A stretch of 61,200 nucleotides of DNA, counting the filler, from Platydemus manokwari (Eukaryota), in NCBI GenBank assembly GCA_037951405.1. It is 5 parts of 5 records of this genome, joined end to end, with 100 filler letters (N's around TTAATTAATTAA, not from the genome) between each part and the next. Parts side by side here need not be neighbours in the genome. Positions count along the whole stretch, not along the records: positions 50,191 to 61,200 come from JBBMOY010982195.1; 4 more parts are not named here. The stretch is one strand, 5' to 3'. The notes under the pieces were generated by a model. It had not been told where the DNA came from and made no database searches. It saw only the letters and a program-made list of their open reading frames with translations. How positions within the stretch are numbered: position 1 is the first letter of the stretch; each line of letters opens with the position of its first letter. The position numbers and the translations under genes are program-made. Of the stretch, positions 1 to 61,200 are shown one piece after another.

Positions 1-71
<71 letters not shown>

Positions 72-75
72 TAAT
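1..75. repeat. (AAT)n microsatellite at contig start
   Basis: Uninterrupted aat repeats from 1 to about 68, one aac variant, then aat to 75. Confidence 0.98.
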
Positions 76-3000
76 ACCCCAAATAAATATCATTGGGAAC
101 ACCTATAGTCTGTTATTTCAATAAGTTATTTAATGCCAAGATGAGCGATGATTATTTATCACTGCGACACAGAATCTAGAATTCACAAGCCTATATTTGA
201 TTTACGACTCACAATATCTATATTTTATGTCACCAGTTCATTGCTCATCAGATATCATGATACGATCTTTGGAAATGATTTTCGAGAATTCGAATTTTAC
301 TCCAACAGAAAAAAAATGTTTGTCGCACGATTGATTTCAACGAAATAACTCAACCCATAATCAATGGAATCAATTAATTATTGGAAATTTAAATCATTAT
401 TTATTTTTGAAAGGAATTAATTGATATGAGGAATTTTTCTCGTTAGCTCGTTTGGCAATTAATTGATATATTAATTAAAAATAATTAATTAAAATAATTA
501 TTAATTAATTCCGACGCGAATAAAAATCAATGCCGTTTTGAAACGATACCTATCACTACCAGATCTCCATTAATACCGACACTGGCAAGTAACGTTAATG
601 AATCTGCCGATGCCAAGCAAATTGTATCAGCATCATACGGGAAAAAGCAATATTTATTTCAAATGTTCTTCTTCATCAAGTCAGAACTCGAAATTCTCAA
701 TCATCCAATAGGAATCTAGTAAAGTGTGAATTCGAATTTGTAACGCTTGAATCAATCGCCAAATATTATTTTTGTAAATTCCCTACTACAATGAAACAAG
801 AATAACGAAATCATTTCAGAAATTTTTTTCGAAGAAATAAAATTTTCTGTAATGATTTGCATAGGATGCATTTGCCATCTTCCATCGGTCTGTATGTTAT
901 TTGATTGACTAAGCTTGTTCGATACACAACACGACAATTTTCCAAAAACCATTATTGTCTATAATTTTGATCGATTCCATTTTTCTATCATTTCGTTGTC
1001 ATAGAGCTTCTGATTTGTATATATGTTTTCATCTTCTGACGCCGGCTATTCTCGGTCGATATTACTCTTGACTGGTATTATCGCTCATCTACCGATCACA
1101 TTGATCAATGACCTTGATCATTATCTCGATTTAAGCTTATTTTTAATGATTCAGCTCAACTGAACTGAATTTTGAAACTCATCGTTAGCTCTATTAGTCA
1201 ATTAAACGGTTGACTGATTTCAAATCTAATCAATATTACTCCAAAAAATCAATATAGTAACGAATTAGATACCACTTTTTGTAGAAATGATAGAACAATG
1301 AAGAAATTCGAAAAAAAAGAATTGGAAGTGCTGGAAAATACTACTAGGAACTACAAATAATTTTTTAAAACTTCAAAATAGGCTGCCGCCTATTACAAAT
1401 TATAATATTTTATGGAATAAATTCCTTTTATGGTTCATTTATAAATAGACCTACACCCATCAATAACTTATCCTACCAAACACTTAACAATAAACCACTT
1501 GTAATTCATAATATAAAGGATATATTGCGACAGAACGAAACTCAAATCATAGCGTGCCCCGGGATTTGTGGAGTAAAATATTAAGAAGATAACCCGAAGT
1601 CTACTAAAATTTATTATTACTAGTGTAATAAAGAAGTTCGCAAAATATTGAATTAGAAGAAAAATCAATGGAAAATCTAAAGTTTTCTACTTAATTAACA
1701 TAATAAAAAATAATAATCGATAATTCTAAAATTGCACCGTCACGGTTCATTTGTCATTTTCCAATATTTTCTCCTCGCGTTTTTTCTACTATATTTAATT
1801 TCCAATGAAAAATTTTGGTGGAGAACTTTTAAAAAAAAATCCTTTCCATTACAGTTAATATTTCTATCAGATTTTTTGACGAGCATTAACAAGAAATCAA
1901 GTTCATCGATTTAGGAATTCCTTTTAAAATCGAATCGATATGATCATCTATTAAAACTCACCGAAAATCGGTAAATTTCACAATGTTTTGTCGTTTTTCA
2001 TCTCAATTACGAAACTCGAAAAAGAAAAATTATCCAGATAAGAAAAGCAGAAAAGTTATTGGTAATGGGATTGACAAAATATAAGATCTGGTTTAAAGAA
2101 TATGTAAATTCACTGAAAAAATCAGATTGGCAAAGATTGTGGGGTTATTTTCGATTGAATTTGTATTCATATATGACATTCGCCTATATGTTTCAAATTG
2201 CTTTTCTTCTACTAGTTTGAGACTCGTAGAACTCTGAAATATACCAGGTCAATTAGCGTAAACACACACACACAAATGTACATCACCGATACGGATTGCA
2301 TTCTACAAGTACGTGTGTGTGAGAATGTTTGTCAGAATATTCAAGCCAACCATTAATACAAAGATTACGAGATGCATTTAATTATTGTTCTTGCCTGGAG
2401 ATGAGCTGCATGTGCAATGATTTTTGATTGGTTGTTTGATGGAGTATTACACAATTCTATAACGAGCACAATTTCCATTGTTTATGTCAGCGATTGTCGA
2501 GATTCAATATAATTCAAATCGTTCTGAAAGATCGAATTTACGAAATAAAAAGAAGTGAGAATAATATCCATAACAACAATGCCATCCATGAAATAATTGG
2601 ATTTTATACTGAAAGTGAGAAGGAATTTGGGAAACTGGGGGCATTAGCATAATTTGTCATCAAAGTTAGTTGGGTAAAATAGTGAAAACACAATATTTAC
2701 TGCAACATCTATTCAAACCTCTAAAAAACTCCTTAATAAACTTGTGATGAAAACGCTCAGTGTTTCATTTCTGGTGCCTGTTTGACTGGAAATACCACTA
2801 CAAATGAGCTAGTAGATGAAGTGTGTACCAATCGAATGAATGAATACTCAATATATCAATAATGAAGTAAAATAATAGAAAAATATTGATTTTCCTGTAT
2901 AATTTGAATCTGTTTTACAAAAATTATTACTAATATAATCTTTTTTAAAAATTAATTTAGAATTTAGAGGAATTAACAACTAAAAAGATTACGTCACAAA

Positions 3001-5029
3001 TAGAAATATATTATTTTTCTAGCAGGACACATTAATCGATCAGGAAACTTTCGAATCAATTTTTATTCATTTATGTCTATTGAATATCTCTCAATGTAAC
3101 CTGGTGAATACATAATTATTCGATATTATATAAATATACAATAGTAAATGGAGATGTCTCGCAAAAATTAAATCAACAATACCTGCCCAATTCCTCTTTT
3201 ATTTCATAAAGCTCAGATACTTTGGCCAAAGTCGTTGTCATGTTTAGGACAAGTAGTGAATATATTCTAACAATTTATACAAAATTTAAATGGTAGATGT
3301 TTTATATTAATTAAAGTACCAAATTTAAACAAATCACAAATCCTTCAATACTTTGAATCGATATATTGGTATTTTAATTTTACTTTATTGATTATGGGGC
3401 GATTTTTCAGTTCAGCAATTTTGATTAGTTTTATATTTTGTGATTTATTTTGTTGATAATTTTTCCGGTATTTTTAAAATCACATTCAAAATCAACCCGG
3501 TTCCAATTATTGATTTAAAATGGAAATCTATTAAAATAATTAATTTATGGATTAATCAAATAATTTTCTGAATTTTTCATGGAATTTTAATGTTCCATAT
3601 TTAAAATAAAAATGAAGAAATTTCCTAGAGAGTCGAAGCTTGGAAGTCAATTTGTTTAAAGGATTTATTTTTAAAAATTTATAAATTTTATGATAAAAGA
3701 ATGAATTTTTTAATCGATCGTGATATGTTCTGTGCTTTCGACAAAATAATTATAGGTAATATTTATTTACAATTCTTTAAGATTCCTCCAAACCATTTAT
3801 TAACTTTCATTTATTTATTTTTCTTTTATCCCAAGTTTAGATGTTCGAGCACTTAATTCTTTTAAGCAGGAAATTTATAGCAACGTGATTTTTCTCATAT
3901 AATTTTTTGTACGTTAATTAATGGTCTCTGCAGCATGCCTAGATATTCAGTAGTATAAATTGATTTGAATAATGAAGAACTTGATTTTATAGAATTTATT
4001 CAGTAAAGACAAAACGAAATAGTTGTGGCCTATTGGGGGTGTTTTTGGTCATCCTTTATCTGGCACTGTCTTTTGCATTTTTTTTAATTTTGTTCTTTGA
4101 TGAATAGCTTCATATTTTTTAGCCATTTTATCTTATTCTATAAAAATTATTTTCTTATCAAGTCGTTCTCTCACATTCAAATCCCAATAATCGCTACAAT
4201 AATTGCCACAGATTTTTAAAGGTTCCATGAAAATAATAAGATTATAATCAAATGTGCCATAAATTCATCCTGAACCCTTAATCTATTAAAATTCATTATC
4301 AGGTGGTGTTCCAAATCTTGAGCTTGTCTGACTCATACAGATAAAAGGTTGTTCTCGATTAATTGGCGGAATAAATTAAAAACAATATTTAGACCATAAA
4401 AACCTGAAAATAATGTGACAAATAACAAATCAATAATAAACCAAATGAACACAAGTCAAATATATTTTCCAATTAACCAAAATACATATTTTATATTTCC
4501 CGATTTAATCTAAATATGCTACTGATAGATTAGACTCTCAAAGTGAGCAGCATGAGGAGCACGCTTTTGATGACCTTGAAGCACCTGCAATACTATAATT
4601 TATTTTAATAATTTGTTTTAATGATCACAAGTTTAAAAATTACCCCCTGTGTTTATTTTTATTTGAAACAGATAAAAAATTATTCATGAAAGCAGGGGAC
4701 AAATGATTGCTTCAAATTATAAATGCTCCTGAAATAACGCTTGAACGAATAACTTGTTGTGCGAATGGATTTGTGCAAAATATGACTCTTCATCGATGTT
4801 TATACTTTGTCGTATGAGTTACATGCATGTACGCACTCCGTCAGTTTTTAATGAGTTTTGAAAATGTGTTACTATTTTTAGCTCTACTTCTATTCTTGGT
4901 AACAATATGAAATTTATTTTTATTTTCATCTAAATGTTTATTTTTGGCAACAAGGATCGCTTTGTTAAAATTGGCGAATTCAAAAGACTAAGAAATTGAT
5001 GAGATAAAAAACAACGCGATAAAAATTCA

Positions 5030-6047
5030 ACAAACCTTATATATTATGGGTCATGGTTTCACAAACCTACAATTAAATGAAAGTATCATTTTAAATATAA
5101 AATTTCTATTGAACTTGTTGTTTACTGATTTTAGAGTCAGTGCGCTTCAGTTTCACACTAGTAATAAGAATCAATTTTTATTGTCCTATCTCTCCAGTAT
5201 TTCAAAAGCTCAAATACAATGTCTTCGACATCCGCTTTTTATATTTGGCCACTCAAAAATAGGTCTCATCAATTTATACGACAATATTTTGGTCTCCAAT
5301 TCTTTTTTTATGCCAAGCTATTTCTTCATAGGCTTGGAATCTCCAAATTTTGTACCTTAATAAATAACTTCAAAATCTTAGTTTTATTTTAATAAAAATT
5401 TGTCACTATGTGGTGAATGTTGGTTTGCTTATGGATATCATTTTGCTAATACACTTTTTGCGTGAGGAGTATTAAAGTACCTTATTCAAAAATGTCGAAA
5501 AGAGACAAGACGGAATTGATGAACCAAGCTCTTATTCAAATTCCTAAACTTCCTATATACTTGTGGCATCTCCACCTGTACGATTTATTTGATTTGGATC
5601 AAATCTTCATTTTATTACAACATCGACAGGTTTGGGATCTATGTATCCAATCTATTAAATAGATGTTAATATGCTTATTTTGAGAGAAAACACAAGTACC
5701 TGGTTCCTGGCACTCCCCAATGATTTTCAAGTCACTTTTTGAAAAACAACTCTAAAAATCTTACATATCATTTCGATTGCTTCTAATGTTAAAAAGGGTT
5801 CTCGCTAATTTTCAATTGATTGCATTTTGACCTACTTTGACCCATTTTTCAAATTATTAATTTTTAGTAGATATTTTAGTAGTAGTGTAAATATTATTTG
5901 ATTCTAAACAACTAAAATTCTTCTCGAGTACTTAAATAAAAAATTCAAAATTTTTTTATATAATCTAATTAAATAAACTATATAGATTTTTGCAATACAC
6001 TCCACAAATTCAAAATTTTAATTAAGGACCATTTTTTAACTTTAGTC
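5030..6047 (-). mobile_element. Decayed Merlin (ISXO2/IS1016-like DDE) DNA transposon: transposase pseudogene plus 5' subterminal region and TIR
   Basis: The minus strand gives TCRCCNKMKI...YRWRCHK (Zn ribbon, ~5560-5630), KRIGDQNIVV*IDETYF*VAKYKK (Merlin KIGG..VEIDES.F.KRKY motif, ~5235-5305) and CETMTHNIRFVE (H.TVNHS..FV-like). It has many stops and frameshifts. 5787-6047 matches the MITEs at 23047-23702 and 50895-51384 and ends in the TIR ggaccattttttaactttagtc. The other end was not found. Confidence 0.8.
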
Positions 6048-6599
6048 AATATTTTAAAATTAGTCTAGTAACCATAGAAATTATTACTTAAAACATTTTA
6101 AAACATAAAATCAATGATGTTTATCGAATTAAATTTATAAAATTATAAAGAAATTAATTTTCATTAAAATCGATAATTTGTAATATTTTAAATGATCTTT
6201 TAATCCAATCGATTCTTTCTTTTCTTATTTGCACATCATATTTGCATTCATTTTTAATTGAGCCTTTATTCTGTCTGACTAGTTTCCGAGTTCGATTTAT
6301 TTGTGCATGTAACAATGGAATTATTGTTATCACAGTTCCAAGATTAACTGAAAAGCATTTATCGGCAATATCGATATTATTATAATTATTTAACTCAATC
6401 ATACATGAATCAATATAGAATATATTTTTCAATAAACGGATTATTTAAATAAATATTTTCATTGAGAGCTTTAAATAATGCCATTCGATTTAAAATTCAA
6501 AGTTATAATATTTATCGATTTAAAAAATTTAAAGATTTGTAAAAATTAATTTTTAAAATCGATATTTAAAATTTTTTGAATAACTAGCTTTGATGATTC

Positions 6600-6960
6600 G
6601 CAACACCACACACCGATACTAGGTGTCATTTATGGACACGACAGAAACAAATCGTTTAAAAATAAGGGATTTCAAATTAACTATCTCGATAACAGCAACG
6701 AATGATATTGTTGAAGTCCTTCATCGATCTGCTTATCTCCATGATATCAACATTAATACAAAGGGATACAGGCTTATCGTCTCAAAAGCAGTGAACAGTA
6801 AAATCCTATTTGACTTAAAGCTGAAATTTCGAAGCTCTTATTACTGCAATTTATTTTGAGAGCATTAAACAGAATTGTTGCTGTTTATTACCAACCAAGA
6901 GAATACCCGGTGTAATTCGAGATGCAATGCATGAGACGTAACTGCAAAGCTTACTTTAAA
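6600..6960 (+). mobile_element. Possible hAT transposase remnant
   Basis: The stop-interrupted frame HTDTRCHLW...NFEALITAIYFESI loosely resembles the hAT TRW...FEFL..L..W..IL segment. It is highly degenerate. Confidence 0.25.
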
Positions 6961-9900
6961 TAATGTTGTCTTTATGCTCGCTAATAAAATTTTTATGATT
7001 TACACTGTCTTCCGGTTATAAGAAGTGTTATTGGGAAACTAATTAAACTTGGGTTTCGGAACTCTTTCTCCTTTCATCAACACATAAAGGAAGTAATAAT
7101 TTTGAAAATTTAGGAAATCTAATTCCTTCCAGTCTCCTCGACATTTGCCTGCAATTATAAATTATCTGGTCTATGATTACATTATTTTTTTGTTCATTAT
7201 TTACTTTTTTATCACATGATTTTATAAGAAAATATAATATCGATTGATTCAGTTATGATTTATATTGATTATAATAAATCCCAATCCATCTTGAAGTATA
7301 TTTTTAAAGAATTCTGCCAGGAATGTGCATCGTTAAGATGTTTTTAACAATAATAAACCAATTATCTTTGTGAGGATTTTAAAACGATGGCGATGATTTT
7401 TAGAAAATCTTATTTTATAAATTTATTTGTTGAAAAAAATGTAATTTTGAGTCGTGACTTTCCAGTTATTTTTCAATAGGTGCTTTATAAAATATTGGCG
7501 GCTCACAGTTTTGAAATAGTTGATGTTATTTCTTATCCCACAATGTGCACCAATAATCTTCGGGTAATGAAAAAAGTACTGAAAATTGTATCATTTTATG
7601 GGGTTTTAATTCCACAACTATCAGCCAATTCAGAATTCAAGACAACATTAAGTGCTCATTTTGAATTATTAGATTAAATCATCAATGAAGGTTCTTTTAT
7701 TAGTTCCCCTTTTAGGAGTAATATGTTTGGTTATATCAAATGAAATAGTTTTATTTCCACAATCTAGCGAAACTTAGCGCTCTGAATTTAGATTTTTATA
7801 AGTTTTGTTAGTGTTGTCAGGCACGCGTATGAAGTCTCAAAATATTGCTTCAGTGATGTTTAAAAGTAATTGTGTGGCTCGTTAATATCTTCACTCAACA
7901 AATAGAAGGATTTCATGAGATAAAAATGTTCTCCGAATCAATAATAAGAAATATAAGAATTGAAATAAGGAATCTCTCTTAATTAATGTAAGTGTTTATT
8001 TTATTATCTCCAACTCAATCAATAAACATTCCAAATATTAAATCATGTTTCTCTCAGATGTTTCATCACATTGATTTACGATATTCCGATTCTTTCTTTT
8101 AAATGTTGGTAATACTAATTGATATGTTTTGCACTTCTCCGTTTCGATATTGGAAATCACTTCTAATCCACAATCTCGTGAATCAGAATCCTCGGTTATT
8201 TCTAAAATCTTTGACCTTTATGAAGTCAAATAGTGAACCGACACTCAGTTGATTACAATTTATTTCTCATTAATATTTTGTACATTTTTATGACAATTAT
8301 TTGCAATGATTTTCTTATTATCGATTAAATTATTGATTGGGATGTGTGGATTTCAAGTTTTCATAAAGAATTTTTATATAAATAAAATAAAAAATGGAAA
8401 AAGTAAAAGCGATATAATTTATTTGAATAAGATGTTTAAATATAATTTTGTGGGTTGAATTTTGTTATCAGTTTTCAGTGCGTGCATCATTTATTGACAG
8501 CAATTAATCGATCTCATAATCATAATCGATAAATAATAATTGACAACTTAATTTAGTCTGAGCTTGAGGAGATATTTTAAAATCAAATAGATAGTTGAAT
8601 CATTAATTCGAGAAGAGCATTTCTTCATTTATTGAACTCATTATCGATAATGATGGAAAATTCATGGAATAGAAATTTCAGGTGCGGATATGTGAATTAA
8701 ATACAATGTGCGAAGAAGAGTTGAAATAGAATTATTATTAATAAAATTTTGAATCGAAATATCAAGTGATTTATTGAAATTATCAATGTGATCAAATTGG
8801 TGCTAGAAATAGTGGGTGCTAATCCTGGAATTTGTGCTCTCGTATGTGATTATCAACAAAGAACACAGATTTCCACTAATTTATTTCAGAATACGCCTTT
8901 TTACCATAGAATATGAATTTATTCTCTATCAATTATGCTCAATAATGCTTCTCAAAATTCGTTGTAAAATTTCTTTCATGACAGAGGCTCAAATCCACAA
9001 TGTTATAACCAATATTATTGATGGACTCGACCAAACGACCATATCACCACTATCAGTTGATATCACTTACCACTTAGTTATGAGCACATGTATCATCATA
9101 TCACTCACAATGTTGACTCGTAGTCGATATCACTGAATCAGTTTCCGTTTCTCCTAATTGGGACTGTGAGGATTTACAAGGATTGAAATTTGAAAAATTA
9201 TAAAATAAGATTTTTAAAAAAGATTGATTGGTTTGAATAATTGTCATGAAAATATAATTTGGCGTTACGTGACTTTTCAGTTCCTTTACAATGCTTGTGT
9301 TAGGAAATAAGAGCGGCATACATGCGCAAATTTTTACCTTTTCATAGTCGACAATTCCGTCATATTGAATTTATTTATTTTTGTTTCTTTTTCTTGACAT
9401 CCTTATGATTGATTTTATCTTCAATAACCAATGTCAATCATTTCGTATCCCACATACAATATGCACCCACAATCACACTCCCATCAACACACAATCACAC
9501 ACATATGTAACTTCACAAAATCAAGGATATCAATTGCCAAATATATTTAACTAATTCTACCTGGCTTGAATTCATTCCAGAATCTCACATATATTTTTCT
9601 TGATTATCAAGATTATAATGTGGAGGGGAATCAAGAATACAATGTTACATTATGTAATATTTTGCCGTTACATTAACTGGATCTCAGACAAATTTATTGA
9701 AACAATATCTCATACGTATAAGATTATCGGACAGAAAAATATCGCACATCAATTATAACGATTTCAGGGCTAAATTTGAAATTCTTATTGAGAATCGAAT
9801 TACATTTGTTCTATCTACATTGCGGAAATGAAATTATTTGAGTGAGATGTTGTATAAATATTGGCAATATTTTATTGGCTTGTACGGCTCCAATAATGAA

Positions 9901-12341
9901 ATAATGATTAATTCAATTTTATAATCAATAAATAATAAATCTATAAACGAGCATTTTTGACGATTGATATAAGAGAGCGGTGGAAAAACCTGCAATCGAC
10001 ATGACAACTGAAAGAATCACTTCAATAAAGAAATTTTCTGTCAGATAATACCAGCTGGAAACTGAAGCGTAATTAATTACGACAACATAAAGTACTTCTT
10101 GTCCTTTATAGCAATATTTCGATTTTATTTCCGTCAGTTGAGTGTATCAAATTTATTTATCAGCTATCAAATATATCTAAGATCAGCAGTAGAAATGGTG
10201 TTTGAATCAATAAAATAAGACGATAAATAAATTAATTAAAATGTTATTGTTATTTCGAGATACTGTGATGGTTAAATCAATATCAGCAATGAATTACATT
10301 TCTATCGATTGATTGATTAGCTGAGATAATGATTATTCAATTGATATTATTATATAATTCCCATATAATATATTATCAATACAAACAAGCTTGATCAAAT
10401 GTGATGACAATTGTAACCCCACTAATCCACTCACAATTCTCCCTTTATAAAATTTACTTTTATTTCAAGATGATGTTTATTGTTTCTGTTAGGATTTCAG
10501 AATGAATTTTTTTTAAAAATTATTTATTTTAATACTGAATAAAAATACATGATTTGGTGTTGTCACTTTTCAGTTCGGTTTCTATGCGTGCTTTATTAAG
10601 TAGGGACGGTTTGCATGGCTACCACGCATTTGGATTCAATATAATGATTTTGAAAAAACAGTTCAAGCCAATTTATCACCATGGAAACAGAATAGGTTTT
10701 AAAGAAAGTTTATTAAGCTTATTGAGTTGACATAAATTATACAGCCTTAGCTACACACAAAATCAATAATCGAAAATGTTACCCTTTATCGATATTTTTA
10801 AATTTAAATAAAACCAAAAATTTTAAACATCTCGATGCTAAAATAAATTATTGATTTGAGGTGGTACTTTCAAAATTAATTGCTAATATCTGTTAAATCA
10901 TCTGGTTTTCCTCTTGAATATTTATTCCGTCACTAAACAAATCCATTGGAATAAATATATATAATCCTGGTTTTCATAGATAAAACCAATTTTTACTCGA
11001 TGGTTTTTAACTGCCTTCATCTACAGATAAATTGAAATCTTTATTTATTTACTTGACAAATTTCATTCAACGTTTTAAGTCGCTAACAACTCACAACTTA
11101 TTTCTCGTTAGCTATATTCATTGGACCACATAAAAGTCAATAATAGAAATTCGACCATCGTAGACTAAAAGAAAATTTTGTTTCCTCCAATCACAATCGA
11201 GCTGACACAAAAGATGATATTACCCATCAAATTTAATCGCCATTCATTAGAGTTAATGAACATCAGTTTCATTTTAATGGGTATTCGTTATTACATTTCT
11301 TTGTCGAACAAAGATATTTTAATCCAATTCTGTTGGTTACAATTTTTATTGATTTCTGAGATGTTGTTGGAAATTCGCTTACGGTGGGCCAAAAATATGC
11401 AGACCAATTAGTCTACAAGTGCTTGATAATACTTCTAATATGTGTCACAGTTGTATGGAAATGAAATTCTTACAGCAAACGATCTGTGTGCCAACAGATA
11501 TTACAGTATTGGAGGGCGTTTCGAATGAAAAAAAAATAATACATAAATGTGTCTAGGTTAATTAAATGATGATTTGATAGAGTTTTTTAATCAATGTTGA
11601 ATTATAATAAATCGTCTTGAAATAACCACAGAAGATAGAAAATGAAAACCGAAGCTAATAAAACAAACAACAACGCACACACAGAGATAAGTCGATTAAA
11701 CAAATCGTTGAACGATTGATTAACTGAGAAAAAACAACAATGTGGAATTTCGCATACAAAAGTCGGCGAGAGAGAGAGAGAAATAGATTCAGTTTGACAG
11801 GCGAATAGCTCTAATTGTGAACACAAATCTCCTCCGAATGGGGATTGCTGCAGTGCGCGATTGAAAATTTGTTTTGGAAAAGCAACAACAAGCACTGCCT
11901 TTTATCCGGCTCTGTAATAGACTAGATAATTTATTCAGTCTTTCAAAATCGGATAAACTGAATCGCAGACCTCGAATTTTAGTCACGGAAAAAAAACAGA
12001 ATTGAAAATCGACTATCGTTGTTCATTCTTCAATTACGACATAAAATTTATTTTTTTTAAATGCTATTTTTTGTTTCAATGAGCTCACCAAATTCGATTC
12101 AATTAAAGATGAAAACGCAATGAAAATTTTCATTCGCATAAATCAATTTTTCTATTAATAAAAGCTAGGTTTTAAAATTAAATTAAATTATCTCACATGA
12201 GAAACCATTGGAAAGAAAATGCCATTCAGATGGATTAATTTAAACAAACCAACTCTGACAAATAAGGAAAACGAAAGTCAATCTAATTAAAACAGAAACA
12301 TATTCTGCCAACGAATTAGAAAATACATGTCGATTTTTGTT

Positions 12342-12506
12342 TTAATTAATCTTTTTCTGATATTCAAAGGCTTTGAAACAGTGATTTCCTGAATCGACAA
12401 TCAATATCAGTGAATTATCACGATTAAGAGTAATTCCTTGAGGTCCACAGAGGGGTTCATCTTTTGATTTGATAATGGAGGTACACATGAATCGATTGTT
12501 GAATAT
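12342..12506 (-). CDS. Terminal exon of a TRIM2/TRIM3-like TRIM-NHL protein (last NHL repeat)
   Basis: Acceptor tttccag|ATATTC at 12507/12506. The 54 codons IFNNRFMCTSIIKSKDEPLCGPQGITLNRDNSLILIVDSGNHCFKAFEYQKKIN* match the TRIM2/3 end (VFD..GSFLSYI.T..DPLYGPQGLALT.DG.VVVADSGNHCFKVY). Upstream exons were not seen before the contig end. Confidence 0.85.
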   Translation of the reverse strand: MFNNRFMCTSIIKSKDEPLCGPQGITLNRDNSLILIVDSGNHCFKAFEYQKKIN

Positions 12507-13617
12507 CTGGAAATATGAATTTAATGAATGGAATATAAAATTAGAAAATAAAGCTTGGATTTGAATCATATGAACTCTATTTGATCATCACTTTGAGAAG
12601 GAGAAGAATGATAAGCCTTTTTATGATGAAGAAAAATAAGAAAATGTTAAAATGGAAATAGAAAATATAAAAGGTTTAGAGAATAAATATAAATTTACAT
12701 AGATAGAGAATATGGAGAATTCAATACAAATGAATAGAACGAATATATGGAGATGTATAGTCAGAGCTTTCGGCAAATAAACAAATCAACAATAAGAAGA
12801 AATGTGTGGAAATTAAAGATTATAAAGGAAGTGTGATGTGAGAATGTGTGGATTTAACAACGAATGAATATTTAAAGGATCAAAATACATTTAACTGGTT
12901 TTAATCTAGTTGATTAAATATACTTTGTGGGTTGAAGTTATTAAATTAGTTTTAAATTCATATTTTATCAAATCTTTTCAGATAACACACATTATTGAAT
13001 TTCTCTCCATCTAAATTTATAAACCTAAAACATCTTTTTATTTTCTCTCATTCGCACTATTATATTCATAGAAGTTGTTCTTATAATTCCTTTTCTAATA
13101 CTTCTTTCTTCACTCTTTGAATGTAAATTAAACCGATCGATACGCGGCACTTTTATGATCTGTATTTGTATTGGAAATTGAAAATAAATGAGCCTTTCCC
13201 ATTTTTAATCAATGATAGATATCTATCTTAATTGAGCTCACCTTAAGAGTTCTACATTGTCAATTGATGAATTTCACTTCCAAAACAAATAAGGATTATG
13301 AGGGATTAAGGTTTTAATCTCAAATAATTCCAACCAATCAGATAGACGGGATTTCATAATTCTTTTTGCTCATCAGAATTGGATAAAGTCTAGATTCCAC
13401 TACTTGACCATCATTTGTGAATATTGATTTCAAATAACTACATGGTGTGACATCGAGCTAAAAATACTATATGGTGTTGATAATAAAGATTCCAAGTATA
13501 TTTTATGGATTTATCATAATCAGAAAGTTCAGAGAAACAAAACAATCACCCTGTCTTAATACACAAATTATAAAACACAATTCACAAAAGAAAAAATTAA
13601 CCGAAATTTTTTTAAAT

Positions 13618-13717
13618 NNNNNNNNNNNNNNNNNNNNNNNNNNNNNNNNNNNNNNNNNNNNTTAATTAATTAANNNNNNNNNNNNNNNNNNNNNNNNNNN
13701 NNNNNNNNNNNNNNNNN
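13618..13717. other. Artificial contig linker N44-TTAATTAATTAA-N44
   Basis: Exactly 100 nt with a six-frame stop 12-mer in the middle; identical at four places in the window. Confidence 0.99.
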
Positions 13718-13892
13718 AATATAATAATTGATAATAGATAATCCGCCATAGAATAGTTCGCTCAAATAAAAATTTGAAATTTAGTCTTTTATTTAGCTAT
13801 AGATAATATATAATTTATAATATTTTGGTTGTTTTTATTTATTATTGGGGAATTATTTATAACTGTATTATTATGTAGATTATTATTACTTT

Positions 13893-13893
13893 A

Positions 13894-13933
<40 letters not shown>

Positions 13934-13934
13934 G
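13893..13934. repeat. (ATT)n microsatellite running directly into a splice acceptor
   Basis: attattatt...attag|AATC. Confidence 0.9.
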
Positions 13935-14425
13935 AATCAAACAAAATGAAAATATCAGAAATATTAAATGATCCCCGATATAAGGTTAAAGAAATTATAA
14001 TGATTTATACGCAAAGATAAATAATTTATGTAGGATACTCATCACAGTGTCGATGCAACATATTTATTTGCCAATGGTCAATTCGATGTGAAATGGAAAA
14101 ATTGTTTCAATTTATTCGATTGGCCAGATATAACAGCTGATTGCAACATGGTAATATATTTGATTAATTATTTTTTATTAATATCTAAAGAAATTTCATT
14201 AAAAAAATAAGAATAAAATTTAAAAATTATTATTTTCCTTTTTGATTTTATAATAATAAATTATAAATGTCTGTCAACGTGCTATTTTTTCCAGAAATAT
14301 AATAATGATATTATTAATTATAATGTTAGTAAACTATGAAATGTGAGACAATAATAATGAGATGAATTTCTTAATGATCATAGTAAATATTAACGTATGA
14401 AATTATAGGATATCTTATGTGGATG

Positions 14426-14476
<51 letters not shown>

Positions 14477-17400
14477 CTAGAAATTTGTTGATTTGTTGAT
14501 TTTAAACAATATTTCGACAAATAATTTCAAAATTCCTTTGATTTGATAATATTATTTTCAAAAGAATGGCTGTCTAATTAAATAAGCTTACAGATTATGT
14601 GGTGAAGAGTTTTCTTTCCAATTTAAAGGTTTACTTCTTAATATAGTTATAAAATAGTTATTTTTATTACTTCATCTTAAATGGTTCTCTAAGAAAATTC
14701 TCATTCATCAATTCATGAATTTTCGAGTCTAATGTTAAAGGAGTTATTCGGCATTATCTCTTTTCTTACTTGACGCACTTAGTCTGTCTTATGTAGTCTC
14801 TTCGTGTTTATGTACAGCTTCACAGACTTGATTCGTATGAGTAACAAAATAAAATTAGCATAATAATTCCTTATGAAGCTTGTTTCAAGTTTCAAATATC
14901 AAGTTTAATCTAATTTTCTAAATTTTTTTAAGTGGTGAAATTCGACGGGACCAAACTTATTGTTTTCTCATGGATTTAAACTCTGTCAACTTTCTAATAA
15001 GAAAAATATAATCTCTGTTATTTACTTATCTCAATAAAGCCAAAGTTACACTGAAGTGGATGCCAAAAAAACAATTTAATGGCTTTAGTAATTAATTAAT
15101 CATTCAACCTATAAATTCTATTCGATTATAAGTATTCATTACATTTATTTATAAAAAATTTATTGTTGGATTTTAATTTTAATTTATACTGGAATTGCTA
15201 TCTCATATTTGGTTTAATACCTCCTTTTCGACTTTGCAAAAGAATTACAAGTTATCTATTTTTTGTAGCATTCTGCATTTCTCTGATAAGATATTTTCTC
15301 TATTTGTGATTTTATTACAGCCATAACATGTCAAATTATTGCTATTTTTACATTTCTTTATTTTCCATTAACTTACCAGACATAATTCCATTAAATAATT
15401 AGAAGTAATGTTTTCTTTAATAAGATGCAATACATGCAAAAATTTCTATTTTACAGTAGAATACGAAATGCATTTCTCATCATTTGTTTACAATGAAGTT
15501 ATTAATATCCCATTCAATTTAATTAGATTTAATAGTTAAATTATTTTACTTTTCTATATTCACCATGCAATTATTTAATAATCCTTTTAGATTTTTTGTT
15601 AAATCACTGCTTATAATTTACAATAATTATTTTTATTTTCCACGAAATACACGAGAAAAAAATTTAATTATTTGATCTATCGAATTAATATCTTTAATTT
15701 TGTATTTTCATAAATAAATAAATAAATATCTAGATAAAAAGTTAGAGCTGTTGTAATGATAATGCAGCTTTGTATTAAAAATAAATACATAATATTTTGC
15801 TTAATTCTGATAACATTAAATTATGAATTAGAAATTGATGAAATGGAAGCCTTATCACGACTTGCAATAATTATAATAACTTTGATCATATTTTTTATAT
15901 TCTGTTTTATTTAAATGTAAATTTTTCAGAAAATCAGAATTGATCCATTTTGCAACGAAGGCACTCTTCATCCGATTTTAGAAGAAATCCAACAACTCAA
16001 GGTTAAAATTACGTTTCTTTTGATATTATTTATAATTTGTTATACAATAATATATTCATATTACTAAAATATATTTATCACTAGTAGATTGCTTTGTTAG
16101 TTCACAAAATATATTAAAATTATTAAGTGAATCTTTATTCTAACTTTTTTTAACAACAACGGAAATGTTTTGGTTTGCGAACATGTTTGAAGTGTAGTAT
16201 TTATCTGAAAGGACAAAACTGGAGAAAGATATGGAAATATTGATTAAGCTATACTATAAGGGTGATTTATCTAAAAATAAAACTATTAGAGTAGTTTTAA
16301 AGAATTTTGAAAACTCAGAGATTATTAATTTTATTAAAATTATTTCATTTTGCTATTTTATTTTAAATAAGTAATTATGTTTTTATATATTTTATGATTA
16401 TATTCTTTAATTATCTAATTATATGGTTTTTTTCTTCAATTCAAAAAATAATTGCTTGCACTTGAAATGAAAATTTTCAAATAATTTAATAAACCTTTCA
16501 CGGAATAGACGGTCTTTCATTAGATTTATAAAATATCTACCAATGAAAATTATTATGGAATCTCATTTTAATTACTTTCAGTTATTTCTTTGAAAATTAA
16601 TTAATTAAGCAATACATGTAATTGAAATAAATATTATAATTATTTTTCACTTATGACTTGGACTCGGAATAAAAGTGTTGTTTATGTTCGATTTTAAAGC
16701 ATGTTGGTTATTCTCCCATATGGTCATTGAGAGTCTAAGACTTTCATATTGAGTGATAGCGCTGATAGCATTCAAGAAAAATGGTTCACTGATTCGTGAT
16801 ATTTTCTAATTTGTAACAAGTAGTTCCTATCAGTAATTTTATATTTTGTCCTGTTTAGAAATTTAATTATATATTATAAGTATTCAGTCAAAAAATTAAA
16901 TTATCCAAGTGTTGTATTTATCTGAATTAATGTAGATAGCTAAATTCTCATAACAATTTAATCTGTAAATTGACAATATAATATCCCTTAAATACGGTTT
17001 TGATGCAATTTGACTTTAGCTTTGAAATGACATGCTTTGTGGTGAAAATCGACGAAAAAATTATATATATATATATAATGAATAATAATAATGATAATTT
17101 AAACAATACATATTTGGATTAATATTTCTTAATGATTTTGCGTTTTATGAAAATATTTTAATCGACTGCGAAATTAAGCGTTTTTAAAATCCAAAGCATC
17201 ATTTTCATGCAATTTTTGAAAAATTCAAATTGATTAAATTATCAAAAATCTTGTAGAAAGAAAATTTGATAGGTTTGATGAAAACTGTTCATTTGTTGAA
17301 AAATTGACTTTAGAAATTATATCCTTGATCACTAGTTTTAAGACATTTTCAGAAGAAATTTATTGACAATTTTGAACTGGCTGAAAATCATAATATTTTA

Positions 17401-20400
17401 TTAATCATTCCTGTTAATTTAATCAAAGGTAAAAATCTCATTTTAAAATCCCATCACTTTTGAGTCCGCCAAACATGTATTTTTAGTTGTTTCAATGAGA
17501 ATATTTTTGTGATTTAGTAAATAATTGTTAGAGTTCTTTTTATTAGTTTCATACTTATTTTCCATTTATTGCAGAAATTGTAGCATTTTGTGTTTCAATT
17601 GTGTATTTTTTTTACCAAATTTGGACCATATACTTTGAATTTATAACATCAAAGGAACTTCGTGTATATGTTTATAAAACTATTAATTATTAGTTACTTG
17701 TGATTTTATTTTGGTACCTATGTACAGATAATAAATTCTGCAGTTGAAAATGATAATTCTTCATGGAGTCTGGTGAATGATAAGAGTCAAGGGTTGAATG
17801 TGAATCAGTTTAAATCCGAATTGAACAATTTACTAAAAAGTATATTTCTATTAATGGGATATTATATTGATTTTTGGTAGATGGTGAAAGAGTTCCCGCA
17901 AATGTGTATGATAAAATGTCCATCTGGAATAGAAATGTTTATCTTAGGGACAAAGATATAACGGAAATGTTATGGTCATTATTTCATAGTATAAATCATT
18001 TTTCAATAATTTTTAATTAATTTTATATTTTACCAAATAGAGGTTAATAATAAATTGGACTTCAGAAGCTGTGTCAATTCCATGATGTCGGTACTTTCGG
18101 AAAATACAGCTAATGTTCAGGTATTTTATAATGAATATAATAAGATAACGTGATAATTTTTGTTTTTAATTTATTCCAGAATTAAATTTTTTAATTAATT
18201 ATGATTATTTCAAATTTTTTTAAATCGAAATTTGTTGTTTTATTATGTACCTTGTAACTCTAACATTTTCAATTTAGTTTATTACTCAAAATTTTTGTTT
18301 TTTTATTGTAAGGATTTTGAGGAATTGCTGATTGAAACATTAATCATTACAACAGGCTATCAATTAATTGTTTTATAACATTTACTAATCGATATTCGTC
18401 AGGCATCCGATACCACTGTTTAATAATTTAGTTATTTATCTATTCGAATTCACGATTATTTCTCTCATTAAATGCCTACTGGTCGCGAATCTCTGTTGTA
18501 ATTATATTTTGGTATCACATCAGCGCATATTCATCACTTTAATATTGATTAATCTATAATTTCACTTCATTATAATTTGTGAACCTTGTTTATACAACTT
18601 GAGTTATTAAAACACAATGAAAATTAATGAAATAATTGTTTATTTATAATAATTATATAATAAAATATGGGATATTATAATTTGAATTTTTAGAATCTTA
18701 TATTTTTTGATATATAATAGTTATAATAATTTGCTATTTATTATCTGGGACAATGTTCGAAGATAATTCATATGTATATTTATGTTTTCTGTAAATTTTT
18801 ACGTAAATGTAAATTTCATTTCATATATTAAATAAAAAGTGTTATGAATCTATCGAATTTCGGGAAGGAAAGTGCTATTATCATCACTTTGCTTATTATT
18901 TAATTTCTTACAAAAAGTGACTCTATTGAGGTATAATAAATGTAAATTTATCAATACTGTAAAGTGTTATTATGAATTTCATTTACGTTGAGTTTTTACA
19001 ATTTTTGTATCATGTTTCGTTGATAGGTTAGTTTTTTCTAAAACCATATATTTTACTTATGTATCTAATACGAAATCGAAACTAAGATCATTGCATCTCC
19101 GATTAGTCGTTGTGATAATTTCGTTTATTCGTCCAAGTTATGTGATTGATATCTTTATAGTCTTGCTATCAATTCTGAACGTACCCCAAGCCCAATTATT
19201 TTAAGAATTTGCATTTTAATAAAATCTAAAATAATTTTAACTAATAACATGCTTGCGTAATGTGTTTAAGCTCATAATTTATCACATAATTAGCAACATT
19301 AATTATCAATGTTTAAAAAGTAACTTTTCTGATGGATAAAAATGGGATTAAGCTGGTTTAATAAATAGTGAAATAAAAATTGAATTCTTAGAAAGGCACA
19401 AGTCCTGGGAATTTTTTCCCTTTGAAATGAAAATGAATCTTAGAAGATTAAATTGTAAGGGAATAGTAGGATTAACTTTTTTTTACTAGGTTGTTGAAAA
19501 TTATTTAGCAAAAGATATCATCTGATGTCATCGATCAGCGCTGTTGTCATAATAAAACAGAATTTACATCAAAATGAAAAGATTATGTTTGATTATAAAT
19601 TAAAAAATATATTAAAATAGCGAGGTTAATTCATTTAGGTAAGACTACTTTAAAAATAAAACGTACAATTATTGTTAACAAATTTTAATCCAAATCTTAG
19701 TTTATTTATTTTTGAGAAAAAATATAAATTAGATTTAAAGAATATTTGATAAAATTGATAAAATTGTGTTTATAGAATAATTGGGATTTAAGCAAGACAG
19801 TTATAGTCGTTATTCGCGTGAATTTATTAAACTAAATTGATCAGTGATAAATGTGAAATTAAACAATACAACCTAGTTTTAATGGCCAATCATCTGTTTA
19901 TTTTTCTTTATTTGTTAAGTTCAATCCAAATAACACAACAGAATTTTGTCGAATGCTCAAAGATAGATTTCTAAATTCGGAAGTGATGGTTACATCTTTT
20001 ATGACCAATCTCGAACTCATAGTTCAAGTTGGCTTATATAAATTAACGAAAGATTTACTTTTCATCATATCTAATGGTAAATATTATTTGAATCCACCTA
20101 TCGACGTGCATCTTGTTATTCTATTATCAGAATTACCGGATTTATCCCAGGACGAAATGACAGAAATATTTAATAAATGTTGTCGTGTAGCTCAACTAAA
20201 TACTGGAATTGAATCTTTAAATACTCTTTTCACTTGTATTTCTTATATGGAAATATTGAAAGATGTATTAATTCCACACGATTTCAAAATTGAAGCCACG
20301 TAATGATTTAAGTATTTCTTTTCATTACATTATTACAACCTTGGGTTTATAGATCTGCTGTCAGAACACTCATAAAATGTTTAAATACTCATTCAAGGTT

Positions 20401-21475
20401 TGATTTAGAACAAAGTATCAACATTAAAATGAAGGCAGTAAATACCAAATTTAGGTAAGTCTTTCTGAATTCAAAATGTAAATTTATGAATCTATTGATT
20501 TGGTAGCATTATTTTAAATGATTTTTATTAACAAACATTATTGTTATGATCCATAATCAATCTGTCATGGGTTTCATCATATTTCATTAGATACTATTTT
20601 ATTTTAACCTTTTAATTCTGATATTTTATTTTATTTATATTTCATATTTATGGATTTATAGGTTTTATATTTCACTGTTATTTGGGAACATGTTTTTAGA
20701 CAGAAATTTACGCAACTTTTTAATGATGATTTAACAAATATAAATGAAATTTTCCTTGAAAATAATCCAATTTTTTCTCTTTATTGTGAATCAATGGAGA
20801 ATATGTGGAATAATCAATATCCTGCAAAAATCCAAAGGAAATTGATTCTTTCACTCAACTTCCTATTGGATCGAATCATAAAAGAATATCACTGAGTAGA
20901 TTTTCTTTCAAGTTCTTCAACTGTTTTAATTATTTTTTATATTGAACAATTATTTATATTTTCATTTTAATTTTTTGCTGAGCCTTCAAATCAAAAGATT
21001 TGCGTATTGTGCAGTCGTTTACCTTAATGATTTACTTTAATTTTCTGGGATAATAACTTAATTTTTTTGTTAAAATACCCCGAAACTTATCCACATTTAA
21101 TGTTAACAATAACAATATCTGCATTATTTTCTACGAGGTGAATTAGTATTGACAGTTGCTGGCAACTTAACGAATTACTTTTTACAAAATTAAAGGAATC
21201 ACATTTTATTCCAACAATTTTAATCATTGAACTTTCTCCATTAAATATCCATATTTAGTTTATAATTGTAACAGGTCTTTGAGTTCTATTTGGATCATAA
21301 ATTTTATAAGTTCCGAGCCAATTCAGAGTCATAAAGCAGTTGTATTTGAAGTAGAAAATGATAGCAGTAAGTTTATTTTATTAAATTCCTTATCTTGACA
21401 AAATGGAATTCTGCAGCGGAATTTCACATTTATCGACACGATATGGAACTTTCGGAAATGAGGATATTTGGGTAA
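13935..21475 (+). CDS. ZWILCH: Zwilch-like kinetochore RZZ-complex subunit, probably 5'-partial. Exons 13935-13984, 14034-14150, 15930-16001, 17728-17839, 17881-17988, 18041-18120, 19920-20076, 20131-20299, 20353-20454, 21275-21366, 21417-21475
   Basis: All exons have GT-AG boundaries and consistent phases. Spliced motifs VKWKNCFNLFDWPDITADCNMKIRIDPFCNEGTLHPILEEIQQLKIINSAVENDNSSW, LRDKDITEMLWSLFHKVNNKLDFRSCV and LELIVQVGLYKLTKDL align in order with remembered Zwilch motifs (W..V..IL..PP..ATL.I.V.SG.PRG.L..LY.EL; R.DLDF.EQLW; MLLEIGLDKLKKDY). Confidence 0.75.
14428..14476. repeat. (TTA)n microsatellite in a Zwilch intron
   Basis: Perfect trinucleotide run. Confidence 0.95.
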
Positions 21476-23046
21476 ATTGTTTACTAGCAATCATTGTGTT
21501 AGTTTTTGAATAAAATTTATCCTCTTGATCTTATGTAAATTTAATGAAACTCACGTGACTTATACCGTTTGGAAAATGTTTATTATTTTAAATTATTTTA
21601 AATAAAAATTTTAATGAAATTTTTTTATTACAGTTTAAGATAATAAATTTTAAAAATAAAAGTGGTTTAAAATTTATTGTTAAAATTAAAATAATTAGAA
21701 AATTATTTCAATATTTTTATCTATACCTGATTAAGATTGATAAGTAAATCTCTCTAGAAAAGGAATTATAATTTGTTTAAAAAATTGTATTGTTGCAAAT
21801 GTATAAATATTAAGAAAATCGTAATCATGACTTCTTTTGTTGAAACACCAATTGCAAGTGAAGTAGCCGCTACTAATAAATATAAAAAATTTCATTATAT
21901 AATTATTATTACTGCTTCCGAAATCTTTATATTTTATAATTAATGTTGTTATATTTCAGATTTTAGACTCCTTAAGAAGTTCGAGCTTTGATTTTAATTA
22001 AATTTCATGTGATTATTAATATTTCTATCAGCGTTATATTTAATTGAAATCTATGCAATGTGTGTCGTCGGAAGTCAATATTTGAATAAATTGGAATAAC
22101 ATTTGAAAAAATTGATGAAAAATTATTAATTAATTTTGTGAAATGGAAAATTAATCATTCATCAAATTGCCTTGAATTCTCAGGAGAAAAATTGCCATCA
22201 TGTTTATTTTTTGCTCAAAAAATGCGCTCATATAATGAAATGTGAAAATGAGTAAGAGAAAATCCAGATAAGAAATGAATGGAAAACTATTAATTTAACA
22301 AGACATTCAATTGACAATTTAGAAAGAAATTTAGATCTGGCAGATATTTTATGAAAAATTGTTTAACATTGAACGATTGACAATTTGAATAAGATTGCGT
22401 ATTAGAAAGAAATGCCAATTTATCATCACTAATTGGTAGTAATGTAATACATTGTTTAAATAAACTATCCTGATAAAAAAATGAATCCAAGGGCATTATA
22501 AATAAAATTTTATTCATTCATTTATTGATGTAATCTCTTTTGTAGATATATGTATTTGTTTTATTTATCTTTCAATTGCTTTCATTTAATAATTTAATTG
22601 AATTTTGTATTTGGAATATTGTTTTTTCGCGATAACAAGCTAAGATCAAACAATATGTAAAGATCTCTTTGTTATGAACAATCAATTTAAGCGATCTGAT
22701 GAGATTAATATATTTATGTTAATATATTTACAAATATTTTTCACAGGAACATTTTTTATTAAATGAAATTATATTCGTTATTTATTAAATTAATTAATTA
22801 AACATTAGCACGAAGTGATATAACTTTCTTAATTAATAGAAACATTAATTTTAAATTTTCTACTTAAATTGACTGGTTTTTTTGAAACTAAGAATGCTAC
22901 TAACGTTTTATTGTCCTAAATTAAATTGAAAAATATTTATTTATATTATGTGAAATAATATACAGACTTAAAATAATATCGTTTAATGTAGTTGTTTATT
23001 TATTTTTAAAGTTTCGAATTGTTTGAAAATGTCTACAAAAATGTTT

Positions 23047-23702
23047 GGCTTAAATTAAGAAAAGGGACCGTTTGACCTTCTCTCTTAAAAATGAATTTTC
23101 GCCGATCGGATAATTTTATAACTTATTTTTATGTATATAATTGCGATGTTTAATTTATTTATATAATCCAGTTAATATTTCACTTTTTAATAATATTTGT
23201 TAATATTTGTTAATATTAGTTAATATTAGTTAATATTTGTCTAATCTGACGAAGCTTAGTTTTAAAACCAAGTTCCTATTCTATTCACAACACTTCTATA
23301 TGATTATTTGAGTTTTTAAATTTAGAATTTTTTAATTATAAATTGAGTTACTTAACTGCAGACATAATTGATAATACCATTGCTTATTTTTATAAACTAA
23401 TTGTAAAAATTTAGAGTATCTCTCAATTTACTTTTAATGTTTAAAAAAGGGGTTATCGCAAATTTTCAATAAATTGCAATTCGACCTGCTTTCATCAGTT
23501 TTTCAAATAATCAAACTTTAAGAGATTTTTGAAGCTTCACTGTAATTAGTATCTGATTTCAAACAATGAAAATTCTTTTTAATTACTTAAATAAAAAATT
23601 CAAAATGTTATTAAAGAATATAATTAAATAAACTATATAGATTTTTGCAATACAAAACAAATTTTAAATTTTATTTAAGGATTCCTTTTTTTAATTTGAG
23701 CC
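23047..23702. mobile_element. Complete non-autonomous Merlin element (MITE) with ~23-bp TIRs and 8-bp TSD
   Basis: Left end GGCTTAAATTAAGAAAAGGGACC; reverse complement of the right end is approximately GGCTCAAATTAAAAAAAGGAATCC. AAATGTTT flanks both sides (23039-23046 and 23703-23710). GG termini and an 8-bp TSD are Merlin hallmarks. Confidence 0.9.
23191..23240. repeat. 10-bp tandem repeat TAATATT(T/A)GT x5 inside the Merlin MITE
   Basis: taatatttgt taatatttgt taatattagt taatattagt taatatttgt. Confidence 0.95.
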
Positions 23703-23710
23703 AAATGTTT

Positions 23711-23868
23711 GACTTAAGTTATGAAAATGGTTATTTTGACCTACTTCCGTAATAATTAATTTTCACGCATGAGATAATTTTATAATTTAATTATTTGTAT
23801 AATTCAGTATATATATATATATATATTTCGCAATACACTCAAAAAATTAAAAATTTCGTAACTTTAGA
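23711..23868. mobile_element. Short internally deleted copy of the same Merlin MITE family
   Basis: Starts gacttaagttatgaaaatggttattttgacctacttcc (like 50895). It carries tgagataattttataatttaa and gcaatacactc, and ends with a degenerate taactttag TIR. Confidence 0.7.
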
Positions 23869-24246
23869 GAAATTTTTCAACAATAAGGAAATTATTTAGA
23901 ATACTGATATGATAAGGAATTATTGAACTCAGTGAATTTTAATGTGAATATCAATAGATGCTCACATTAAAAAATGAAATCATTAAGATTAGTAAATGTC
24001 AAAAACATTTCTATTAGCTAGGTTCAAAATAATACGTATTTTAATTTCTTTTAGCAATTATTGTTGTCAATTTCTGCATTATGATTAGCTTATTTATTTC
24101 AGTGACTTCTGCTGATTTCCAATAAATAATTCAGTCGGACATAAATTGGCTTCAAACTGAATTAATATTTACTTAAGTCGAGATCATATGCATATTATGT
24201 AGTTCATCAAAGCCGTATTAAATGATTTAATGTCTAAGGAAGAATC

Positions 24247-24346
24247 NNNNNNNNNNNNNNNNNNNNNNNNNNNNNNNNNNNNNNNNNNNNTTAATTAATT
24301 AANNNNNNNNNNNNNNNNNNNNNNNNNNNNNNNNNNNNNNNNNNNN
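24247..24346. other. Artificial contig linker
   Basis: N44-TTAATTAATTAA-N44. Confidence 0.99.
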
Positions 24347-24408
24347 TATATCCATTTTTCGCACAGTGTTTGCAACTCAATTATAAATTGAGCTCGATTT
24401 ATATTCAG

Positions 24409-24649
24409 CTTGATTAAAAACTTTAAGGTTTTTTTTGAAAATTATGATATCCACTGGTATCAATGTTTAACAATGTTTATCAAGAGTTTAACAAATCCAC
24501 TACACGGCTTGCTCAATTCAATTGTCTACGGTTGGCAAAGAAAAGCATTTACAAACAGCTTGGTGCGCCAAAAAAGTCATGAAGGACCCTATGAGGTGAT
24601 ATCGGAAGATCGTTCTGTTTCAGAAAATACTAGACTGACCATGAACTAA
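24409..24649 (+). CDS. Terminal exon (TM7 and tail) of a TMEM116/GPR157/GPR143-like 7TM protein
   Basis: Acceptor atattcag at 24408. SLTNPLHGLLNSIVYGWQRKAF matches the QG.LN..VYGW TM7 motif of the cAMP-receptor-like family. AATAAA overlaps and follows the stop. Confidence 0.7.
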
Positions 24650-26039
24650 TAAAATGAAAATTTGTGATATTTATAACTATCAAGAATTATATATTAATTT
24701 TAAAAACCTTGTTCTCAACTTTAAAAAATGTTTAAAAACCACATCAGAAAACTTATGTTAGTAATAGCATCACTTGCAATCTTAAGTTAAGTGCTGATGT
24801 AAAGATGCCAACTATTAGTTGGAATCCAAGTTTTATGTGCTATTTGTTGAGATTTATGTGGTTTAATATTAATTTATAGAATTTTCATTGAGTTTTTGAG
24901 TCATTTTGGGTAAGTACTAATCAATTTGGTTTTGTGAAAAACAGATTGCAACTTTTCATTCTTTAGAATCCCAAAACTCCCATGAGTAAATTTTAAATCT
25001 TTGATGTCATGATAATGCCCATAAAGGAATTATTAATCATTAACCAGTCAATGTTCTCAAAAAACTTTTTAACATCCTTCTATACTTACTTTTATTTGAC
25101 TTTCTTTTTCCTAGAGTTGTGCTACATTAGGTCATAACATTAATTGCTAAAATACCTCAGGGCTGGACAGAAATGAGCACAAAGCCTCATTACATTACAC
25201 AATTGTATTAATATTTTATATTGTAATTATCGTGAGTATCAATAAATTTTATGGTTTTAAGTACTTCCAGGAATCAGATATTGATGGAGTTAATTCATTT
25301 ATATCCCAACCCTGTCAACATTAATAAATAGATACATGAAATTTTATCAAAGTCAATCCTAAATAATAATAATATCATATTATTTTTTCGATTTTTTCTA
25401 AATTTTAAAAAAAGGCGATTACTTTAATTGAAAATAGATATGAAAATTCAAAGTGTTTATAATTAAATACAAGTTGTGATGATTTCAACTCATATTTATG
25501 TTTTTGTGTCAGCGCTATTTAATCTCCCCGAATAAAATATTTTGGTACAATTTTTAGAAAAATGCTTCATCTTTAATTCACGAAGTTTCTTTAATTTTTT
25601 CCGACTTTGTGTTTGTTGCCATTATATTAATCAGCTTATATATAAAATATATTTTATTTTAAATAAATACCGTAATAAAATATTGTGTAATAATATAATT
25701 CTTTTCAGAAATGTAAGTTTTTAACATAACATTAAAACTTTTGTTACATTATAAAAATGTATCGCTACAATGGGGAAAAAATAAAATAAAATAGTTGCTT
25801 CATGCAATAACAACTAAATCTTCCGATTTTTAGCTATATTATAAAACATTTATCAACATCAGGCGTCGATAAACACTACATTTTCAGACAGCTAAAAATC
25901 GTTACCAAATTATAAAAATTACTACAATATACATTGATATCAAACATTATACTTTTATACATTGAAAACATTATACTTTATACAATAATATTGTCACAAT
26001 ATTGTTATTGTTCATGCTAGTCACATATTGGAACCCCAA

Positions 26040-29000
26040 CATTACTGGGGGGTTGGAATAGGCATGTCCTCATGCTTACTTCTTTTAGCTTCTGGGAATT
26101 TCTATGCATCACTCAGTTTTCTCTTTAATTTACTCTCGATAATTTCTGTTTTCGCTCCCCATGGATGACCGGATTTAAATTCTTCCGCCTATGGGTTCAG
26201 AGTCGATTTTTCGATTATTTCCTTGTTCTGTTCGTTTTGAATTGATTGCCCGATATCTAACCATATTTGCTCGTAGTCAACTTGGTCTTCTATTGTATCC
26301 TCGTTCCTTTCCACTTCTGTTTCTATCCAGAGATTTTGCGAAAATTCTCGATCCTCCTCGGTTAGCTCAAAATCATCGTGATGGTTCCCGACTTTCTTAT
26401 CAAAAATGGAATTATCATACAAAATTACTTGTCCCTTTTCCTATTCCTTGTCCACTCTCAGACGGTGGAATTCTCTCAAATGCTTGCTCCAGAATTTGTC
26501 GCTTCTTTTGATATTTAATTTTTCCTCCGCTGGTGTCATTTCGTATAAGCCTTTTCTTGTTCAAATAACAGTTTTTTCTATGGGAAACTCTTGCTCTATT
26601 CATTCGAATACACTTGTTGCTTGGCTTAGCAACCTGTCTTCTTCGTTTCTGAATTTTTCGTTGTGCCTATTCTCCTCATCGTCTTCTAGAGAATCTATCC
26701 ACTTTTCGCTTACCATGTTGTAAATATCTATAACTACCTCAATTTCTCCATTGAGTTTTCCCATCTGAATCATCTTTCTCCCCACAACACCTTCGTAAAT
26801 ATTTTTGAGAATTTCGGTGGGGCATCTCTTGTTTTCCTTCATTATTCTGTTTATTGTCTGAGCTCCCTTCATATCTCTGACTCCCATGATTGCTTGTAGA
26901 AAGGTGGATACAGCTCTCAGTTTCTTCTACAAATTGTATCCCACGATTATTTTCACATGAGTCAGCTCGATAATTTTTTTGCTTATCTCCTCTGAGTCAA
27001 TCGCTCCCCTCAATGAGAGCTCCTCAAGACTATTCTTGTTAGAAAAATAATGCCACATTTCCCTTCTTGGGCAACATTTTTGTTCCAATATAGTTTTTCC
27101 AATATAGTCTCTCAGACTTACCCACACAAGGCATTCTCTGTTTTTGATATCCGCTGCCATTTTAATGTCAATAAATCTGATAAAAAATCTTTCTTCGAAT
27201 CTGTTAACTTCATTTGGTTTTCTGATAAAAATTATTTTACTTATTTCATTTTCTTATTTTTTAATAATTCATTTTTAAGAAAATTTTTCAATTTTTTTCT
27301 TAAATCGAATTTTCTATCAAAATATATTTTATATCAAAATCTTGTTTTAATTAATTCATTACCATAAAATATTCACATTATTTTTTCGCTTTTTAATTGA
27401 TTAATTAATAAGTTATAGGTTTTCTTTACCAAACCTCTTTAATAATAAATATTTCGTGGTAAATTTTGTAGTATAATCTTTCTCAAATTTATTTTTATAT
27501 TTAAATATTTTAAACCGATTTAAAACTTTGAATTTTTTAAAGGAAGTTATGCATTGGTCTCCATTTAAATTATTATTTTCAATGTTAGGTTTTTTAATCA
27601 TCTCTTTCATTATTTTAGACTTACGCCAATACTAGAAATTTTTTTATTATTATATTCATTTACAACGCTTTGTAATTTAGAATAATCCTATTTCCAACAA
27701 CTGCAAAATGTTTCCACATGATATTTTCAAAGTTCAAATATTTCGGCAAATACAACCTCACCTTCATTTTCAATATGATATAAAGCAATATTATTTTCCT
27801 CACAAAACTTTTTAAAATATTTATTTGTTATTCCAGCTTCTTTATCAAAGCAAACATATTTGGGAATTATCGGAGAATCTTTCTCAAAATAATTTTCAAA
27901 AGCTTTAACTAAAGTTTCTTGTTTTTTAACCTTCAACGGAATACACCGACCATATCTTGTCTATAAATCAATAGCTACTAAAAAAATAATTACATACGTC
28001 AGTTGATTTTTTAGGCATGACAACAAAATCTGTAATATAAGTATCATCCTTACCAAATACCTTACTTTAAATCTTCTTTTATTTTTCTTATATTGTAATT
28101 ATTGAGCTGATAGATCTTTATCTCGAAAAGGGAAGTGACCGTTATTGTCTTCTAATTTTGTATATTTAAATTCATTTTAATTTTCATCTGAGTTTTCATG
28201 AATTTACTTTGCCAAATCCTTTACTAAACCTGTTAACCGTGGACTTCCTCCTCTTATCTTCGATAATCCGTATCCAAGAGTATTTTTTCTATTCATAACA
28301 CTTTTAATTTAAAATCTTTCTAATTTTTCTCTAAAAGTTGGATTGGGAATATTATTCGTAAGATATATCATTTTCAAATTTACAACATACCCATCCTGTA
28401 AATCTTTCAAATTATAATTACTATCATGCTACATAGCTTTCTAATAAACTCTATTTATTAGACGATATTCTTCTTTCGGAAATGTGCGAATCAATTCACA
28501 GTTTCATTTTATTGTTTAATTATTTCATCATAAAATAAAATTTACTAATCATAGAAACATTCCCTTATTTTATCGAATGTTGGTTGTTGTGTACCTGAAA
28601 AAATCAATACGTTGTGAGCACTTTTTACATAAGAGGAAAACATAATAATATTTATTTAAAATTTATTTTATTATTTAGTTTTTATTAAATAAGAAAGATA
28701 GATATTTGATATTTTCAGATTTATTTTGTAAAAATAAGAATTTAATTTTGTTGTAAATAAACAATGGAATACAAAATATAAATATATTACTTTCAATAAC
28801 GACGGAGATAACTACTCCAATGGTGATGATTTAATTCTTGAAAATGAGTTTGCAATCTTTGAATGAAACTTGTTTAAAATTGTCTATAATTCTCAAATTT
28901 GATTATCAAAATTAAAAAGTCTATTTGGTTTTGATATTGACCAAAGAAAAGATAAATTAAAGTAAATTATTTATTTAAAAATACAATAAATACAATTAGT

Positions 29001-29950
29001 TGAATTATTAAAATTAATTTCGCCTTGTCGTAGCATATCTATCACAAACTTTTTAGTTACTTTTCTTTTAAATCTATTTTCATTATTTACTGACTATTTT
29101 ATGAATTCTTTTGCACAATTATCACATTGAAATATTTTTACTTTCATTCTTCATTAGATCTGGATATTTTGAGATTAATATCAAATAAAAACATGAGTGA
29201 CTTTGTTTACCCAAAACTTTTGCAGAATTACCTTTATCATTATCAAATAAAATATTGACACATTTAATATTTGCAACCATTATAAATGGAATTTTATTTG
29301 ATGATTATGGATTTGAAATTTTAATATATTAATTAGTTTTATAATCTCTTTACCGTTTTTACGACATATTCTTTGATGGTTTTCAAAACTATTTTCTTTT
29401 ACGAAATAACTACAACATTGATCAGGAATATTTAATTTTCTATTAGGTCTTCATTTACATTTTATTTCTCTCCACTTAAAACGTTCAAAGTTTTTAATAT
29501 ATGCATATGAGTTGTTTTTACATTTTTATCTAAATATATTTAGACTTTATTCTTGTGTTTTTATAGGTATATTGGAAATACTTTATAATGCTTTCTTTCA
29601 TTACCTTTTCCTTTTAGCCCATAAAAATTTGGTTTAAAAGTATTATTTCTTATGAATATTTTAATTTCCTCAGCATATGTTGGAAATGTAACCTTTTATG
29701 TTTAATTAATTAGTATGATTTTTATAATGATCTAGTCTATTTGGATGGGGATTTTTAATTAATCTCAAGAGATTTATAAAAACTTAAAATTATCGATTCT
29801 TCATCCATTGTCGAAAAAAGAACTTCACTTATGGCATGTAATTTCTTTATATAATTTTTAGATTTCTCATGAGATTTAAAAGCTTGAAATTTAGTATTTG
29901 TGCTCAATCATTTTTATGATATTATTTTTCATAAGGTTTTCAACAAAACT
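26040..29950 (-). mobile_element. Decayed Polinton/Maverick fragment: pPolB N-terminal part (~29000-29950), KilA-N-like ORF (~28205-28500), retroviral-type integrase (~27330-28130) and an unknown ORF (~26040-27160)
   Basis: Integrase: VFGKDDTYITDFVVMP...LVAIDL*TRYGRCIPLK..ETLVKAFE..PKYVCFDKEAG.TNKYFKKFCEENNIALYH, then KFKVLNRFKIFKYKNKFEKDYT. pPolB-like: PHPNRLDHY..LNIKG/TFP, YAYIKNFERF, CCSYFVKENSFENHQRIC, PFIMVANIKC. All are interrupted by stops or frameshifts. TIRs were not identified. Confidence 0.8.
27330..28130 (-). pseudogene. Polinton-type (c-integrase, rve) integrase pseudogene
   Basis: Track ORFs 27727-27936 and 27413-27610 plus frameshifted upstream sequence reproduce the Polinton integrase motif order (D..ID..S.Y...PLK; P....D.G; KF.VGD.VRI.K.K..F.KGY). 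Confidence 0.8.
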
Positions 29951-30759
29951 TACTGTAATAATTTATATATCAAATTGTAGATAATTAAATAGGGAATTTT
30001 ATGAGTTAACTATTGAGTAAATAAATTCCTGGAGTCTGGAATCAAAGAATAACCTTACTACTTATTTTATTTATTAAATTAACAATCTATTTTTCCTTAT
30101 TTTAACAATCTATCACCCATAATTCGGCATAAGGAAGTGGAAGAATTTTATCTTTATTAATCTAGACTTTTACATTTCATTTTTAGTTTAATGTATAATA
30201 ATTAGGTCCCAATAACCACACCCACTCCTACAAGAAGGCCAAGAGAATTTATAAGTGACTTTTATTCTTTGATGGTTACATTTTTTACTTGTTCAACGGG
30301 GAAGTAACTTGTGATTGGAATTTCATCACAACAATTTATTGTGGACCAAAAATTATTATAATTTTAACTATCAAAGTAAATATTATTACTCATTTAATAT
30401 ATTTAAGCAGGTTATCAATATTTGATTTGAAGACTTTCCACGATATTTCTGGAATAAGTATGCTTTTTAATATGGTACTTCTTATTAATATTATATATAT
30501 GATTACATTACATTAATAGTGATTTAGTTACAAATATATTTTTTCATATCTATTCGATTATATTTATCAATTTGATTAATCACACTTCGTAAGAATGACA
30601 TTTTTCAAGTACTTAGATTAAAAACGTCACATATTCGATTTTGAACTCAAACTTCATGAGCTACAAAGTTCAAAAGATTTCAGAAGTATTTAACACATGT
30701 TCTCCGATTTTGACTCATTCATTTTAGACTAATTAACATCAACTCATTTTCCGATAAAA

Positions 30760-32265
30760 ATGGTAACGATAATTTCAGTGTTTATTAAATGATTTGTTAA
30801 ATATATTCATTCATATTTATCAACTTTTTATTAACGAATATTTTTATCAATAGCGAGAATGTATTAGTGTTCATGTTGGTCAAGCTGGAGTACAGATGGG
30901 AAACAGTTGTTGGGAATTGTATTGCCTTGAGCACGGAATTCAAAACAATGGAATACAAGTTAAAGAAAGTTACAGTGGCAATCCAGATTCGGCACCATTT
31001 AGCACATTTTTCAATGAATGTGGAAATAATAGATTCGTGCCAAGAAGTATATTTGTAGATTTGGAACCAACAGTTTTAGGTAGAATTATATATGTATAAG
31101 TTATACAATTCAAAATATGATATTAGATGAAATTAGAACTGGATCGTATCGTCAATTATATCATCCAGAAATGTTAATTTCCGGAAAAGAAGATGCTGCA
31201 AACAATTACGCAAGAGGTCATTATTCTGTTGGTAAAGAGCTGATCGATCATACTATGCAGCAAATTCAAAAACTAGCTGAACAATGCTCAGCTTTACAAG
31301 GGTTTTTAGTTTTCCATTCATTTGGAGGAGGAACTGGATCAGGATTCACCTCTCTATTGATGGAGAGATTGAGTATTGAATACGGAAAAAAATCCAAATT
31401 AGAATTTGCAATTTACCCTTCTCCAAGTATGGCTACAGCTGTCGTTGAGCCTTATAATTCCATTTTGACTACTCATACCACTTTGGAACACACTGATTGC
31501 GCATTTTTGGCTGATAATGAAGCCATTTATGATATTTGCAGAAAGAAATTGGATATCGACCGACCTACTTATACAAATTTGAATAGATTAGTAGGACAAA
31601 TAGTTAGCTCAATAACAGCTTCATTGAGATTTGATGGTGCATTAAATGTAGACTTGACCGAATTCCAAACGAATCTTGTTCCTTATCCAAGAATACATTT
31701 TCCACTTGTTACTTATGCACCAGTAATATCGAGACAGAAGGCAAATCACGAACAACTGAGTGTGCCTGAAATTACTAACGCTTGTTTCGATCCACAAAAT
31801 CAAATGGTGAAATGTAATCAGAGAGATGGAAAATATATGGCATGCTGTCTTCTATATAGAGGTGATGTTGTCTCCAAAGATGTCAGTGCTGCAATTACTA
31901 ATATAAAAGCGAAGAAGAGTATCCAATTTGTAGATTGGTGTCCAACTGGATTCAAAGTAGGACTTAATTATCAACCTTCAACAGAGGTTCCTGGAGGTGA
32001 TTTAGCACAAGTGAAAAGGTCATTATGTATGCTCAGCAACACAACAGCAATTGTTGAAGCATGGTCAAGACTTAATCGGAAATTTGATTTGATGTTTGCT
32101 AAAAGAGCTTTTGTTCATTGGTATGTTGGTGAAGGAATGGAAGAAGGAGAATTTGCTGAAGCAAGAGAAGACTTAGCTGCACTAGAGAAAGATTATGAAG
32201 AAGCAGGAATGGATACTGTTGATGTAGCCGAAGACGACCTAACCGAACATCCAGAATATGCTTAA
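30760..32265 (+). CDS. TUBA: Alpha-tubulin, 455 aa; exons 30760-30762, 30854-31079, 31127-32265
   Basis: ATG|gtaacg...tag|CGA GAA TGT gives [29 protein letters not shown]. It has the GGGTGSG signature and an intact T7 motif [14 protein letters not shown]. Introns sit after codon 1 and inside the D76-equivalent codon, which are the conserved metazoan alpha-tubulin positions. AATAAA follows the stop. Confidence 0.98.
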
Positions 32266-32795
32266 TAAATTATTTACAATTTACTTTAGCGAATGATAAT
32301 AAAGTGATTTGTTAACTGCAAACAATAAATTGAATGATTTTACTTTCAAGAATTATTATCTTTTAAATAAAAAGTTTAACTAAAAAATTATTTTCAATCT
32401 CGCCGATAAAAGTCGTTTAATCTAATTGTGATGTCGCTCGCTCTTGATTATGGTTGAATTGGGTTGAATTAATATCTTGAAGTAGTAAATTGCGATTTGA
32501 AAGTGTACCGACTTTTATTGGTTTGATGCCTTTTTGTTTGATGTATCCAAAGCAGTTTAAAATTAATTATTTACATCTAATTTTCTTAACTGTTCTAAAT
32601 GACTGATCTTAATGGAACAATAAAATAGAATTATAAATTTTCTAATAGAGTTTTATCATTATATCGCATAGACAACTTATGATAAATCGGAAGAAAATAA
32701 ATCTTTACAAACTCCTTAATTATTTTAAATCTTTTATTTATAAGCATGGTTTTTTATTTTTCGATGTTATAATTATTATTGAACTTAATATTATT

Positions 32796-33685
32796 AGTTA
32801 GATAAACCTCAGATTTGTTTAAATATTCCAATAAACGACTGTGTCATTTAAAACAATAAATATTGATGGCAACAACTAATGTTTTTTACTGGCGACCAGG
32901 CCGAAATAAATGCTTTTACGAGAGCCAAACGTGAAGAGAGGCTCCAAAATTTTGCGAATCTACCCCGAAAAACTCAAGACTGATTGATTCAGAAGCCGTT
33001 GTTCTTCTATGCATCAATCCTAGATGCTGAAAAATGATTCCAGACAAACCAAGGATTTCGACACATTTAATTAAATGGAACTGTCATTTGCATTTGACAG
33101 TTGAGATATGACGTCAAGCAACTGTGGCGAGAATTCAGCAGTTTCAAATGAAGAGATTGAGAAATGGTTTTTGAAAACTTTCTCACATGCCAAAACAGTT
33201 CAGGATTTGGCAGCAATGCGACAAAGACCAGATGAAAAATATCGCAGTTTTGAACTTCGGATAAAGAAGCTAGTTTCGGCGGTGTTTGACAAGAAAAACA
33301 CTGTTGAAGAAATTTCAAAACTATTTATTTTGCAAGGTCTAAAATACAAAAAATTAAAAGAGTATTTTACTCTCGACCCTGCAAATTTAAGGAATTCCGA
33401 TGTTGAAAAAATAGGTAGTAGAGTTTTAAAAGTTGGAGAACAGATTTTAGTGAAGAAAGAACCACACAAGATAAAGAAAAACGGATATCGTTATGAAGGT
33501 CCTCATGGAATTTTGAAATTTTTAAGCCCACATCAAGTTCTTCTTGATTTCCAGGGATAGCCACAACATCGAAGAATTGAGTGGCTAAAAAGATCTCAAA
33601 AGAACGGGAGAGGGAAATTAGATATTTCTTATATTTGTTCAAAAATATTCAAAAAAAATGTTGATGGAAACAACCAATGTTTTCA
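32796..33685 (+). mobile_element. Miniature Ty3/Gypsy-derived LTR element (TRIM-like): 5' LTR ~32796-32888, PBS 32890-32900, gag/integrase-tail ORF, PPT ~33599-33615, 3' LTR ~33616-33685
   Basis: Direct repeats ttagata..atttgtt..aatattc...aaat(a/g)ttgatgg(c/a)aacaac(t/c)aatgtttt flank the element. TGGCGACCAGG follows the first repeat and the purine tract aagaacgggagagggaa precedes the second. ORF 33108-33560 joins the gag motif RQRPDEKYRSFELRIKKL to the GPY/F motif LKVGEQILVK...RYEGPHGI. Confidence 0.85.
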
Positions 33686-34202
33686 TTTTATTGTTATTAT
33701 AAAGTAATTATTTAATTATAAATATATACAATGTAACTCAGTAAATTTTCAGAGTTAACCGAAAATGAGTAAACGATTGCTTTTAAAATTTAGTTAATAA
33801 ATAAGTACAATCAATTAAGAGATTATAGATTTAACTTATTATTTAACTTATTATATATAATTAATGGAACTGGAATTGTCAGTCTATATTTCACTTTTCC
33901 AAGTAATTTTGAATCAGATTCATTGTAGTTATATGTCAAATATGTTATAACTATATAAATATTATGATTAATATTACTTTTGAAAGTATAACTATCACCC
34001 ACGTCTAATTTTTCAAAAACAGAAAACAATAAAAGCTTTTGATGGAAGCAATGCCAAAAGAGCACAAGAATATTCAAAGCTCTTTTATGAAAATAAGATT
34101 ACCGCAACTCGGCATAAGAAAATCAATGAATCGAAAACATTTGCTGGAATAATTATTATTAATGCTATTATTAGTATTGGCATTATTATTTATATTAATA
34201 TC

Positions 34203-34203
<1 letters not shown>

Positions 34204-34237
<34 letters not shown>
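34204..34237. repeat. Compound (TA)n(TG)n microsatellite
   Basis: atatatat...atgtgtgtg. Confidence 0.95.
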
Positions 34238-35009
34238 AATTTAGTCAGCTACTATCTGATGAAGCAGGAATTCCGTGTAAGAACTTCAAACTGTTTACTA
34301 TCATCAAATCAACAACCGATTTCATAGTGAAGTTATAGTGCGAGTACTATGCAAGTTTAGAAATACAAAATCACAGACTTCATAAAAAGATGATAAGCCA
34401 TATGATTGAATATAAAACCATATGGAACTCCAATTTAGTTATTAGACTGTGATGTTAATTTAAAAATACGATAAACAATTTACATGATATTAAAATTATT
34501 AAAAATTGAGTCTAAAGATATATAAAATATAAACATACCATATTTATATTTATAAAAGGATCTTGCTAAATAATACTGTTAAACTCTCAGTATTAAAATT
34601 AGAAAAATAAAATTGAATTTTTTATTAAAAAAAAGATGTGGATATTAAAAATGTGGAAATTTTTATATTTGGTCAAAAAATGAAAATAAATCTGAAGGGA
34701 TAAATTTTAAATAAAAATTTGTTTGAAATTAGTATATTTTTTGATGTTAAAAAAAATGACTTCTGATTTAAATTTTGAGAATGAGGAAATTTTGGCAACT
34801 AACAGGGGGAAAGAGGACCAAATTAAATGGGAGTCATCTTTTAATTTTGCGATTATATTTCCAAACCAATCAAGAAGCTAAATTAGACAAAAGAATTACA
34901 TATTAAAGAAAATCACAAATTTACTATTATGATTATGAAAGAACAATAGAAGCACAAAAAAATCAAATCATAAAAATTATCAAATGATGATGGCCAAGCA
35001 AAATCTCTA

Positions 35010-36400
35010 CTTTACGCTTGGTAAAATCTTAGCACCCTATTGTGCTCATGGATACCTTCAATCGTGTCTACCATTATCCTTAACAAAAGATTGATAGTCT
35101 CCTTAACAATTAGATAGTCTCTGGAAAGCTTCTTTCTCCAAATCAATAGACTTGCCTTTCTCAAGATGGTTATGCAATATGAAATTAAAATCAACAATCA
35201 ACTTGTCTTCTTTGTTGACGAGAATAATCTATATCAATATTTTGGGGTCCCTTTTGGGAAACCGAAAATTTTCAGTATCACTTTTGAACTAGACAATATA
35301 CCTTCAGATTTTCAAGGTATCATAGATTTTCGTTTCCACCGTACTTTTCTTCACTCACTTACCTTTCCATCCCCTTATTCGTGAAATGAATACACAACAA
35401 CTTAGCTCACCTTATTGAATTTAACCTCTTGGATTCTTGCCAGGTGTAAGCTTTAATGAGAAAATTTATGAACTGGTCAGGGGAATTATAGGTTATTGAA
35501 TAAAAACTTCTTCCATGCTCCTCGTAAACTAAGAGGTCAGATAAATTGTTTGGCGACTTCGTAACTTTGGCATTGATTATGTCTTTTACACTAAAGATTC
35601 TTCCATTATTCTCAACATTACTTCGGTCAACCAGAATAAGGTCTTTACATATCACCTCTTCAAGAACACATGATGAGTTGGCAATAGTTTTCTTTCATCG
35701 TTGGACCAAGTGTACAAATCAGGAGAAACTCACTCTTTGTCTTTCACTTTCACCCAAAAGTTATACAGTTCTCAAAGGACGTCGTCTCGACCCCAAGCTT
35801 TAGGTACTTATCATAAGAGCTAGGAATAATCTTCTGAAATTAAACTTTAATTCATAACGTGCTCAAATCTATTACTAATAGTAGATTACATCGCACAACC
35901 TTATCGAAAAAAAGATATTTGAGTCAAAGCTCGATAGTAGGAGATTACAGATAATAAAATATTGATCAGTAGTTTATATAAATGCATGTTACTATGGGGT
36001 CTTCCCGTAAAATACTGGACATATAGGGAGTCATGATCTTCGAAACTGGAGGGTGCGGTTCTTGAATGCAAAATAATGTACACTATATACGTAAATAACA
36101 TTCAATGTAACGTTTAAGTGCGTCTTTGGTAATGTGTTATTATGATAGTGTTGATTGTGTTAGGAATATACATCAATATACAGTCATTAAAATACGATAA
36201 TATACACATCAAACATCCCAGCCCACACATTACTAATTTTCATAAATCCAGAATTAATAAATCACATCACTATGCTGAATTAATGCTTTACCAGGGCAAG
36301 TCTTTTGGAGGTATTAAATCATCATGGTAAATATAAAAGATTAAAAGAATGGCCATGACAAGGGCAATTTTTTTAATCATTGTAGATTGTAAACAACTTC
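35010..36400 (-). mobile_element. Highly decayed L1/Tx1-like non-LTR retrotransposon remnant
   Basis: Minus-strand fragments occur in RT-to-C-terminus order: YFTGRP..., TIEL (IEPL-like), LKFNF (GLK.N-like), KYLKLGV (KYLG-like), then IFGFP...ILRKASLLIWRKK. It shares a ~35-nt segment with 60373-60407. Confidence 0.45.
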
Positions 36401-36858
36401 CACAAACGCCCAAGGGGAAAATTATTATATATACGAAGGCGAATAATGAAAAATGCTTACAAAAATTCTAACAGACTAACATTTTGCTTCCATTCCAAAA
36501 CTAATAGAAATTATTATTGCTAACCAGTTAACTCCGACATTGGACATTGCTTATCGGAAATTGAAATCTATCAGCTATTAATATTGAAATTTGAAGCAAG
36601 TCATCAACTGTAATTCGATCCTGCTTGTAATAAATATCGCTCAGAAAGACTCTTGGGAACTCTCGGAAGGAAGCTTATCGAATTCTCACCAAAATATGAT
36701 GCACGCGATAAACTTAATTATTGTTCATCAGCACAAAGTATAAAGTCGCTAGAATTCGTACTCGGTGCCTCCACATAAAGTTGAAGAGCCCACCAATTGA
36801 ATATAATTAATGAAAAGAAATAACACAAATTGATTGATTAAAAAGAAAGGGATTAAAT

Positions 36859-36958
36859 NNNNNNNNNNNNNNNNNNNNNNNNNNNNNNNNNNNNNNNNNN
36901 NNTTAATTAATTAANNNNNNNNNNNNNNNNNNNNNNNNNNNNNNNNNNNNNNNNNNNN
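36859..36958. other. Artificial contig linker
   Basis: N44-TTAATTAATTAA-N44. Confidence 0.99.
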
Positions 36959-38444
36959 GATCACAATTTTAATAGAACATTTATCAACCTATTAAATTGT
37001 TTTTTTTGGACTTGTTAAAATTTTCAATTCATCTCTTCATATTTTCATCTTTTCATCAAACCATCAATTATTCATCATCCACATATAATCATGTTTATAA
37101 ACATCAAACCAACCAACAAATCCCTGACTATGGACAACACACAACACAGAACAGTACAGCACAGCACAGCATAGCAGAGCGGATACCTAGCCAATGAAAG
37201 CAGCAGTGGAAGTCGAATAATGACAAATAATGTTTGAACACTGTAGGTTTTGATGAGTATTGACAATATATATTTGAACAATGCTGTTTTAATTATTGTG
37301 TTACTCTTATAAAAAATTGTTGTTGGCAATAATATTGGAGCAAAAATTATGATATTATATGAATTATTGATTGACAATAATAACTGGTTAACAATGATAA
37401 TGGTGTGAAATTATAGGATTATAATCATTTTCATCTTTTCGTAAAAGAGAAAACAGAGGTAGGAATTTCGACAGAGTTATAATAATAATTAAAATAGAAT
37501 AAATATAATAATTAATAAAAATAAAGGTACAATTTACACCAGGAGGGTAGACCTTATTAAAAAAATACATGAATAAAAATCAAAAACACATTTGAAAGCT
37601 ACATGAATAAAGATACAACTAAATGAAGAGAATGTAAAATTATTAATTTACGGAATTATCATATGGTCGTGAAATGAGAGGCATAACAAGACTGTCGAAA
37701 ATCACAACAAGGCACAATTTACTAACCAAGACTAAATCGCTTCAAAAAAACGTGAAAAAATCAAAACAATCACTACTGTTTTTTGAAGGATGCGTATCAG
37801 AAACATTCTTAGCTAGCTATTATTCAACAGGACTAAGGATCTTAATCGATATTTAACTAAGAGGAGTTAGAATAATTTTCATAGATAATTTGTATCTCAT
37901 TTTAAGTTAATGTCTATAAAATATGAATATACATCTCTGTGGAAAATAATTTTTACTTAAAAGTTTTCCCTCTGCTCAGTCAGCTTTGAATTTTTCAACT
38001 ATTAGGTTTCGCGATGTGTTGAGTATTTTGAAAAAATCTTTTGTTTATTTTTCGACTTAGATTACTTTTTGTTTTCATAAATAAAGTTTATAAGCTACTG
38101 CCTTGTAATCAACTTAGAATAACCACAAATATTTGAGTTTAGGACCACATTTGATACAACATAGAACTATAATCAGCTCGACATATATTTTTAATTTAGA
38201 AGTTTACTGACACTTGTCTATATTCAGTCATTTCATTAACAATATAAAATAATAATTTAAAATCTGGAAATGATACTTCAGCTTTAGTAGCCTTTAGATA
38301 AATTCAACAATAATCGTGTTGTCCTCATACTCGTTATTGAAACTCCGAAGGGCCAGAATTAAACTAAAGCTAACATCAAATATTTAAAATCAACTAATCA
38401 ACAATTAACCAATCAAATAAACTTCAATCATACAACTATTTAAT

Positions 38445-38519
38445 ACACACGCACATGCATGCACACACATACGCACACACATATATATATATATAGAGAG
38501 AGAGAGGGGGAGAGAGAGA
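38445..38519. repeat. Compound (CA)/(TA)/(GA) microsatellite
   Basis: acacacgcacatgcatgcacacacatacgcacacac, then atatat, then agagag. Confidence 0.9.
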
Positions 38520-41500
38520 AGTATATTTGAAAAGATATTTACTTGTTTGGGTGTAAAATTGTCAGAAGATTTTTAATTATTTTTATTATCTGGCTTTAAT
38601 TTGAATGAATGGCGTGATTGCTTGTTTTAGTATTCAGTTATTTGATACATTTAATGGTAATCATTGCTGCTACGAGAAGCCAACAGTGAAAAAATGTTTT
38701 TAAAGTTGTTGTACATGAACGCACAACAGAACCGGAACTTTAATTTTCGAAAATATGACGGCTACTCGATAAATCCAGGATACGGAAGACTGAAATTAAT
38801 TCTATGTTATTTGCAAATTTCTGAAACAAATTGATGTAAATATAATTTATTATAATTGCCCTTTAGCTTGTAAGCAGCAAAAATATCGTCTGAAATAATA
38901 AAGAAAAAAAAATAATAAAAATTTGATAATCTTTTAACAATTATATTATCCTTTATAATAAAATATTATTGTGCATAAATTAATTTTTAAAATTTTCCAA
39001 ACTTTAATTTGGGTGATAATTATTAAAAATTAAAAACATTGTATAATCAAAATTACTTTATAAAGGTAAATAAATCTAAATTATTTAGATTGAGGAATTG
39101 AAAATGGAAATAGTTGAATAAACTAAATAGAATATGTAATTCAAGTAGACAATCAAGCAATACTTCTTCATGAGATTAAACAATCTCCATTGGTGAATCC
39201 TTTATAACAAATAACTTGGGGAATCATTTCGAAATGAGATTACATGAGGAAAAATCATTTTTGAGATTTAAATGTTAGTTAAACTATTTGGGATAATTGT
39301 TGTAAAGCATTTATTTAAATATTCAGCAGTGTTATTATTATGTATGAGTATGTATATGGTGATGTAATAAGGTCTGTCTTAATTAACATGAAGTTATGAT
39401 GAAGTAACATTTATTCTATTCGCTATCCATAACATGTCTCAATTGATAAATATTTTGCTGTAGTTGTGATCATTTGAAATGAAAATATTATGGTTAATTG
39501 TTGCTCATTTTGACATCGGTACTGGTATTTACATGGATAATGGTAACTGTGTAGCACATAAATTAGTTCTTAAAACCCAAAGACATCGAATTTATCCAGA
39601 AATCTTAACAAGGAATATTTTCTAGTAAAGATAGAAAAAAACTCGTAGGTTATTGACTTGTGAACTTTGAGAAATATAACAGTTACATAGAATATTACAG
39701 CAATTGGTATTTATAAAACAAACATCAATATTTTATCTTAAGCTTTCAAGGATATCAGAAATCAATTTTTCAAGTCCATATTATCTCTCAATGAATTTCG
39801 TGATGAAATTGTCACACGTTTTGTGCAGAAGCTTCTTTTCTGCTTTCAAAGTGACAATGGCTTCGTTCAGACCGTCGTTTGATAATCGATAAAATACATG
39901 AGAGAATAATAAAATTATTTTATATTTTGATTTTATTTCTTGAGACATCAATCCTACCATTTATGTATTGAGAGAAAATATAATAATTGATTTATAGGTG
40001 AAAGCTATTCATGGTGTAATCTGAGCGAAATCAATAAAAACAAATTTCCTTTTCTACAAAAACTAGTTTCTACGAAAATTGTAAATTAAGCAAAACAAAA
40101 GAAATTTCTAATCAAATTGTCGAATACACTAGAGAGATTAGGAAGGGTTTAATCCCACTCATGACATAATGTAGGTTACGGTGTCTCTAATTATTATCCT
40201 ACTGACTGCTCCCTGAATAATTTATCATTTTATCTTTTATTTTTTACCGCCTAAAATTTGATGATTAGAAAAATTAATATTAATTTTAAAAAAATTTCGC
40301 ATTACAAACAATAATTTTTTGTCTTTTAATTTAGATTTCTAATTGGTGTTTGAACAACATTATACAAGAATCATTTTAAAATTTAGAAACGTTTTGAACA
40401 TTGAGAACGTTTTTGCATGCTCAGTTAAATTAGCTGGAATCTACTATAGCTATTACTTACATTTAGGTACAGGTGAACGTACAATTTGCTAAAAACGCTT
40501 TACAGAAATATTTAATTCCAAAACTATCTGACGTGACCTCTTGAATCTTTATAAATTTGAAATCTGACATAAACAATCAATAATACATACACACATATCA
40601 GTTAAACAGAAACAAAATATTATTTGAACCAATCAAAACACTTCAAGATATGAAAGACCAATAGAAATTTATGTGTAACCAAGTTTTAGAAAATACCAAT
40701 AAAAATGACAAACAATTTCTAAATTTTCATAATCAATATTAAACATATCAATGCTGATTTTTCAAAACAAGAAAGCATTAATCAATGTTTTCTTCAAACA
40801 TAATAAAATTCACCAAGGAATCAGAATTGTTATCAAATTTAAACTTGCAGCGTCACAATGGCTTATGTTTTTAAAGCGCTATGGTGAAATGGCATAATAA
40901 GCGCTTGATAGGAATTTATAATTATGGAGGATGAATAGTGGCCAATTATTATTATTAAAGGATTTTTATTATTAAAGATTATAAAAATGAAAAAATGAAT
41001 GTATGGTATAATTTTGATAATTTAATGATTTACTCTAGGCTACCAGAATGATAAGTAATTAACTAACGAAAAAGCTAAATAAAATAAAAAACAAAACAAT
41101 CCAACAAAACTATCACACCAAGCTTTGCACCTACATGAATGGATAATAAATCCAATATTTCAACTCCAAGTCTGTATGTATTTAGAGTGTTCGAATCTCA
41201 TTCGAAATTTCTTTCTTCAGTGTTTTATTTTAGATCTGTGATCTTTAAGTATTTGCACCGCTCAATCTTCCAGCTTGTGAAAAATGTGTGATCATGTATT
41301 TCATAAAAATCAATTGTATAAACCAAAGGTTCTCAAGTTCCAGTGGTCATCAGTTTATACTTATCAGTATATATCTCACTCGGTTAAAATTCTGAAAATA
41401 ATTTATTTACAAAATGAAATCGAATACCATCAAATATTGAAAATCTTTCAAACCGTGCTTCATTATTTCGATAATAATTTATTATCTCAACGTTGTAATA

Positions 41501-44286
41501 TTTTGACTTTATAATAACAAAAGACCATTAAAACAACACTCATCAGATTAGTTTTAAACAAAATAACATATATGTGTAATCGGCAATATATCAGCAGCTG
41601 CCTAAATGCAAAAAATATATAAGGGCAGAATTATGAGTGGTAAACGCAATTAGTGATAATAGAGTCAGTTTTTCTTGTTACTGAACTTTATTATCAATAA
41701 TTATATCATAAATAATAGATATTTTCGATTATTTGGTTTCATTAATCTTGAAAAGTATTTCGCAGAGCCCTATCTTGGCAACCATTAAAGTAAAAATGAA
41801 ATCAAGTGTTCGGAAAAATAAAATGCAATGTTATCGTCATTTTAATATTACAAAATAGTTATCTGTTCTAGATATTGTTTTGATGGATTGACAAGATAAA
41901 GAATTGTATCGAGATCTTGGGCAAAAATAATTGTCCCAGGAAACAATAATTTACCACGGTAAAAAGAAATTTATTCCTGCATAAATAGATTTTATTTATT
42001 ATTACAAAGTGGCATAATTGAAGTTCAATATGGGAATCAGGAAAGATTTGAAAATAATGAAAATAATCGACAAGAATAAAATTTAAAAAAATAGAGATAC
42101 ATTTGAATGTTTTATTGCTTTCGAAATTTGATCTCATATTCAGCTGTAATTCGTAAAAGCTATTAATGGATGTAATGACAGGCTTCATTTCTTGTAATTT
42201 AATATACGGTTGTTTATAGCTCAATCATATGATTGCGATGTTAGTGGTTTTTATGATAATATTATTATATTAAACAGTAACCAAGTATTACTTTAGTTAA
42301 TTAATGAAGGGTTTCTATTGGTACTATAGTCATGATTTTGAGTATTCTGTGCTTTCGCCGCCAGAGCGTTAGTTGCTGATTAGCTTAGAGAGGCTTGGGC
42401 CTTTACATGCCAGCCATCTCTATCGATTGAAATTGAGTTTACGAGGATACTTAATTTTTAATTGGCTAAATAATCGAACTGAGTTCAATCCAAATGATGA
42501 CGTAATTAACATTAAAGTTTATTTTAAACAACAGTAATTACTTGAGATTGAAAAATAATAATGTAGATGACAGAATTGTTTCTGCTAGCTACTTTAAGTA
42601 TTTATCGATCAAATTTTCTTACACTAATTTATGTTCTACAGAATTATTTTCTCGAATAATAGTCGTCCAGATGATCCAAGCAAAAAAGATTATAACCAAT
42701 TGATTTCTTTGATGTTTCCATTAAATTTTCGCTGAGGGGATATATTTAATATACGAATTAAGTGCACTTATGGTTTGTTTCTATTATCAGTGAACAGATA
42801 TTCATAACTTTCCAGCTGGACAAATCAATTCAATTCAATAATAATAATAATACTTCAAATCTCCATTGAAATACGAGAAAAGTTTCTTACACTTCAATAA
42901 AACAAACGCGAATGTTATAGGATTATTTCGAAATACTTATCTCTTATTGAAATCAGCTAATGAATAAGTAAAAAGTAAATAAAAAGAACATTGTGTGACG
43001 TTTCTAATCCTGATAATTTTTTAGTCATCTCGACGACACAATAAAATCAAAAACTCAAATAAGAAAAGCCATCAATTAAAACAAAAAACTAAATCTCTAT
43101 TCTTGAGGGAAAATTCCCAAACAGAATTTCAAAGTAATTCTAAGCAGCTTGTTTATGTGAGAACGATTTTTCCATTGATTTATTAAACTTTGACTAGACA
43201 AATTGTGACAATTAATTGATTTCTGAGATATTTTCAATGATAATCTTTTGGTAAATTCATTTGTGGATCAGCACGTGTTTGACGATTGATTGCGTCAGTA
43301 TTTTCAATAATAATAAACGTATTAGAAAATTAATTTTCATGGAGAATGAATTTGTTTAGTATTGATTTAAATTTCTTTTTCTTTCTGACGGAGCATTAAA
43401 AAGATTAATTGAACTCATATAAGTGTTTGTGTTGCAGCCATTTTTGTATTGATTGTAAAGGTTTGCAGATTGAACCAATGAGGATATTTTATTGATGTTC
43501 ATTTTCAATCAACATGATTGGAAGGGTTCTATATATCGCTGAGAGGATTTTAAAGTAAGGAAAAATTATGTTAAGCAAATTTTTATTTCCCTGATATTCT
43601 ATATTTATCCTTACGAAACCATTCTTTTCCATTCATCGTCTAAAATTGTTTTTTTGAGTTTTTATGCATTGGGGGTTCTGGAGTTTGATATTTCTTCTGC
43701 AACATCGTAGATGCCAATATAAGCTTCAATAATCGAAAACTACCGAATTTCTATGTTTTATTCAGAATTAATTTGATTAAAGCGTCATTAAAAACATTTT
43801 ATTCACCAATATTCAAAGATTTGCAGATATCTACTTGCATATGGTACTAATGAGTAAATCTCTTCTATGTCACGCTTCACTGGATAGGAAGCATTTCCTT
43901 TGTTGTGTACCGATTATAAGTTGATACATGCATACGTATATGCTTTTTCAGTGTGAATAATAATAAATATACTTGCATGAAAATAATCTTGTTTCATCAA
44001 CATATGAAAATATGTCGTGTTAGTAGATTTACAATTTTAATACTCAAGAATAGGTTCTGAATAATTTTATCTAGTCTTTCTTAAATAATTTTACTGTACA
44101 CAACTTCGGTACACAGAAAATGAGTTCTTTTGATAGAACATTGATTTATAATAAGTAGCATTTGTGAGAGTATTAAAATTGAATTAAATTTTTAAAGGTT
44201 TAATTTTATATAGAATTTAAATTAATATATAATTTAATTATATATAAAATTAAATTAATTTATTTAATACAACAGTCAACATTTTA

Positions 44287-47200
44287 ATGGATTCATTTTT
44301 GGAAATCAATAAAAATTATTTAAACAACAAAGCGAAATACAACGAATATAACCATCAAGGTCATGGGACTAATTATAACTCTAACCGTAGGGCGAAATCA
44401 ATCAAAAAATATCCAAGAAATCAAAGTTATTCAAAGTTCAACTTGCCTGGACACTATCTTAATCGAACGAAAAAGGCGACCAGTTTTAGCCTATAGAGAT
44501 AATAACAATTATACCTATCATCCTAATAGGCGTGGCCGAAGTTATCCAAGAAAATAGAAGACCAGAAAGGTCAAATTAGTGAAACTGAGGAGATCACTGA
44601 AATCATCAAGATTTTGAGTGAATATCTTAAGATGAAAAATAGAGGCCAATCTAAGGAGGTAACCAATAAGCGAAGAACAAGATTACGGTAAATTAAATTT
44701 AGCTACGCTAATGCGGTGACGTAGCCAAAGGGAGATCATCCCAATTCCGTCTACAAAAACCAATTAAATAACAAACAATCCTCAATGGTTGCAAAACATT
44801 CAGCAGGGGATAATGATAGTTTCAAGGTCAATAAAACTACCAAAAATGGTCGATCAAAGTTACTCAGGAGAACATTAAAAACGGACATGAAAACCTGAAA
44901 TAAAAAATAACAATGAACCTCGACAAAACCAGAAATGTCTTAAATATAAGAATCGAATATGATAATTGTGAATACCCGAGCCCGTTGTGAATGTGATAGG
45001 CTCTAGAGTACCAGAAAAGACACTGAAAAAAGTGAAGAAAAGCAAAAAACGAACTCGAACAAAATCAATTAATAGATAATGATGAGCTGATAAGAAGAGT
45101 AATAGACCAAAATGAAAAACGTCATTAGACCTTGAAAAATCCAGCGTTGACAGTAACCTTCGACCCCTTGGTGCCTGACAACCACCTTTGGTTCACCGGC
45201 GACCAAATAAGTACTTATATAGATGAAGTTACCTAGAATACCAGTACATATTGAATCAACTTCTATGTCACAGAGCTAATAATTTCACCAGGCCTAAATG
45301 AAGTAGGTGTCTGACCTGAAATATCGATTCAATTCAGGTCAATCATGGCCCCGATCAACATTGAAAATACTCATTGGACACTATTTGTTGGATCAATAAG
45401 CAAGGGAGCCGAAATCATCGACCCACTTGGCGAGAAAAGCAATTTCATCAAAATAGTAATGAAAAAAGCAAGAGTACTGGTGGATACAATTAACCAATCT
45501 AGACTATGGAAGGACTTATTCCTACGGAAGCCCGAAAGTTACATAAGACGACAGTACCAAATCAACAACAACAATGATTATGGCCCCATTATATGCGATT
45601 ATGCAGAAAAAATCGTAACAATGGGAAAGAATTTATAAAGATCAACAAAATTCGACGCAAAGTTAACAATATCAAATGTTCCGGAACTCAACACCAGACT
45701 AAATTTGGAGGAAGTCATGAACTCGAAAAAATCAAAGAATATTATGTCTATTTAACGGATAAACATTTGAGAATTCTATCAAGCAAGGAATTTCGACAAA
45801 AGAAATTCCTAGTCTTGGATCCATTTATCAGCGAGGTAATTACAAGGAACAGAGTTGAGGTCATAATTAATAACTTCAGTTTCAAGTATTTTAAGAATAG
45901 TGATTTAATTCTTTATCGAGGTCATCTAAAAACAAAGCAATGGATATTTCTGATAATTGATGTAAAAAAGAGAACCATCTCCGTAATACTATCGCCAACG
46001 AATATTAAACCAAAATTGATAATAGAAATCAGACGGTTACTGGCATCCAAACTGACTGTCAAAATCATGACAACATCACTAAATAAAATGCATAATAAAT
46101 TCATCTATCATGTCAAAAGTTGTTGTGCAATCAAAGAAGCGTCAAACGAATATATCTCTGTCAATTATATATGTCTTTCCCACCATTTGTCTTTCAAATA
46201 GCAACTAGATCAAATGAGGTCGACTGCTATCCAAAAAAGGAGAAACTTGAAAATCATTATTCTAACAAGCAGAATGAAGTACACCAAATTCAAATCTGTA
46301 CCAAATCTTGCCTAAATTCATGTATGCTGGACAACCTGATCAAAAAAGGATCTAAGTTCGAATTCAATGAAGTGTCGATTGAAGAAACTTATGCTGTCCT
46401 AAAAAAAGAATCCAAGTGCCCCAGGCAGAAACAAAATAACATAAAGGAATCTACTTTATGCAGATCTGAATACCGAGATCATGACAGCAATCTTTGGAAA
46501 ATGTATAGAAACAGAAACTATACCGGATGAATGGCAACAATGCAATACCATTATGATTCCGAAACCCATGAAGCAGGGACAATACCATCAAGCCGCATCC
46601 TACTCGATTGCCAGAGAATCAGTGCAGAGATCCTCCGATTAACCACCGACAATCATGGATTCCCTAAACCGATTGAATTCACACCCAATGGGAAAGGAAA
46701 GAACACACTCTTGGTGGGGAAAGATAAGAGAGGCAATCAAATATGTCACAACAAACTAAAAATTGGCTTTCGGGTCAACCAAAATATCGTCACAGATGAA
46801 GGCGAAATAACAAGAGTAGCCCTGATTGGCCATAAAAAGATCAAAGAACTTCCGAAACTTCTGCGTCAATGCTTCACCGGAAGATATCAACTGAAATAGG
46901 CTCAACAAATACGTTGTGTAAGATATACAAATTAATGCTTACCTTCTCGCCCATGTGGAATAAAGTGGTAGTCAACGAAGTGGTATTCATATTCCTGAAT
47001 CAAGCACGCTCTGATATCTTGCCAACACTGAACAACAAGTATATGAAAGGACATCAATGCAGAAAGTCTCTACACGAGGTAGAATCATAAAGACATGTCT
47101 TTACCAGTGTGAAATGTCTCATTCCGAAATTTATCAATTACTACATAGAAAATGATGTCAATGTTGAAAAACCTTACCAATTTACGGGTTCTAGACTACA

Positions 47201-47750
47201 AGTTGATATTCAAGTAGTTAATAATCGAACAGGCGCAATCTTTCTAATCAATGTGAAATGCCCAATGAATGAATCATGTCTGCTGACCAATGCCGATAAT
47301 CTCAATATGGAAAAATACGAGGACCTTAGGAAAGAAATAAAAAAGCGAGACCGGGATTGCTAATGGAATTATTCACTTATGTGGCCAGGGTACCCGAAAT
47401 CTGGCCAACGACAAATAAGATAATACTGAGAAAACTCGGATTAAAGAAAAAATTAAAGAAAAAAATCAACTCCAATATCCAGGTATCCCCATATGCAATG
47501 GCAATTCCATCGAGGCAAGGCATCCTATAGCCCAACAAGCATAACCGAAAAAGGCAATCAAGAAAATATCTCGGCCAATGAGTTGATATAATCTGAAGAT
47601 GAAGAGATGTTTGACAAACTTGGTTGAAACTGATGACGAAACAAAAGGAACCAATGCGAAGCTTGTGTTATTTGCCCCATCACTTAGTGGTGATGGACTC
47701 TGACTACATCTAAGTTGTTTCATTTAAAAACTGTTTATTAAATAAATATT
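44287..47750 (+). mobile_element. Degenerate NeSL/R5-clade RLE non-LTR retrotransposon with Ulp1 (C48) protease domains and a deleted RT core
   Basis: Ulp1-like: LWFTGDQISTYI (~45187), APINIENTHWTLFV, IIDPLG, QINNNNDYG. RT domain 0/1: SAPGRNKIT*...IFGKCIETETIPDEWQQCNTIMIPKP (46415-46570). Zn knuckle: HQCRKSLHEVES*RHVFTSVKC. RLE: RLQVDIQVVN..IFLINVKCP..NMEKYEDL, then IWPTTNKIILRKLGL. Many frameshifts. Confidence 0.85.
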
Positions 47751-47909
47751 CTCATGAAGAATTTTTGGCAACTAACAATATTAATATTAACCAAAATTAA
47801 AAAGTGTAATTACAAAGAAAATAGACAACTTTTAGACAAAATTTATTTCGTGATATTTCAATCGATATCAATATAAGATTTTATTTCAACAAAATTAACG
47901 TATAAAAAT

Positions 47910-48689
47910 TTAAGATTTTAAATTTCTGATTACATCTTTTATCAATTCTAAATTTTCATTATTTTCATTTTTATTATGTTTATGTCTTGTATTCAACTTG
48001 CATTGGCTTTTTTGTCTTGACTTAAATTTTATTTGAGGTTCAATGTTGCTAAGGCATTGTATTTTGTCCCTCGTAATTGGATATTCTTTGTAATTTTTGT
48101 TAATACCCGTTGTATGAAAAGAATCATCGAATTTAATAATTTCTGGATACAGAGTGCGAACAGAATCAAACGTTTGATAATTTTGAGGTAAATAATAACC
48201 TCGTTGTTCTAAATTAGTTGCTTTCCAAGGCATACTAAAACAATAATCATTAGATCTATTTTCGCAAGAATATAAGTTATTCAGTTCAAGTTTACAATGT
48301 TGTGCCAACGTTGCCCCTGTTCTCTGAGAGGAATAATAGAGATCTGTATTGTCTGGCTGAAATTCACTGGTGAACAAACTTACATTGCTACGTTTTTTGT
48401 AAAGTTTTCTCGATCTGTATATTGGATATGCTCTTTCAAGAAGCTGATTGCAGATTTTTATATTTCTTTCATTGGTAGATATTATTTCTAATATATGATA
48501 TTTTGTCCAAGGCTGATTTTCAATTTGACGATTTAAAATACGCTGAGTCAGATTGATTGTACACTGAGATTTTCTTTCAATCGACCTTATCAAAGCGTTT
48601 TTTGTGAATATTTTAGCAAATTCGCCTTTCATTTCAATAATATACTCAAATTTAGCACATGGTATCTCCCAATCAGATCTTTTCGTCAT
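47910..48689 (-). CDS. Intronless 259-aa protein with a putative degenerate KH-like N-terminal domain
   Basis: An uninterrupted 780-nt ORF in very AT-rich DNA, with AATAAA ~25 nt past the stop on the minus strand. FEYIIEMKGEFAKIFTKNALIRSIERKSQCTINL...ILEIISTNERNIKICNQLLE has a KH-like beta-alpha-alpha-beta-beta-alpha pattern but lacks GxxG. Confidence 0.6.
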   Translation of the reverse strand: MTKRSDWEIPCAKFEYIIEMKGEFAKIFTKNALIRSIERKSQCTINLTQRILNRQIENQPWTKYHILEIISTNERNIKICNQLLERAYPIYRSRKLYKKRSNVSLFTSEFQPDNTDLYYSSQRTGATLAQHCKLELNNLYSCENRSNDYCFSMPWKATNLEQRGYYLPQNYQTFDSVRTLYPEIIKFDDSFHTTGINKNYKEYPITRDKIQCLSNIEPQIKFKSRQKSQCKLNTRHKHNKNENNENLELIKDVIRNLKS

Positions 48690-50090
48690 TTAATTAAATT
48701 TTAACTCAATTTTGTTTCATAAGATTATACAATTCCGCTCAATTTAGTAACAAAACATTATATAATTCGCATATAGATTAAACGATATAATTAATTTCTG
48801 TAATCAATTTCATTTCATTAAAAGAATTCATTTGGAAAAAATTATCTAAGTTTATTTAAATACCCAAGTAATATTATGGTACATTAATAACAACAAATAT
48901 CTTTAGGCAAATATATTATAAATATTTCGGCTGTATGTCTGTTAAGATGTAGTAAATGGAATGAATAAGCAAATATCTCTATATTGACAAATTTATAGTA
49001 AAACATTAATAACTTATGAAGATAAATCAAAGGTTGAATCTGCTTTTTATGAATTTTAAGATTATTGATAAAAAATAACGTTGATATTTTAATCATTTTT
49101 TCAATAGAAATATTAATTTGAGAAAATAATAGACGAAAAAACATTAACACTGTTGACTTTGGACGATCATGATTAATAATTAACTTAAACGCCTAAGCTA
49201 ATTTATTTAAACTAATTACTAAATAGAAAAATGAACTAAATAACATTATTTAAAATGAAATTGCAATGTGAAAAATATTTTTATTATGACACGAATTTTA
49301 TTTTTCAAATCTGTTAATTATCTTTTTTATAACATTTCCCAGTATTCCGGATTTTTTTTAAAATTATCCAGCTAGCTCTAAAAGAGAAATAAAAATGTTT
49401 TGTTATTATATTTTAAAATTAAGTCTTTTCAATAAAATATTTATAATTAACTAGTTTTATAACTTTAAAATTATAAAATAAAAAACAAAAGTTTGTCAAA
49501 TTGATTTTTATTAGGTTTAATACACTATTTTAAAATTCGGATTGTTTTTTATAATTATGTCGTTTTGATAAATTTCTGAAGAATATTTCACTCACTATTT
49601 TAATATCATATAGCGTTTGTCAATCATAATAGATTTCAGTTAGATTTGGTATTTGCTTTCGTAATTGAAACATAAAAAGTATTATGTTCAATTATCTTGA
49701 AGTTGTTATGGGAAGACAATCATGATGAGATAATTAAAATGCAATCTAATAATCTTCGATAATTTGACTACAACAATAAAATAAATAAGTTTTTATAAAT
49801 ATAAATAAAAATATCTTGGATTTTGAAAAGAGATCAAGAGGAATTTTGAAAATCTTCATATTGGATTCTAAAAACCAGTGTATTATTTATCCATCTTTTC
49901 AAAAATATGATTTCTAAATTTAATATTATAAATATACTTGGGCTGATTTGAAAATTATTTTCTAATTCTAATTCAACAAATCAAACGCATTTATCAATTT
50001 TATTTTCTGTTTGAAATAAAAGAAGTCATTATGTTATAATGATGTAAATTTAATTATTATTCGCTTTTGGTAAATTCATAATAAAAAATT

Positions 50091-50190
50091 NNNNNNNNNN
50101 NNNNNNNNNNNNNNNNNNNNNNNNNNNNNNNNNNTTAATTAATTAANNNNNNNNNNNNNNNNNNNNNNNNNNNNNNNNNNNNNNNNNNNN
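50091..50190. other. Artificial contig linker
   Basis: N44-TTAATTAATTAA-N44. Confidence 0.99.
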
Positions 50191-50894
50191 TAATGATTTG
50201 CTACAGCACACACACAAGTGTTTACATCTGGTGTCAAATTCCGGTTATTAAGTTATAGACCCAATAGAAACAACTAGATAAAATCTCGAAAGATGAAACC
50301 ATATTTGTTACGAATTACTGATGATAACAAGTGAATTACATTCAAGAAATACCAAATAAGAATTAGTGTAAATGGTAATATTAAAGATTAAATGTTTCGC
50401 CATTCAAATTAGAAGAGATCAAAGAAGGTAAGAATTATTTTTATAAATTCGTGAAACATAATTTATGTGCTCAGTTAACCGGATAGGTTTGAAATGCGAT
50501 ACGGTAGTGTACTGAACTTAAGTTATGATAATACAGTAAATAATTTTGAAAATAATTTTGAAAATTGAACTTATTTTATTAACGTTATAAATTTTTAGTG
50601 TATTTTTTTAAAAAGTTTGGTAAAGTTACAAACAAAACTTTTTAATAATTAAAACATATTTTTCATTTTGTTAGCTTGGACCTTAATAAGAATTCTGAGG
50701 ATTTTTACATGGGGATGATTATTTAAATAAAATTCCATTTTATATAGAAATATTCGTTTATGTGTGTTTTGTTAAAGAAAGAAACCAGATCGAATGTTTA
50801 AATAATATGAACACAACCTTAAGAAAATATATTTAATTTATCAAAACTCAGGTTTGCAATCAGGTTTATAAGTGATAATACATTTAGTTGTTTA

Positions 50895-51384
50895 GACTTA
50901 AGTTAAGAAAAAAGGTCCTTTGACCTACTTGCGTTATAATAAATTTTCGCCCATGTGATAATTTTATAATTTAATATCACATATAACTGCTGTGTTTGAT
51001 TTATTCGTATAATTCAGTTAATATCCCATTTTTTAAAATGTCTAATAATGACAAAACATAGCTTTAAAACTAAGTTCCCATCCTAATCACAACACTTCTA
51101 TATGATTATTTAAGTTTTTAAAATTAAATTTTTATAATTATAAACCGAGTTAGTTAATTACAGACATGTTTAGTAATATCATTGCTTATTTTTATAAAAT
51201 AATTGTAAAAATTAAGACTATCTATCGATTTGCTTCTAATGTTTAAAAAGAGGTCCTCGCTAATTTTCAATAAATAATTTTCAAAATGTTTTTAAAGAAT
51301 ATAATTAAATAAACTATATAGATTTTTGCAATGAACTCAACAAATTTAAAATTTTATTTTAGGATTCTATTTTTAACTTTAGCT
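50895..51384. mobile_element. Non-autonomous Merlin element (same family as 23047-23702)
   Basis: Colinear with 23047-23702 (shared cacaacacttctatatgattatt, attgcttatttttataaa, taattaaataaactatatagatttttgcaat). TIRs are gacttaagttaagaaaaaaggtcc and ggattctatttttaactttagct. No TSD was recognisable. Confidence 0.85.
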
Positions 51385-53059
51385 TAATTTTAATTTCAAA
51401 CCTTTAATAGAATTACGTAACTGTTATGGTTTATGATAAACTTAAATCAACACAAAATTAATATTTTTAATAATTTGATTACATGTAATTTTAAAAGTTC
51501 ATTAGGATATTTACAAAAAAACTAAAATTACTAATAACCAGTTCAAGCCTTAGCAAATTTTATTGATATGAATTTCAAATTTATGAGAATGACATTTCAG
51601 AAGCCAACCAAAATTATCATATTATTAAATTTGATAAAAACATGTTGAATAAACGAAACAGATTTGACAAAGGCAAAATATACAGATTATTTATCGTAAT
51701 AATATATACTTAAAATAATATACTTTTATTTTCTTCGAAATCTTTTGAAAACATTTCCTATATTTAAGACTTCGACAGGTGTGAGAGGTATTTATGATAT
51801 TAAACTTATTGAAAACTTGTTCTTACAGATGAATTCTTAGCTACAGAAATAAGAAATCTCCTCTAAAAAGACTCCATGATAAGTTATTTATATTAAAAGA
51901 GATAAAGGCAAATGCTCATTTACGAATCATACTCTAATCTGAAGTGAAAAGAAAGATTTTAAATTTCGACCAGAACATGGTACAAATTAGTATAATGGAC
52001 CTCACATTTATTTATAAATGATACTTTAACTTAAAGGATATCACGTGGAGAAATGATTTTATATTTCGACTAGAATTTGGTACAAATTGGAATCTCGAAA
52101 CTTAATTTACAAACCAAATTCCAGAGATTCAAAATCTCATATTCAATGAGTTTTATATAAAATATCAATCAACCATGATCATTTGATAAAATAATGTGTC
52201 GGAGATTTATGAAACTTTTAACTAAATTTGTTGCAACGGTGTGATCATTTGGTGGAGTACTATCTGATTTATGAAAAAATCTATTCTCATATATTTCAAT
52301 AAAATTACTGAGTTAATTGGTTTGTTCTTTATTGATAAGTTTCGGAGGGTTGAATTTAAATTCACATCAGCTATTTCCAACATCATAACAATAAATCGAA
52401 GGCACTCCAACATGTTTTGTTAATTTCATAATTAAATTAAAAAGCAAGTCGAGATCAGCACCCAAAAGATAAACGACAAAACAGAAGACAACAACAAAGG
52501 GTGGTAGTCAAAAAAATCATGTTAAAGTCACACAGAATAAAATAATCATGCTAAAAGAATGATAGATGGACGCGAAACGTAACTCCATTTATAATCTGAT
52601 CGTGTGTGTTCACTTGATGTCTCACGGATTCACTTTCATTTGATAGAATCCTTCACTTGTAGCTCTTTTAACAAAATTTCTTGTATCTCTCGTGCGATTG
52701 GCACATGCCGATGTATGCTTGCCCCAGTTGACTATTAAATTTTAAATATGGATTGATATATAAGAATCATGCGAGAGGCAGTCGACACGTGTACTTATAT
52801 AAGAATAATATGAAATGATTTTGCAAATGTCAGCCAATGTTATACACTGACATTCATTAAATGCTAGCGTGACTTTGGATGTTAGCTGAGTGCAGTGCAG
52901 ACGACTTATTGACAAAGTTAAACTGGTTAATTAAACAGAGTAAATTGAAGAAAATCAATAAAAATTTCAAGGTTGATTTGAAAACGTTATGTCTAAAAAT
53001 CTAAATAGTTTTACATAAATTATTTACGGAAAATTGAATATTTACTCGATGATTTATTG

Positions 53060-53770
53060 ATTTATTATCAAGGCAACAAAATAAATAAATTATTATTCCT
53101 TTTATTTTATAATATAAATAATATTATTAATAATAATAATAATATGAATAATAATAGTAATCAAATTCTTATAATAAATAAACAAACAACTAACATTAAA
53201 TAATAAACAATACAATAACAAAAACAAATAAACAATATTTGAAGACGATTTCAGATAAAACAAATACTAAAAAACAATAAATAAAAATATTATAATAAAC
53301 AATTCTATCATCACAACAACAATCCACAATTGATTAAATAAATAAACAAATTAAATAAACAATGATAAACAATTACTTATATAGTAAATAATAAACAATT
53401 GGACAATAATAAACAAAAATAGTAAACAATTGTCGATAAATAAACAAATATCTCAAATCGAAATTCCAACAAAAATAAACAAACAATAATAAACATGTAT
53501 TAATATTAATAAATAAACATTTCAAAAAGAATCGATAAACAATTATTAATATAATAAACAATGTTAATAATAAATATATATAATTAATATAAATAATAAC
53601 ATTGAAATCTCAATTGAATAAACAAAAAAATAACAAAAAAAATAATAAACAATTAAATTAAAGATTTTAATATAATAATAAATGTGATAAAAATAGCAAA
53701 GGATTACCAATAAAATAAATAATAAACAATTTAAGAGAAACAATAATAAAAAATCAATAAAAAACAAACA
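53060..53770. repeat. Low-complexity AATAAAC-rich tract in a Rab3GAP1 intron
   Basis: About 19 TAAACA hexamers by manual count. The + strand is A-rich and nearly free of G. Confidence 0.85.
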
Positions 53771-53776
53771 AATTAC

Positions 53777-54720
53777 CAATTTCTCCTGGAAAACTCGTCG
53801 AATACCAGACAAGTTTAGACATTGCTTGGGTGTATATTTGATTGTTGCACAATGCAATTTGCTTTTGAAATCATTTTCAAATTGAATCCCAATATAGAGC
53901 GGCCAATTTTTCGGGCCATATTTCACGAGAATGGGTAAATAGCTGAATGACAAACATGATCAATAGAAATAACAAATAAATAACACAATTTATTATTCAC
54001 CATTTTACATTGATAGCTGCCATTGTGAGCGAACTGATCAATTGATTGATTTGATCTTGACCATAAATTGATGTGCTTTTCGATGGAGAAAAAACAATAA
54101 ATTTCCTTCTTCCAAACCTGAACAATGATTGTGATCAGAACATATTGCTAATCACAAATGAACCATTTAACAAGCTCCCAATGAATATCGTTCTCACAGA
54201 CGTTTCCAATCAACCTGTTTTCATTCATTACTAATGATTCGGCAACTGAAATTGAGAAAATGTGGTTTAAAAACTTCTCCCATTCAAATAAGAATATTGA
54301 TATAAAATTAATGTAAATCTTATAAGTACTTTCGATGGTATTCGATTCAGTATTGGAGTTTTCAGGATTATCAATTTTTGTAATATTTGGTTGAAATAAT
54401 GTTATATTTAATTCAAATTTTTGGAAAATAATTTTCCCCATATCTTTTTGATTATCATTCTAATAATTGTAGCTTACTAATTCCTATAAAACATTTACGA
54501 ATTTACTTCAATCATTTGCAAATTTTCTATGGACGTTATTATATCTTCAACTCTTGATATGAATCTAACAAAAATAGAAAAAGTTACGAAAAATTGTAAT
54601 TATTAAATAAACTTTTCCCATTCGGTAACATTTGTATAATCGGTAATTTCAAAAAGTTCAGATTCCTTTAAAAATTGCTATCAAATAATTTATTAATTAA
54701 CATCTTACTTCAATTTCCAT
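53777..54720 (-). CDS. RAB3GAP1: Rab3 GTPase-activating protein catalytic subunit, 5' part. Exons 54720-54709, 54665-54613, 54564-54507, 54459-54330, 54245-54164, 54117-54001, 53942-53777
   Basis: Spliced product MEIEESELFEITDYTNVTEWEKFISRVEDII...ELVKWFGRRKFIVFSP...QINQLISSLTMAAINVKCYLPILVK...KYTPKQCLNLSGIRRVFQEKL matches Rab3GAP1 motifs (FEITDFTTASEWERFISKVEE; LVRWYGLREFVVIAP; LLSS.SIA..N.GC.VP; HLSGLLDIFKSK). All introns are GT-AG and phase-consistent. Downstream exons were not identified. Confidence 0.9.
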
Positions 54721-56428
54721 TAAATAAACTTCTTATTAAGTTAAAATTAAAATCCTAATATTGATTAAATTGCCACCTCAAATTAAATTATTTAAACACG
54801 GGTAAAGGCTACTGACAAATTATTATTCTGATGTTTTAATTTTTTTAAACAATCCGATATTTATATGATTTTTTAATAAAAAAATTCTTAATTACTGCGA
54901 ATAGAAAAAATGATTCTATAAATAATCCGTTACAGCAATCAGATATTCCCCTGATGCGAATTGTTGATCAACAAAATATTCAAATATTTATTTTAATTGG
55001 CTTAATTTAGTTTGATTTTGACAAACACTAATATTTTATAGGTATTATTATGATTCAATGTTAATCATGTATAAGGAAAATGTATAATTATTATAATGTA
55101 GAATAATGCGATTTTATTAAAGGACAGAAAGTGATTAATGAATTGAAGAGAAATTTTCACCAACAATAAACGTGCAGAATTTTAAATGTAATTATAATGT
55201 AAATTTTCGTAAATTTTTCGTCTTCACACGATTGAGGAGAAGAAAGAACAAAACATAAGATTAATCGCTACATGTATGTCATTAGAACTCGTGAGACTCA
55301 TATAATTTGTGGATAATATTGAGAAAAAGATAGAAAAATCAATTAAATAGACATTCAAGTAAATTTCGGTTAAAAAAGACACAAAAAGTAACAGATTTAT
55401 GGGTACCAAATCCTAACAGAAGTATACCGGAATAGATTAAATGTTGGATCACAATATGCAAGATAAATGGTCAATACAAAATTAATGCGCAAAGTTTATT
55501 TTACAGTCTATTAAGAGGGGTACTTATTACTATTGTCTTAAGGATTTTTCACACACATCCTAGAATCCATGTAGTTTGATTTCTAATTTGTAAAGCTATA
55601 TTTTATTATGTTATTATTTGTCCTTATTTATATTCTAAGTTTAACTATGTATTATAGTTCCAACAGTAACCAACCTCATTAAAGAATAAGTTGTAGAAAT
55701 AGGAGACATCAAAACATTGCTAGAAGTTCATTTAGAATAATTGTTATTCAGTAACAATATTAATTTCTAATTTTTGTGTGATATTTTGCTTGAAATCTCC
55801 TTGTGTTTTTCTATTTATTAACTTAAAGTTTCTAAAGCTTTTTTATAGTTAAAATTACTTATTACTACGTAAAGCCTTTCTAATAAGTCAGATCTTAGTA
55901 AATTTCTTACAAATCAGTGGAATATTTAAACATTAATCCTGCTATTCCAAGAGTGTGCTGTACTGTCGACTGTTCTGGCCTTCAAACAATTAATGAATAC
56001 TGACGAGTTTTTATTAATTTTCTACATTAATAATTCCTTTTATCTATATCTATATTTAATGTAATATAGCTACTTACTCGTATTTACCACTAACAAAAAT
56101 CTTTTCAACTATTTTCTTACACTGATGTTTGTATCATTTACTTTATTTTTTGGAAAAGAATTTTCTAATGACAAAACAAATTTGAAATAAAGTTATTACT
56201 TTAATAATCTTTCTAAATAAATTCCGATAAAGAAACACATAAGGAACCGAATGTTTGTAAATACTCATAAATCATCATATATATCTTATTGTTAAGAGAA
56301 TTAATAAACTTATGATAAGAAAGATTATGGAAAGTGATTTGAAAGCTTGAATATGAATATCTTTAATAAATCAATTAATCGAACAATAATTAATCGAAGG
56401 ACCTAGAAACCAGAACTATTATTTCATA

Positions 56429-57961
56429 ATGGTTAGAATTTTGCTAAACTTTTGTTAAATAAATTTTGTTAAATAGGGAGGCGGTCTTCAAGAAGTAATC
56501 GTTATCCATATTGGTCAAGCAGGTTGTCAAGTTGGTAATGCTTGTTGGGAATTGTTTTGCATTGAGCACGGTATTGGACCAGATGGATTAGCGAGATATT
56601 CTTCAATGTCAGACACTTCCTTCAAAACGTTTTTTAATGAAACCGGAGCCGGAAAATTTGTTCCCCGTTGTGCATTTATTGATTTAGAACCTACACCAAT
56701 AGGTAAAGATTTGTAAAATTGTATAAAATTATTAAGAAATTAATTACATTTAATATTGATGACAAACTCATGTTTATAATTTGTATAAAATAATAATAAA
56801 ATTATAATAAAATAATATATTATAATGATTATATTAAAAAATTCCAAACTTTTAGATGAAATCCGTACTGGAGTATATCGTCTTTTGTTTCATCCAGAAC
56901 AATTAATGTCGGGAAAAGAAGATGCAGCTAATAATTATGCTCGGGGATATTTTACAATTGGGCAAATGATGATTGACCTATGTTTAGATCGTGTGAGGAA
57001 ACTGGCCGATGAGTGTCGAATGCTTCAAGGATTTTTTATTTTCCATTCCTTTGGTGGTGGTACAGGATCTGGATTTACGGCTTTAATGATTCAAAGAATA
57101 AGCCAGGATTATGGAAAAAAACCGAAAATTGAATTATGTGTATATCCAGCCCCTTGTTTGTCGACAGCAGTAGTAGAACCATACAATTCAATATTAACTA
57201 CTCATGCTTGCATTGAAGATTCCGATGTCACTTTTCTCATGGATAATGAGGCTGTGTGGGATATATGCATCCGAAATTTAAATATTCAAAGACCATCATA
57301 TACAAATATTAATAGAATTCTAGCTCAGATTATCAGTGCTATAACTGCTTCTCTGAGATTTGAAGGATCTCTCACTGGTGATTTGATATCATTACAAACT
57401 AATCTTGTTCCTTATCCAAGAATCCATTTTCCATTAATAACATTTAATCCCATAATATCAGCAGAAAAAGCATATCATGAAACGCTATCTACAGAACAAA
57501 TTACTCGATCATGTTTCGAACCAGCGAATAGTTTTGTCAAAGTTGACCCACGAAGAGGTAAATACATGACAGTATGTATGCTTTATAGAGGGGACGTTGA
57601 TCCTAACGCATCAAATACAGCAATTTCAAATATTAAGAGAACTCGAACAATTCAATGGGTTGATTGGTGTCCCACAGGTTTTAAAGTTGATATAAATCAC
57701 CAACCACCTGCTGCAGTACCAGGAGGTGATTTGGCAAAAGTCATGAGATCTTGTTGTATGCTTGCAAACACTACAGCAATAAGAGAAGCTTGGGCTAGAC
57801 TGGATAGAAAATTTGATTTAATGTTCTCAAAAAGAGCTTTTGTTCATTGGTATGTTGGTGAAGGAATGGAAGAAAATCAATTTATTGAAGCTAGAGAAGA
57901 TTTGGCTAGTTTAGAAAAAGATTACGAAGAAGTTGGTTTCGATTCTAAAATGAAAGGCTGA
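56429..57961 (+). CDS. TUBA: Highly divergent alpha-tubulin, 444 aa; exons 56429-56431, 56477-56702, 56856-57961
   Basis: ATG|gttaga...aatag|GGA GGC GGT CTT CAA GAA gives [33 protein letters not shown]. It has GGGTGSG, alpha-type [11 protein letters not shown] and [12 protein letters not shown]. It has the same two intron positions as the other alpha-tubulin, no stops or frameshifts, and AATAAA at ~58061. Confidence 0.96.
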
Positions 57962-60199
57962 GAAAAATTAAACTTCCTACAGAGAATAAGTTATCATCTT
58001 TTATTTTCAATTCTTTTACCAAATCAGATTGTATCATGAACACATTTATTTGGTCCAAAAAATAAATTGAACAAGAACAATAATGTTTTTACTTCTTCTA
58101 AAACAAATATTAATAACAATAGTAATAATGTGCAATTATAACTATAAAACGATGAACAATATTATATATAATCGGTTAATAGTAATTACTAATAACTTGT
58201 GAACTTATAATAATCTAAGTTTTGAATATCGAAAGAGCACTTGCAGTAAATATCCAACTAATGATAGTCTTTGTATCTCCATTCGGCGTCCAAGTGAACA
58301 TTCTTAGCAGAAATCAAAATTAGTTATTTCTGCCTCAATTATTATAAAATTATTATGTCCTTTCAATTACACACGCTATATATATTGTCGGGTACTTAAC
58401 ATAAATTTTCATAATATTTATAATTTCATTTCTCGACAAAAATAAATTTAATTCAAAAATAGAATAAAAGAAATATATAAATAGAAAGAAGGAACACTAG
58501 TAACTAAAAATCGTAATCATCAAAAATATATCAATAAAAATAGTATAAAATAAAACTGCAAATGATAATGTAAAATATATAGTGAAAGTAAAACTGGTAT
58601 AAATTAAAAACAACAATCTAAAAATCCCCCGAAAAACAAAAATCAAATTATCGCTCAATAATTATTTAAGTCAAACGAAGACAGATAATTAGCGAAATCT
58701 TTTATCAACGGAATAACTAATCAATCTTCAAAGAAACAATTATCTTTATCGAACGAGTTGAATATGTATATGTTGGGCAGGTAATGTTTGGTTTTACATG
58801 ATTTAAGACTTGATGTGACTAGAAATAAGAAAAGTTTAGAATCAGATGATAATTAAATATTAAAACCTTAAGAGCCGTTGAGCTCTGTTAATTAAAATTT
58901 GTAAAATTTAGCTGGCACACCTGACTCAAAAAGGTGTATATAATTATGAACAATATAGAATCACTTTATAGAATAATAATAGAATAAATAAATCGAACCA
59001 AATAAATTATAATTAAAATGACAATAACTAGGTTAATAATAATAGGTTAATATCGTTCAAATAAAAATATAATGAAATCGTATGATAAAATAATATTATT
59101 ACAATGAAATAGACGAGGGCCTAAGCAAAAAAACAGGTGTGCAATAGTTTTAGGTTTTCAGTTATTGATAGGTTCTATTATGATAAAACTAAAGATTTTT
59201 GTTGACTTCTTGTGGCAATGTCCGTAAGAGCCCTCAAATGATTTTATCGGTAGTTAGGTCTAATGACACAGTAACCACTACTATAGAATTGTTTTGATTT
59301 TATGATTTTAGATTTTTAATTTAGGTTCTAGGTGAATGAGATTCAGACTAGAACTTTCATATTTAAATAAAGATAAAATGTGATTTCAAAATAATTAAAA
59401 TTACTTAATCGGAGATTTTAAAATAATATCCAATTTTATAATAATATGCAATGGTTCTTTTATCGTATGTATTTTTCGAAAGATAATAAGACAAAATAGT
59501 TTTTCGGAGTTGATTAAGAAGATTTTTCAACATTATTCTTCGTAATTTGAGGTGACATAATAGTTTGTCGGATCCGTAGAAATGAATTAGATTGTTTATC
59601 ACAATTAATTAAATGATTTGTAGAAACTATAACGTAGTAATAGGCGACTTATTTTGTTCTTTGTCCTTAAACACTTGCTTCGAATTTTTCGTTTAATTTT
59701 TTACTATTTTATTTTTACTCATTAATTTTTCTGGATGCTATTTTTAGTCAATATTTTATTTAAATTCTAAATTTGAATTTCTTTTATTCTATATATTACG
59801 TTCGAGCCTTATTGATTTTATTGTTTAACTAAGCTTAATCCTATTTGATACCACTACTGTCAGTCAGTCTCTATGAGTTCTTAATTAAGGTTACTGGTGT
59901 AATATACCATATATTGATATTTCTTTACCTCGCACAGCCTTATTGTGTGAAGACAATAGGTGTGGCAGTAGTGATATATTTTAATTAACTTAATTATCAA
60001 TCTTAAAATTATCTAAGCCTACTATTTTTTTAAATTGATTACAAACAATTATTTTACTATCCTTATATGATTAATAACTAAGATTTGACGCTATAAATGT
60101 TTATTAAATATAACACCAATACAAAACTGATTAACAACAATAATAAAATAAAAGTTACAGATTGATTTTGAAACTACCCTATACACTTAATAAAAAAAA

Positions 60200-60630
60200 A
60201 GGTACAAGACTACCTTACAATTTCAGAGAAAAAGACGGTTAATACATCCGACTCTAGGGGTAAAACCAGGTTACCTTTCTTCAGAGTGTTTTGTGAACAA
60301 GGCTCTATAATAAGAAATATAACGATACGAAATATAATATAAATCAGTATTTTACAGGTATGGGTCTTAATTTGGGTCTTCCAGTAAAATACCGGGCATA
60401 TATGGGAATATTTGTCTTATGCACCAGATGATCTTCTACTGTGCTTCGAATTGAAATTTAAATGTGTCTTCTTCAATTGATGTAACGTACAACGTCGTCT
60501 TAGCAAATAGGAAATTGTGGACAGTGAAATTAAAATAATGGCCGTGTTGATTGCCTTATATAGACAGTGTGAATCACTCGCAGATATTCTCTGCGATTAA
60601 ATCTAATGCCAGGGAATTTTATTTTATCGA
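60200..60630 (-). mobile_element. Decayed L1/Tx1-like reverse transcriptase remnant
   Basis: Minus-strand fragments KFPGI/DLIAE (domain 0), YFTGRPKLRPIPVK, LIIEP and SDVLTVF (YADD-like) occur in RT order. It is related to 35996-36030. Confidence 0.45.
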
Positions 60631-61200
60631 TAGAATTTATTCAATAGTGAGAGAAATCCTCTCTGAATAAATTTTTTAGTCAGACAAAATATCTCTAGAT
60701 TAAATTTAATGGAGTGACTATTTTATTCTGTGACAGAATTTTCATGCACGAAAATAGATGACAATTTATTTGTCGCTGTTAATGGGTGATATCTTATTGC
60801 GTATTGATATTTTATAAATTAATTTATTATTTTAGGGAATTTCGACGGGTTTATTATTGGTAGTTTTATTGATATTATTATTTTACGGATATATAAATAA
60901 TAAATATTATAAATATCAATATTCTTAACTGGTCTTTCCTCGGAAATTTCAAAGTGTCAAAATATAAAAAAACACATTGTGTTGGGTTGTGGTAAGATGT
61001 TATGTTTTGTTGTTTGTTATATTACAACTCAACAGCGTGAGTTCGTTACTATTTTACGAATTTGTTTCAACAAGAATAATATCAACAAAGAGAAATTTTA
61101 TTATCAAAAATTTATTTGAAATCACAACGTACAAACACTCAAGTTAACTCAATCGAGATTTTACAAGAAAAACAAATTAACTATGGTAATCTCACCGAGA

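What the first reader, a model, noticed from the sequence alone, without database searches (positions are those of the whole stretch)
57356..57400. Intact alpha-tubulin with the catalytic Glu254 replaced by Ser: a candidate natural GTP-hydrolysis-dead isotype
Seen: the T7/H8 motif reads [16 protein letters not shown] (TCA codon at 57389-57391), against canonical [16 protein letters not shown], which the other alpha-tubulin in this window keeps. The changes are E254S together with D245E, A247S, N249T, V250G, T253I and F255L. The gene is otherwise clean (open frame, conserved introns, GGGTGSG). Established: alpha-E254 completes the beta-tubulin E-site in the lattice and is required for GTP hydrolysis; engineered E254A tubulin forms hyperstable GTP-like lattices. 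Inference: this isotype could seed non-hydrolysing, non-dynamic microtubules such as flatworm sperm cortical or axonemal arrays, or it could act as a minus-end cap or nucleation adaptor. Other residues on the same interdimer face are also altered (VPKDV to DPNAS in H10; KVGIN to KVDIN in S9).
Basis: partly seen in the sequence, partly recalled or inferred. Interest (0 to 1): 0.92.

Follow-up and report, generated by a model that had tools for sequence, protein, structure and literature searches.

The report
Flatworm alpha-tubulin lacking its catalytic glutamate
This is a real, intact and strongly conserved flatworm alpha-tubulin gene in which the glutamate that normally triggers GTP hydrolysis in microtubules is replaced by serine, so it probably builds unusually stable microtubules, though this has not been tested.

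Summary
Window 57356-57403 encodes [16 protein letters not shown], with TCA (Ser) at 57389-57391 in the place of alpha-tubulin Glu254. The alignment to solved alpha-tubulins is gap-free, and a 15x contig of the source run shows no variant.

The gene has three exons and encodes 444 aa. Its only close relative among 5.8 billion proteins, P0002 from another sequencing sample, keeps the whole motif. The two are 96% identical in protein and 89% in DNA, with dN/dS 0.014 and dS near 2. This rules out a pseudogene or an assembly error.

In trees the pair is sister (100/100) to a flatworm-specific clade of alpha-tubulins that lack the acidic tail and K40.

N249T, E254S, F255L and R2Q are specific to this lineage. 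Two of the four alpha residues that complete the beta E-site are therefore changed, while all 20 N-site GTP contacts checked are kept.

The most likely reading is an isotype that cannot activate GTP hydrolysis and is used in non-dynamic arrays, possibly in sperm. No RNA data or biochemistry exist for it. Coccidian alpha3-tubulins are an independent precedent.

The parts
56429..56431 (+). Inferred start codon (exon 1 coding part = ATG only)
   Evidence: ATG is followed directly by GT (ATG|GTTAGA), at the conserved metazoan alpha-tubulin intron-1 position. The in-frame stop TAG at 56474-76 rules out a start inside the exon-2 frame. This is inferred; no RNA is available. A spliced-leader-donated AUG at acceptor 56476/56477 would give the same protein (own knowledge of flatworm trans-splicing).
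56432..56476 (+). Inferred intron 1 (45 nt, GT..AG, with a GCTAAC branch-like site)
   Evidence: Read directly from the sequence. Inferred, not confirmed by cDNA.
56477..56702 (+). Exon 2: [16 protein letters not shown]...IDLEPTPI. It carries an N-terminal extension, Gln (CAA 56489-91) in place of Arg2, and an H1-S2 loop that is 3 residues shorter and has no K40.
   Evidence: Translation; Pfam Tubulin, E 3e-17; alignment.
56703..56855 (+). Intron 2 (153 nt, phase 1, G|GTAAAG ... TTTTAG|AT) at conserved codon 76
   Evidence: The relative L001 has the matching acceptor CTTCAG|AT. The intron sequence itself is not conserved.
56856..57961 (+). Exon 3: residues 76-443 in canonical numbering, plus the TGA stop (57959-61). 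The protein ends [11 protein letters not shown] with no acidic tail and no terminal Tyr.
   Evidence: ORF; Pfam Tubulin and Tubulin_C; gap-free match to PDB alpha-tubulins.
57053..57073 (+). GGGTGSG tubulin signature (T4 loop, residues 142-148)
   Evidence: All 20 N-site GTP contact positions checked are canonical.
57356..57403 (+). T7 loop/H8 motif [16 protein letters not shown] (residues 243-258)
   Evidence: Between the two species, 9 of the 16 codons differ synonymously and none differ in amino acid.
57374..57376 (+). Thr (ACT) in place of invariant Asn249
57389..57391 (+). Ser (TCA) in place of catalytic Glu254
   Evidence: The relative has the same codon.
57599..57613 (+). DPNAS in place of VPKDV (residues 324-328, start of H10). 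Only V328S is unique to this lineage; the rest is clade-wide.
57683..57697 (+). KVDIN (S9): K352 is kept, and G354D is shared by the whole tail-less flatworm clade.
57962..58071 (+). Conserved 3' UTR with a candidate polyadenylation signal AATAAA at 58061-58066
   Evidence: 79 matches over 110/106 nt against the relative. Shuffles give a mean of 62 (sd 3.3), and 0 of 500 reach the observed value. The intron flank is no better than its shuffles.

Best explanation
A functional, selectively maintained alpha-tubulin isotype of a flatworm. It belongs to (is sister to) the flatworm-specific 'tail-less' alpha-tubulins, which have no acidic C-terminal tail, no K40, an extended N-terminus and D354. This lineage has additionally lost the residues with which alpha-tubulin activates GTP hydrolysis in the beta-tubulin below it in the protofilament: Glu254 to Ser, Asn249 to Thr and Arg2 to Gln. 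Its own GTP (N-site) pocket is intact, so it should fold and pair with beta-tubulin. Wherever it sits in a lattice, the E-site GTP beneath it should be hydrolysed very slowly or not at all. That would give a GTP-like, catastrophe-resistant, readily nucleating polymer. Such a subunit is expected to be confined to post-mitotic cells that need permanent arrays. By analogy with the testis-predominant Fasciola member of the clade, these may be the cortical and/or axonemal microtubules of sperm. Shown: the sequence, its conservation, its clade and which residues changed. Inferred: loss of GTPase activation, lattice stabilisation and site of use.
For: Identity and integrity: Pfam Tubulin and Tubulin_C; 72% gap-free identity to solved alpha-tubulins; 20 of 20 N-site contacts kept. 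Selection: the orthologue P0002/L001 has 14 amino-acid differences against about 168 synonymous differences, with dN 0.029, dS about 2.0 and dN/dS 0.014. The T7/H8 motif has 0 replacement and 9 silent changes. The 3' UTR and AATAAA are conserved while the intron is not. Catalytic-site specificity: of 10 lineage-unique changes at 260 sites that are at least 95% conserved, 3 fall within residues 249-255 (hypergeometric p 8e-4). R2Q is also lineage-unique. The alpha residues taken as part of the beta E-site active site are R2, D251, E254 and K352 (PMC10319017), and two of these four are changed here. E254A, E254N and E254Q tubulins do not hydrolyse GTP and form stable GTP lattices, and E254D slows hydrolysis (PMC7018511, PMC11893814). 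Codon logic: the only two-step route from GAA to TCA that avoids a stop codon passes through GCA (Ala). Clade: the careful tree gives 100/100 support. Fasciola alpha-tub5, which matches the clade's features (PMC3820024), is testis-predominant (10.1101/2023.12.11.571084). Flatworm sperm carry long parallel cortical microtubules and 9+'1' axonemes (e.g. PMC4230190).
Against: No RNA, protein or biochemical data exist for this gene. E254S itself has never been assayed in the papers read. D251 and K352 are kept, and the clade-wide D354 sits two residues from K352, so some residual or relocated catalysis cannot be excluded. Only two sequences carry the trait, and exon 2 (R2Q) is known from one species only. 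The testis link rests on a distant relative that keeps E254, and on my matching of P0095 to the published isotype by its described features alone. E254A is dominant-lethal in yeast (cited in PMC7018511), so tolerance in an animal needs restricted expression, which has not been verified.
Confidence: 0.6

Rival explanations
1. Slow rather than dead: the isotype still supports GTP hydrolysis at a reduced rate. It would use the retained Asp251 and Lys352, possibly helped by the clade-specific Asp354 near Lys352 or by water positioned by Ser254. It would then tune microtubule lifetime rather than abolish turnover.
For: D251 and K352 are invariant here. D251 is regarded as a second catalytic residue (PMC10319017, PMC10056924). 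G354D is fixed throughout the tail-less clade. E254D retains slowed hydrolysis (PMC7018511).
Against: E254A, E254N and E254Q abolish hydrolysis even though D251 and K352 are intact (PMC7018511, PMC11893814). D354 coexists with E254 in all 13 other clade members, so it did not arise as a replacement. N249 and R2 are also lost. The position of the D354 side chain was not modelled.
Confidence: 0.2
2. Non-lattice role: the altered minus-end-facing surface (T7/H8, H10, N-terminus) no longer makes normal interdimer contacts. The dimer would then act as an end-specific subunit (minus-end or seed cap, or a gamma-tubulin-facing adaptor), or as a beta-tubulin-sequestering partner, rather than as a bulk lattice subunit.
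For: Lineage-unique changes cluster on that face (N249T, E254S, F255L, V328S, F343W, R2Q). H10 is only 47% identical to the consensus. E254A tubulin nucleates extremely efficiently (PMC7018511), which fits a seeding role.
Against: Most H10 and S9 changes are clade-wide and occur in members with intact catalytic residues. The lateral-contact regions, the M-loop and H11-H12 (motor and MAP surface) are well conserved at 78-86%, as expected for a lattice subunit. Engineered E254 mutants do polymerise into ordinary lattices.
Confidence: 0.12
3. Not a working gene: a decaying duplicate, an assembly or sequencing error at codon 254, or a contaminant.
For: There is no transcript evidence. Only one run holds the DNA. 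Exon 1 is inferred.
Against: dN/dS is 0.014 at saturated dS, with the same Ser codon and motif in an independent sample. The frame is open and the splice sites are intact in both species. The 3' UTR is conserved. The 15x contig shows no variant.
Confidence: 0.03

Closest known systems
Tail-less flatworm alpha-tubulins (e.g. Fasciola hepatica alpha-tub5 / THD22970.1 = P0095, Clonorchis P0103, Echinococcus multilocularis CDS43472.1 = P0137, Hymenolepis P0139, Protopolystoma P0127)
   Same: They are 439-445 aa long, end shortly after EEVG with no acidic tail and no terminal Tyr, have no K40 and have an extended N-terminus. They share G250, S247, D354 (KVDIN), DVDPx at 322-326, Y107, S301/F302 and A379. 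The window gene is their sister with 100/100 support.
   Different: All 13 sampled members keep R2, N249, D251, E254 and F255. The window lineage has Q2, T249, S254 and L255, and keeps canonical FHSFGGG and DYGKK where the neodermatan copies read FHSLGGG and DYRKK. Identity is only 68-73%.
Toxoplasma gondii alpha3-tubulin (TGME49_231400) and its Hammondia, Neospora, Besnoitia and Cystoisospora orthologues (PMC10056924)
   Same: These are natural alpha-tubulin isotypes that lack the canonical GTPase-activating Glu254, with a disturbed N-terminal MRE motif and a non-standard C-terminus. They are absent from the proliferating stage and were proposed to give non-dynamic polymers. Their function is also untested.
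   Different: They also lack D251 (T at 251, Q/H at 254), whereas D251 is kept here. They have a very long C-terminal tail instead of none. They are protist genes, so the flatworm case is an independent origin. That independence is inferred from the window gene's nesting inside animal and flatworm alpha-tubulins; the apicomplexan sequences were not aligned here.
Engineered human TUBA1B E254A / E254N / E254Q / E254D tubulins (PMC7018511, PMC8764682, PMC11893814)
   Same: The same position loses its carboxylate. These are the experimental basis for expecting GTP-filled, stable, EB-decorated, strongly nucleating lattices.
   Different: They are laboratory point mutants in an otherwise canonical alpha-tubulin. 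Ser was not among the substitutions tested in the papers read. The natural protein carries about 28% other differences, including N249T, R2Q and the loss of the tail.
Beta-tubulin Lys254 at the intradimer N-site
   Same: A non-acidic residue at the T7/H8 position leaves the GTP of the subunit below permanently unhydrolysed (established knowledge; not tested here).
   Different: That is the normal design of the intradimer interface. Here the same logic would apply to the interdimer interface. Beta-tubulin keeps N249, which this protein has lost.

Membership tests
Alpha-tubulin (Tubulin/FtsZ superfamily) | Tubulin GTPase domain plus Tubulin C-terminal domain | tested here: met
   Pfam PF00091 (E 2e-36 for exon 3, 3e-17 for exon 2) and PF03953 (E 1e-42).
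Alpha-tubulin (Tubulin/FtsZ superfamily) | Closest to alpha- rather than beta- or gamma-tubulin, collinear over the full length | tested here: met
   The best PDB matches are all alpha chains, with a gap-free alignment of residues 80-439 (E 3e-187). The gene nests within alpha-tubulins in the tree.
Alpha-tubulin (Tubulin/FtsZ superfamily) | GGGTGSG signature and N-site GTP contact residues | tested here: met
   GGGTGSG lies at 57053-57073. All 20 contact positions checked are canonical. The list of positions comes from my own knowledge of the 1JFF-type structure.
Alpha-tubulin (Tubulin/FtsZ superfamily) | T7/H8 GTPase-activating residues N249, D251, E254 | tested here: not met
   The residues are T249, D251, S254. 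Only D251 is kept.
Alpha-tubulin (Tubulin/FtsZ superfamily) | N-terminal MRE(C/I) motif, acidic C-terminal tail ending in Tyr, and K40 | tested here: not met
   The N-terminus is (M)GGGLQEV, the protein ends ...[11 protein letters not shown], and there is no Lys in the shortened H1-S2 loop before K50.
Tail-less flatworm alpha-tubulin clade | Monophyly with the neodermatan copies | tested here: met
   The joint clade has 100/100 support. The window pair is sister to the 13 neodermatan sequences (quick tree).
Tail-less flatworm alpha-tubulin clade | Shared derived residues (G250, D354, S301/F302, A379, Y107, DVDP at 322-325), no tail, no K40 | tested here: met
Tail-less flatworm alpha-tubulin clade | Testis-predominant expression (known for the Fasciola member only) | not testable with these tools
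   No RNA run holds this gene. The Fasciola data come from 10.1101/2023.12.11.571084.
Natural GTPase-activation-deficient alpha-tubulins (Toxoplasma alpha3 type) | Loss of Glu254 | tested here: met
   Ser254.
Natural GTPase-activation-deficient alpha-tubulins (Toxoplasma alpha3 type) | Loss of Asp251 | tested here: not met
   D251 is kept in both species.
Natural GTPase-activation-deficient alpha-tubulins (Toxoplasma alpha3 type) | Common descent with the coccidian genes | not tested
   The coccidian sequences were not retrieved. The flatworm-specific placement makes an independent origin the likely case.
Natural GTPase-activation-deficient alpha-tubulins (Toxoplasma alpha3 type) | Actual lack of lattice GTP hydrolysis | not testable with these tools
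   This needs biochemistry. It has not been shown for either the coccidian or the flatworm protein.

The most novel reading that the evidence does not exclude
An animal has evolved, and kept for a long time (dS saturated), a dedicated alpha-tubulin that locks the beta-tubulin below it in the GTP state. It did so by dismantling three parts of the catalytic site: E254 (most simply via an Ala intermediate), N249 and R2. It also lacks every major site of the alpha-tubulin 'code': the tail, the terminal Tyr and K40. It would be a natural building block for permanently GTP-state, modification-free microtubules in a differentiated cell type such as sperm, and a natural counterpart of the engineered E254 mutants. 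A more speculative sub-reading is that Ser254 is phosphorylated to restore a negative charge and so switch hydrolysis on.
Probability: 0.4. Interest if true: 0.8.

Novelty: new variant of a known kind. Interest (0 to 1): 0.66.

Why it matters
Glu254 of alpha-tubulin is treated as an evolutionarily invariant catalytic residue. Its mutation blocks GTP hydrolysis and dynamic instability and is lethal in yeast. A metazoan isotype that lacks it yet evolves under very strong constraint would show that cells can use 'GTP-locked' subunits deliberately. It would offer a natural reagent for studying GTP-state lattices, EB binding and nucleation without engineered mutations. Together with the coccidian alpha3-tubulins, it would point to convergent evolution of hydrolysis-dead tubulin for stable arrays. 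It also draws attention to the poorly studied tail-less, K40-less flatworm alpha-tubulin clade. This clade occurs in important parasites (Fasciola, Schistosoma relatives, Echinococcus) and may be relevant to sperm biology and tubulin-targeting drugs.

Tried and rejected
1. RNA evidence. The look-up of sequencing runs with kind rna and kind dna returned only one run, X1, which is kept as contigs and is not on record as RNA. Expression and splicing of exon 1 could therefore not be checked. Read laying on X1 confirms the DNA only.

2. More orthologues. A whole-exon-3 search and a search restricted to residues 140-200 around the motif found only P0002 above 80% identity. A search with the exon-2 peptide found no orthologous fragment (best 71%). 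R2Q and the N-terminal extension are therefore known from one species only.

4. Pseudogene or artefact was rejected.

5. The idea that the H10 and S9 changes are part of the E254S event was rejected, because they are clade-wide.

6. Surroundings. No tRNA, no Rfam family and no other convincing ORF were found in 50191-61200. The tubulin gene stands alone in AT-rich DNA.

7. Steps not run. Structure prediction, because 72% gap-free identity to solved structures already fixes the position and the tools return no coordinates for measuring the distance from D354 or S254 to the nucleotide. Complex prediction, because no beta-tubulin of this organism is at hand. The search of protein representatives, because 50% clustering merges all alpha-tubulins.

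8. A first Pfam call failed on a frame slip of mine and was repeated correctly.

9. The organism could not be named, because run and organism ids are coded. The placement as a flatworm outside, or at the base of, the sampled Neodermata is inferred from the tubulin tree alone.
Full report
**Observation**

The piece 50191-61200 contains one recognisable gene, on the + strand. At 57356-57403 the sequence reads AGA TTT GAA GGA TCT CTC ACT GGT GAT TTG ATA TCA TTA CAA ACT AAT, which translates to [19 protein letters not shown] lies at 57389-57391.

- phmmer against all PDB chains aligns the exon-3 product to alpha-tubulins only. The alignment has no gap over 360 residues (query 1-360 = chain 80-439, E 3e-187, about 72% identity). 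The Ser therefore sits exactly at canonical position 254.
- Pfam finds Tubulin and Tubulin_C.
- A 1610-nt contig of the only public run that holds this DNA covers 56400-57859 at k-mer depth 15 without a single difference.

**Gene model**

- Exon 2 is 56477-56702.
- Intron 2 is 56703-56855 (153 nt, G|GTAAAG...TTTTAG|AT, phase 1, at the conserved codon-76 position).
- Exon 3 is 56856-57961, ending in TGA.
- The exon-2 frame is closed upstream by TAG at 56474-76, so the start must be supplied by splicing.
- An ATG at 56429-31 is followed directly by GT, and a 45-nt GT..AG intron with a GCTAAC branch-like site ends at 56476. This is the classical position of alpha-tubulin intron 1.
- A spliced leader ending in AUG would give the same product (my own knowledge of flatworm trans-splicing; not tested).
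- Either way the protein is 444 aa, beginning [17 protein letters not shown] and ending [11 protein letters not shown]. Exon 1 is inferred, because no RNA run is available.

**Is it a living gene?**

The only close relative in the 5.8-billion-protein collection is P0002, at 96% identity. It lies on a 1281-nt genomic Logan contig from a different sample (L001).

- The two DNAs are 89% identical.
- Nei-Gojobori counting over 367 codons gives about 168 synonymous and 24 non-synonymous differences, with dN 0.029, dS about 2.0 (saturated) and dN/dS 0.014.
- Within the 16-codon T7/H8 motif, 9 codons differ silently and none differ in amino acid. Codon 254 is TCA in both species.
- The acceptor of intron 2 is intact in both, while the intron sequence is no more alike than shuffled sequence (47 matches against 44.6 +/- 2.5).
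- The 3' UTR is clearly conserved (79 matches over 110/106 nt against 62 +/- 3.3; 0 of 500 shuffles reach it). This includes an AATAAA at 58061-66, 100 nt after the stop.

A pseudogene, neutral drift and an assembly error are thus excluded.

**What kind of alpha-tubulin?**

A search restricted to the region around the motif brought up a set of 439-445-aa flatworm proteins. They come from Clonorchis, Fasciola, Paragonimus, Heterobilharzia, Protopolystoma, Echinococcus, Hymenolepis, Schistocephalus and Dibothriocephalus.

- Aligned, they end a few residues after EEVG, with no acidic tail and no terminal Tyr. They have no K40 and have an extended N-terminus.
- They share derived residues at sites that are at least 95% conserved in 44 ordinary alpha-tubulins: G250, D354 (KVDIN), S301/F302, A379, Y107, I/V at 305 and 315, and loss of D327. 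They also share S247 and DVDP at 322-325.
- The window protein has all of these.
- In a careful IQ-TREE analysis, the window gene and P0002 (100/99) are sister to the 13 neodermatan sequences (100/99). The joint clade has 100/100 support (the quick tree agrees).
- The source is therefore a flatworm lying outside, or at the base of, the sampled cestodes, trematodes and polyopisthocotylean monogeneans. Its name is hidden by the coded run identifiers.

One member of this clade has been described. Fasciola hepatica alpha-tub5 is an expressed isotype with an N-terminal extension, no K40, no Glu-Tyr end and no E445 (PMC3820024). P0095 (THD22970.1) fits that description. Spatial transcriptomics shows alpha-tub5 (and alpha-tub4) predominantly in the testis (10.1101/2023.12.11.571084, legend of Fig. 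S4).

**What is special to the window lineage?**

All 13 other clade members keep R2, N249, D251, E254 and F255.

- Among 260 sites that are at least 95% conserved in ordinary alpha-tubulins, the window protein differs at 34.
- Only 10 of these are unique to its lineage: R2Q, V74P, L153M, S237A, N249T, E254S, F255L, V328S, F343W and A427S.
- Three of the ten fall in the six conserved sites of residues 249-255 (hypergeometric p = 8e-4).
- Two more (V328S, F343W) lie in H10 and the H10-S9 loop, on the same minus-end-facing surface. That structural assignment comes from my own knowledge.
- A QM/MM study of lattice GTP hydrolysis took alpha R2, D251, E254 and K352 as the alpha residues of the beta E-site active site (PMC10319017). 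Two of those four are replaced here (R2Q, E254S) and two are kept (D251, K352).
- All 20 N-site GTP-contact positions I checked are canonical. The M-loop region and H11-H12 are 78-86% identical to the consensus.
- In 212 retrieved alpha-tubulins, 216 of the 218 motifs matched read N-D-E. The exceptions are P0002 and P0201.
- The only two-step route from a Glu codon to TCA that avoids a stop codon passes through GCA (Ala). Ala is the classical hydrolysis-dead substitution. This is codon logic, an inference.

The H10 (DPNAS) and S9 (KVDIN) changes, V250G and A247S do not accompany E254S. They are older features of the whole tail-less clade, which otherwise has an intact catalytic site.

**Mechanism**

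What is established:
- Alpha E254 (with D251) completes the E-site of the beta-tubulin in the next dimer.
- E254A, E254N and E254Q tubulins polymerise but keep GTP, do not undergo catastrophe and bind EB along the lattice. E254A also nucleates strongly.
- E254D slows hydrolysis.
- The Ala mutation is lethal in yeast (PMC7018511, PMC8764682, PMC11893814).

What I infer:
- A Ser at 254, with T249 and Q2, cannot act as the catalytic base. Dimers carrying this alpha-tubulin would leave the GTP of the dimer below unhydrolysed and produce stable, GTP-like lattice.
- Such a subunit would poison dividing cells, so expression should be confined to differentiated cells.
- The testis bias of the Fasciola relative, and the long cortical microtubule rows and 9+'1' axonemes of flatworm sperm (e.g. 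PMC4230190), make spermatids the first place to look.
- Deletion of alpha-tubulin tails promotes ectopic doublet formation in C. elegans (PMC12012489). This is a further lead for why a tail-less isotype might suit axonemal or bundled arrays.

I put about 0.6 on 'functional, GTPase-activation-deficient isotype for stable arrays'. Within that, I put roughly one third on sperm specifically.

Rivals:
- Residual or relocated catalysis through D251, K352 and D354 (0.2).
- An end-specific or seeding role rather than a bulk lattice role (0.12).
- A non-functional gene or artefact (0.03).

**Comparison with what is known**

- The protein is an alpha-tubulin by every test except the catalytic T7/H8 triad, the MRE N-terminus, the tail and K40.
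- It belongs with the tail-less flatworm clade.
- Functionally its nearest described analogues are the coccidian alpha3-tubulins (Toxoplasma TGME49_231400 and orthologues). These lack D251 and E254 (T and Q/H), have MPREI instead of MREI, carry an abnormal (very long) tail and are not expressed in tachyzoites. Their authors proposed reduced or absent GAP activity and stable polymers, or alternatively decay (PMC10056924).
- The flatworm case differs in keeping D251, in having no tail, and in the clear evidence of purifying selection. Given its placement inside animal alpha-tubulins, it is an independent origin. That is an inference, because I did not align the coccidian sequences.
- In two full-text searches of the library for natural isotypes lacking E254 I found no paper describing a metazoan alpha-tubulin without it. 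That is a limited search, not proof of absence.

**Verdict**

It is less unprecedented than claimed, and it entirely lacks expression or biochemical data. I rate it a new variant of a known kind, with interest 0.66.

Noticed in passing
L002:3001-3957 (protein P0201; ENA ERZ25072999 contig ctg320654, 885 kb): Another alpha-tubulin-like ORF with the catalytic Glu replaced (LRFDGSLNADLTQFHTN, E254Q). It also has several other changes at conserved sites (e.g. KGAFVHW, NKQPP, IFRQKL) and a C-terminus that reads on into non-tubulin sequence. Further Tubulin-domain fragments lie beside it. It looks like a decaying or badly called paralogue of an unknown eukaryote.
   Followed up: partly
window 57825-57881: In run X1 this conserved stretch ([12 protein letters not shown]) has summed contig depth of about 1000 against 15 elsewhere. 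Contigs branch off here into other sequences, one continuing GGAGAATTTAATGAAGCTAGGGATGAAATT (GEFNEARDEI). The same sample therefore holds several other tubulin paralogues, at least one of them also divergent.
   Followed up: no
window 57962-58071 and L001:1176-1281: The 3' UTR is conserved between two species whose synonymous sites are saturated (about 72% identity, z about 5 against shuffles), while the intron is not. This may point to post-transcriptional control elements, in addition to the AATAAA at 58061-66.
   Followed up: partly
window 53009-53609: An extremely AT-rich, strand-skewed, low-complexity stretch (GC 0.12-0.15, AT skew 0.38) lies about 3 kb upstream of the gene. No ORF, tRNA or Rfam match was found there.
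   Followed up: no
proteins P0135 (Mytilus californianus, 417 aa) and the flatworm clade: A mussel 'tubulin alpha-2/alpha-4 chain-like' protein groups with the tail-less flatworm clade (96/87) although it keeps an acidic tail and the canonical catalytic residues. The divergent lineage may therefore be older than flatworms, or this may be long-branch attraction.
   Followed up: no
proteins P0131, P0132, P0134, P0136, P0206 (444-446 aa, Logan/JGI): A separate tight clade (100/100) of short-tailed alpha-tubulins of unknown origin. They have a shortened H1-S2 loop without K40, but normal N249, D251 and E254 and a terminal Tyr.
   Followed up: no

What the first reader, a model, noticed from the sequence alone, without database searches (positions are those of the whole stretch)
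57900..57961. Same tubulin has no acidic C-terminal tail and ends in a basic stub ([13 protein letters not shown])
Seen: the stop comes right after H12, so there is no E-rich tail and no terminal EEY/F. The H11-H12 segment EEGEFSE is changed to EENQFIE. Established: the tail carries polyglutamylation, glycylation and tyrosination sites and recruits CAP-Gly proteins, kinesin-13 and severing enzymes, while E415/G416/E417 lie on the motor-binding surface. Inference: lattices with this subunit would escape the tubulin code, severing and depolymerases, which fits a hyperstable role.
Basis: partly seen in the sequence, partly recalled or inferred. Interest (0 to 1): 0.7.

Follow-up and report, generated by a model that had tools for sequence, protein, structure and literature searches.

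The report
Tail-less flatworm-type alpha-tubulin gene
This is an intact, strongly conserved alpha-tubulin gene that really does end without the usual acidic tail; the same end is found in parasitic flatworms and was noted in liver fluke in 2008, and this copy has also lost the residue that triggers GTP hydrolysis in microtubules.

Summary
A three-exon alpha-tubulin gene (ATG 56429-56431; exon 2 56477-56702; exon 3 56856-57961) ends ...[13 protein letters not shown], followed by TGA. It has no acidic tail and no terminal EEY/F, and EEGEFSE is changed to EENQFIE.

It is not a nonsense allele and not a missed exon.
- One orthologue is 96% identical in protein and saturated at synonymous sites (dN/dS 0.014). 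It stops one codon earlier, at ...DSKMK followed by TAG, and shares the 3'UTR and its AATAAA.
- A careful tree puts the protein, with 100/100 support, in a clade of tail-less alpha-tubulins from trematodes and cestodes. All 15 proteins I read end 2-5 residues after the [DA][ST] pair (or its equivalent) that follows EEVG/EELG.
- The Fasciola hepatica gene has the same three-exon structure.
- Ryan et al. 2008 described a F. hepatica isotype with these features, cloned from adult cDNA.

So this is a new member of a known, little-studied kind, probably from a flatworm outside the cestodes and trematodes.

The alpha-tail and K40 marks are impossible, but the beta partner is unknown and nothing shows stability directly.

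A separate change is specific to this lineage. The catalytic Glu254 is Ser, within a remodelled T7-H8 segment, in both orthologues. That does predict a stabilising subunit that cannot trigger GTP hydrolysis. No RNA data exist for this organism.

The parts
56429..56431 (+). Exon 1 coding part: the initiator ATG alone, followed directly by a GT donor (atg|GTTAGA).
   Evidence: Sequence. An in-frame TAG lies immediately before exon 2, so an upstream ATG must be spliced on. The Fasciola hepatica orthologue has the same ATG|GT arrangement.
56432..56476 (+). Intron 1, 45 nt, GT..AG.
   Evidence: The position is shared with F. hepatica locus L004, where the intron is about 5.4 kb.
56477..56702 (+). 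Exon 2: [16 protein letters not shown]...DLEPTPI plus the first base of the D76 codon. It carries an N-terminal extension and a shortened H1-S2 loop without K40 ([11 protein letters not shown], 56588-56620).
   Evidence: Pfam Tubulin, E 3.3e-17. Aligned with clade members and canonical chains.
56703..56855 (+). Intron 2, 153 nt, phase 1, inside the Asp76 codon.
   Evidence: F. hepatica L004 has the same position and phase.
56856..57961 (+). Exon 3: the rest of the GTPase domain, the intermediate and C-terminal domains, helix H12 and the stop codon.
   Evidence: Pfam Tubulin 1.7e-36 and Tubulin_C 1.3e-42. It is 72% identical to solved alpha-tubulins without gaps. dN/dS is 0.014 against L001.
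57389..57391 (+). TCA codon: Ser at the position of the catalytic Glu254. It sits in the remodelled T7-H8 segment GDLISLQTN (N249T, T253I, E254S, F255L).
   Evidence: Gap-free alignment to 6tis. The orthologue L001 has the same TCA. All the other alpha-tubulins fetched in which the motif was found keep Glu at this position, including all trematode and cestode clade members.
57869..57889 (+). H11'-H12 segment EENQFIE (canonical EEGEFSE).
   Evidence: This segment varies within the clade: EEGQFIE, EENEFNV, EEETFVT.
57947..57961 (+). The basic stub K-M-K-G and the TGA stop, directly after D438-S439.
   Evidence: The orthologue ends K-M-K followed by TAG. Clade members end ATKQ, ATKT, ATKM, ATKV, DTKG, ATKEE, MSR or DTLV.
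57962..58085 (+). 3'UTR with a conserved AATAAA at 58061-58066, 100 nt after the stop.
   Evidence: Alignment with L001. The window's CCAAAAAATAAATTGAA and L001's CCAACAAATAAATTGAA differ at one base. The far end of the UTR is inferred, not shown.

Best explanation
The stop at 57959-57961 is the true, ancient end of an intact alpha-tubulin isotype of about 444 residues. The gene belongs to a flatworm clade of divergent alpha-tubulins that lost the acidic C-terminal tail, the K40 acetylation loop and the MREC N-terminus before the window's lineage split from trematodes and cestodes. Since then the gene has been kept under strong purifying selection. Inferred mechanism: it pairs with a beta-tubulin and enters microtubules. 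There the alpha subunit offers no tail for TTL/vasohibin, glutamylases or glycylases, no EEY/F for CAP-Gly proteins and no K40 for the acetyltransferase. It also carries about 14-16 fewer negative charges than a canonical chain. This marks a subset of microtubules that cannot be written on through alpha and are predicted to assemble or bundle more easily. In the window's lineage alone, the catalytic Glu254 is replaced by Ser. Wherever this subunit sits on top of a beta subunit, GTP hydrolysis is predicted to be blocked or much slowed. The subunit would then act as a built-in lattice stabiliser. Shown: the gene structure, the end, its conservation, the clade membership and the residue changes. 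Inferred: polymerisation, the partner, the stability and the cell type.
For: Gene and domains.
The end aligns gap-free to solved alpha-tubulins through S439.
Orthologue P0003/L001 is 96% identical in protein and 82% in DNA, with dS about 2, dN 0.029 and dN/dS 0.014. It stops one codon earlier with a different stop codon.
The 3'UTR can be aligned with the orthologue's, and its AATAAA is conserved.
No window of 8 residues with 5 or more D/E occurs in any + frame between 57900 and 61200.
The clade has 100/100 support in the careful ML tree. Window plus P0003 are sister to cestodes plus trematodes, whose branching follows the species tree.
The window differs from 8 canonical chains at 86 positions invariant in all of them; about 46 of these are changed across the whole clade.
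All 15 clade proteins lack the tail.
The intron positions and phases are identical in F. hepatica.
Ryan et al. 2008 cloned a F. hepatica isotype, alpha-tub5, from adult cDNA. It has no Glu-Tyr end, no E445, Asn at position 40 and an N-terminal extension.
Net charge is -8, against -22 to -24 for canonical chains.
E254A blocks GTP hydrolysis, gives stable microtubules and is lethal in yeast (PMC7018511; also PMC8764682).
Against: No RNA run holds this locus, so transcription, the 3' end and the 45-nt first intron are not shown directly for this organism.
Only one close orthologue exists. It is a 1281-base contig without exon 2 or anything downstream of the UTR.
I could not show that P0098 is the same protein as Ryan's alpha-tub5. 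Its N-terminal extension looks shorter than the five residues they report.
Stability, partner and site of use rest on inference from mutants of other species. Ser254 with the neighbouring changes might keep some activity.
Tail-less orthologues that keep E254 show that the two traits are independent.
Confidence: 0.85

Rival explanations
1. The annotated end is incomplete. Transcripts use the GT at 57932, or another donor, and splice to a downstream exon that adds a normal acidic tail.
For: A GT exists at 57932 in phase 0. No RNA data are available to exclude the splice directly.
Against: The donor is weak (GTTGGT) and reads GTCGGA in the orthologue. The codons after it (FDSKMK) are conserved in an orthologue with saturated synonymous sites, and the stop lies within one codon. 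The 3'UTR and its AATAAA are conserved right behind the stop. No acidic reading frame exists in 3.2 kb downstream. Fifteen clade proteins from independent annotations end in the same place, and Ryan's separately cloned F. hepatica cDNA isotype likewise lacks the Glu-Tyr end.
Confidence: 0.04
2. It is a decaying gene or a recent nonsense allele of a normal alpha-tubulin.
For: The protein is only about 72% identical to canonical alpha-tubulins. It has lost the tail, K40 and the catalytic Glu254.
Against: dN/dS is 0.014 over 365 codons, with dS about 2. The frames are intact, the splice sites are intact and conserved, and GGGTGSG is present. The same end is found across trematodes and cestodes. 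DNA contigs of run X1 show no variant at the stop.
Confidence: 0.01
3. The protein is real and tail-less but does not build bulk lattice. It acts at low dose as a cap or seed-like subunit, or as a non-polymerising partner that ties up beta-tubulin or chaperones.
For: In this lineage E254S together with N249T, T253I and F255L alters the face that contacts the next dimer. A paper on mosaic microtubules of wild-type and hydrolysis-deficient tubulin turned up in the search (PMC11893814; title and abstract only). The same genome holds canonical alpha-tubulin paralogues with [10 protein letters not shown].
Against: Longitudinal and lateral contact regions are otherwise well conserved, at 72% identity without gaps. 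The trematode and cestode orthologues keep a normal T7-H8 segment. Nothing here measures dose or localisation.
Confidence: 0.1

Closest known systems
Fasciola hepatica alpha-tubulin isotype 5 (Ryan et al. 2008, PMC3820024) and its annotated trematode and cestode relatives (P0098, P0106, P0143, P0149, P0077, P0147, P0151 and others)
   Same: They form one clade with the window protein (100/100 support). They share the three-exon structure, the N-terminal extension, the short H1-S2 loop without K40, dozens of derived residues and a C-terminus that stops 2-5 residues after the [DA][ST] pair (or its equivalent) that follows EEVG/EELG, with no acidic tail.
   Different: The trematode and cestode members keep the catalytic E254 and N249. 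The window protein and P0003 have E254S, N249T, T253I and F255L, and R2Q. Identity to these relatives is only about 68-74%. I did not show that P0098 is identical to the published isotype 5.
Engineered hydrolysis-dead human alpha-tubulin E254A/E254N (and the slowed E254D) (Roostalu 2020, PMC7018511; LaFrance 2022, PMC8764682)
   Same: The catalytic glutamate of the T7-H8 segment is replaced. E254A blocks hydrolysis and gives stable GTP-bound lattices and strong nucleation, and E254D slows hydrolysis.
   Different: Those are laboratory point mutants of canonical, tailed tubulin, and the equivalent mutant is lethal in yeast. Here the change is natural, Ser rather than Ala/Asn/Asp, accompanied by neighbouring changes, and kept under purifying selection. 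Its activity is untested.
Caenorhabditis elegans TBA-6 (PMC8987236)
   Same: It is an alpha-tubulin isotype whose C-terminal tail appears to have no residues for polyglutamylation and which serves a specialised microtubule set, the cilia of male neurons.
   Different: It is of independent origin and keeps a long tail of unusual composition rather than a four-residue stub. It is not in the flatworm clade.
[quoted passage not shown]
   Same: They are divergent isotypes with altered tails and contact surfaces, used for restricted, non-axonemal microtubule arrays.
   Different: These are protist lineages of independent origin. Their tails are altered rather than reduced to a short basic stub.
Subtilisin-cleaved tubulin (tubulin S); from my own knowledge, not checked here
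   Same: It is tubulin without acidic tails. It is reported to assemble at a lower critical concentration and to resist tail-dependent factors.
   Different: It is a proteolytic product lacking both the alpha and the beta tail, not a gene-encoded isotype.

Membership tests
Alpha-tubulin (tubulin/FtsZ superfamily) | Tubulin GTPase domain and tubulin C-terminal domain. | tested here: met
   PF00091 at 1.7e-36 (exon 3) and 3.3e-17 (exon 2). PF03953 at 1.3e-42.
Alpha-tubulin (tubulin/FtsZ superfamily) | Closest to alpha- rather than beta- or gamma-tubulin, with the GGGTGSG signature. | tested here: met
   The best solved matches are all alpha chains, about 72% identical and gap-free over residues 76-439. 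FGGGTGSG is present.
Alpha-tubulin (tubulin/FtsZ superfamily) | Catalytic Glu254 in the T7-H8 segment, which activates hydrolysis of GTP on the neighbouring beta subunit. | tested here: not met
   Ser is found at this position (TCA, 57389-57391) in the window and in L001. All the other alpha-tubulins fetched in which the motif was found have Glu at this position.
Canonical alpha-tubulin as substrate of the tubulin code | Acidic C-terminal tail with glutamylation sites (E445) and a terminal EEY/EEF. | tested here: not met
   The protein ends DSKMKG. Counted from the residue after EEVG, the stub (FDSKMKG) has charge +1 and the canonical segments -6 to -8.
Canonical alpha-tubulin as substrate of the tubulin code | Lys40 in the H1-S2 loop. 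| tested here: not met
   The loop is about three residues shorter ([11 protein letters not shown]) and has no Lys at or near position 40.
Flatworm tail-less alpha-tubulin clade (F. hepatica alpha-tub5-like) | Forms one clade with the trematode and cestode members, apart from canonical alpha-tubulins, including the canonical flatworm ones. | tested here: met
   Careful IQ-TREE run (LG+C20+F+G4): support 100/100, stem length 0.45. The bootstrap had not fully settled. The quick tree agrees.
Flatworm tail-less alpha-tubulin clade (F. hepatica alpha-tub5-like) | Shared derived residues and a C-terminus that stops 2-5 residues after the [DA][ST] pair (or its equivalent) that follows EEVG/EELG. | tested here: met
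   About 46 positions that are invariant in canonical chains are changed across the whole clade, for example G131M, T194C, M203L, V204M, V250G, V324D, G354D and V375C. The ends are listed.
Flatworm tail-less alpha-tubulin clade (F. hepatica alpha-tub5-like) | The same exon-intron structure. | tested here: met
   Both the window and F. hepatica L004 have an intron directly after ATG and a phase-1 intron in the D76 codon. Both positions are, to my knowledge, also ancestral to animal alpha-tubulin genes, so this supports the gene model more than it supports the clade.
Flatworm tail-less alpha-tubulin clade (F. hepatica alpha-tub5-like) | The source organism is a flatworm. | tested here: inconclusive
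   This is inferred only from the gene tree. The rest of the piece has no informative gene, and the run labels are coded.
Pseudogene | Relaxed selection, broken frames or broken splice sites. | tested here: not met
   dN/dS is 0.014. The frames are open and the sites are GT..AG.

The most novel reading that the evidence does not exclude
In a flatworm lineage outside the cestodes and trematodes, an already tail-less and K40-less alpha-tubulin has in addition lost the catalytic Glu254 (E254S, with N249T, T253I and F255L), and the gene has been kept under strong purifying selection. It would be a natural alpha-tubulin that cannot trigger GTP hydrolysis and cannot be marked: a genetically encoded microtubule stabiliser. 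It would build or dope non-dynamic arrays such as the cortical microtubules of sperm or epidermal and tegumental scaffolds. The equivalent point mutation is lethal in yeast and is otherwise known only from engineered tubulin.
Probability: 0.35. Interest if true: 0.75.

Novelty: new member of a known kind. Interest (0 to 1): 0.45.

Why it matters
The tail-less end is not new in itself. It was noted for one liver-fluke isotype in 2008 and is present, unremarked, in many annotated trematode and cestode genomes.

This analysis adds three things:
- The trait belongs to a single old clade that reaches beyond the cestodes and trematodes.
- It comes together with loss of K40, loss of the MREC N-terminus and about 14-16 fewer negative charges.
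- One lineage has gone further and replaced the catalytic glutamate.

If that subunit is hydrolysis-dead in vivo, it shows that animals can tune lattice stability through an isotype rather than through associated proteins or modifications. It would also provide a natural reagent for studying GTP-state lattices.

The clade is specific to flatworms and differs from host tubulins at many surface positions. That may be of interest for work on anthelmintic drug targets.

Tried and rejected
RNA evidence: the run search found no RNA run and only one DNA holder. Laying its contigs confirmed the sequence and revealed tubulin paralogues. The 'joints' listed there are short matches from those paralogues, not splicing.

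Searches for the run accession and for 'lacks the C-terminal tail' found no paper. A search for a planarian 'divergent alpha-tubulin' paper that I recalled from memory found only a Naegleria reference, so I do not cite the planarian paper. A search on modifications of flatworm sperm cortical microtubules gave nothing usable, so the sperm-cortex idea remains speculation.

Neighbouring genes that might name the organism: the piece holds no convincing open frame, tRNA or Rfam match outside the tubulin gene.

Linking P0098 to the published F. hepatica cDNA: the cluster members are genome annotations only.

Not run:
- The large representative search. Its clusters at 50% identity merge all alpha-tubulins and could not separate orthologues.
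- Structure prediction. The protein is 72% identical to many solved chains, so a model would add nothing.
The exons were searched by reference, and charges were summed exon by exon.

Full report
**1. What is in the sequence**

The piece 50191-61200 is very AT-rich (GC about 0.15-0.34). It holds one clear gene, on the + strand.

- The long open frame 56825-57961 contains the last exon of an alpha-tubulin. Upstream, a second coding block (56477-56702) encodes the N-terminal strand and helix H1.
- Pfam finds the Tubulin GTPase domain in both blocks and Tubulin_C in the last one.
- The splice sites fit a three-exon model:
  - ATG 56429-56431, followed at once by GT.
  - A 45-nt intron ending in TAG at 56474-56476.
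  - Exon 2, 56477-56702.
  - A 153-nt phase-1 intron inside the Asp76 codon.
  - Exon 3, 56856-57961.
- The product has about 444 residues.

**2.

- The last codons read [13 protein letters not shown], then TGA at 57959-57961.
- Against solved alpha-tubulins the alignment is gap-free and runs to D438-S439, the last ordered residues.
- Canonical chains continue with 11-13 residues, mostly Glu/Asp/Gly, ending in EY or EF. This protein adds only KMKG.
- Counted from the residue after EEVG, the stub (FDSKMKG) has charge +1 and the canonical segments -6 to -8. The whole protein has net charge -8, against -22 to -24.
- EEGEFSE is EENQFIE here, at 57869-57889.
- DNA contigs of run X1 match 56300-58300 without a single difference. 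X1 may be the source sample.

**3. It is neither a recent nonsense allele nor a missed exon**

The word search found one close relative, P0003. It lies on a 1281-base Logan contig (L001) from another run.

- It is 96% identical in protein but only 82% in DNA.
- Nei-Gojobori counts give dS about 2 (saturated), dN 0.029 and dN/dS 0.014 over 365 codons. The two copies are therefore long separated and under strong constraint.
- P0003 ends ...[12 protein letters not shown] and then TAG, one codon earlier and with a different stop codon.
- The DNA after the stop can still be aligned. An AATAAA in an almost identical context lies 100 nt downstream, at 58061-58066.
- Between 57900 and 61200 no + frame holds even one window of 8 residues with five acidic ones. 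Reading through the TGA would give a hydrophobic peptide.

**4. It belongs to a flatworm clade of tail-less alpha-tubulins**

Among about 170 alpha-tubulins fetched, the only others with short non-acidic ends come from trematodes and cestodes, plus one metagenome contig:
- Trematodes: Fasciola hepatica and F. gigantica, Fasciolopsis, Echinostoma, Clonorchis, Paragonimus, Heterobilharzia and Trichobilharzia.
- Cestodes: Schistocephalus, Dibothriocephalus, Echinococcus and Hymenolepis.
- Their ends are ATKQ, ATRQ, ATR, ATKT, ATKM, ATKV, DTKG, ATKEE, MSR and DTLV.

They share a long list of derived features with the window protein:
- An N-terminal extension before EV(V/I)CIH.
- A shorter H1-S2 loop without K40.
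- [49 protein letters not shown] and CCMLAN.
- The window differs from eight canonical chains at 86 positions that are invariant in all eight. About 46 of these are changed across the whole clade.

A careful maximum-likelihood tree of 31 rows gives the clade 100/100 support on a long stem (0.45). Window plus P0003 (100/99) are sister to cestodes plus trematodes (100/98), which separate as the species do. The quick tree agrees. The bootstrap had not fully settled, so the values are rough. Canonical alpha-tubulins of Clonorchis and Schistocephalus fall with those of other animals.

The F. hepatica genomic locus has the same structure: ATG|GT, the phase-1 intron in the Asp76 codon, and a last exon running to the stop.

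The tail was therefore lost once, before these lineages split. The source organism is most likely a flatworm outside the cestodes and trematodes, either free-living or a monogenean. I could not name it.

**5. What was already known**

- Ryan et al. 2008 cloned five alpha-tubulin isotypes from adult F. hepatica. Isotype 5 does not end in Glu-Tyr, lacks the E445 glutamylation site, has Asn at position 40 and has an N-terminal extension. Two beta isotypes lack most of the acidic tail (PMC3820024).
- That is cDNA evidence that isotypes of this type are expressed with this end. It also shows that tail-less beta partners exist in flatworms.
- I could not prove that P0098 is that isotype.
- Other isotypes with tails that cannot be modified, or with divergent tails, are known in C. 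elegans (TBA-6), Tetrahymena and Naegleria.
- The kind is therefore known. The window adds a new member from a lineage not sampled before.

**6. A change specific to this lineage that bears on 'hyperstable'**

- Ten positions are changed only in the window and P0003, while the trematode and cestode orthologues keep the canonical residue. Three of them cluster in the T7-H8 segment: N249T, E254S and F255L. T253I lies beside them, although position 253 also varies in the trematode and cestode members.
- Glu254 is the catalytic residue that activates hydrolysis of the GTP bound to the beta subunit of the next dimer.
- E254A blocks hydrolysis, gives microtubules that stay stable and nucleate strongly, and is lethal in yeast. 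E254D slows hydrolysis and nearly abolishes catastrophes (PMC7018511; PMC8764682).
- Both orthologues use TCA at 57389-57391. That is at least two base changes from any Glu codon.
- The same genome carries canonical paralogues with [10 protein letters not shown].
- I therefore infer that this subunit is a hydrolysis-deficient stabiliser. This is inference: Ser254 has not been tested.

**7.

- It is correct that this alpha subunit cannot carry alpha-tail marks or recruit readers of EEY/F. It cannot be acetylated at K40 either.
- It does not follow that the lattice escapes severing enzymes and depolymerases. The beta tail may be present, and the severing enzymes act, to my knowledge, mainly through it.
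- The tail-less trematode and cestode orthologues keep a normal catalytic loop, so lacking a tail and having a locked lattice are separate traits.
- The H11'-H12 changes vary within the clade. E414 and E415 are kept.

**8. Verdict**

- The feature is a genuine, ancient isotype trait already described in liver fluke, so it is a new member of a known kind.
- The most interesting point is the natural loss of the catalytic glutamate in this lineage, which deserves its own test.
- No RNA or protein data are available for this organism.

Noticed in passing
window 57380-57394 (codon 57389-57391): The catalytic Glu254 of alpha-tubulin is Ser, within GDLISLQTN (N249T, T253I, E254S, F255L). The orthologue L001 has the same, but no trematode or cestode clade member and no canonical alpha-tubulin fetched does. 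This predicts loss or slowing of lattice GTP hydrolysis.
   Followed up: partly
window 56588-56620: The H1-S2 loop is about three residues shorter ([11 protein letters not shown]) and has no Lys40, so the luminal acetylation site is missing. The whole flatworm clade shares this.
   Followed up: partly
window 56429-56500: The N-terminus reads [10 protein letters not shown] instead of MRECIS. To my knowledge the MREC/MREI motif is what TTC5 reads on nascent chains for tubulin mRNA autoregulation. This isotype, and the whole clade with its N-terminal extensions, may therefore escape that control. Not tested.
   Followed up: no
window 57962-58085 and L001 1176-1281: The 3'UTR is roughly 70% identical between two species whose synonymous sites are saturated (pS 0.70). 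This suggests constraint on the UTR itself, for example localisation or translational control.
   Followed up: partly
run X1, contigs laid on window 56888-57884: Many other contigs of the same DNA run match short conserved tubulin stretches, with summed word depth up to about 760 at 57841-57907. The genome therefore carries a large tubulin family. It includes a canonical alpha with [10 protein letters not shown] and another paralogue reading GEFNEARDEI.
   Followed up: partly
whole protein (exons 2 and 3): Net charge is -8, against -22 to -24 for canonical alpha-tubulins. The missing tail accounts for only about half of the difference, so the body of the protein has also lost acidic charge, as in the trematode and cestode orthologues (-8 to -13).
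   Followed up: partly
window 53000-53800: This is an extremely AT-rich block (GC 0.13-0.15, AT skew about 0.38) made of several short imperfect tandem repeats rich in A (periods 3, 13, 18, 24, 25 and 31). No function is apparent.
   Followed up: no
window 50191-56400 and 58100-61200: No convincing protein-coding frame, tRNA or Rfam match was found in about 9 kb around the gene. The tubulin gene sits alone in AT-rich DNA.
   Followed up: partly
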